From assembly GCA_021399395.1 (NCBI GenBank), contig JAAFKJ010000070.1:1-34207 (forward strand): 34,207 nt of DNA, given 5' to 3'. This document shows, one piece after another, positions 1 to 34,207 of the stretch (position 1 is the first letter of the stretch; each line of letters opens with the position of its first letter). The translations under genes and the position numbers were made by a program. The notes below the pieces were generated by a model, which was not told the DNA's origin, searched no databases, and saw only the letters and a program-made list of their open reading frames with translations. The DNA is from Candidatus Heimdallarchaeota archaeon. Lineage in GTDB: Archaea; Asgardarchaeota; Heimdallarchaeia; Heimdallarchaeales; Heimdallarchaeaceae.

Positions 1-233
1 AAAAATATTTCATCCAGTTCATCATTGTTAACATTCCTTTTATCAATCTGAATGAAATAAAAATCTCTTATTTTCCCCTCTCTATAGAGTAAATTCTCTA
101 ACCGTTCTCCAAACTTATCTTTGAACAGACTTAGAGCTTTCAAAACTGAAGAGTTCTCATCTATCTCTATTTGGACATATCTTTCTTTAGTTATTGTACG
201 CAACTGTCCAAAGCATTGTATAGAAACCTTCAT
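1..233 (-). CDS. MoaD/ThiS/SAMP-family ubiquitin-like (beta-grasp) protein, 3' end cut off by the window edge
   Basis: Not in the ORF track. Manual minus-strand translation from ATG at 233 gives MKVSIQCFGQLRTITKERYVQIEIDENSSVLKALSLFKDKFGERLENLLYREGKIRDFYFIQIDKRNVNNDELDEIF..., matching the MoaD/SAMP pattern (MKVxVxxFxxLR...). TATA-like TTAATAAA at about 253-260. The C-terminal GG is not visible. Confidence 0.8.
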   Translation of the reverse strand, partial: MKVSIQCFGQLRTITKERYVQIEIDENSSVLKALSLFKDKFGERLENLLYREGKIRDFYFIQIDKRNVNNDELDEIF

Positions 234-338
234 GGTAAAGACATCTCAAGAATTTATTAAAAGATTTTGTCGTGTAGTCATATTAAAGTGATGCTGAATA
301 CGTTCAAATTAAGGCTGCAAGTAAGATATTACAGGGGC

Positions 339-345
339 TTTTATA
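339..345 (+). promoter_or_regulatory. Probable TATA box for a leaderless tnpB transcript
   Basis: TTTTATA lies 21-27 nt upstream of ATG 366, typical archaeal spacing. Confidence 0.45.
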
Positions 346-365
346 GAGAAATATGGGTTTACAAC

Positions 366-1676
366 ATGATGACACTAGTTTGGAGAGTAGAGTGTATAGA
401 ATTACCATTTACACCAGCTCTAAGCACACTTTGTCATCAAGTAAAAAATCTCTATAATCGAGCAAATTTTCTTATTAAAAAATCGCTAGATAAGAACAAG
501 AAATTTCTCAGTTATTACGAACTCAACAGTTTACTCAAACCAGAAGAGTGTTATAGAACCCTCCCAGCTCATACAGCTCAGCATACTTTGAAATTACTAT
601 CTAGAAATTGGAAGGCTTATTTTCAAGCATTGAAGGAGTGGAAGAATCATCCTCAAAAGTTCCTAGCTCAACCCCGAGCTCCTAGATACAAGCCTAAAGA
701 TGGAGAAGGGGTAGCGATTGTAACCAACCAACAAACTAGATTGAGGAATAGCTGGGTGATTTTTCCTAAGAAAGTGGGGTTCTACTACAAAACTCGTCTA
801 ACAGCAAGGTGTAAGTTAAAGGAAGTAAGGATAGTTCCAAGAAAGGTAGGGTATACTCTAGAAATAGTGTATGAGAAAATCCTGCCCAAGCAATTTACCA
901 AGCGAACTAGAAAAGGTGCTATCGATTTAGGGACCACAAACCTCGTGGCCTTCGTAGATAACCTCGGGAATCAAGCGATTGTTGTCAAGGATCACGGTAA
1001 AGGTATCAAAAGTATCATCCAATACTATCAGAAAAGACAGAAAGAATTGAAGGCACGGTACGTGCAGCAGCAGAAAAAAATGTTAAAACATCAACAGAAG
1101 TTAGTCTATGGTCCAGCTTATTACAAGCTAAGAGAGAAGTTTCGAAAGAAACTCAAGAATGCTCTCCATCATCTCACTACTTATCTTGTTGAGCTCTTTG
1201 TTGAGCGCGATCTTCATGAGGTGATCATAGGGTATAATCCTCTTTGGAAACAGCAAGTGAACTTAGGGAAGAAGATCACCCAGATGTTCGTCTCCGTCCC
1301 TTTCCTGAAGATCATCCAACAACTGAAGTATAAAGCTGAAGAACGAGGGATACTTGTCGATACTGTTCTTGAAGACTATACTTCCAAAAGTAGTTTCTTG
1401 GACAATGAGTTTCCTCAGAAACGAGCTAAGTATGCTGGAAAACGTCATCCTCGAGGGATGTTCACTTCTAATCTTGGACACAAGATCAACTCTGATGTTA
1501 ATGCTGCCTACAATATTCTGATCAAAAGCGATCCTAATGCACTTCCTTCACGAAGTGTTGATGGGGTAGGAGGATACGTGATGTATCCCCGTAGGGTGTG
1601 TGTAGACCCACCAGGAATGACATGCACATCGACTATGAAACATGCTCAACGATGCTTGGTTAAGATACCAACATGA
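366..1676 (+). CDS. tnpB: RNA-guided endonuclease TnpB (IS200/IS605/IS607 OrfB), rearranged RuvC-II, no zinc finger
   Basis: N-terminal KNLYNRANF motif, RuvC-I AIDLGTTNL, VIIGYNPLWKQ in place of RuvC-II, alternative Glu in LEDYTSK, RuvC-III INSDVNAAYNI. Likely start is ATG 366 or 369 rather than the ORF-track TTG 267, which lies inside the left repeat. Confidence 0.93.
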   Translation: MMTLVWRVECIELPFTPALSTLCHQVKNLYNRANFLIKKSLDKNKKFLSYYELNSLLKPEECYRTLPAHTAQHTLKLLSRNWKAYFQALKEWKNHPQKFLAQPRAPRYKPKDGEGVAIVTNQQTRLRNSWVIFPKKVGFYYKTRLTARCKLKEVRIVPRKVGYTLEIVYEKILPKQFTKRTRKGAIDLGTTNLVAFVDNLGNQAIVVKDHGKGIKSIIQYYQKRQKELKARYVQQQKKMLKHQQKLVYGPAYYKLREKFRKKLKNALHHLTTYLVELFVERDLHEVIIGYNPLWKQQVNLGKKITQMFVSVPFLKIIQQLKYKAEERGILVDTVLEDYTSKSSFLDNEFPQKRAKYAGKRHPRGMFTSNLGHKINSDVNAAYNILIKSDPNALPSRSVDGVGGYVMYPRRVCVDPPGMTCTSTMKHAQRCLVKIPT

Positions 1677-1700
1677 CAAAAACTCATCATTTAAGCTCTT
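1530..1700 (+). ncRNA. Putative TnpB omegaRNA (reRNA) scaffold overlapping the tnpB 3' end, with the guide from flanking DNA
   Basis: Clustered hairpins: CACTTC/GAAGTG (1540-1557), GGATAC/GTATCC (1572-1588), CATCG/CGATG (1627-1654), TTGGT/ACCAA (1656-1671). TnpB omegaRNAs are known to overlap the ORF 3' end and the right end. Boundaries are approximate. Confidence 0.55.
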
Positions 1701-1703
1701 CCT

Positions 1704-2267
1704 TCAACCAAATTTATTCAGGAATTTTTCCTTAATCTCAATAGGTTTCCAAGGTATGTTTTCTAAGTTCTCAACGTCATCTCCAACTACAATATGTAGA
1801 ACAGCTGTTTGGTCACCGGTGAGAAGGATTTCAAAAGCTTCAGACAGTTTTGTGGGACTTTCGATTGCGTTCAGACTCCCGAAGTGTTTGATACCCATCC
1901 CTTCTAGAAGTTTAAGATAATCTAAGGATGAAGTAACTGTTTCTTGCCCACCTGTTGTGGCGTAAGATCCATTGTCAAGGATAATCAATCTAAGATTTGA
2001 AGGAAGGTTGTTTCCGATAGTTGCCAGAGAACTGAGCCCCATCAGGAAATTGCCATCTCCTGTAAAAATTATAACTTGTTTTTTTGGTTGGGCTAAAGCT
2101 AGACCCAAACCAATAGACATTGGTAAACCCATACTTCCTCGAAGATAAATCTGAGGTTGAGGTAAGAAAGTGAATACTTGTCTGCTAACGTTACCATTAG
2201 AACTCACAATTAGGACATCATCTGAAATAGAATCTTTCAAGGCAGCGACCACTTCTTCTCCTCTCAT
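1704..2267 (-). CDS. comE: TPP-dependent sulfopyruvate/phosphonopyruvate decarboxylase beta subunit
   Basis: GSMG and the TPP-binding motif GDGNFLM...IILDNGSYATTGGQ. ATGA overlap with the alpha-subunit gene. Confidence 0.8.
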   Translation of the reverse strand: MRGEEVVAALKDSISDDVLIVSSNGNVSRQVFTFLPQPQIYLRGSMGLPMSIGLGLALAQPKKQVIIFTGDGNFLMGLSSLATIGNNLPSNLRLIILDNGSYATTGGQETVTSSLDYLKLLEGMGIKHFGSLNAIESPTKLSEAFEILLTGDQTAVLHIVVGDDVENLENIPWKPIEIKEKFLNKFG

Positions 2268-2761
2268 TCGCTCAAAACCCCCTTTTCAACAAGAATGCAG
2301 ACAACCTCATTATTCGTTATCATTTCTTCAATAGCTCGATTAATAGTATCTTGCCAATCTTGCTCATACAATATCTCATAAGGGACATTATAGGCGTTCA
2401 AAATTTCTTCAGTAACATCACCCATTATAGAATGCTCAGGGAAGTCAGTATCAGGTTCCAATCCTCTATAGCTAACAAAGAGCAGAAGAGGGATTTGGTA
2501 AAGCTGAGCTAAAGAAGTAAGAGCATCACCAATGGTAGCTAAACCAGAATTTTGCATGATAACAAAAGACTGTTTTCCTCCAAGATAATAACCACAAGAA
2601 ATACCCACTGCTTCATCTTCACGAGTAGCAGAAACATAGTTGATTTTATCACTCTTTTCAAGCTCAATGAATAACTCCTTGAAATATGAACATGGAACTC
2701 CAGAAGCAAGTGTGAAACCATGACCATGCAGATAAGAAATAAGTTCAGCTGAATCTATCAA
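2264..2761 (-). CDS. comD: TPP-dependent sulfopyruvate/phosphonopyruvate decarboxylase alpha subunit
   Basis: GVPCS, TREDEAVG and MQNSGL motifs. TTG start preceded by AGGT. Substrate is uncertain. Confidence 0.8.
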   Translation of the reverse strand: MIDSAELISYLHGHGFTLASGVPCSYFKELFIELEKSDKINYVSATREDEAVGISCGYYLGGKQSFVIMQNSGLATIGDALTSLAQLYQIPLLLFVSYRGLEPDTDFPEHSIMGDVTEEILNAYNVPYEILYEQDWQDTINRAIEEMITNNEVVCILVEKGVLSE

Positions 2762-2840
2762 ACGAATCTACCTTAAGCAAGTGAAAAAACAATCCTAACT
2801 ATATATAATTTGCTTAAAGAAAGTAAGAAGAGTGTAAGAG

Positions 2841-3404
2841 TTACTTATTCTCAACGGTTAAACGTTCAAAATATGCAGAGATATTCTGCACTAAAGTATC
2901 GAAGACCTGTTCGACATTCAACCCTGTCTTAGCAGAAGTTTCCATATAAGGAACATAAAATCCTGACCACTCACTAAGTTGATCAGCATATTCTTGAGCA
3001 TATTCTGCAGGAACAGAATGAGGGGTTGATTCACGAAGGTCTGCTTTATTACCGATTAAAACGATAGGGACGATGCGGTTTTTGTTGTTACGTATTAACT
3101 CATGTAACCAGTTAGGTAGGACTGAATAGGTTTCTGGACGAGAAATATCAAAGACGAGTAAAGCTCCTGCAGTACCTCTATAGTAGACCTCTCGAACTGC
3201 AGAAAAACGTTGTTGACCGGCAAGATCCCAAATCTGAAGTGTGTATTCAGTGTTTTTGGAAACCATCTTTTTGACGGCGAAATCTGCACCAATTGTCATC
3301 ATATATCCTTCTTTGAAAGTCTCTCCTAAGTATGTACGACGAAGGGAAGTCTTTCCGACTGCTCCTTCTCCAAGCAATGAAATCTTGAAAATTCTCTGGC
3401 TCAC
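2841..3404 (-). CDS. Rab-like small GTPase (eukaryotic signature protein)
   Basis: G1 GEGAVGKT, G3 WDLAGQ, G4 NKAD, G5 TSAK. RabF-like motifs IGADF, LQIWD, RFSAV, YYRGT, LVFDIS. No C-terminal prenylation Cys. GTG start after GGTG. Confidence 0.93.
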   Translation of the reverse strand: MSQRIFKISLLGEGAVGKTSLRRTYLGETFKEGYMMTIGADFAVKKMVSKNTEYTLQIWDLAGQQRFSAVREVYYRGTAGALLVFDISRPETYSVLPNWLHELIRNNKNRIVPIVLIGNKADLRESTPHSVPAEYAQEYADQLSEWSGFYVPYMETSAKTGLNVEQVFDTLVQNISAYFERLTVENK

Positions 3405-3557
3405 TCTAACACCATCTCTTCCTATATATTTTGTCCTTTTTTGTTATTTAAACAATATGTTATAGGGAACGCTCAGAAATCTTCCAGTTAGATTTTCTAA
3501 AGAATGTTGGATTAAGGTTTTTCCACAAAAAAGAAATAATAGTAGTTCATAATTGAA

Positions 3558-4022
3558 TTGATGGAATATACTATCAGTCCTATCGGAACAATTGAATCAC
3601 CGTTTGAGGACAATGAAGAAGCCCCTATCCAACCTAGTTTCTCTGATGCTTTTGGAACCATCATCATTAATCCTGAATTTGTTGAAGGTCTTACAGAATT
3701 AGAAGGATTCTCACACATTATCCTCCTTTATTTGTTCGATAGAGCTACAACTGTAGACCTTAAGGTTATACCTTATCTAGATGACACTCCTAAAGGTATT
3801 TTTGCCATTCGTCATCCGAACAGACCCAATAAAATAGGCATGTCGATTGTACAATTAGTAAAAATAGACAAGAATAAACTTTTAGTCAAAGGTATAGACG
3901 TACTTAACCAAACGCCACTGATAGATATTAAACCATTTGTACCCGAATTTGATATTAAGGGGATAGACAATACAGAAATAGGTTGGTTAGCAAAGAAACT
4001 TCGTAACCAAGAAGGTGAATGA
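3558..4022 (+). CDS. tsaA: tRNA (t6A37) N6-methyltransferase TsaA/TrmO family
   Basis: PIGTIESPF, GLTELEGFSHI, GIFAIRHPNRPNKIGMS and TPLIDIKPF are the family signature. Confidence 0.92.
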   Translation: MMEYTISPIGTIESPFEDNEEAPIQPSFSDAFGTIIINPEFVEGLTELEGFSHIILLYLFDRATTVDLKVIPYLDDTPKGIFAIRHPNRPNKIGMSIVQLVKIDKNKLLVKGIDVLNQTPLIDIKPFVPEFDIKGIDNTEIGWLAKKLRNQEGE

Positions 4023-5109
4023 TATAACAAAAGTAGACTGCGCAATAGTTTTAGCTGGAGGAAAAGGTACCAGACTAAGACCTTTAACAACTAACCTCCC
4101 TAAACCATTGGTTCCTGTTACTCTTACTCCTATGATAGATTTTTCAATCAAACAACTGACAGATGCGGGTATATCAAAGATCATAGTGGCGGTCAAATAT
4201 CTAGGAGAGCAAATCAAAGACTATCTACTCTCTTCACCTAAATTTGAGGGGTTAGACATTACTATTCCTGATATAGATCCTATTGGAACAGCTGATGCAG
4301 TTAGAAAAGTTTCCAATTTAATCGATGGAGATTACATTGTTTCAATGGCAGATATTGTTTGTGATTTATCAATCAAACAGATGCAAAAATTCTTCTACAA
4401 AACTGATGCTTATGCTACTATTAGTCTCAAGAATATAGATTTTCCTACAAAGAAATTTGGTGTTATATTATTAGATAAAAATCAGAATATAGATATTTTT
4501 CTGGAAAAACCCAAACCTGAAGAGATGTTATTTACTACAATGGCTTTTGCATATAGACCTGTTGCTGAATTTCATCAAAATTTGGTGAATACTGGTATCT
4601 ATTGTTTCAAAAATGAAACGCTGGAAATACTTGATAGTTTAAGCGATATTAATGACTTTGGTACTGATTTCTTTCCATATCTTTTACAAGAGAAATTTAA
4701 ACTAAATGGATTTATTGACGAATATTATTGGATAGATTGCGGAAATATAAGAAGCTACTTGTGGTCGAATTTTGATATAATGCGGGGATTTGTTAGTGGT
4801 TTTAATCCCCCTGGTAAAAACAAAGATGGAATATATCAAGGAGAAAATTGTTCAATCTCTCCTGATGCTAAACTTATCTCTCCTGTGGTTTTGGGAAACA
4901 ATGTGACTATAGCAGACAATACCTCTATTGGACCATTTGTTGTTCTTCATGATGATGTAAATATCGCTAAGAACTCCAGAGTTGAACGAAGTGTAATTTG
5001 GGAAAATTCTATTATAGATGAAGGTGCAACAATAGAAAAATCTGTTATATGTAATGACATGAAAATTGAAAAAAACAGAACAATAATAAACTATTCTGCA
5101 ATTAGTTGA
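4015..5109 (+). CDS. NDP-sugar synthase (mannose-1-P guanylyltransferase / glucose-1-P nucleotidyltransferase-like) with C-terminal left-handed beta-helix
   Basis: LAGGKGTRLRPLT...PKPL, FLEKP, NTGIY, DFGTD, YWIDCG and a hexapeptide-repeat tail. Overlaps tsaA. Confidence 0.9.
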   Translation: MNDITKVDCAIVLAGGKGTRLRPLTTNLPKPLVPVTLTPMIDFSIKQLTDAGISKIIVAVKYLGEQIKDYLLSSPKFEGLDITIPDIDPIGTADAVRKVSNLIDGDYIVSMADIVCDLSIKQMQKFFYKTDAYATISLKNIDFPTKKFGVILLDKNQNIDIFLEKPKPEEMLFTTMAFAYRPVAEFHQNLVNTGIYCFKNETLEILDSLSDINDFGTDFFPYLLQEKFKLNGFIDEYYWIDCGNIRSYLWSNFDIMRGFVSGFNPPGKNKDGIYQGENCSISPDAKLISPVVLGNNVTIADNTSIGPFVVLHDDVNIAKNSRVERSVIWENSIIDEGATIEKSVICNDMKIEKNRTIINYSAIS

Positions 5110-5131
5110 TTGTAACAGCTGGTTATAGACG

Positions 5132-5767
5132 ATGAAGAAGCTCCTAAACAAACTGACATTCTTTCTGATAGCTCTATTTGTGTTCAATCTCTCAATATCC
5201 CCTACACATGCACAAGCGACAAGCATAACCTTTCGTGATATGGACATAGAACTTGATGATGTGAATAATTATGGTGGAGTGAGAGTAGTTGTATTTTTTT
5301 CTCATACATGCCAAGTGTGCAAAGAAGAAGTCGCTACATTGAAACAGATTGACAATGATTACAATATTAGCATTTTCATGTTAAATTATTTTCAAGCATC
5401 TGAGAACGATACAATTGTTGATTTCATAGATGAGGCCAATGCACCTGATCACTGGATCTATGGTTTCATGACAGATGGAACAATCATTGGTTTCAACATT
5501 GTAAGTGTACCTGTAACAGTAGTGCTAGATGAATTAGGGCGAATAGTTGGAGATATGGTGGGTGCTGTAAGTTACAGATTTTTAGAGAGTGTTGTGATTA
5601 ATGCTATAGAGCAAAATACTGATGAATATTTCACAGAACGACGTGAAGACCCAGGTAGTAACTTAGATGTAATATTCATTGCTGTTGGTGTTATAATTTC
5701 TGCAGTGGTTGTTTACTTCCTTGTTCAATCTATACCCCCAAGAAAGAAAAAAGAAGAACAAGAATAA
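5132..5767 (+). CDS. Exported TlpA/thioredoxin-fold redoxin with C-terminal membrane anchor
   Basis: Signal peptide (MKKLL...THAQA), FFSHTCQVC, cis-Pro motif SVPVTVVLD, and a C-terminal TM followed by a basic tail. Confidence 0.8.
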   Translation: MKKLLNKLTFFLIALFVFNLSISPTHAQATSITFRDMDIELDDVNNYGGVRVVVFFSHTCQVCKEEVATLKQIDNDYNISIFMLNYFQASENDTIVDFIDEANAPDHWIYGFMTDGTIIGFNIVSVPVTVVLDELGRIVGDMVGAVSYRFLESVVINAIEQNTDEYFTERREDPGSNLDVIFIAVGVIISAVVVYFLVQSIPPRKKKEEQE

Positions 5768-6694
5768 TTAAATTTTCGCACTACAACTTTGGCACTTTTT
5801 AGCATCATCATAGACTACTACACCACATTCTGGACAGAAGATTGAGAAATTTTGCTTAATTGGAACCTCAATTACTTTGTCTTGAAATTCAATTAGTTTA
5901 ATTCCCTGGATCTCAGGTAATCCATTGTTCCTCTGCTTTTTATCATGATTCAACAGAAGATGCCCTCTATCTATCTTGCTGCTGTCCTTCCAAATATAGA
6001 TGAAGAAACCTATTGCTATTACTGCTGATATGTACGTCATCACCAGCTCGGAATATATGAAGAATATAATGGCCCATGATCCTCCTAGTTGAGCAAATAT
6101 AAGGATAATGAAGGGAAGTAAATAACGAACGAAAGGATTAACAGCAAATAAGAGATAAAAGATACTTGTACCTGTTGAAACCTCCTTGTATCTCCCTATC
6201 ATGTTAATTAAATTCTTAAGAAGCACAAATCCATAAACATGCAACATTATCATGAGTAAGAATGGAACTGTTAGGTCACCTTGATGACTATAATTTAGCT
6301 CAGCTCTTAATTCTGTGAGTATCTCATACATTGTTACAAATACTCCAGCGCCAATGATTGAAATGAAGATGCGGTTTATTTTTTTCCTGCTTTCCATCCC
6401 CAGATTATTTCTTTTCCAACTCAAAACTTGCAATCCTATTGGAACAAACATTAGAGTAAGGTATGCTGAGTCAACAATTCTCCAAATTCTCCACATAGGT
6501 GCTGTAGGAATTTCTAAAGTAAGAAATAATACTCTGTTAACCATTTCTGAAATATAATAAATCATCATCCCAAACCCTGCTAATTTTAGCCAGAAGAAAG
6601 AGAATTTATCTGTTCCAAAATTATTGGTTGGATACTTCTCTTCATTCACAGAATCAGCTGCAAAATTGTCAGCTGATTGATTTTTATTACTCAT
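5768..6694 (-). CDS. Polytopic (about 6 TM) membrane protein with C-terminal zinc ribbon
   Basis: Six hydrophobic segments and a C-terminal CPECG...CQSC. Confidence 0.7.
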   Translation of the reverse strand: MSNKNQSADNFAADSVNEEKYPTNNFGTDKFSFFWLKLAGFGMMIYYISEMVNRVLFLTLEIPTAPMWRIWRIVDSAYLTLMFVPIGLQVLSWKRNNLGMESRKKINRIFISIIGAGVFVTMYEILTELRAELNYSHQGDLTVPFLLMIMLHVYGFVLLKNLINMIGRYKEVSTGTSIFYLLFAVNPFVRYLLPFIILIFAQLGGSWAIIFFIYSELVMTYISAVIAIGFFIYIWKDSSKIDRGHLLLNHDKKQRNNGLPEIQGIKLIEFQDKVIEVPIKQNFSIFCPECGVVVYDDAKKCQSCSAKI

Positions 6695-6768
6695 CGCTTA
6701 TCGTTTGAACTGCATCTAAAGTACTTATAAATTGTTCTGTCTTTCGGAATATTGACTTAAAACATCTA

Positions 6769-8268
6769 TTATTCTTCATCATCCTTGAGGTCTTTCACTG
6801 ATTTCTTATCTGCAGTTTTAAACTTATGACCTGGTATAACTTTAGGCACAGGAATTGTTTCAACATCTGTTGGTTCACCAATATATCCTCGTGCATCTTT
6901 TACAACTGATTTGGTTTCAGTTACAATAGGATCGATCTCCTTATCTATACTTGTAACTGAAATAATGGGTTCGATTTTTTGTTCAATTTTAGGTTTTGTC
7001 TCAATGGGATCGATTTCTTGTTTAATATCAGGAACAGGCTCTATAGGGTCAATTTCTTGCTCGATCTTTGGTACAGTCTTAATAGATACATAGTCCTCTT
7101 GTATTGATGATTTAGAATCAATTTTTTCTACATCTATTTCAACTCCTTCTGATTCTTCACCAACAGCTTCAACAACACCTCTTAATCTGATTCCTTCCTC
7201 ATGTTGAAGTTCAATTCCTTGTGAAATTTTCTTCCTAAGCTCATCTTTATCTTCAATGACCGCTACTTCTGCTCTTGTTTGAACTTGAGTGTCACCTATT
7301 CCTGTGGTTAATCCAATCATTTTACCAACATCTGGTACAAGTCTTTGATAGAGTTTATTTGCCCCTTCTTTCCAATGAATTGTATTCGTCTCAGAATCAA
7401 AAGCAAAATTCATGTCGTTTCGAACGAATTTTTTAAGCATACCAACGTTTGTGTTCATAGCATATTCTAATGATCCCCTTCTTTCTTGGTCTGTTAGTTC
7501 TAATTCTTTGATTAGCTTGACTTTAGAAGCATCGAGATTTGAGAAGAAACTCAGAATAGAGATCAATATAACAATCATGCTAATTGGTAATACAAATAAT
7601 GGCAGACTAGTAGTAGTAGTGGTAAATGGATAGGATAATCCTAAAAGAATTCCTCCAGCAACAAAACCAAAAATTTTCGAAATCAAAAGAAAGGTATGTT
7701 CCTTTCTATACTTATATGGTCCAAAAATTGAGTAGTATATCCAGTAATTGAGTGAATGCGGATTAATATAAGCTTTAGATAGTATTCCAAGAAAATTACT
7801 TCTTTCAATTTGCTTCAGATCGTCAATTTCCCGTATTTGAGAATACTCAATATGTGTAGATGCATATTCATCTCTATTTTGCATGAAAAGGAACTTGACA
7901 TAATTCTTGCCTTGCTTAATTGTACTTACAAAAGAGATATCTCTGAACCAAACTTCTCTAGGCTTGATTGTAATTGTTCCCAACTTGGAAGATTTGTTTT
8001 TCTTTGATAAATCACTATACCAACCTATAACTGAGTAACGAACTGATAAAGTAATAGGCTGACCTGTGTTATTTGTAACAAAAATTCTGATTATTCCTCT
8101 AGCCTTTTCTGGAACTTGGTCTACTATTGGAAGTATAACAAAAGAAATATCTTTGATGGTTTCCATTTCTATATTTTCTCGAAGATCTGCATCAACATCA
8201 GCATAGTGAGTAAATTTAGATATAAAACTCGAAGCGAAAATTGGATTTTCTTTTATTTCGTTACTCAT
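6769..8268 (-). CDS. Hypothetical 2-TM membrane protein with acidic repeat tail
   Basis: Long ORF with a beta-rich N-terminal region, two TMs and C-terminal 13-aa repeats. ATG 8268 is preferred over TTG 8277. Confidence 0.7.
   Translation of the reverse strand: MSNEIKENPIFASSFISKFTHYADVDADLRENIEMETIKDISFVILPIVDQVPEKARGIIRIFVTNNTGQPITLSVRYSVIGWYSDLSKKNKSSKLGTITIKPREVWFRDISFVSTIKQGKNYVKFLFMQNRDEYASTHIEYSQIREIDDLKQIERSNFLGILSKAYINPHSLNYWIYYSIFGPYKYRKEHTFLLISKIFGFVAGGILLGLSYPFTTTTTSLPLFVLPISMIVILISILSFFSNLDASKVKLIKELELTDQERRGSLEYAMNTNVGMLKKFVRNDMNFAFDSETNTIHWKEGANKLYQRLVPDVGKMIGLTTGIGDTQVQTRAEVAVIEDKDELRKKISQGIELQHEEGIRLRGVVEAVGEESEGVEIDVEKIDSKSSIQEDYVSIKTVPKIEQEIDPIEPVPDIKQEIDPIETKPKIEQKIEPIISVTSIDKEIDPIVTETKSVVKDARGYIGEPTDVETIPVPKVIPGHKFKTADKKSVKDLKDDEE
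6916..7071 (-). repeat. Four tandem 39-bp (13-aa) coding repeats
   Basis: PKIEQEIDPIEPV / PDIKQEIDPIETK / PKIEQKIEPIISV / TSIDKEIDPIVTE. Confidence 0.85.
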
Positions 8269-8448
8269 CTTTCTCAATTAGAAATTATTGTCTATGTTAA
8301 TAATATTTTCCTTTATTTTCCTTAAGAATCTTAAGATAATATCTCGAATTGGTTTGTTTTGTGTTTTATGGCAATGCTTGAAAGTTGTTACTAGCACTGT
8401 AAAAATCTTTAAGAAATATTTTCATATAAAAGATATATGTGAAGTATT

Positions 8449-10482
8449 TTGAGACCTGATGAATTTGATCTTCCTAATGAATTTTCTCTCTATGAGAAAT
8501 TTATTCAAGAAGATTTTATGAATTTCTTTCCTGTTTTCTCAAAATACACAGACATGGAATTTAGCTTTTTTCAGTCAATTGTATATGCTTCTGATGATTT
8601 AGCAAACTCTTTACAAATTTCAGAAGAATCACGAGATAACTATACTTTGATAGCTTTAACTGGTTATTTTCTACTTTCGCAATATAGTAAAGTACTGACT
8701 TTTCCTATACCTGTAGAAAATCTTGAAGTATTATTCTTCCGTTTCAAGTCTGCAAAATATCTGGGTGAAAAAAGCGCTGTATCAACACTTCTAGCGAATA
8801 TAATCTCTCAAATGGTTGAACTGAAGAAACAATCACCTCAGCTTCACAAAGATTTTTCGATTATTATGTCAATTGAGATTGCTTCAATGAATTCAGATGT
8901 TCAGGCCATACAGCGATACTCTAAGGAGTTTAAATCGATGCTACTTAATACAATTCTCATCAAAGATTATCCTTTACTTACATTGCAAGTTGTAAGCGAT
9001 TTGGCATACAGGGAATTCCGTACTGGTGATGAGGCTTATTTAGGATGGTTAGAAATTTACAAAGAACTTGCTGAAGCACTCAATATGGAAACAAAGAGAT
9101 TGGATTGTTATACTATGCTTGGTGGTTTGTATAGATTCAAAGGTTATCTTGAAGAAGCATCAGAATATTATAGCAAAGCTGTAATCATGGCAGAGAATAT
9201 TGGTAACAAAGAATTTATTGCATCTTTAATTGCAAATATGGCCGATCTTGAGCATACAAGAGGAAACCTAGAAAAAGCACTCTTTCTGTGCAGGGAAGCT
9301 CTTAAAGACCCAGAAATTTCGAAATCCAAACCTTCTATTTACATAACTCTATCTGAGGTATTGATCAAACAAGAGCAGTATGAAGATGCTATAAGCACTT
9401 TAGACCAAGCTCTTCAATTAACTGGTCATAAATCCCCAATTGTTAATCTTCTTTATGGATTCGCTCTAACAAAAATACCTGGTAAGAATAATTTCAATGA
9501 AGGAATACAATATATTCAGAAAGGAGGAACTTTGAGCGAACAATCTAAAAATCAAAGGTGGCTAACTTCCTATTATTATTATCAGGGTAGGGTATATCTT
9601 GATACATATGATCTCTCTTCAGCAATAGAATTTTTTGAAAAATGTTATAAATTAGCAATTTTGAGCGAGTTTCAATACGTAGTTTTATCACAATTATATC
9701 TTGCTGAAGCTTATCTCCATAGATACAAAATTTCTCAATCAGAAGATGATCTAACACAATCTGAGAAATATTTAGCTAATGTTATCTCTATATGTCAAGA
9801 ACAAGAATTACCAATTCTCGCTGAAGTTTTGTATATTAGTGGTCAGCTTCTTGTAGCTTTAAATGAAATAGTAGATGCTGAATATCTTTTCCTTCAAGCA
9901 AAAGGGTTAGCAGAAGAAAATAATAACAATCAACTTATCCATAAGTGTTCTAAATCAGTATTAAATATACAAACCAACCAAATTGAGAAACCAATAGAAA
10001 TCATTAACGAAATCACTGATGTGATCAATGATTTAGCTAAAAATTCTTACATTAAGAAAACAAAAAGAATGCCACAAATTTATTTTCTCAATATTTTCAC
10101 ACTTGAAGGTAACTTTGTCTATTCCTACTATTTCAATAGAATTTTCACCATGAATGATGTTTTGATCTCCGGATTAGTATCCGCTATAAGAACAATGTCT
10201 TCGGAAGTATTCGGCAGTGGATTACGAGGAATCGATTTTGAAGGTAAAAGGCTTCTCGTGGAAAGTTTTGGCAATTATTGTGGGATATTAGCGTGTGATA
10301 GAGATAGTTTTAATGCACGAACCAAACTTTACAACTTTGTTCAACGCTTCAACCAAAAGTTTGAAGATTCTTATACAAAAATAAATGACAATTTAACAAA
10401 AACAATGATTCAAAAAGAAGCAGATTTAATGGTAGATATCATTTTTGAAAAACCAGAAAAATCTATAGTTCCTCCTCACTAA
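8449..10482 (+). CDS. TPR-repeat protein with C-terminal longin-like domain
   Basis: Several TPR units (e.g. CYTMLGGLYRFKGYLEEASEYYSKA). The C-terminal IYFLNIFTLEG..VYS..F...LISGLVSAIRTMSSEVFG...I..EG..LL.E matches Asgard longin domains. Confidence 0.8.
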   Translation: MRPDEFDLPNEFSLYEKFIQEDFMNFFPVFSKYTDMEFSFFQSIVYASDDLANSLQISEESRDNYTLIALTGYFLLSQYSKVLTFPIPVENLEVLFFRFKSAKYLGEKSAVSTLLANIISQMVELKKQSPQLHKDFSIIMSIEIASMNSDVQAIQRYSKEFKSMLLNTILIKDYPLLTLQVVSDLAYREFRTGDEAYLGWLEIYKELAEALNMETKRLDCYTMLGGLYRFKGYLEEASEYYSKAVIMAENIGNKEFIASLIANMADLEHTRGNLEKALFLCREALKDPEISKSKPSIYITLSEVLIKQEQYEDAISTLDQALQLTGHKSPIVNLLYGFALTKIPGKNNFNEGIQYIQKGGTLSEQSKNQRWLTSYYYYQGRVYLDTYDLSSAIEFFEKCYKLAILSEFQYVVLSQLYLAEAYLHRYKISQSEDDLTQSEKYLANVISICQEQELPILAEVLYISGQLLVALNEIVDAEYLFLQAKGLAEENNNNQLIHKCSKSVLNIQTNQIEKPIEIINEITDVINDLAKNSYIKKTKRMPQIYFLNIFTLEGNFVYSYYFNRIFTMNDVLISGLVSAIRTMSSEVFGSGLRGIDFEGKRLLVESFGNYCGILACDRDSFNARTKLYNFVQRFNQKFEDSYTKINDNLTKTMIQKEADLMVDIIFEKPEKSIVPPH

Positions 10483-10536
10483 TCTCCCATTCATAGAGAA
10501 AATGTTTTTATCTTGTCTTCAAACTTCTATTTGCTC

Positions 10537-11727
10537 ATGACTTCATTCAAATACAAAGATGTTTCATCAACTGCTTTTCAACTAAGATGTACAGCTTGTG
10601 GTGATTTACACAACATACTTGCAAAACATAAAACCTGTTCATGTGGTAAAGTTTTGTTTGTTGACTATGATCTGGAAAAAGCTAAGGAAACATTGGATAA
10701 ACAATCTTTACAATCTAGAAATAGATTCAATATATGGAGAATGGCTGAAATTATGCCAGTTTACCAAGAAAAATATAGATTCAGCCTAGGTGAAGGGTGG
10801 ACTCCTCTTGTAAAACTGAATAATATTGGTGAAAAACTACAACTGAATGAATTATATCTGAAAGATGAGGGTTTTAATCCTACAGGGTCATTCAAGAGTA
10901 GAGGTTTGTGTGCAGCTGTTTCTCGTGCGGTGGAGTTGGGTATTAATGAATTTGTTATCCCTACTGCTGGGAATGCAGGAGCAGCATTAGCTGCCTATGC
11001 AGCACGAACAAAATCTAATGCACATATTTTCATGCCCGAAGATACTCCCCCTTTCATAATTACTGAAATAAAAGCACTAGGTGCTGATGCTCATCTTGTA
11101 AAAGGATTAATTACCGATGCTGGAAAAATAGCTAAAGAACAAGGAATAGAGAATAATTGGTTTGATGTTTCTACCTTGAAAGAACCTTACAGAGCTGAAG
11201 GTAAGAAAACTATGGGTTTGGAATTAGCTGAGCAATTTAATTGGTCTTTACCAGATGCAATAATCTACCCAACTGGAGGCGGTACAGGAATAGTTGGTAT
11301 GTGGAAAGCATTTGATGAACTAGAAGAGTTGGGATTAATAGATGATAAAAGACCTAAAATGATCTCAGTTCAATCAAGTACTTGTGCGCCTATTGTTCGA
11401 GCTTTTGAAGAAGGTAAAGATTATGCAGAATTCTGGGAGAATGCTGAAACAATTGCTGCAGGTTTAAGAGTACCTGTTGCGATAGCTGATTATCTTATTC
11501 TTAACTCCCTTAGGAAATCAAATGGATCAGCTATAGCAATAGATGATTTAACAATGAAGATTGTTATGTCACAATTGGCAAAAGAGGAAGGGATAATGCA
11601 ATCAGCTGAAGGAGCTGCAGCAGTTGCTGCTCTAGAACCTCTGTTAGAAAATGGTTCAATTCAAGAAGATGAAAAAATAGTTGTATTTGGAACTGGTTCT
11701 GGCTTAACCACTCCAGAAGCTTGGTGA
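10537..11727 (+). CDS. thrC: Threonine synthase (PLP fold II)
   Basis: LGEGWTPL, NPTGSFKSRG (PLP Lys), AGNAG, EGKKT, PTGGGTG, GTGSGL and an N-terminal Cys cluster. Likely start is ATG 10537 (track gives 10513). Confidence 0.9.
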   Translation: MTSFKYKDVSSTAFQLRCTACGDLHNILAKHKTCSCGKVLFVDYDLEKAKETLDKQSLQSRNRFNIWRMAEIMPVYQEKYRFSLGEGWTPLVKLNNIGEKLQLNELYLKDEGFNPTGSFKSRGLCAAVSRAVELGINEFVIPTAGNAGAALAAYAARTKSNAHIFMPEDTPPFIITEIKALGADAHLVKGLITDAGKIAKEQGIENNWFDVSTLKEPYRAEGKKTMGLELAEQFNWSLPDAIIYPTGGGTGIVGMWKAFDELEELGLIDDKRPKMISVQSSTCAPIVRAFEEGKDYAEFWENAETIAAGLRVPVAIADYLILNSLRKSNGSAIAIDDLTMKIVMSQLAKEEGIMQSAEGAAAVAALEPLLENGSIQEDEKIVVFGTGSGLTTPEAW

Positions 11728-11731
11728 TTAT

Positions 11732-12679
11732 CTAGATTTTAGGGATAATCTCCTCTGCCATTATTTTCATCTGCTCAATTTCTTTGTTCATTGGGAACAT
11801 GAAAATAAATTGTTCAATTCCAAGTTGTTTGTAAGCTTTCATCCATTCTCGAATTTCTTCAATAGTTCCATGCATTGAACCCTTGTAACGATTTTCTATC
11901 TCTTCTTGAGAGAAACCTCTTTTCTCTGCAACTTCTTTCCAGACAGCTTTCTTCTCTTCTTCAGATTCATAGATCCGAGTCCAAACTCCATATGATTTAC
12001 GAAGTTCCTTAGGCTTTCGGTTATACTTCTCGCATAACTCATCCAATTGGTTCATTTTATCTTCAAAACTTTCGACTGTATAAGCCCAAGCTAGATTAAT
12101 GCCATCTGCAAACTCTGCTGCAATATTCAGCATCTTTGGTCTGCCGTACATAGTCCCAACCCAGACATCTGGATAAGGTTCTTGATATGGTTTAGGAAAA
12201 GAAACTGCATCAGTTAATTCGTAGAATTCTCCTTTGAAGTTAGCTCTTTCTTGAGTCCATAAATTGCGTATAACCTTGATTCCTTCTACCATTTGTTTAA
12301 GCCTAGTACCTGTCGAAGGAAATTCTAAACCATACTGAGAATATTCTACTTCTTTCCACCCTCCACCATAACCAAATTCAATTCTTCCTTTAGAGTAATG
12401 ATCTAATGAAGCGATTTGCTTGGCAAGAACTGAAGGATGTCTGTAATTATTACAGAAAACAAGTGACCCAATTCGAAGTTTTTCGGTATATGATACAGCT
12501 GCCATCATTGCAGTAAAGCATTCATATGCTAAAGTGTCAACAGCATCAGCTGTCATCATGAAATGGTCAGAAAACCAAGCATGAGTAAATTTATTATTCT
12601 CAGCGAATTGAACCATTTCTTTTATTTGTTCGAAATCAAAACCAAATTGTGGTTCAACTTGTAAACCATAGAAAGTCAT
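11732..12679 (-). CDS. LLM-class (probably F420-dependent) oxidoreductase, paralog 2
   Basis: WFSDHF, LRIGSLV.CN.YRHP.VLAK..ASLD..S.GR.EFG.G.GW...E, PKP.Q.P.P. Confidence 0.9.
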   Translation of the reverse strand: MTFYGLQVEPQFGFDFEQIKEMVQFAENNKFTHAWFSDHFMMTADAVDTLAYECFTAMMAAVSYTEKLRIGSLVFCNNYRHPSVLAKQIASLDHYSKGRIEFGYGGGWKEVEYSQYGLEFPSTGTRLKQMVEGIKVIRNLWTQERANFKGEFYELTDAVSFPKPYQEPYPDVWVGTMYGRPKMLNIAAEFADGINLAWAYTVESFEDKMNQLDELCEKYNRKPKELRKSYGVWTRIYESEEEKKAVWKEVAEKRGFSQEEIENRYKGSMHGTIEEIREWMKAYKQLGIEQFIFMFPMNKEIEQMKIMAEEIIPKI

Positions 12680-12723
12680 GATTAAAAGAAAAAAAGGCGA
12701 TTAATAAATGGTTGGTTTAAAAT

Positions 12724-13671
12724 TTAAATCTTTGACATAATCGTGTTTTTGAATAGATTCATTTGTTCAATTTCTTCTTTTAGAGGGAAGAACAAAATTA
12801 AATGATCTACTCCAATATCTTTGTATGATTTAATTTTAGAAATTATCTCTTCAGGAGTACCATGAAGAATCTTTGACAATCTTTGCTCCAGCTCTTCAAC
12901 TGTAATTTTTTGATGTTCAGCTGTTTCCTTAAGATGTTTCTCTTTTTCTTCCTCATCCTTGTAAATCTGAGCCCAGGCACCATAAGATTTTTTCATGTCT
13001 TTTGGATCTCTACCATAACCAATCATAAGATCATCTAGTTTGTTGAATTTCTGTTCTAATTCATCAGCTGGAACAGCCCAAGCAAAATTAACTCCTTCTC
13101 CATATTTAGCTGTAAGATTGAGAATCTTATCCTTTCCTCCACCAACCCCAATCCAAATTGTTGGATAAGGCTTCTGGTAAGGTTTTGGAGCTGCAACCGC
13201 ATTCTTGATTTTGTAATATTTACCATCGAAATTAGTTCTTTCTTCGGTCCAAAGACTCTTTATAATTTGAAGAGCTTCTTCAAACATATCTAATCGAACT
13301 CCTCCACTTGGAAAATCTATCCCATACTGATTGAATTCTAGCTCTTTCCAACCTGTACCAAAACCAAACTCTATACGACCTTTACTAAAATGATCTAAAG
13401 TAGCAAATTGTTTAGCTAAAACAGCTGGATAGCGATAAAGGTTACATAATACTAGCGGACCTATTCGTAATTTTTCTGTTTTAGCAGCTGCTCCCATCAT
13501 CGCTGATATGCACTCAAAACAATCAGTATCAACTGAATCTTCTCTTAATAGAAAATGATCTGAAAACCATGCATGAGTGAATTCAATCTTCTCAGCTGTT
13601 TGAACAATGTCAGTTATCTCTTGCCAATTATATCCCATTTGTGGTTCGATTTGAACACCAAAAGTTGTCAT
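12724..13671 (-). CDS. LLM-class (probably F420-dependent) oxidoreductase, paralog 1
   Basis: Same motifs and same 315-aa length as its neighbour, consistent with tandem duplication. Confidence 0.9.
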   Translation of the reverse strand: MTTFGVQIEPQMGYNWQEITDIVQTAEKIEFTHAWFSDHFLLREDSVDTDCFECISAMMGAAAKTEKLRIGPLVLCNLYRYPAVLAKQFATLDHFSKGRIEFGFGTGWKELEFNQYGIDFPSGGVRLDMFEEALQIIKSLWTEERTNFDGKYYKIKNAVAAPKPYQKPYPTIWIGVGGGKDKILNLTAKYGEGVNFAWAVPADELEQKFNKLDDLMIGYGRDPKDMKKSYGAWAQIYKDEEEKEKHLKETAEHQKITVEELEQRLSKILHGTPEEIISKIKSYKDIGVDHLILFFPLKEEIEQMNLFKNTIMSKI

Positions 13672-13770
13672 GGTTAGAAATTTTACTAGATTTTAATAAG
13701 TTTTTAGTCGAAAAATTATCCCATTTTGAAAAAGGAATAATTAAATATTAGTTCTCATAATCTAATATGT

Positions 13771-14190
13771 ATGACAATCATCCAATATTTCGATGACATG
13801 GAAGTAAAAGACTTTCTGTGGCTATCTTCAGCTTTTGTAATTCTATTTGTAGCTGGATTTGTGATAGGATTTTTACGAATAGAAGATTTCTTTTGGATGA
13901 TTATTCTAGCAGCTGTTATTGCAGGGTTATTTGTTATATTTGCATCTATGTATATTATCATTAATTGGAAAGAATGGAAAAAAGAAACAGAATTATTAGT
14001 TGAACTCCCAAGTTTCCCTGAACCTGATTTCTGTGATATGTGTAGTAAAGAACTAGAGGGTGGGGAGAAAAAAACTGATGGTGAATTCCTAGTTATCATC
14101 TGTCCTTATTGTGAAGCTGAAAACATTGTATCAAGTGAAACAAAGATACAAGAAGTAGAGAAAACAATTGAGGAAGAAGAAACTGAATGA
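13771..14190 (+). CDS. 2-TM membrane protein with cytoplasmic zinc ribbon and acidic tail
   Basis: Two hydrophobic helices, then CDMC...CPYC. ATGA overlap with the next gene. Confidence 0.75.
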   Translation: MTIIQYFDDMEVKDFLWLSSAFVILFVAGFVIGFLRIEDFFWMIILAAVIAGLFVIFASMYIIINWKEWKKETELLVELPSFPEPDFCDMCSKELEGGEKKTDGEFLVIICPYCEAENIVSSETKIQEVEKTIEEEETE

Positions 14191-15431
14191 ACATAAGAAA
14201 ATTACAGCCAGTCAAGCTTCTTGTTCTATCTTACTGTATATCATTAATAGCATTAGCAGTCAGAGATTTTAGGTATATTTATGTAGATCAAATTGCGTAT
14301 TTCTTCGTAATTTTCCTTACCCCTATAATAATTACAGCTGTTACGATTGTTGCTTATGAATTGAAGAGAAGAAGACTGATTCACTTTGAAAGGATATTCA
14401 CTGAGTATAGCGTTCTTGAATTAATTGGAGTGATTCTTCTAGAAGGAGCTTACATTTTTGGTTTGTTTATGGCTTGGCATGGTGTTTCATTACTAACAAC
14501 CTCTAACTTTGTTCTTTTTGTAATCATTGCTATTTTCTCTAATTCATTATTTGTCGTTTATCTTGTTTTATGGATCAATCATAGACTATCTAAAAGACTA
14601 GAGACGATAGAAACGATAAACAGAGTTGCAACTGTAGTCAAAAAGAAAAAGAAAAAAATTGAATATGATAAAATAACTGAACTACTTGGATTCAGTTCAG
14701 ATGTATCATTTAATGAGATAGAAGGTGGTTACACTTTCATAGTTCCAGAAGACCACATTTATGCTGATTTTTTTGAAAGAATTAAGGTAGTTTATGATGA
14801 AGTATTCAAAGGAATAAGTATAGTTTTGAAATTAAAAAGTGACTCTCTTCTTTCGCTAGATATCAGAAAACGTGATTCAATATTCTCAAATCAAAGAAAA
14901 GAATTTTCCATTTCTCCTCTAAGTAATGTTTATTCTCTTAATTCTCAAACACCCGAGATCTGGGAAAATCTCCTCTCTGATCCTATCTTTCAACAAAATT
15001 TGTTACTTCTTAGACCATACTTCGAACATTTTTCTCTTAAAGGTGAATATGTTGAAGCACTGGTATATTCTGACACTACAATAGTCAAATTAATTGATTG
15101 GGTTATGGAGATGAATCCTTCAATGGAGCTTATGTCAAAGATCATTGATGCATCTGATGCTGACATACTCCTTTGTTACAACTGTCAAGATCCATTTGAC
15201 CCACTGGAAGAAACATGTACTAATTGTGGTAGTGCTAGACCAAGATGTATAATATGTTTTCAAGATTTAAAACCAGAAGAAGAAGATGATGTAGTTATGC
15301 TGCCTTGCTGTGAGATTTATGCTCACAGAGATCATATTATGACTTGGTTAAGAAAGAAGTCTATATGCCCAAATTGTCACAGTAGTTTAACCAGATGGAT
15401 GAATCAGACTAAATTGAATAGAGGGTTTTGA
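14187..15431 (+). CDS. 4-TM membrane protein with zinc ribbon and RING finger (putative E3 ubiquitin ligase)
   Basis: Four N-terminal TMs, poly-Lys, CYNC...CTNC, then CIIC-x16-CC-x4-H-x2-H-x3-W-x6-CPNC. Confidence 0.82.
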   Translation: MNIRKLQPVKLLVLSYCISLIALAVRDFRYIYVDQIAYFFVIFLTPIIITAVTIVAYELKRRRLIHFERIFTEYSVLELIGVILLEGAYIFGLFMAWHGVSLLTTSNFVLFVIIAIFSNSLFVVYLVLWINHRLSKRLETIETINRVATVVKKKKKKIEYDKITELLGFSSDVSFNEIEGGYTFIVPEDHIYADFFERIKVVYDEVFKGISIVLKLKSDSLLSLDIRKRDSIFSNQRKEFSISPLSNVYSLNSQTPEIWENLLSDPIFQQNLLLLRPYFEHFSLKGEYVEALVYSDTTIVKLIDWVMEMNPSMELMSKIIDASDADILLCYNCQDPFDPLEETCTNCGSARPRCIICFQDLKPEEEDDVVMLPCCEIYAHRDHIMTWLRKKSICPNCHSSLTRWMNQTKLNRGF

Positions 15432-15478
15432 AATGTTTATTAACTGCCATGTAAAATTAACTATGGGAGAACACGTAA

Positions 15479-16492
15479 ATGAATATTGAGGATTTGGGAT
15501 ATTTTGCTTTTCTTGTAATTATCTTATTCATAGCTATTCCAATTAGTAGAGCTAGAAAGAAGAAGAAAAAAGAACGTTCACGACAGAGATATTATTCTAC
15601 CTATAATCCTCAGGCAGCTCATAGAGATTACAATGCTCAAGCAGGTCGTTCTCAATTTTATAGCGCTCCTGCGTATCAGGCAGGACAGCAACCAAATCAA
15701 CAACACATACAGCGCACAATGACTCCCAGAAGTACTTTTGACATGGAAAACATACTAAAAGATCTTAGATTAACAAATGCTCCTGTGATTCAACGAGCAA
15801 TGAATGGTTTCCAAGTAGAAACAGCTGAAGATCATCGATACACTTTATTCTCGGAAATAAAAGTAATCGAACAACAGAATAATTTTCTGAAAATTTATGG
15901 AACCTTACGTAAAATAATCCCTTCAAGTTTAGAAATGCGAAGGAGAAGTTCGATGGTAGTTCAATCACCAAACGAAATACAAATACCTCAATTAGATAAT
16001 TTCTATTCTATTTCCTCAGAACATCAAGATTTGTGGTTTGAAATCTTACATGACCATGGATTAATCCATCGAATTGAGAATCTAAAAGACCATCTAGAAT
16101 TTTTGTATATTAACGAGGACCATATGGAAGCAATTGTGGATAAAGATTTTGCAGTGAGACCTGTGTTAGATTTAACAGTATCATTACATTCCAGCTTAAG
16201 GGGAATAGCTGGAGATTCCTCAAGCTATCAAGTTGAAGAACTAAGATGCTACAACTGTGATGATCCGTTTGACCCACTAGAAGAAGAATGTGATAAATGT
16301 GGAGCTCAAAGACCTAGATGTATGATATGTTATCTTGATCTCAAACCATCTGACAAACAAGAAGTTGTTAAACATCCTTGTTGTCAAATTTACTCTCATA
16401 AAGAGCATATTCTTGTATGGTTGAAGAAGAACAAAAAATGTCCAAATTGCCATACAGATTTAAGCCACTGGGCGAAGAAACTAATGCTTTGA
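15479..16492 (+). CDS. Single-TM protein with Q-rich linker, zinc ribbon and RING finger (putative E3 ligase), paralog of the upstream gene
   Basis: N-terminal signal anchor followed by RKKKKK, then CYNC...CDKC and CMIC-x16-CC-x4-H-x2-H-x3-W-x6-CPNC. 43/69 aa identical to the upstream gene over the zinc module (manual count). Confidence 0.82.
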   Translation: MNIEDLGYFAFLVIILFIAIPISRARKKKKKERSRQRYYSTYNPQAAHRDYNAQAGRSQFYSAPAYQAGQQPNQQHIQRTMTPRSTFDMENILKDLRLTNAPVIQRAMNGFQVETAEDHRYTLFSEIKVIEQQNNFLKIYGTLRKIIPSSLEMRRRSSMVVQSPNEIQIPQLDNFYSISSEHQDLWFEILHDHGLIHRIENLKDHLEFLYINEDHMEAIVDKDFAVRPVLDLTVSLHSSLRGIAGDSSSYQVEELRCYNCDDPFDPLEEECDKCGAQRPRCMICYLDLKPSDKQEVVKHPCCQIYSHKEHILVWLKKNKKCPNCHTDLSHWAKKLML

Positions 16493-16590
16493 GGATTACT
16501 GATTTAATTTCAGATAGAATACATTCTTCGTTTATTTTTTGAATATGTTTAAATTCAATATACTCAAATTATTCTTAATAAAGTGATTTT

Positions 16591-16992
16591 ATGGGTAAGA
16601 AAAAAAAAGAACTAAAGAAAAAGGCAAGAAAAAGTTTGGATTTAATAGGTAGAACAAGACTATATTTCTTTAGAGGACATAACTCTTGGCTTTATCTTCC
16701 AATATGGTTTGTGAATATTCTAATTGTTTTCTACAAACTCCTTCTGGAAGATTTGTACTTCCTCCCAGAATGGGTGTCATTTTGGAATTTTGCTATAATC
16801 TTCTCTGTAATTTATTTCCCTCTCGCAGTTTTAGTAGGACGGCTTGATTACTATAGGGGTACTTACAAAGGGGAAGCTGAAGTGGGTATGGCAGTAAATC
16901 CAATCTGGATAAGGCAATTCAAAGAACTGGAAGGATTGAAAACTGAATTAGCTGAAATAAAGGAATTGCTAGCAAAAAGTGGTAAAGATTAG
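16591..16992 (+). CDS. Hypothetical 2-TM membrane protein with C-terminal coiled coil
   Basis: Basic N-terminus, YFFRGHNSWLY, two TMs and a heptad-like C-terminus (FKELEGLKTELAEIKELL). Confidence 0.7.
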   Translation: MGKKKKELKKKARKSLDLIGRTRLYFFRGHNSWLYLPIWFVNILIVFYKLLLEDLYFLPEWVSFWNFAIIFSVIYFPLAVLVGRLDYYRGTYKGEAEVGMAVNPIWIRQFKELEGLKTELAEIKELLAKSGKD

Positions 16993-16994
16993 CT

Positions 16995-17336
16995 TTAGAG
17001 ATAAGGTATGACGCAGAGGAAGATGAAAGGTTCATCACCAATGTTAGTATATCCGTGAGGTTCTTCAGGAGGAACGTAAAGTACATCATCTTTACTCATA
17101 ACAACTTTCTCAAAATGCGTAAATACTTCTCCTTTACCACCCAAACAGTAGATTTCATGTTCTTGAGGATGATTATGTATACCAATTTGCCCTCCTGGTT
17201 GAATTTCAAAACGTCTGAGTGCAAACCTAGGCGCGCCTTCATTCTCCTTAGTTATCAACCATCGAATAGTTGTTTCTGTAGAACTATAATCTGTTACTGA
17301 TTGTTCTTCTGCATCTGAATAATGTTTTAATTTCAT
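16995..17336 (-). CDS. Cupin-domain protein
   Basis: Metal-binding motifs HNHPQEHE and VPPEEPHGY. Confidence 0.9.
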   Translation of the reverse strand: MKLKHYSDAEEQSVTDYSSTETTIRWLITKENEGAPRFALRRFEIQPGGQIGIHNHPQEHEIYCLGGKGEVFTHFEKVVMSKDDVLYVPPEEPHGYTNIGDEPFIFLCVIPYL

Positions 17337-17472
17337 GAGTTACACCTAATGAAAAAAAGTGTGAGAATTAAGTTTAAAAAACTAGCGCTTGACATTTTTG
17401 AAGACATAGTTAAACGAAAATGCTTATTTATTTCTCAACTTATCTACTCGTAGAAAGAATGGAGCAACTTAC

Positions 17473-18267
17473 ATGAGCGAAGGATTTTGTCCAGACCAAT
17501 CTCCCGAATATTACGAAGAATTTTTACGTGAAATTGAACATACAAAAGATTTAAGAAAGAAAATCTATGAAAAAATAGGTTTGAAGAATGCAAGAAGAAT
17601 TCTAGAAGTAGGATGTCGTCAAGGAGTTATAAGTCAAGAACTTCGGGATGCTTCAGATGCACAAATAACAGCTATAGATTCAGATTACATGAACATTGCA
17701 GATAATTCCGAAAGAATCAAGGGCATAGAGTTTTACAGAGAACCAGCTGAAAAACTTTCTATGAGAGATGAATCTTTTGATATCGTAATATGTCATTACT
17801 TCTTCTTATGGAAACCAAAACCCTTCGGGTCACTTATGGAACTTAAGAGAGTATGTAAAAAAGGTGGTTACATAGTTGCCCTTGCAGAGCCAGATTATTT
17901 GGCGTGGATAGAAAATCCAGATTTAGGACTAGGTAAATACCATATAGAAACTCTTCAGAGTCAAGGTGGTAATCCAGGTGTTGGTCGAAGCTTACTTTCG
18001 GTTTTCTCCTCTGGTGGTCTAGAAACAGAGATTTTTGTGAATGCTCGTATATGGCCACAAAGTGAGCTTGAGGGGTGTTATGAAAAAGAATGGACCAATA
18101 TCTATGATCAAGGATTAATTTCTGAAGAAGAATATAAGCAGAAGATTGCTGAAGAAAAACAGATTATAGAAAATAAACTTAGAATTATCGCCTTACCAAT
18201 TTTCTCTGCTGTAGGAAAGAAAGTTACTTTATTAGAAGAAACTATTGATCCATTCGATGACTACTAG
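17473..18267 (+). CDS. Class I SAM-dependent methyltransferase
   Basis: ILEVGCRQG (atypical motif I), SFDIVIC, RVCKKGG, EPDY. Confidence 0.85.
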   Translation: MSEGFCPDQSPEYYEEFLREIEHTKDLRKKIYEKIGLKNARRILEVGCRQGVISQELRDASDAQITAIDSDYMNIADNSERIKGIEFYREPAEKLSMRDESFDIVICHYFFLWKPKPFGSLMELKRVCKKGGYIVALAEPDYLAWIENPDLGLGKYHIETLQSQGGNPGVGRSLLSVFSSGGLETEIFVNARIWPQSELEGCYEKEWTNIYDQGLISEEEYKQKIAEEKQIIENKLRIIALPIFSAVGKKVTLLEETIDPFDDY

Positions 18268-19058
18268 ACAATTTTGTCAATGATCACAACAAGATCATTG
18301 CTCTTTTCTTCATCAAATTCATTCCAATAATAATCACCTAAAAATGTGACTTCTAGCTTTTCATTTATTTGATATTTCTTAAAATCATCTTTACGAAGAA
18401 CAAAGAATTCAGTTTTCTTCTTACCTAGTTTGAAATCCTCTGAATCTTTTGATGCTTGCAGTATATTATGAACATACATAGTTACTTTTTGATTCCTTTC
18501 CTTCCATTCCATCATTCGTATGTGGAAGTTTAATGAACCATTACTAGAACGTTTCAAATTGGGATTATAATACCACACATCATCGTTAGAATGTGACAAA
18601 TAATTTACTACTTGTAGAAGTATTTTTCCACCAGGATTCAAGGCGTTGATTAGTTGCTGAATTATGATATTCCTTTCTTCAGCACTAAAAATGGAAAGGG
18701 TATTTCCAATGCAATAGACGAAATCGAATCTCTCTCCTTCTACTGCTTTTTCAATTTCTAGGATGTCACCTAAGATAAATTTAGCTCTTTCTTGAACGGA
18801 ACTTTCTTTAGCAAGCTTTACAGCTTCATCAACATTTTGCTCAGAGATATCTACTCCGATCCCACTAAAACCCCATTTACTTAACATTACTAGGTGAAAA
18901 CCAGTTCCGCAAGAAACATCTAAAATTCTAGCATTTTCTTTACTCATATCCTCTAGTATCTTTTTGAAAAATGGAGCTTCTTTCTTCAACCTGTCACCCC
19001 ATTTTACTAAGTCTTTATACAGAATTTCATCTTTCCATTCTATTTCCATCTTAAACAC
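18264..19058 (-). CDS. Class I SAM-dependent methyltransferase (glycine/sarcosine N-methyltransferase-like)
   Basis: ILDVSCGTG.H, GVDIS, FDFVYCIGNT, LNPGG. Start is GTG 19058 or ATG 19049. Confidence 0.85.
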   Translation of the reverse strand: MFKMEIEWKDEILYKDLVKWGDRLKKEAPFFKKILEDMSKENARILDVSCGTGFHLVMLSKWGFSGIGVDISEQNVDEAVKLAKESSVQERAKFILGDILEIEKAVEGERFDFVYCIGNTLSIFSAEERNIIIQQLINALNPGGKILLQVVNYLSHSNDDVWYYNPNLKRSSNGSLNFHIRMMEWKERNQKVTMYVHNILQASKDSEDFKLGKKKTEFFVLRKDDFKKYQINEKLEVTFLGDYYWNEFDEEKSNDLVVIIDKIV

Positions 19059-19106
19059 TCTCTATGAAAATACATATTCTTAATACTATTTGTTAATCAA
19101 AACTTA

Positions 19107-20048
19107 CTAATCTATGAATTCCCAGATCTTCCAATACTTTTCCAGAGTATCAACAGCTACTTTTACACCATGAAATTTCAAAACTTTTTGACGATCAATT
19201 TTTCTTGAGCTGTAAAATGTATTTAACAATGAACCATTGATTAATTCAGGATCTGGATTAATATAGTGTATAACGTCTTGCATCTCTGGAAAGTCTATAT
19301 AATCTGTCTCATAATAACTTGCAGCTAGTGTTTCACATAATAGAGACTCAATGGAAATTACATTGTATGTTTTACCAGTCTTAGGATTTGCGTGATCCAA
19401 TACAAAATCGCAGAAATTTAATGTTTCAAACATCTTCTCTCTGGGTACAGGTTCATTTAGATAGTGTATGTTGGTTGATTCATTTTTAGTAAGGTCATCT
19501 ATAGCTTTTTGTAAAATATCTGACCCTTTAATATGCGGGGAGTGGGCAAAATGTCCTACTATAAAATCGATACCATTTTCATCCTTGAACTTCTGTTTAT
19601 TTTCCTTGATTTCTTCTGAAGGAAAGAACTTACTCTCATCAACAATTCTGGGTAGAAAAATAGAAATTTGGTTATAATCCTGAAGCTCTTTTAATGATAC
19701 AAATGATGGGAACTTTGGTTTAACTGTCCCAAGTCTAAGATCGGAACCGTGATAGGAATAGCAAGTATTTCTTGTTCTAACACATTTAGGATAAGTTCCA
19801 TTGACAATCTGGATATCTGCTTTCTTAAATAATCTGCCTAATGTCATCCAAAAACCTGTATACATATAATTCCAGATTAGAGGACCTTGAACTGATCCAA
19901 GTTTATGATATTTGGCAGGTAAATCTGTAAACTTATTATGTTGAAAGAAATATTCAAGTTTATACCCTCGTTTTTCCAATTCCTTTCCAATTAGAAAACT
20001 CTGACTTGCATAATCCCCAACAATTGAAATCTTCAAATGATATCCCAA
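19107..20048 (-). CDS. Divergent GT-B (GT4-like) glycosyltransferase
   Basis: YHGSDLR, KGSDIL.KA, CDFVLD...SIESL. TTG start. Confidence 0.6.
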   Translation of the reverse strand: MGYHLKISIVGDYASQSFLIGKELEKRGYKLEYFFQHNKFTDLPAKYHKLGSVQGPLIWNYMYTGFWMTLGRLFKKADIQIVNGTYPKCVRTRNTCYSYHGSDLRLGTVKPKFPSFVSLKELQDYNQISIFLPRIVDESKFFPSEEIKENKQKFKDENGIDFIVGHFAHSPHIKGSDILQKAIDDLTKNESTNIHYLNEPVPREKMFETLNFCDFVLDHANPKTGKTYNVISIESLLCETLAASYYETDYIDFPEMQDVIHYINPDPELINGSLLNTFYSSRKIDRQKVLKFHGVKVAVDTLEKYWKIWEFID

Positions 20049-20144
20049 TCAGAATACTCTATACAACTATTAAAAGTTTAGTCCTTAAATAGTTCAATAG
20101 TAAAAAATAAATTCTCCTACTCTACAACCTACTTGGTTGTATAG

Positions 20145-20519
20145 ATGGATGATTTTGAGGAATTTAAAAACAAACGTAAAGAAATGAATGAAAAAATATT
20201 CAACTTACAAAACAAGCAAGTTAACAGATTTTTTGCCTTAGATACAGGAGTATATCAAGAAGGAGCACTATCAGTGAAATTCAAAGAATTGTTAGGATTA
20301 TCAACCTCTCTAGTTTTGAGATGTGAAGATTGTGTAAGATACCATATTTTAAGAGCAGTACAAGAGGGATGCACAGATGACGAAATTGCTGAAACATTGG
20401 CAGTATCATTGATTGTTGGTGGTTCAATAGTAATCCCTGAAATGAGAAGAGCAGTGGATGCCTTATATCAACTAAGAGAAAAACAACATAAGGGAGAATC
20501 TTTAGAAAACCTGCTCTAG
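20145..20519 (+). CDS. Carboxymuconolactone decarboxylase/AhpD-family protein
   Basis: GALSVKFKELLGL..SLVLRCEDCVRYH...VGGSIVIP. Confidence 0.9.
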   Translation: MDDFEEFKNKRKEMNEKIFNLQNKQVNRFFALDTGVYQEGALSVKFKELLGLSTSLVLRCEDCVRYHILRAVQEGCTDDEIAETLAVSLIVGGSIVIPEMRRAVDALYQLREKQHKGESLENLL

Positions 20520-20527
20520 TTTCAGTT

Positions 20528-21052
20528 TCATAATTGATATGTCTTGAGTTTATCCATTTCCTCGTTTAGAAGACTCTTAGCCTCTGTAAGAGCACTATTG
20601 ATTTTCAAAGCATTCTTATAACAATCTACAGCTTCTGAACCTGTATGAATCTTCCCTAATTCTAACCAATCCTTTGAGGTTTGTGGGAGTTTATTCTCAA
20701 TTACATAAGCAAGACTCTCACAAGGTGTTCCAAAATCAACAAATACCATGTCTTGTTCAATGAAATCCACTGATCCTGGTGGAACAATTGTAGTGAAAAA
20801 CTCTTCACAATACTTCGGATTTTGATATTTTCTCGATACAAGCCATATCCATCTTGGTGGATCTAAGTAAGTAAGTAAGACATGAGACTTATGTTCGATT
20901 TTTGTCTTACACTTTGGGCAGTAAGAAAAGTTAATCTTCCCCTCAATTATATCATTAACAGCTTTAGGATTTTCAGATAAATTTATGGCTTCCCCAACTC
21001 TCTTTTTCAGTATAGTCCCACATTTTAAGCATTCTATCTCTTTTAACGGCAT
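20528..21052 (-). CDS. CpXC-domain zinc-binding protein with C-terminal TPR
   Basis: CLKCG...INLSENP...IIEG.IN...CPKC, then the TPR WLELGK...EAVDCYKNALKIN. Confidence 0.75.
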   Translation of the reverse strand: MPLKEIECLKCGTILKKRVGEAINLSENPKAVNDIIEGKINFSYCPKCKTKIEHKSHVLLTYLDPPRWIWLVSRKYQNPKYCEEFFTTIVPPGSVDFIEQDMVFVDFGTPCESLAYVIENKLPQTSKDWLELGKIHTGSEAVDCYKNALKINSALTEAKSLLNEEMDKLKTYQL

Positions 21053-21134
21053 TTCGAACCCCCTTCTACTATGCTATTACTAGTAATTACATTGGTGGAC
21101 ATCATTTATATAATTTACCATTCAAAATCACAAA

Positions 21135-21626
21135 GTGACCGACACAAACCCCAATATTGTGCTTCTGCAAGTTTCTGTAGTGGTAGCTTTAATTGGCTTT
21201 CTGGATGCTCTTTACCTATACTATATGGAGTTAACACAAAATTTCAAGTGCTTAATAAATACAGGAGTCTTTCAGTGTGAAACAGTAAATCAAAGTGTAT
21301 ATGCAAAAATACTAGGAATCCCAGTGAGTTTGTTAGGGTGTTTGTTTTATTTGGCTTTCATTGCATTTTTATTTTTAGCAATTTATACTGATAATCAATA
21401 CTGGCTAGGTTTCTTTCTACCTGCAGCTTCCATTGTGGGATTTCTTTTCTCAATTTACCTAACTGTTATTGAGATTTTTGTAATAAAACTCTTCTGCGAG
21501 TTTTGTGTGCTATCCGCAATATGTTCAGTCGTTTTAATTGTGTTGATATTTGTTGCTAAATCGAAGAATTTTCCAAGCTTATTCGCTAAACTCGATTTCT
21601 GGAACATGTTCAAAAAAGAAACTTAG
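21135..21626 (+). CDS. Vitamin K epoxide reductase (VKOR) family protein
   Basis: Loop Cys pair (CLINTGVFQC), conserved Ser in SVYAKILGIPVS.LG, active-site CEFC, four TMs. Confidence 0.92.
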   Translation: MTDTNPNIVLLQVSVVVALIGFLDALYLYYMELTQNFKCLINTGVFQCETVNQSVYAKILGIPVSLLGCLFYLAFIAFLFLAIYTDNQYWLGFFLPAASIVGFLFSIYLTVIEIFVIKLFCEFCVLSAICSVVLIVLIFVAKSKNFPSLFAKLDFWNMFKKET

Positions 21627-21641
21627 AGTAAAAATGTCAGT

Positions 21642-21655
21642 CACTTATATAAGTG
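21642..21655. promoter_or_regulatory. Perfect 14-bp palindrome CACTTATATAAGTG overlapping the TATA box of the surface-protein gene
   Basis: Read directly from the sequence, about 40 nt upstream of ATG 21695. Confidence 0.5.
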
Positions 21656-21694
21656 GTTAAACAATAGAACATTATACCTAGGTGGTTTAGTTAA

Positions 21695-23929
21695 ATGAAA
21701 AAATATTTGGTTTCAATAATTGTTGTCCTCTTCTTAACAGCAAATTTAACAAAGACTTCTACAAACATTCAATCTGGAGCAATATCTGAAAATAATCAAA
21801 AAATTAGTCCATCTATTAAGAATCTGGTTACTTCAGAGTCGATTATGATATATTCTGATACTGACTTGGTAGAGTACAATTTTCCAGGAAATGGTACAGA
21901 AGATGATCCTTTTAGAATCGAAAATCTGTTAATTGAAGAAGAAAATTATGGAATCTACATTAATAGTCCTAAACATCACTTTGTGATTCAAAATTGTCAT
22001 ATTATAAACGCAATTTATGGTGGTATTGTTATTAAAAAAGCCGTTTCCGGTTATGCAAATGTCAGTAACAATATAATTGAAAACTGTACTACCACACATG
22101 CGATATTTTTACAAAGTTGTTCAGAAGTCAATATTGAAAATAACATCTGTATAGGAAATGCTGTGGGTATTGATATGGAGCATTCATATAATTCTACAAT
22201 TGTCAATAATTTATGTCAAAACAACGTCTATATTGGAATTTATGTAGAAAGCTATTCAGTAGGCAATATATTTGAAAATAATACACTTAGATCAAATGGC
22301 GACTATGGATTAGCTTTCTATCAATCCAAAGGTTCTTGTGTCTATAATAACAGTCTTGAAGACAATTTATTTGCTATAATAGAAGATACAATAGACGATT
22401 ATAGGGGTTTTGAGGTAGTTGGAAATGTTCTAGATGGAAAGAAGATAATGTATCTAACAGATACGATAAACCAGACAATTACTGATACAAACATTGGTAT
22501 TTTATTTTTGATTAACTGTTCTTTAATTTTGGTGGAGAATCTTCATATCGAAAATAATCTTGCAGGAATATTTTGCTTTGGCTCTAATAATTGCACGTTT
22601 CAAAATAATGTCTTCGTAAACAATTATCAAATGGGATTAAACATCCTTGATTCAAACTTTACATTAGTTTCTAATAACACTTTTACAAGCACAGTCGGAG
22701 GGTATGGATTTTCAGCAAGTTATACTTTCTATTTGACCATTAGAGATAATTCTTTCATCTCTTCAGGAGTGACTTTTGGTAGTATAAGTGACCTTGCACT
22801 TCCAACAATTGTTATTGAAAACAATACTGTAAATGGTAAGGAATTAGGCGTTTTCTATGAAGAGGATTCTGTCACTCTTTCTGAACCAGAATATGGTCAG
22901 TTTATATTTTTTAACTGCTCAGATGTTGTTTTGAGAAATCAAATAATTCAAGATACTCCCATTGCAATGACGATTATCAACTCTAGAAATTTCACTATGA
23001 CAAATTGTGAGATTACAGCAAGAGATATAGGTATTTCAATACAATATTGTCAGACTTTTTCCTTAGATCAGTGTATAGTAAGTGGGCATATCTACTCAGG
23101 GATACAATTCTTTAACTCGGACAATCTTAACATTTCTAATTCCATTATAGACTCAAATTTAGCTGCAGGGTTAGAATTTAGAGCTGCAGGTACGATTAAT
23201 ATCGATAATTGTGAAATTACTAACAATAGAAATGGTCTCCTATTCACAAATATAAATGATTTCTCGATCACTGGATCCTTGATAGCTAATAATTCTAGAA
23301 TGAATATATATTTTAACGTATTAGATAATGCATTCATTTCTGATGTAGATGTGTATAATGGGGATTTCGGAATATACATGAACCTAGTAGATGATTGTTT
23401 TATTCAAAATTGTAATATTTTAAATGTAAATATTGATGGGATATTTTTATTGGATTCTTATAGAGTAAATGTGATGTGGAGTAATATCAGTTTGAATTTT
23501 TATGGCATTAAAATACAAGGAACTACCTATAGCCAATTCCTATATAATTCATTTGTTGGGAATTCTGTTTATGCTATATCTCTGGACTTAGATTCAAGAC
23601 ACAATTTGATTCACCATAATGTCTTCAACCTTAATCAAGCAACAGATCCAACCGGTAGATTATCTCAATGTTGGGATGACGGTTATAACAACACGTTTTA
23701 CGATGTTGAAACATTTGAGGGTAACTGGTGGTCTAACATAGAAGGTTATTCTTACGCCATTGCGGGATATGCTTACTCAGTAGATATCTTTCCACTTAAT
23801 CCTGTTGAAGTAACAGATTCCATAGATAGAACAGATGAATCATCATTTTCCTTTCTGTTATCAACAATTACTCTAATAATACCAATAACTTCTAAATATT
23901 ACTTAAAGAAGAAAAGAAAGAACAAGTAA
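21695..23929 (+). CDS. Secreted right-handed beta-helix (NosD/CASH-like) surface protein with C-terminal anchor
   Basis: Signal peptide, FPGNGTEDDPFRIENL, many GI.l..s....I.NN repeats, WDDGY...GNWWS...D.FPL, and a hydrophobic plus KKKRK tail. Confidence 0.88.
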   Translation: MKKYLVSIIVVLFLTANLTKTSTNIQSGAISENNQKISPSIKNLVTSESIMIYSDTDLVEYNFPGNGTEDDPFRIENLLIEEENYGIYINSPKHHFVIQNCHIINAIYGGIVIKKAVSGYANVSNNIIENCTTTHAIFLQSCSEVNIENNICIGNAVGIDMEHSYNSTIVNNLCQNNVYIGIYVESYSVGNIFENNTLRSNGDYGLAFYQSKGSCVYNNSLEDNLFAIIEDTIDDYRGFEVVGNVLDGKKIMYLTDTINQTITDTNIGILFLINCSLILVENLHIENNLAGIFCFGSNNCTFQNNVFVNNYQMGLNILDSNFTLVSNNTFTSTVGGYGFSASYTFYLTIRDNSFISSGVTFGSISDLALPTIVIENNTVNGKELGVFYEEDSVTLSEPEYGQFIFFNCSDVVLRNQIIQDTPIAMTIINSRNFTMTNCEITARDIGISIQYCQTFSLDQCIVSGHIYSGIQFFNSDNLNISNSIIDSNLAAGLEFRAAGTINIDNCEITNNRNGLLFTNINDFSITGSLIANNSRMNIYFNVLDNAFISDVDVYNGDFGIYMNLVDDCFIQNCNILNVNIDGIFLLDSYRVNVMWSNISLNFYGIKIQGTTYSQFLYNSFVGNSVYAISLDLDSRHNLIHHNVFNLNQATDPTGRLSQCWDDGYNNTFYDVETFEGNWWSNIEGYSYAIAGYAYSVDIFPLNPVEVTDSIDRTDESSFSFLLSTITLIIPITSKYYLKKKRKNK

Positions 23930-23935
23930 CTGCAA

Positions 23936-23951
23936 TTCTTTCTTCTTTTTT
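23936..23951 (+). terminator. Oligo-T archaeal-type terminator
   Basis: TTCTTTCTTCTTTTTT just after the stop at 23929. Confidence 0.45.
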
Positions 23952-23990
23952 CAAACACATTTAAAAAATGTAGATATCTAATTTATCTAG

Positions 23991-25382
23991 ATGCAACCTA
24001 AAGAGTATGATTTTTGTCATTTGAACAGAAAAAATAGACTAGCTGGAACAGCAAATGAACTTTCACCAGATCAAGCTTCTTTGCTTGGAGAAATTCTCGG
24101 AATATATTTAGGAGGTGAAGAAGCAGTAGTTGTATCAGCAAGAGATTATAGAAAAGACACTCGAATGATTAGCCGAGCATTCAATGCAGGATTAATTAGT
24201 GTAGGGACAACTGTTTTTGAGTTACACGCATGCTCTTTACCAGTAGTTCAATTTGCTTTACGAAGATTTAGCGCTCATGCAGGGGTTCATATGGCTGCAG
24301 CCCATAGAACAGCTGATAAAATAAACATTCGAATCTTCGATCAAACAGGCATTGAGATTCCTTTCACTGATATATACTCTAAAAATAAGATCAACAAAAA
24401 ACCTATTGTAAGGGCACCTCCTGACAAAATCGCAGATATTCTCTCTGTGAAACAAGCCAATGATCTCTATAGAGCAGCATTAAGTTCAGCCTTAGGTACT
24501 GAAGTTTTAAGACAACAAAATTTTTCTGTTGTAATTGATTGTGCTTTTGGACCAGTAGCTGAAGTATTTCCAAATATATTGGTACAGAATGGATGTAATG
24601 TTCTGGCATTGAATGCTTTCAAACCAGAAAATATTCCCGCATCTCTCCCGAATCCTACATCACTGTCTATCCTTTCAAGAACCATAGTTGCTGCAAATGG
24701 CGATCTGGGGATAGCTTTTGACCCAAGTGGTTCCAGAGCAATTTACTTGGATGAACATGGGAGAATTATTGATCCTTGCGTAATTGTATCAGTTTTACTA
24801 CAGGATAAGATGATTGGAAGAAAACAAGGGAAAGTAGTTCTATCTAATACTTTGTGGATGATGGAAAAATGGTTAAACAATCACAATATTGATGTTCATT
24901 TTACAAGTGAGTATCCGGGTGAAATTTCCCGAACAATACAGTTTCAAAGAGCAATTTTTGGAGCAAATGAACAAGGAAATTATATTCACCCAACTATTTC
25001 AAATGGGTCGGAACCATTCGCATCAACAATGCTACTTCTCTCATCTTTTGCTCGGGATGAGAAACATAAATACATCTCTACATTTGTTGAAGATCGAGAT
25101 ATTTGCTCTAAAGAAATTTATGAGGACAAACCATACTCATTGGTTTCCAATCCAGATTTGTTCTTGAAAAAGATCTATGAGAAAGATAACGAAAACAAGA
25201 TTATAAATACTCTAAATGGTGTCAAAATAATTCATGATGAAAGGAAATGGAGTCACATTTTTAGTACCATAATTCCTTCTAAACTGAAGATTAGAGTGTG
25301 CGCAGAGAACAAAGAAGAGAGAGAATCAATCATGAGTGAAACTATGATGATGGTTGAGAATCTTGATGGTGAACTATCTTGA
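23991..25382 (+). CDS. Phosphohexomutase (PMM/PGM)-fold protein with degenerate catalytic motifs
   Basis: ARDYR, VVIDCAFG, GDLGIAFD and AIFGA are present, but the phospho-Ser loop (T-A-S-H-N) reads AAAHR and the metal loop (DxDxDR) reads DPSGSR. Confidence 0.85.
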   Translation: MQPKEYDFCHLNRKNRLAGTANELSPDQASLLGEILGIYLGGEEAVVVSARDYRKDTRMISRAFNAGLISVGTTVFELHACSLPVVQFALRRFSAHAGVHMAAAHRTADKINIRIFDQTGIEIPFTDIYSKNKINKKPIVRAPPDKIADILSVKQANDLYRAALSSALGTEVLRQQNFSVVIDCAFGPVAEVFPNILVQNGCNVLALNAFKPENIPASLPNPTSLSILSRTIVAANGDLGIAFDPSGSRAIYLDEHGRIIDPCVIVSVLLQDKMIGRKQGKVVLSNTLWMMEKWLNNHNIDVHFTSEYPGEISRTIQFQRAIFGANEQGNYIHPTISNGSEPFASTMLLLSSFARDEKHKYISTFVEDRDICSKEIYEDKPYSLVSNPDLFLKKIYEKDNENKIINTLNGVKIIHDERKWSHIFSTIIPSKLKIRVCAENKEERESIMSETMMMVENLDGELS

Positions 25383-25528
25383 AAAAGGGAAAGAACAAAG
25401 AACCAGTTGAAGAGAGTATCAATGTTTGTCTGAAATGTGGAAAACCTATTGTTAGGAAAGAGAAGTTTTGTATGCAATGCGGGATAGTAATAAATTTACG
25501 ACTTCATTATCCACATAATCTTATCTAA
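25379..25528 (+). CDS. Small (49 aa) zinc-ribbon protein missing from the ORF track
   Basis: TTG start overlapping the upstream TGA (TTGA), SD GGTGA at 25368-25372. Translation: MKKGKNKEPVEESINVCLKCGKPIVRKEKFCMQCGIVINLRLHYPHNLI. Confidence 0.72.
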   Translation: MKKGKNKEPVEESINVCLKCGKPIVRKEKFCMQCGIVINLRLHYPHNLI

Positions 25529-25586
25529 TCAACTTTTTTATTCAATTTCGAAAACATTAAAGAATGAGTAATTTTAGCACATATCA

Positions 25587-27308
25587 ATGACTAAAGGTTA
25601 TCTCAGTTTTGTTCTACATGGTCACATGCCTTGGGTGCTCGAGCAAGGTACATGGCCTCATGGAGAAGTATGGTTACATGAAGCAGCTGCAGAAACATAT
25701 ACTCCTACTCTAAGCATGCTAACTAATCTACACGAAAAAAAAGGTTATACCAATATGTTAACAATAGGTATGACTCCTGTGCTCACTGAACAACTAGCTC
25801 ATCCAAGTTTCAAAGCTGGATTTGAAACTTATCTTAATGACAGAATTGAACAGAGTTACAAAGATAAAGAACACTTTAATTGGGTAGGGGATAAAGATAT
25901 TGCACAATTAGCAGAGCGTTGGATAAGCTACTACTCATCTGTCAAGGAACAGTTCGTAGAGCGATTTGACAGAAACATAATCGAAGGTTACAAAAGACTA
26001 CAAGATAAGGGAGCAATAGAGATAATCACCAGTGGAATTACACATGGATACCTTCCCTTGTTAGGAAAAGAAGAGACTGTAAATGCACAGATTAAAGGTG
26101 GACAAAGTATCTACAAATACAGATATGGTGGGAATGATTCGGTAGGAATGTGGTTACCTGAACTAGCTTATCGTCCAGAATATAGGTGGAGGAATCCTAT
26201 TACAGATGAGGAGTTTGATAGAAAGGGAATCGAGCATTATCTAGCTAAGCACAACATTCGCTATTTCCTTGTTGATACTCCATTATTAAGAGGAGGAGAA
26301 AGCATAGGAACCTATCTAGATAAATTTGATGCGTTGAAGAAATTGTGGACACAATTTGAGAAACAGAAACCAGATCTAGAAGACAAAGATTATTCACTCT
26401 TCAGACCCTATCTAGCAGGAGGAACAGAAGATTATGATAATAAGGTCAGTTTCTTCACAAGAGATGATAAAACAGGAATACTTGTCTGGTCAGGTGATAT
26501 AGGTTTTCCAGGAGATGGGAACTATTTAGAATTTCATAAGAAGCACTGGCCTTCCGGTAACAGGTACTGGAAAGTGACAGGCAAAGATGTTGATCTGGGA
26601 GAAAAAGAAGTCTATAACCACAGTAAAATTGTCGAAAGATTAGATGAAAATTCAGAACATTTCTTCAAAGTAGCTAAAGAGAGTATCCTTCAGAATTATA
26701 CTGAATCAGGAATACCAGGGATAGTAGTCTGTCCATACGATTTCGAACTCTTCGGGCATTGGTGGTTTGAGGCTGTGGGCTTTCTAGAGCGAATAATCAC
26801 CAAAGTAAATGAAGATGAAGATATTGCAACAACTACAACCAGAAACTATTTGGAAAAATATCCTCCAAGTGAAGATATCTATGTTCCTCTTCCGGAGGGA
26901 TCTTGGGGAAAAGGTAATTTCCACTGGATATGGCTGAATGATGATACAACTGCTAGTTGGAAATATATTTACGAATGTGAAGACCTCTATCTTAAAGCTT
27001 TGAAAGAATTCAAAGAGACTCATTATAGCGATTTCAATTTAGCAAAAAGATTGATCAATCAACTTGGACGAGAGTTATTCTTGCTTTCATCTTCAGATTG
27101 GACGTTTTTAATCTCAACATGGTCTGCAAGAGACTATGCCGAGGTTAGAATAAAACTACATTATGATAATTTCAAGAAATTATATGTCTTACTTAAACAA
27201 TACAAAGATGGTAAGATAAACAATCAAGCTATTCAACTTTTAGAAAAAATTGAGAAGGAAGATAGCATAGCTTGGGAACAAGATGTCTATAAGTGGTTTG
27301 AGCTTTAG
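25587..27308 (+). CDS. GH57 1,4-alpha-glucan branching enzyme (DUF1957 type)
   Basis: LHGHMPWV, WLHEAAAETY, THGYLPLL, nucleophile WLPELAY, acid/base PYDFELFGHWWFE, EGSWG, SSDWTF. Confidence 0.92.
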   Translation: MTKGYLSFVLHGHMPWVLEQGTWPHGEVWLHEAAAETYTPTLSMLTNLHEKKGYTNMLTIGMTPVLTEQLAHPSFKAGFETYLNDRIEQSYKDKEHFNWVGDKDIAQLAERWISYYSSVKEQFVERFDRNIIEGYKRLQDKGAIEIITSGITHGYLPLLGKEETVNAQIKGGQSIYKYRYGGNDSVGMWLPELAYRPEYRWRNPITDEEFDRKGIEHYLAKHNIRYFLVDTPLLRGGESIGTYLDKFDALKKLWTQFEKQKPDLEDKDYSLFRPYLAGGTEDYDNKVSFFTRDDKTGILVWSGDIGFPGDGNYLEFHKKHWPSGNRYWKVTGKDVDLGEKEVYNHSKIVERLDENSEHFFKVAKESILQNYTESGIPGIVVCPYDFELFGHWWFEAVGFLERIITKVNEDEDIATTTTRNYLEKYPPSEDIYVPLPEGSWGKGNFHWIWLNDDTTASWKYIYECEDLYLKALKEFKETHYSDFNLAKRLINQLGRELFLLSSSDWTFLISTWSARDYAEVRIKLHYDNFKKLYVLLKQYKDGKINNQAIQLLEKIEKEDSIAWEQDVYKWFEL

Positions 27309-28480
27309 CCAAACAATATTCTCTTCTTTTTTCTAGTTATGATTAAGATTACTACGATTCCAAAAAGACTTAGCAAGGGATAATTTCCATTATCAGCAGG
27401 TGTAGTTATCGTAACTGCTATTTCATAAGTTTCTATCAAGATAAGATTGTTAATGTCTGATACATCTAGTACAGAAATTCTGGCATCTGAGTGTGACAAA
27501 TAAATAAGATCATTCACACTGTCTACATAGAAATCTTCTGTCATAGTCTCTATAGCGATATAATTATTTATTTCAAGAAAGGTTGAGGGTTCTGTTATAT
27601 TTATTATTCTTAGTCCATACTCAAAATTAATGTGATTTGAAGTTATCAAATATGCATGATTCCCCTCAATATATACTTCACTTACTATTGTAAGAGTTGT
27701 TACATTGAACCTTCCTAAAACACTAATATCCGATGGATCAGAGATATCAAGAGCAACTAACCCGCTTGTATCAGCTGCAATATATGCTATGTCATCGACA
27801 ATTTCAATGCTTTGAACATGCAGTGACTCCGATGTACCTGGAAATTCAGTATAAGTGTATAATTGTGCGGGATTAGATTTATCAGATAAATCGAAAACAG
27901 TTATACCAGATGCGTACCCAACAAGAAAAGCAAAATTATCTTTGATTGCTATATCTCTAGAATCAATAAAATCGAGGGCGGGGTTTGTATCTTTTGCAGT
28001 TCGGGAAAGAACTATCGGTGTAGTTGGATCTGATACATCAATAATAGCAAAACCTTCACCATTAATATCAATATAAGCTATCTCATTTTGAATGGTTAAA
28101 AATCTAGTAATATTAGCTAAATCATAAATCTTTGAAAGCGGTGAAATACTACTTGTACTGCCTGAAATGTCAAAAATTACTAATCCACTCTCTCCAGATG
28201 CTGCATATAGATAGTTTTCATTAATCACAAGTTCAATGAAGTTACCAGTATCATCATTAAATCTTCCCAGATTTTCTAAATTATACGGATCACTTACATC
28301 TATGAGCTCAATTCCACCTGTACGTTCTGCAACATAGGCAATATCCTCCTTAACCTCTATTGATGCTGCAGGATATGTTAATATTTCTGCTGTAGTTGTG
28401 GTGTTCATCAGCGAAATTAACTGGAAGGTAAAAATTAGAATAAATACAATTAATATTATAGCTCTTTTCTTCTTTTTCAT
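27305..28480 (-). CDS. Secreted LVIVD-repeat beta-propeller protein with C-terminal anchor
   Basis: Repeated AYVA...GI..IDVSDP units, N-terminal signal, C-terminal TM followed by RKKKR. Confidence 0.88.
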   Translation of the reverse strand: MKKKKRAIILIVFILIFTFQLISLMNTTTTAEILTYPAASIEVKEDIAYVAERTGGIELIDVSDPYNLENLGRFNDDTGNFIELVINENYLYAASGESGLVIFDISGSTSSISPLSKIYDLANITRFLTIQNEIAYIDINGEGFAIIDVSDPTTPIVLSRTAKDTNPALDFIDSRDIAIKDNFAFLVGYASGITVFDLSDKSNPAQLYTYTEFPGTSESLHVQSIEIVDDIAYIAADTSGLVALDISDPSDISVLGRFNVTTLTIVSEVYIEGNHAYLITSNHINFEYGLRIINITEPSTFLEINNYIAIETMTEDFYVDSVNDLIYLSHSDARISVLDVSDINNLILIETYEIAVTITTPADNGNYPLLSLFGIVVILIITRKKKRILFG

Positions 28481-28618
28481 TATTCACTCACATTTCCTAA
28501 ATCTATAACATTTGATAGGTTCAAATAGTACACTGGAGAAAATATAAAAGGATTCGGTTGTTAAAGAATCTAAGTTAATAGTTGATAAAAAATGAAGAAC
28601 GAGGAAAATAGATTGTTT

Positions 28619-30088
28619 CTATTTTTTCTTCCATCTCTTTTTTAGTGCTTGTTCATAGACTTTCTGCCATTTCTTAGCTGCATTATTCCACGAGAAATCA
28701 ATATTCATTACTCTCTTTTGTAATTTGATAAAAGATGGTTGATCGTTATGATATAGACTTACTGCAAGTTCTACTGCTTCAAAGAACTCATCTGCTTTGG
28801 CATTCTCAAAAACAAATCCATTCCCATTAGCTTGATCATCAACATAATCAGTTACCGTATCTGATAATCCTCCTGTATTCCTGACGATAGGTATTGTTCC
28901 ATAAGCCATTGAATACATTTGATTCAACCCACAAGGTTCATAGATACTTGGCATTAAGAAGAAATCTGATGCAGCTTCAATTTGATGTGCTAAACGGTTA
29001 TCAAACTCTATATTTATTGAACAATCTTCAGGATACTTCTTCTCTTTTGATTTGAATCTCTTTTCTAGTTTTGGATCTCCTGTTCCTAATAGAATAAATT
29101 GAACTTTCAGGTCCATGATAGCATCAAATTTTTTCATTATCATGTTCAGTCCTTTTTGTGATGCAATTCTAGTTATTATTCCAAGAATAGGTTTATCTGA
29201 AACATCTAAGTTTAGTTTATCTTGTAGATAACTCTTACATTCTGCTTTGCCCTTCAACTTGTGAACATCGTAATTCTTGACAATGAGGGGGTCTACTTTA
29301 GGATTCCAGATAGTTAAGTCGATTCCATGAACAATTCCGTAGAGATCATCCTTACGAGTTTCAATGAATTTTTCTAACCCAAATCCATATTTCTTGGTCT
29401 GAATTTCTTCAGCATATTTAGAACTAACAGTTGTCAGAATATCAGTGTAAACGACTGCTGCTTTCATGAAGTTAATTTGGTCATTGAAACCAAGAAAATC
29501 GTCGGTGTAGTAAATTTCAGGGATATTAGCATCTGCTAATTTCTCAAGAGGATAAATACCTTGATACCCTATATTATGAATGGTATAAACTGATTTTGTT
29601 TTACTAAATAGTGGTTTTTCAACATATTGTGTTTTCAACAAAAATGGTACTAAACCTGTATGCCAGTCATTTGCATGTATGATGTCAGGAGCAAAATCAA
29701 GTAACTCAAGAGAAGTGAAAACTGACTGCGAAAAGCTGAAGAATCTCATTGCACTATCTGCATAATCCTCTCCTGTTTCTTCATCTACGTAAATACCCTC
29801 TCTAAAGAGATATTTGTTCTTGATGAAGTAAACCTGAACCAAACTGTCAGGGAGTGTTGATTCATATAGTTCAAAAACTTCTAACCCATCACCTACGGGG
29901 GCTACAAGATCCTTTTTGACCAACTTGATGTTGTGTGCTTCTAAATTGATTTTCTTATACAACGGTGTAAAGATTACTATATTATGTCCCAATTCTTTCA
30001 TAGCTTTTGGAAAAGCTGCAGAAACATCTCCTAAACCACCTGTTTTGGAGAAAGGAACTACTTCAGCTGAAATAAATACTATGTTCAT
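28619..30088 (-). CDS. glgA: Glycogen synthase (GT5, bacterial-type)
   Basis: FSKTGGLGDV, IHANDWHT, TIHNIGYQG, TRIASQKG, MPSIYEPCGLNQM, TGGLSDTV. Confidence 0.96.
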   Translation of the reverse strand: MNIVFISAEVVPFSKTGGLGDVSAAFPKAMKELGHNIVIFTPLYKKINLEAHNIKLVKKDLVAPVGDGLEVFELYESTLPDSLVQVYFIKNKYLFREGIYVDEETGEDYADSAMRFFSFSQSVFTSLELLDFAPDIIHANDWHTGLVPFLLKTQYVEKPLFSKTKSVYTIHNIGYQGIYPLEKLADANIPEIYYTDDFLGFNDQINFMKAAVVYTDILTTVSSKYAEEIQTKKYGFGLEKFIETRKDDLYGIVHGIDLTIWNPKVDPLIVKNYDVHKLKGKAECKSYLQDKLNLDVSDKPILGIITRIASQKGLNMIMKKFDAIMDLKVQFILLGTGDPKLEKRFKSKEKKYPEDCSINIEFDNRLAHQIEAASDFFLMPSIYEPCGLNQMYSMAYGTIPIVRNTGGLSDTVTDYVDDQANGNGFVFENAKADEFFEAVELAVSLYHNDQPSFIKLQKRVMNIDFSWNNAAKKWQKVYEQALKKRWKKK

Positions 30089-31232
30089 TTTTATCCTCTA
30101 ATTGTGATGCTATATCTACTATCTTTTGAATTATGTCATTTGAGAGATTTAAAATTATTTGTTGCGAGTCCTTCGAGAGATCTTCAATCATATTGGCTAG
30201 AGCATTTCTCTGATATTTCAATCCCGTATGAATTAATTCAGGTGACCACCAATCTTTTGATGCCCACCAAAATTGGCAAGAATAATAAGCTGCATGATAC
30301 TCATCAATCCAATCTCCTTCAAGTAAGAAGCGCTTGATTTGGTGAAGTAATCGAAGGTGAGTGTGTTGAAGTTGATGGACAGAATTGTAAGGGTGATTCC
30401 ACAATGGATAGGGAACGAAAGCTTCTATATCAGCTTGGGTTGTTGACCAAGAAGAAGGAATGAAAACGTCACTAACTTGTTCTATTGGAAATCTATTCAA
30501 ACAGCTGGATAATGTCATTGTTTCTATTTGATCTGCGAGATTAAAGAAATAATAATAATATTCAGCCATATGCTCTCCGAATGTTTCTAAATCCATCGCC
30601 ATTATGATTGGCAAATTGGTTTGTCTGTATTGAATTTCTAAGTCTATGACACAGTGTGATATATTTCGATTATAATGGTTAAATGAAATCTTATTACTCA
30701 ATTCCTTGTTTCTTTTAATTAATTGAATTGATCTACCATCTTCCAAAATATAGCTGCAACCATATGGAACAGAATTGATATTTTCAGGAACAATTGCAGT
30801 TGTATATTCTTTATCTAGTATCTGAAGTAAAATTTCTTCAGACACCGCTAATTCAGGAGGGAAGAAAACGGTAGATTTCATCCCTAGAATATTCTGGATT
30901 ATTTCCTTTTGCTTCCCGATTTGATATTTTTGATTCTCAATAGAAATTAATGGAAGAAGAGGGTGATAAAATGCTGAGCCCATAATCTCTATTTGTCCAG
31001 CTGATATGCACTTCTCAATAAGTTCTAGAACATAGGGATATTTGGTTGCGAGAACTTCCAGAAGACATCCTGTCACATTGAGAGTAATTCTAACATTAGG
31101 TTTTTTAGATAAATTTTCGAAAAAGGGGATGTAACAATTATTAACTATTCTTTCCAAAATCTCAATTCTCTGAGTAATTGGTTGGTAAGCATGGAGTATA
31201 AAGGTAACAGGAACCTTCTCTTCTTCTGCCAT
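30063..31232 (-). CDS. GH57 glycoside hydrolase (alpha-amylase/amylopullulanase-like)
   Basis: HAYQP, FYHPLLPL, nucleophile FPPEL, acid/base MDLETFGEH, SSWS, SCQFWW. Overlaps glgA by 26 bp. Confidence 0.88.
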   Translation of the reverse strand: MAEEEKVPVTFILHAYQPITQRIEILERIVNNCYIPFFENLSKKPNVRITLNVTGCLLEVLATKYPYVLELIEKCISAGQIEIMGSAFYHPLLPLISIENQKYQIGKQKEIIQNILGMKSTVFFPPELAVSEEILLQILDKEYTTAIVPENINSVPYGCSYILEDGRSIQLIKRNKELSNKISFNHYNRNISHCVIDLEIQYRQTNLPIIMAMDLETFGEHMAEYYYYFFNLADQIETMTLSSCLNRFPIEQVSDVFIPSSWSTTQADIEAFVPYPLWNHPYNSVHQLQHTHLRLLHQIKRFLLEGDWIDEYHAAYYSCQFWWASKDWWSPELIHTGLKYQRNALANMIEDLSKDSQQIILNLSNDIIQKIVDIASQLEDKNEHSIYFS

Positions 31233-31255
31233 TAAATTGACCTCTATGTTTGGCT

Positions 31256-32452
31256 TTACTTTGTTTCTTTTAAGCTTTCTCTCATGATTTTAGCTACGTC
31301 TTCAGGAAACATAGTAGCGATTCGATAGGTTTCCATAATCTCTGCTCCACCGATTCTCTGAATGGGGATGATATCTATCATGAGGTGCATACCAGAGTTA
31401 TACCCCACGTTATCTTGCCTGAAAAGGATATTTCTATCCTGCAAAAGGTTCATGCTAGGATTAGCCATTCTTACGAAGTTGTCTAATGCTTTATTAGCTG
31501 TTACAAGAGCTTCGCCTAAACCAAGAATCTGTTTTTTATCTAATTCTACAAACTGAGCAACGTGTCTTTTAGGAATTAATCGTAATTGTCCATCTCTTTC
31601 TGGTGAAAAGGCAGTTAATACTATCCATTCATCATTTTCAAAAACTATCCTCTCTTTAACAAGAAGCTCTTGATCAATAGGATCAACAACATTGTTGTCA
31701 TTCTTTGCTACTTCACAAGCTAAACAATAATTTTCATCATTTTTGAATTTCTTATGAAAACCGGGAACACTCAAAAATCCAAGTGATGTCCAACCATGTC
31801 CTATATCATTAGCATAAATGTAAGTTTGAGAATGAAGGTGGCATATACTTGCACCTGATTCTTCTCCTATATTGAAGAAATGCATAACTGTTAGTTTCTC
31901 TGTGTTATACTTCTCTTTAAGTTCCTTGATACTATTCTTATGAACCAATTGTGTGGTTGTAAGGAGCTTAACTGCTTCTTCTACAGGCACTTCAGACAAA
32001 ACATCATAATGACTTGTTAAAAGATGAACTATACCAATTCCTACACTCTTGTTTTTAACTGAATCAATTTGTTGAGCGTTATCATACAACACTCTTGCCA
32101 TGGGAGTAAAGAGATTAACAATAGAGATAGCTGTAGAATCTTGTAAATTACCTTTAGTCGAATTAACACTTAATGAATGCTCTGCAATCTTATCATCTTT
32201 GGATAAAATAACTGCTGGTAGTTCACCTTTGACTACTCTGCAGAATGAATCACTTGTTGGAGATTGTAAACATATTTCCTCTTCTTCACTTTCTTCGTGT
32301 TCAAAAGGACGCTTCCCTCTAATAGGAGAAAATTGTGTCACATGTCCAACTTTAGTGTTGAACTCATTTACTACTGTTCTAAAGGGATCAAACCTCTCTA
32401 AAGGCATATTTTCAATGTTTTTGTAGATTCCCCAATAACCTTCTTCTGCCAA
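31256..32452 (-). CDS. GalT-like HIT-superfamily nucleotidyltransferase (possible ADP-glucose:phosphate adenylyltransferase)
   Basis: R..RP near the N-terminus, catalytic GASICHLHSQ (HxHxQ), CLAC, IPKRH, PEDVAK.MR. TTG start after SD GGTGA. Confidence 0.8.
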   Translation of the reverse strand: MAEEGYWGIYKNIENMPLERFDPFRTVVNEFNTKVGHVTQFSPIRGKRPFEHEESEEEEICLQSPTSDSFCRVVKGELPAVILSKDDKIAEHSLSVNSTKGNLQDSTAISIVNLFTPMARVLYDNAQQIDSVKNKSVGIGIVHLLTSHYDVLSEVPVEEAVKLLTTTQLVHKNSIKELKEKYNTEKLTVMHFFNIGEESGASICHLHSQTYIYANDIGHGWTSLGFLSVPGFHKKFKNDENYCLACEVAKNDNNVVDPIDQELLVKERIVFENDEWIVLTAFSPERDGQLRLIPKRHVAQFVELDKKQILGLGEALVTANKALDNFVRMANPSMNLLQDRNILFRQDNVGYNSGMHLMIDIIPIQRIGGAEIMETYRIATMFPEDVAKIMRESLKETK

Positions 32453-32594
32453 ATTAATTCACCATAAACAAGCTCTGCTCCAAAAGAATAGTTCTTAAAA
32501 TTGACGATAGGACTCAAAAAATGATATGCATTTCTTGAAAAATTCTACCTTTCTACATTAAATAACATTTTTAAAGAAAAGAGTTTTATCTATT

Positions 32595-33251
32595 ATGCTA
32601 ACGACAGTGAGTAACATGATTGGAAAAACTCAATCCCTGCAACCTATTCTTTTCAAAAAAATGATGATTAAAAGTGAGAAGCACATCGCTCTTGAAAAAG
32701 AAAATATCAATGCGATAAATGTTTTTCCAATACCTGATGGAGACACAGGGTCTAATATTTATTATACGTTACAAGCAATAGTGAAAGAAGTTGCAGAGAT
32801 ATCTGAAGGGAATGGTGACAAAATCTTTCATGCAATAAGTAAGGGGAGCTTTGTAGGAGCAAAAGGAAATTCGGGAGTAATATATTCACAGTTTCTCATA
32901 GGTGTTGTAGAGCACCTAGATAAAGCACTATCAATAACACCAATAACATTTACAGAAGCTTTGAAAGAAGGAACAGAGTTTGCATATGAATCAGTTCTGA
33001 ATCCAACAGAAGGAACAATACTCACAGTAATGAAAGCAGTTACTGACAAAGCAGTAGATCTAATCACAGAAAATCCAGCAATTGATTGGATAGAATATAT
33101 CAACGAATTAGTAGATGCAAGCAACATCACTCTAAAACTAACAAAAGAAATGTTAGATGTTTTGAAGGAAGCAAACGTAGTAGATGCAGGAGCTAAAGGG
33201 TTTGTGCATATACTAGAATCGTGGAGAGATATAATAGTAGATAGTGAGTAA
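32595..33251 (+). CDS. Stand-alone DAK2/DhaL domain of fatty-acid-kinase FakA type
   Basis: INVFPIPDGDTGSN, GAKGNSGVIYSQF, PTEGTILTV, VVDAGAKG. Alternative start ATG 32616. Confidence 0.88.
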   Translation: MLTTVSNMIGKTQSLQPILFKKMMIKSEKHIALEKENINAINVFPIPDGDTGSNIYYTLQAIVKEVAEISEGNGDKIFHAISKGSFVGAKGNSGVIYSQFLIGVVEHLDKALSITPITFTEALKEGTEFAYESVLNPTEGTILTVMKAVTDKAVDLITENPAIDWIEYINELVDASNITLKLTKEMLDVLKEANVVDAGAKGFVHILESWRDIIVDSE

Positions 33252-33259
33252 GAACTATC

Positions 33260-33775
33260 ATGCCTTTTTTTGTGATAACAGGGAGAAAGGGAGAAGGAAA
33301 ATCTTTTCTTGCTGAAAAACTTTCTAAGCAGCTAATTATTGAGGGTTATGAAGTAAGAGGGATAATTACAAGAGGACAAGAAGAAAAAATATTTGTCAAT
33401 ATAGATACCAATGAAGAAGAAATATTGTGGAAAGAAGGAGATATTCTAGAAGAAGAAATAGGAGATTTCAAATTTTCAAAAAGAGCTTTAGCGTTTGCTA
33501 GGAAGACAATTTCAGAGATAGAATCAGCTGATATAGTAATAATAGACGAAATAGCTTGGCTAGAATCAGAAAAAAGAGGATTATATGAGGGTATAAATCA
33601 ATTCCTAAAGAAAGAAAAAAAACTAAAAGAAATGAATGTTATTTTTGTTGTAAGACATCAAATAGTGGAAAAAATGAATGAACTTTTTGAAATAGAAATC
33701 AGTAAAATCTGGTATCTAAAAAGAACAGAATTTGATAAAATATTAAACGAAATTATAGAAGAAAGTCATCGGTGA
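33260..33775 (+). CDS. P-loop nucleoside triphosphatase (THEP1/DUF2478-like)
   Basis: Walker A ITGRKGEGKS, VRGIIT, IGDFKF, Walker B IVIIDEI, VVR. Confidence 0.82.
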   Translation: MPFFVITGRKGEGKSFLAEKLSKQLIIEGYEVRGIITRGQEEKIFVNIDTNEEEILWKEGDILEEEIGDFKFSKRALAFARKTISEIESADIVIIDEIAWLESEKRGLYEGINQFLKKEKKLKEMNVIFVVRHQIVEKMNELFEIEISKIWYLKRTEFDKILNEIIEESHR

Positions 33776-33784
33776 GGGAGGGAG

Positions 33785-33835
33785 GGTTGTGAGAAATAAA
33801 ACAAATTACTCACAACCAATACTTCTTTCTCACAA
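33785..33835. repeat. Three copies of CTCACAA (one inverted, two direct) forming alternative hairpins
   Basis: GGTTGTGAG 33785-33793 pairs perfectly with CTCACAACC 33809-33817. TTGTGAGAAA 33787-33796 pairs perfectly with TTTCTCACAA 33826-33835. Confidence 0.75.
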
Positions 33836-33963
33836 ACCTATATAAGACCTACTATTAGGAATATAGACAAATATTCTTTTGAAAGTCTAATACTTTTTTT
33901 GAACAATTATGATTTTTTTGCAATTAGGCAAAATTGAAATACAACTGCTTTTTTTAGGTCACT

Positions 33964-34207
33964 ATAAAGAACAAAAAATCAATATTAATGTCGATTTTAC
34001 TTCTTGTTACTTTTGCTTTCAATTTAATGAATATACAAATGATAAATGCCATAACAACAAACATAGAACAAGGAGGAAATTCAGAAATTACTGTAATTGA
34101 ACCTGGAAACCCAGCTCTGGATTTTACGATAATGGATGTCGATTCCAGAATAAATTATACTTTAAGTAATTTTCTAGGGCAAGCTGTATTACTTGACCTT
34201 TGGGCTA
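33964..34207 (+). CDS. Exported TlpA/redoxin-family protein, cut off by the window end
   Basis: Frame not in the track: IKNKKSILMSILLLVTFAF...PGNPALDFTIMDVDSRINYTLSNFLGQAVLLDLWA, the classic redoxin N-terminus ending just before the expected WCxxC. Start is ATA 33964 or ATG 33988. Confidence 0.82.
   Translation, partial: MKNKKSILMSILLLVTFAFNLMNIQMINAITTNIEQGGNSEITVIEPGNPALDFTIMDVDSRINYTLSNFLGQAVLLDLWA

What the first reader, a model, noticed from the sequence alone, without database searches (positions are those of the whole stretch)
262..1685. Solo tnpB bounded by terminal inverted repeats (TGTC...GACA), atypical for IS200/IS605
Seen: 265-286 and the reverse complement of 1660-1681 match at 17/22, and weaker gapped similarity continues about 25 nt inward. 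The tnpB stop (1674-1676) lies inside the right repeat. There is no transposase gene and no clear target-site duplication. Known: IS200/IS605 ends are subterminal hairpins, not TIRs, whereas TIRs and TGT...ACA ends typify DDE elements and some Fanzor-carrying elements. Inference: a non-autonomous TnpB element moved in trans by a non-Y1 enzyme (DDE transposase or serine recombinase). Caveat: a hairpin at 1652-1674 would also fit an ordinary IS605-type right end.
Basis: partly seen in the sequence, partly recalled or inferred. Interest (0 to 1): 0.78.

Follow-up and report, generated by a model that had tools for sequence, protein, structure and literature searches.

The report
Solo TnpB element with inverted ends
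This is a transposase-less TnpB guide-RNA mobile element in a Heimdall (Asgard) archaeon whose two ends really are inverted copies of each other, an unusual layout that points to a double-strand recombinase, not the usual single-strand Y1 enzyme, as its still unidentified mover.

Summary
The 17/22 inverted repeat (265-286 vs 1660-1681) is real: 4 of 5000 shuffles reach it, and it is conserved across the family. But it does not bound the element. Empty sites in two sister species put the element at window 258-1690 (1433 bp), inserted 3' of TTAT with no duplication beyond a shared AT. A second copy has the same kind of empty site. The repeat is subterminal. Counted from the shared AT, both ends have the same register, AT-8 nt-core, in 30 of 41 elements. 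Joined, the ends would form a dyad-symmetric site around TC.AT.GA. Repeat cores change together at both ends between subfamilies. Only the right end has a covarying hairpin, which sits in an omega-RNA-like scaffold. Y1 TnpA was found in 0 of 25 genus genomes. No DDE, IS110 or Cas1 family was found in the own genome; only serine recombinases were, and their IS607 copies have unrelated ends. Best reading: a non-autonomous IS1341-type TnpB element with serine-recombinase-style ends and an AT overlap dinucleotide, mover unidentified.

The parts
254..257 (+). TTAT target site in the flank, the predicted TAM of the TnpB. It is not part of the element.
   Evidence: It is present in the empty sites of G021 and G001. 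At 40 true left ends the motif is TTAT in 34, CTAT in 4, and other in 2 (my count after correcting the register).
258..1690 (+). The whole element, 1433 bp: a non-autonomous TnpB/omega-RNA transposon. It could equally be written 256-1688, because AT is shared.
   Evidence: Empty sites: G021:C331 and G001:C9 read ...TTAT|(T/A)TAAGC.... Family homology stops at these points.
258..264 (+). Left-end spacer between the insertion point and the inverted repeat.
   Evidence: It is moderately conserved (GAAWRAAW in the family; TAAAAGA here).
265..286 (+). Left inverted repeat. It holds two tandem 8-nt units (267-274 and 275-282).
   Evidence: 17 of 22. Conserved in 41 distinct left ends. It changes together with the right repeat between subfamilies.
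339..346 (+). TTTTATAG, a TATA-box-like motif about 23 nt upstream of the tnpB ATG. Inferred to be an archaeal promoter.
   Evidence: It lies in a conserved block of all left ends aligned. The promoter function is an inference and was not tested.
366..1676 (+). tnpB: 436 codons plus stop. The start is set by comparison with paralogues.
   Evidence: Pfam OrfB_IS605 at 34.6 bits (cut-off 30.5) and Cas12f1-like TNB at 42.5 bits (cut-off 26.3). Alignment A2. The PDB profile search matches only Cas12f chains, E about 1.4e-4, over residues 310-388.
1526..1690 (+). Omega-RNA-like scaffold overlapping the 3' end of tnpB. Helices: 1531-1534/1564-1567, 1539-1545/1552-1558, 1572-1577/1583-1588, 1596-1603/1620-1627, 1652-1660/1667-1674.
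   Evidence: Miniature derivatives keep this block. On 11 copies, 88.7% of cells are paired against 81.9% shuffled (0 of 500). Covariation score is 0.258 against 0.136 (0 of 500), and slid controls reach 0.10 at most.
1652..1674 (+). Right-end hairpin, the last helix of the scaffold. Its loop and 3' arm are part of the right inverted repeat.
   Evidence: 3 of 8 pairs change on both sides. One pair is U.G in 7 of 11 copies, which fits RNA better than DNA. Stem sequences differ between subfamilies.
1660..1681 (+). Right inverted repeat.
1682..1690 (+). Right-end spacer and the terminal TCAT (1687-1690).
   Evidence: TCAT is invariant in 56 of 56 right ends and 45 of 45. Both search patterns partly force this result. 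Flanks lose all conservation after 1690.
1691..1706 (+). Right flank, predicted to template the guide of the omega RNA. The 16-nt length is assumed.
   Evidence: Inferred from the position directly 3' of the scaffold, by analogy with TnpB systems (passages of 10.1101/2023.11.20.567912). Not tested.

Best explanation
Window 258-1690 is a non-autonomous, IS1341-type TnpB/omega-RNA element of a Heimdallarchaeota genome.

Shown:
- It sits 3' of a TTAT in the flank and ends in TCAT. It made no duplication other than the shared AT.
- It carries an intact tnpB and a covarying scaffold at its 3' end.
- Each end holds two tandem 8-nt units, in mirror orientation, at the same distance from the shared AT.

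Inferred:
- If the ends were joined in an excised circle, they would form one crossover site. This site would have two inverted half-sites around an AT overlap dinucleotide, with a TC.AT.GA centre.
- Excision would be scarless and would restore TTAT plus the guide-matching flank. TnpB could then cut that site to restore the element from a sister copy.

The enzyme acts in trans and is not identified. The only recombinase class found in this genome is serine recombinase: IS607 TnpA and two conserved small resolvase-like proteins.
For: 1. Boundaries, target and absence of a conventional duplication:
- Empty sites of this copy occur in G021 and G001.
- The C131 paralogue has an empty site in G021.
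- Left and right ends were profiled.

2. Mirror symmetry:
- The best left/right match has offsets of 7 and 9 nt. These become 9 and 9 when the flank AT is counted.
- 30 of 41 elements with both ends align in this AT-to-AT register.
- In subfamily L175 the repeat is 26 of 27 and reaches the very end.

3. The target resembles the joined ends. In the right flank, position +1 is G in 18 and A in 16 of 45; position +2 is A in 32 of 45, p = 1.7e-7. The left end starts with G/A then A.

4. The cores of the two ends change together between subfamilies. Best ungapped identity is 23.1 of 36 within elements and 21.0 of 36 between elements, with 0 of 2000 permutations reaching the observed value.

5. Only the right end has a conserved hairpin, and that hairpin belongs to the RNA scaffold.

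6. Candidate enzymes:
- Y1_Tnp: 0 of 25 genus genomes.
- In the own genome: Resolvase 4 hits. No Y1, DDE_3, DDE_Tnp_1, Cas1, IS110 DEDD or rve.

7. The nearest TnpA-linked relative of this TnpB is IS607-type, with profile E = 1.6e-69. The Y1-linked TnpB of the same taxonomic family scores only E = 2.9e-15.

8. Literature, passages read:
- IS607 ends have imperfect inverted repeats near the ends and short direct repeats. They make no duplication, and element and target share a dinucleotide (PMC6188088).
- CboIStron has TAM TGGG and a right end TCGG, which share GG (10.1101/2023.11.20.567912).
Against: - No serine transposase was found with these ends.
- The IS607-type copies of the genus start with an unrelated, asymmetric left end.
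- None of the 30 TnpA loci fetched carries the repeat core or this TnpB.
- Intact or fragmentary IS607 TnpA was matched in only 19 of 25 genus genomes.
- TTAT/TCAT-type cleavage sites are typical of Y1-mobilised IS200/IS605 elements (PMC4810608).
- Altae-Tran et al. describe serine-associated TnpB ends as asymmetric and inverted terminal repeats as a DDE trait (PMC10691335).
- Several repeat variants coexist in one genome without cognate enzymes. One trans-acting protein fits that poorly, unless it reads only the shared TTGTC.
- A 2-bp AT duplication by a DDE enzyme gives the same junction sequences and cannot be excluded from sequence.
- Copies within the genome are only 65-77% identical, so recent activity is not shown.
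Confidence: 0.45

Rival explanations
1. This is an ordinary IS200/IS605-type non-autonomous element moved by a Y1 TnpA supplied in trans. The TnpA would come from an unassembled, plasmid or viral copy, or would have been lost since. The inverted repeat would be a by-product of the right-end hairpin, with a related but degenerate left-end structure.
For: - Insertion 3' of a 4-nt target with no duplication.
- TTAT/TCAT-type sites are described for TnpB-only IS605B elements (PMC4810608, passages).
- The right end has a covarying hairpin 16 nt from the cleavage point.
- Y1 exists in sister genera that also carry this TnpB family, G041 and G042.
- The genomes are 72-92% complete MAGs.
Against: - PF01797 was found in 0 of 25 genus genomes, while the control genomes ring.
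- The Y1 elements of the order have unrelated ends, and none of the 12 loci carries the core motif.
- No conserved left-end hairpin: alifold gives -3.4 for the left end against -20.9 for the right end, and subfamilies were inspected.
- A Y1 mechanism does not predict equal spacing of both repeats from AT, repeats that reach the termini in some subfamilies, or a preference on the 3' side of the target.
Confidence: 0.2
2. This is a classical TIR transposon moved by a DDE-type cut-and-paste enzyme in trans, with a 2-bp AT target-site duplication. In that case the element proper is 258-1688, flanked by AT on both sides.
For: - AT is present on both sides and once in the empty sites.
- Imperfect inverted repeats of about 25-36 bp reach the ends in several subfamilies.
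- The target TTAT-R-A is roughly palindromic.
- DDE-associated TnpBs have inverted terminal repeats (PMC10691335).
- Fanzor element SPu-1 has 33-bp TIRs and a TA duplication (PMC3627910).
Against: - DDE_3, DDE_Tnp_1 and rve were not found in the own genome (genome 81.8% complete).
- No other gene in the own genome is flanked by these repeats.
- The right AT is invariant, but 2 of 40 left flanks differ from AT with no matching change at the right end.
- The first base of the left end is G in only about half of the copies, while the right TC is invariant. Such asymmetry is unusual for DDE termini.
- No DDE family with an AT duplication is known to me (recalled).
Confidence: 0.1
3. The repeat does not serve a transposase. 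What is selected would be complementarity between the left end and the omega-RNA 3' scaffold. This could act as a single-strand panhandle that brings the two cleavage sites together, or as an RNA/DNA pairing that regulates the element. Alternatively the copies are immobile relics.
For: - The cores of the two ends change together between subfamilies although no element encodes a protein that could co-evolve with them, other than TnpB and its RNA.
- The right repeat is part of the covarying scaffold hairpin.
- Paralogues are only 65-77% identical.
Against: - The element's own promoter-like motif lies downstream of the left repeat, so the left repeat is probably not in its own transcript (inference).
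- Insertions are polymorphic between species at two loci, so the family has moved.
- No known TnpB function uses the left end (recalled).
Confidence: 0.15

Closest known systems
IS1341 group / 'IS605B' TnpB-only elements of the IS200/IS605 superfamily
   Same: A single tnpB gene of about 1.4 kb. Insertion 3' of a 4-nt motif without duplication. An omega-RNA-like 3' end. Many diverged copies and miniature derivatives (PMC4810608 and PMC3119063, passages).
   Different: Those elements are described as lacking inverted repeats and as having hairpins at both ends for a Y1 enzyme. Here the left end has no conserved hairpin, the ends are mirror images, and no Y1 gene was found in 25 genus genomes.
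IS607 family (serine transposase TnpA plus TnpB), e.g. IS607, IS1535, CboIStron
   Same: No duplication. An overlap dinucleotide shared by the target and the element end. Imperfect inverted repeats near the ends. Short directly repeated motifs. The TAM and the right end differ at position -3 only: TGGG/TCGG there, TTAT/TCAT here (PMC6188088, PMC4058570 and 10.1101/2023.11.20.567912, passages).
   Different: The overlap is AT, not GG. No tnpA in the element. The ends are far more symmetric than those of the IS607 copies in the same genome, whose ends are unrelated.
DDE-associated TnpB and Fanzor elements with terminal inverted repeats (IS630-linked TnpB; Fanzor1 SPu-1)
   Same: A solo RNA-guided nuclease gene between inverted repeats of about 30 bp, with a 2-bp repeat at the junctions (PMC10691335; PMC3627910).
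   Different: Those duplicate TA and have DDE partners. Here the dinucleotide is AT, the right AT behaves as part of the element, a 4-nt TTAT motif is kept on one side only, and no DDE gene was found.
Crossover sites of resolvase/invertase-type and large serine recombinases (including Tn4451 TnpX; recalled, no call)
   Same: Two inverted half-sites around a central dinucleotide. The circle junction recombines with targets that resemble it.
   Different: No such enzyme has been tied to this element. The targets share only about 6 bp.

Membership tests
TnpB / OMEGA nuclease | OrfB_IS605 (RuvC) and TNB domains above the curated cut-offs | tested here: met
   PF01385 at 34.6 bits against cut-off 30.5. 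PF07282 at 42.5 bits against cut-off 26.3.
TnpB / OMEGA nuclease | Intact RuvC D-E-D triad and a C4 zinc ribbon | tested here: inconclusive
   AIDLG and NADVNAAYNI motifs are invariant in A2. The second aligns with the RuvC-III motif of Cas12f chains. The four zinc-ribbon Cys are replaced. The AF2 model was too poor to check the fold (pLDDT 43). Motif names are recalled.
TnpB / OMEGA nuclease | Structured guide-RNA scaffold at the 3' end, abutting the flank | tested here: met
   33 pairs on 11 copies. Covariation is 0.258 against 0.136 shuffled (0 of 500), and slid controls reach 0.10 at most. Expression was not tested. Rfam has no match.
IS200/IS605 (Y1-mobilised, including the IS1341 group) | Insertion 3' of a specific 4-5 nt site without target duplication | tested here: met
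   Empty sites for two copies. TTAT at 34 of 40 left ends.
IS200/IS605 (Y1-mobilised, including the IS1341 group) | Subterminal imperfect hairpins at both ends | tested here: not met
   The right end has a covarying hairpin. The left end has no conserved hairpin in any subfamily inspected.
IS200/IS605 (Y1-mobilised, including the IS1341 group) | Y1 (HUH) TnpA in the element, or in the genome with matching ends | tested here: not met
   0 of 25 genus genomes have PF01797. 7 of 47 genomes in the order have it, but with unrelated ends. The MAGs are 72-92% complete.
IS607 family | No duplication; an overlap dinucleotide shared by the element end and the target | tested here: met
   AT at the right end in 45 of 45 copies and at 38 of 40 left flanks. 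It occurs once in the empty sites. A 2-bp duplication gives the same pattern.
IS607 family | Imperfect inverted repeat near the ends plus short direct repeats | tested here: met
   Two tandem 8-nt units at each end, in mirror orientation. The feature is as described in PMC6188088.
IS607 family | MerR-HTH serine transposase in the element, or in trans with the same ends | tested here: not met
   None in the element. IS607 TnpA is present in the genome, but its elements have unrelated ends. 0 of 30 TnpA loci carry the core.
DDE TIR transposon | Terminal inverted repeats | tested here: inconclusive
   Subterminal in this copy. They reach the end in some subfamilies, e.g. 26 of 27 in L175.
DDE TIR transposon | Target-site duplication and a DDE transposase with the same repeats | tested here: inconclusive
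   A 2-bp AT duplication cannot be told from an overlap dinucleotide. DDE_3, DDE_Tnp_1 and rve were not found in the own genome.

The most novel reading that the evidence does not exclude
These Heimdallarchaeial TnpB elements may be a distinct transposon class. Their ends would form a dyad-symmetric AT crossover site, and they would be moved by a chromosomal serine recombinase that is not transposon-borne and is vertically inherited. The candidates are the syntenic SR-1 or its paralogue SR-2, present in 29 of 31 genomes of the taxonomic family. In other words, a host-encoded recombinase would be shared by many guide-RNA elements. Alternatively, the mover recognises left/right complementarity itself rather than a fixed motif. 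That would explain why both ends change together in elements that encode no transposase.
Probability: 0.12. Interest if true: 0.85.

Novelty: new variant of a known kind. Interest (0 to 1): 0.55.

Why it matters
How TnpB-only (IS1341-type) elements move in genomes that lack a TnpA is an old open question. It is raised for haloarchaea in PMC3119063 and in the co-occurrence table of PMC4810608.

This family offers a concrete, testable case:
- exact boundaries;
- a TTAT motif that should be the TAM;
- mirror-image ends around an AT;
- end sequences that change together;
- a short list of candidate serine recombinases.

The host belongs to the Asgard archaea, and eukaryotic Fanzor elements also sit between inverted repeats. 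A prokaryotic TnpB lineage with such ends is therefore relevant to how these nucleases changed carriers.

The TnpB is compact (436 aa) and lacks the zinc-ribbon cysteines, which may interest tool developers.

Tried and rejected
Steps that led nowhere:
- Rfam had no match in window 1-2400 at E up to 1.
- phmmer of the TnpB against PDB sequences found nothing at E up to 0.001. The A2 profile gave only weak Cas12f matches.
- The AlphaFold2 model from the 8-row alignment was poor (pLDDT 43.1). I ran no fold search.
- Viral contigs held no relative of the TnpB. The 5 hits to a 17-base end motif there were not followed, because about that many are expected by chance (my estimate).
- Cas1 occurs in 12 of 31 genomes of the taxonomic family, but none of the 12 loci fetched holds this TnpB or the end motif. 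I rejected the Asgard Cas1 idea taken from PMC10691335.
- The Y1 loci of the order (12 loci) and the IS607 TnpA loci (30 loci) lack the core motif.
- A loose regex for paired ends enclosing other genes gave only noise beside the 1.4-kb peak. A tighter one found only TnpB elements, miniature elements and two orphan left ends.
- One abutted right-left junction pattern hit was a chance match in a flank.
- In family f5 (genus g14), TnpB relatives at 34-45% identity show no comparable repeat by the same method, in 21 elements examined.
- I rejected a TA duplication (IS630/mariner type). Position +1 of the right flank is A in only 16 of 45 copies, and the filled and empty sites of this copy do not fit it.
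- Sequencing runs: no RNA holder is listed.
- Laid contigs of X3, X4 and X5 bridge the filled junctions. No 257-to-1691 joint and no circle junction were seen. Contigs drop rare variants, so this says nothing about excision. One 346-to-1643 joint in X6 is a miniature paralogue.
- Co-occurrence of the small serine recombinases with the element was not tested beyond the taxonomic family. Related genomes are not independent, so I did not pursue it.
- Supplements of the papers were closed. The TnpB branch tables and end alignments of PMC10691335 may already list this Asgard branch and its ends.
- The literature search on Heimdallarchaeota, TnpB and transposon listed 2 papers, neither on this subject by title or abstract.
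Full report
**What is there**

The window is contig C161 of a 2.8-Mb, 34% G+C assembly that is 81.8% complete. Relatives fetched by the TnpB alignment are titled Candidatus Heimdallarchaeota in 78 of 80 loci.

The ORF 267-1676 matches Pfam OrfB_IS605 and Cas12f1-like TNB above their cut-offs. Comparison with paralogues puts the start at ATG 366, giving 436 aa. The AIDLG and NADVNAAYNI motifs are invariant in the alignment. The four zinc-ribbon cysteines seen in Cas12f chains are replaced. A conserved TTTTATAG lies about 23 nt upstream of the ATG. I read it as an archaeal promoter, by inference only.

**The observation**

- 265-286 and the reverse complement of 1660-1681 agree at 17 of 22 positions.
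- This is the best 22-mer match between the first and last 40 nt of the element.
- 4 of 5000 dinucleotide shuffles and 7 of 5000 genomic pairs at the same spacing reach 17.
- The tnpB stop lies inside the right repeat.

So the repeat is real. It is also conserved: a pattern built on the left repeat finds both the left ends and the reverse-complemented right ends of paralogues.

**Boundaries**

The own genome holds about 40 related pieces. Alignments of 18 left and 23 right ends show two things:
- a conserved TTAT followed by the element;
- a right end ...ACATGACAAAAAC(A/T)CATCAT, after which the flanks diverge.

Two sister species have the same locus without the element:
- G021:C331 matches window 12-257 and 1689-2680 back to back.
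- G001:C9 does likewise.

Their sequences read ...TTAT directly followed by the right flank. The element is therefore 258-1690 (1433 bp). It is inserted 3' of TTAT with no duplication, except that the flank (TTAT) and the element end (TCAT) share AT.

A second copy (C131) has the same kind of empty site in G021...TTAT|TCATCAAC....

Across 40 true left ends the flank motif is TTAT in 34, CTAT in 4 and other in 2. The right end is TCAT in all right ends collected, 56 and 45 copies, although the search patterns partly force this.

The repeat thus lies 7 and 9 nt inside the ends.

**Anatomy of the ends**

Each end holds two tandem 8-nt units beginning TTGTC, read inward.

- **Equal register.** If the AT of the flank is counted, both repeats start the same distance from AT. 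The best ungapped left/right alignment falls in this AT-to-AT register in 30 of 41 elements with both ends found.
- **Dyad symmetry.** The joined ends would read core-8 nt-AT-8 nt-core, with a palindromic TC.AT.GA centre.
- **Target.** The target looks like that centre. After TCAT the flank has G in 18 and A in 16 of 45 at +1, and A in 32 of 45 at +2 (p = 1.7e-7). The left end itself begins G/A then A.
- **Concerted change.** Between subfamilies, including the sister genus g10, the cores differ but stay alike at the two ends of each element. Five core variants were seen. In one subfamily (L175) the repeat is 26 of 27 and reaches the very end. Within-element identity is 23.1 of 36 against 21.0 of 36 between elements, and 0 of 2000 permutations reach the observed value.

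**The right end is also RNA**

The last 165 nt are kept by miniature derivatives. They fold into five helices on 11 copies:
- 88.7% of cells are paired against 81.9% shuffled (0 of 500).
- The covariation score is 0.258 against 0.136 (0 of 500). Slid controls reach 0.10 at most.

It has three pairs with changes on both sides and a U.G pair in 7 of 11 copies, which fits an RNA on the sense strand. Its loop and 3' arm are the right repeat.

The left end has no conserved hairpin. What the two ends share is therefore a duplex motif in mirror orientation, not a pair of hairpins.

**Who moves it**

All related loci are solo. The left-end motif was found in 47 of 76 rows and always has a copy 62-100 nt upstream of tnpB. 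The other 29 rows have diverged motifs.

| Enzyme family | Where sought | Result |
|---|---|---|
| Y1_Tnp (PF01797) | own genome | 0 hits |
| Y1_Tnp (PF01797) | 25 genus genomes | 0 of 25 |
| Y1_Tnp (PF01797) | order | 7 of 47, always with unrelated ends |
| DDE_3, DDE_Tnp_1, rve, IS110 DEDD, Cas1 | own genome | none found |
| Resolvase | own genome | 4 hits |

The four Resolvase hits are of two kinds.
- Two are IS607-type TnpA (MerR HTH plus catalytic domain) followed by a long TnpB-like ORF. Their elements (for example C28:23610-26339) have asymmetric, unrelated ends. None of the 30 TnpA loci of the genus has the core or this TnpB.
- Two are small resolvase-like proteins. They are conserved in 29 of 31 genomes of the taxonomic family. 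One sits in a syntenic block in 14 of 15 genus loci.

The nearest TnpA-linked relative of the TnpB is IS607-type (G065, profile E = 1.6e-69, 34.5% identity). The Y1-linked TnpB of G046 scores only 2.9e-15.

**Mechanism**

Shown:
- the exact ends;
- the TTAT target;
- the shared AT;
- the mirror ends with tandem units;
- the concerted change of the ends;
- the RNA scaffold.

Inferred: the ends, joined in a circle, make a crossover site of two inverted half-sites around an AT overlap. This site recombines with TTAT-R-A targets, as proposed and shown for IS607-family serine transposases with GG (passages of PMC4058570, PMC6188088 and 10.1101/2023.11.20.567912). In CboIStron the TAM is TGGG and the right end TCGG. 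Here they are TTAT and TCAT, with the same logic: the overlap is shared, and position -3 protects the element from its own nuclease.

Scarless excision would recreate TTAT plus the guide-matching flank for TnpB to cut.

I give this reading 0.45. The rivals are:
- Y1 in trans, 0.2;
- a DDE enzyme with an AT duplication, 0.1;
- a repeat that serves nucleic-acid pairing, or relic copies, 0.15.

The main weakness is that no enzyme is tied to these ends. Altae-Tran et al. also describe serine-associated ends as asymmetric.

**Comparison and novelty**

The element works like an IS1341/IS607 hybrid. It fails the hairpin and Y1 tests for IS200/IS605 membership. It lacks the transposase needed for IS607 membership.

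I file it as a new variant of a known kind. It is distributed in 44 of 83 genomes of the class at E up to 1e-60, with up to at least 21 scored matches per genome.

I found no paper on it. The closed supplements of PMC10691335 may nevertheless cover its branch.

**Limits**

- All genomes but a few are incomplete MAGs.
- Related genomes are not independent.
- Activity today is not shown. Paralogues are 65-77% identical, and the laid contigs show only the filled allele.

Noticed in passing
G000:C86:3969-4697 (L033 1489-2217) and G000:C20:20092-20790: Two small serine recombinases (243 and about 251 aa; Pfam Resolvase only) are conserved in 29 of 31 genomes of the taxonomic family. One sits in a syntenic block, GTPase-orf122-orf149-SR, in 14 of 15 genus loci, and at 85-92% identity it is the best conserved gene of the block. 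They look like host genes of unknown role. They are a candidate trans-acting enzyme for the element.
   Followed up: partly
G000:C28:23610-26339; also C195:908-3626 and C132:63346-65739: IS607-type elements. They hold a MerR-HTH serine transposase (196-199 aa) followed by a TnpB-like ORF of more than 476 aa that has no Pfam hit. Their ends are asymmetric. Solo right-end pieces of about 87 bp, about 90% identical, lie on C5, C152, C18 and C163.
   Followed up: partly
G000:C171:20443-20827; C136:53846-54238; C23:10429-10827; C197:6177-6643; C132:12288-12694: Miniature derivatives of the family, about 385-470 bp. They keep about 90 nt of the left end and 125-325 nt of the right end (the RNA scaffold) and have no tnpB.
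   Followed up: partly
window 366-1673 (TnpB residues about 340-375): The four cysteines of the TnpB/Cas12f zinc ribbon are replaced (YTSKSSFLD... in place of a C-x-x-C pattern) in all 8 aligned family members.
   Followed up: partly
window 233-257 and 1691-1706: The element sits in what would be a spacer of about 38 nt between two minus-strand ORFs, 1704-2267 and 3-233. The neighbouring minus-strand ORFs 1704-2267 and 2264-2761 overlap by 4 nt.
   Followed up: no
The genome search rows (e.g. G013:C19, G011:C72): Many family copies show one in-frame TGA or TAG near the C-terminus when read against the profile. The last 20 or so codons overlap the conserved RNA scaffold, so the DNA stays alignable past an earlier stop. 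I take these to be variable ORF ends, not necessarily broken genes.
   Followed up: no
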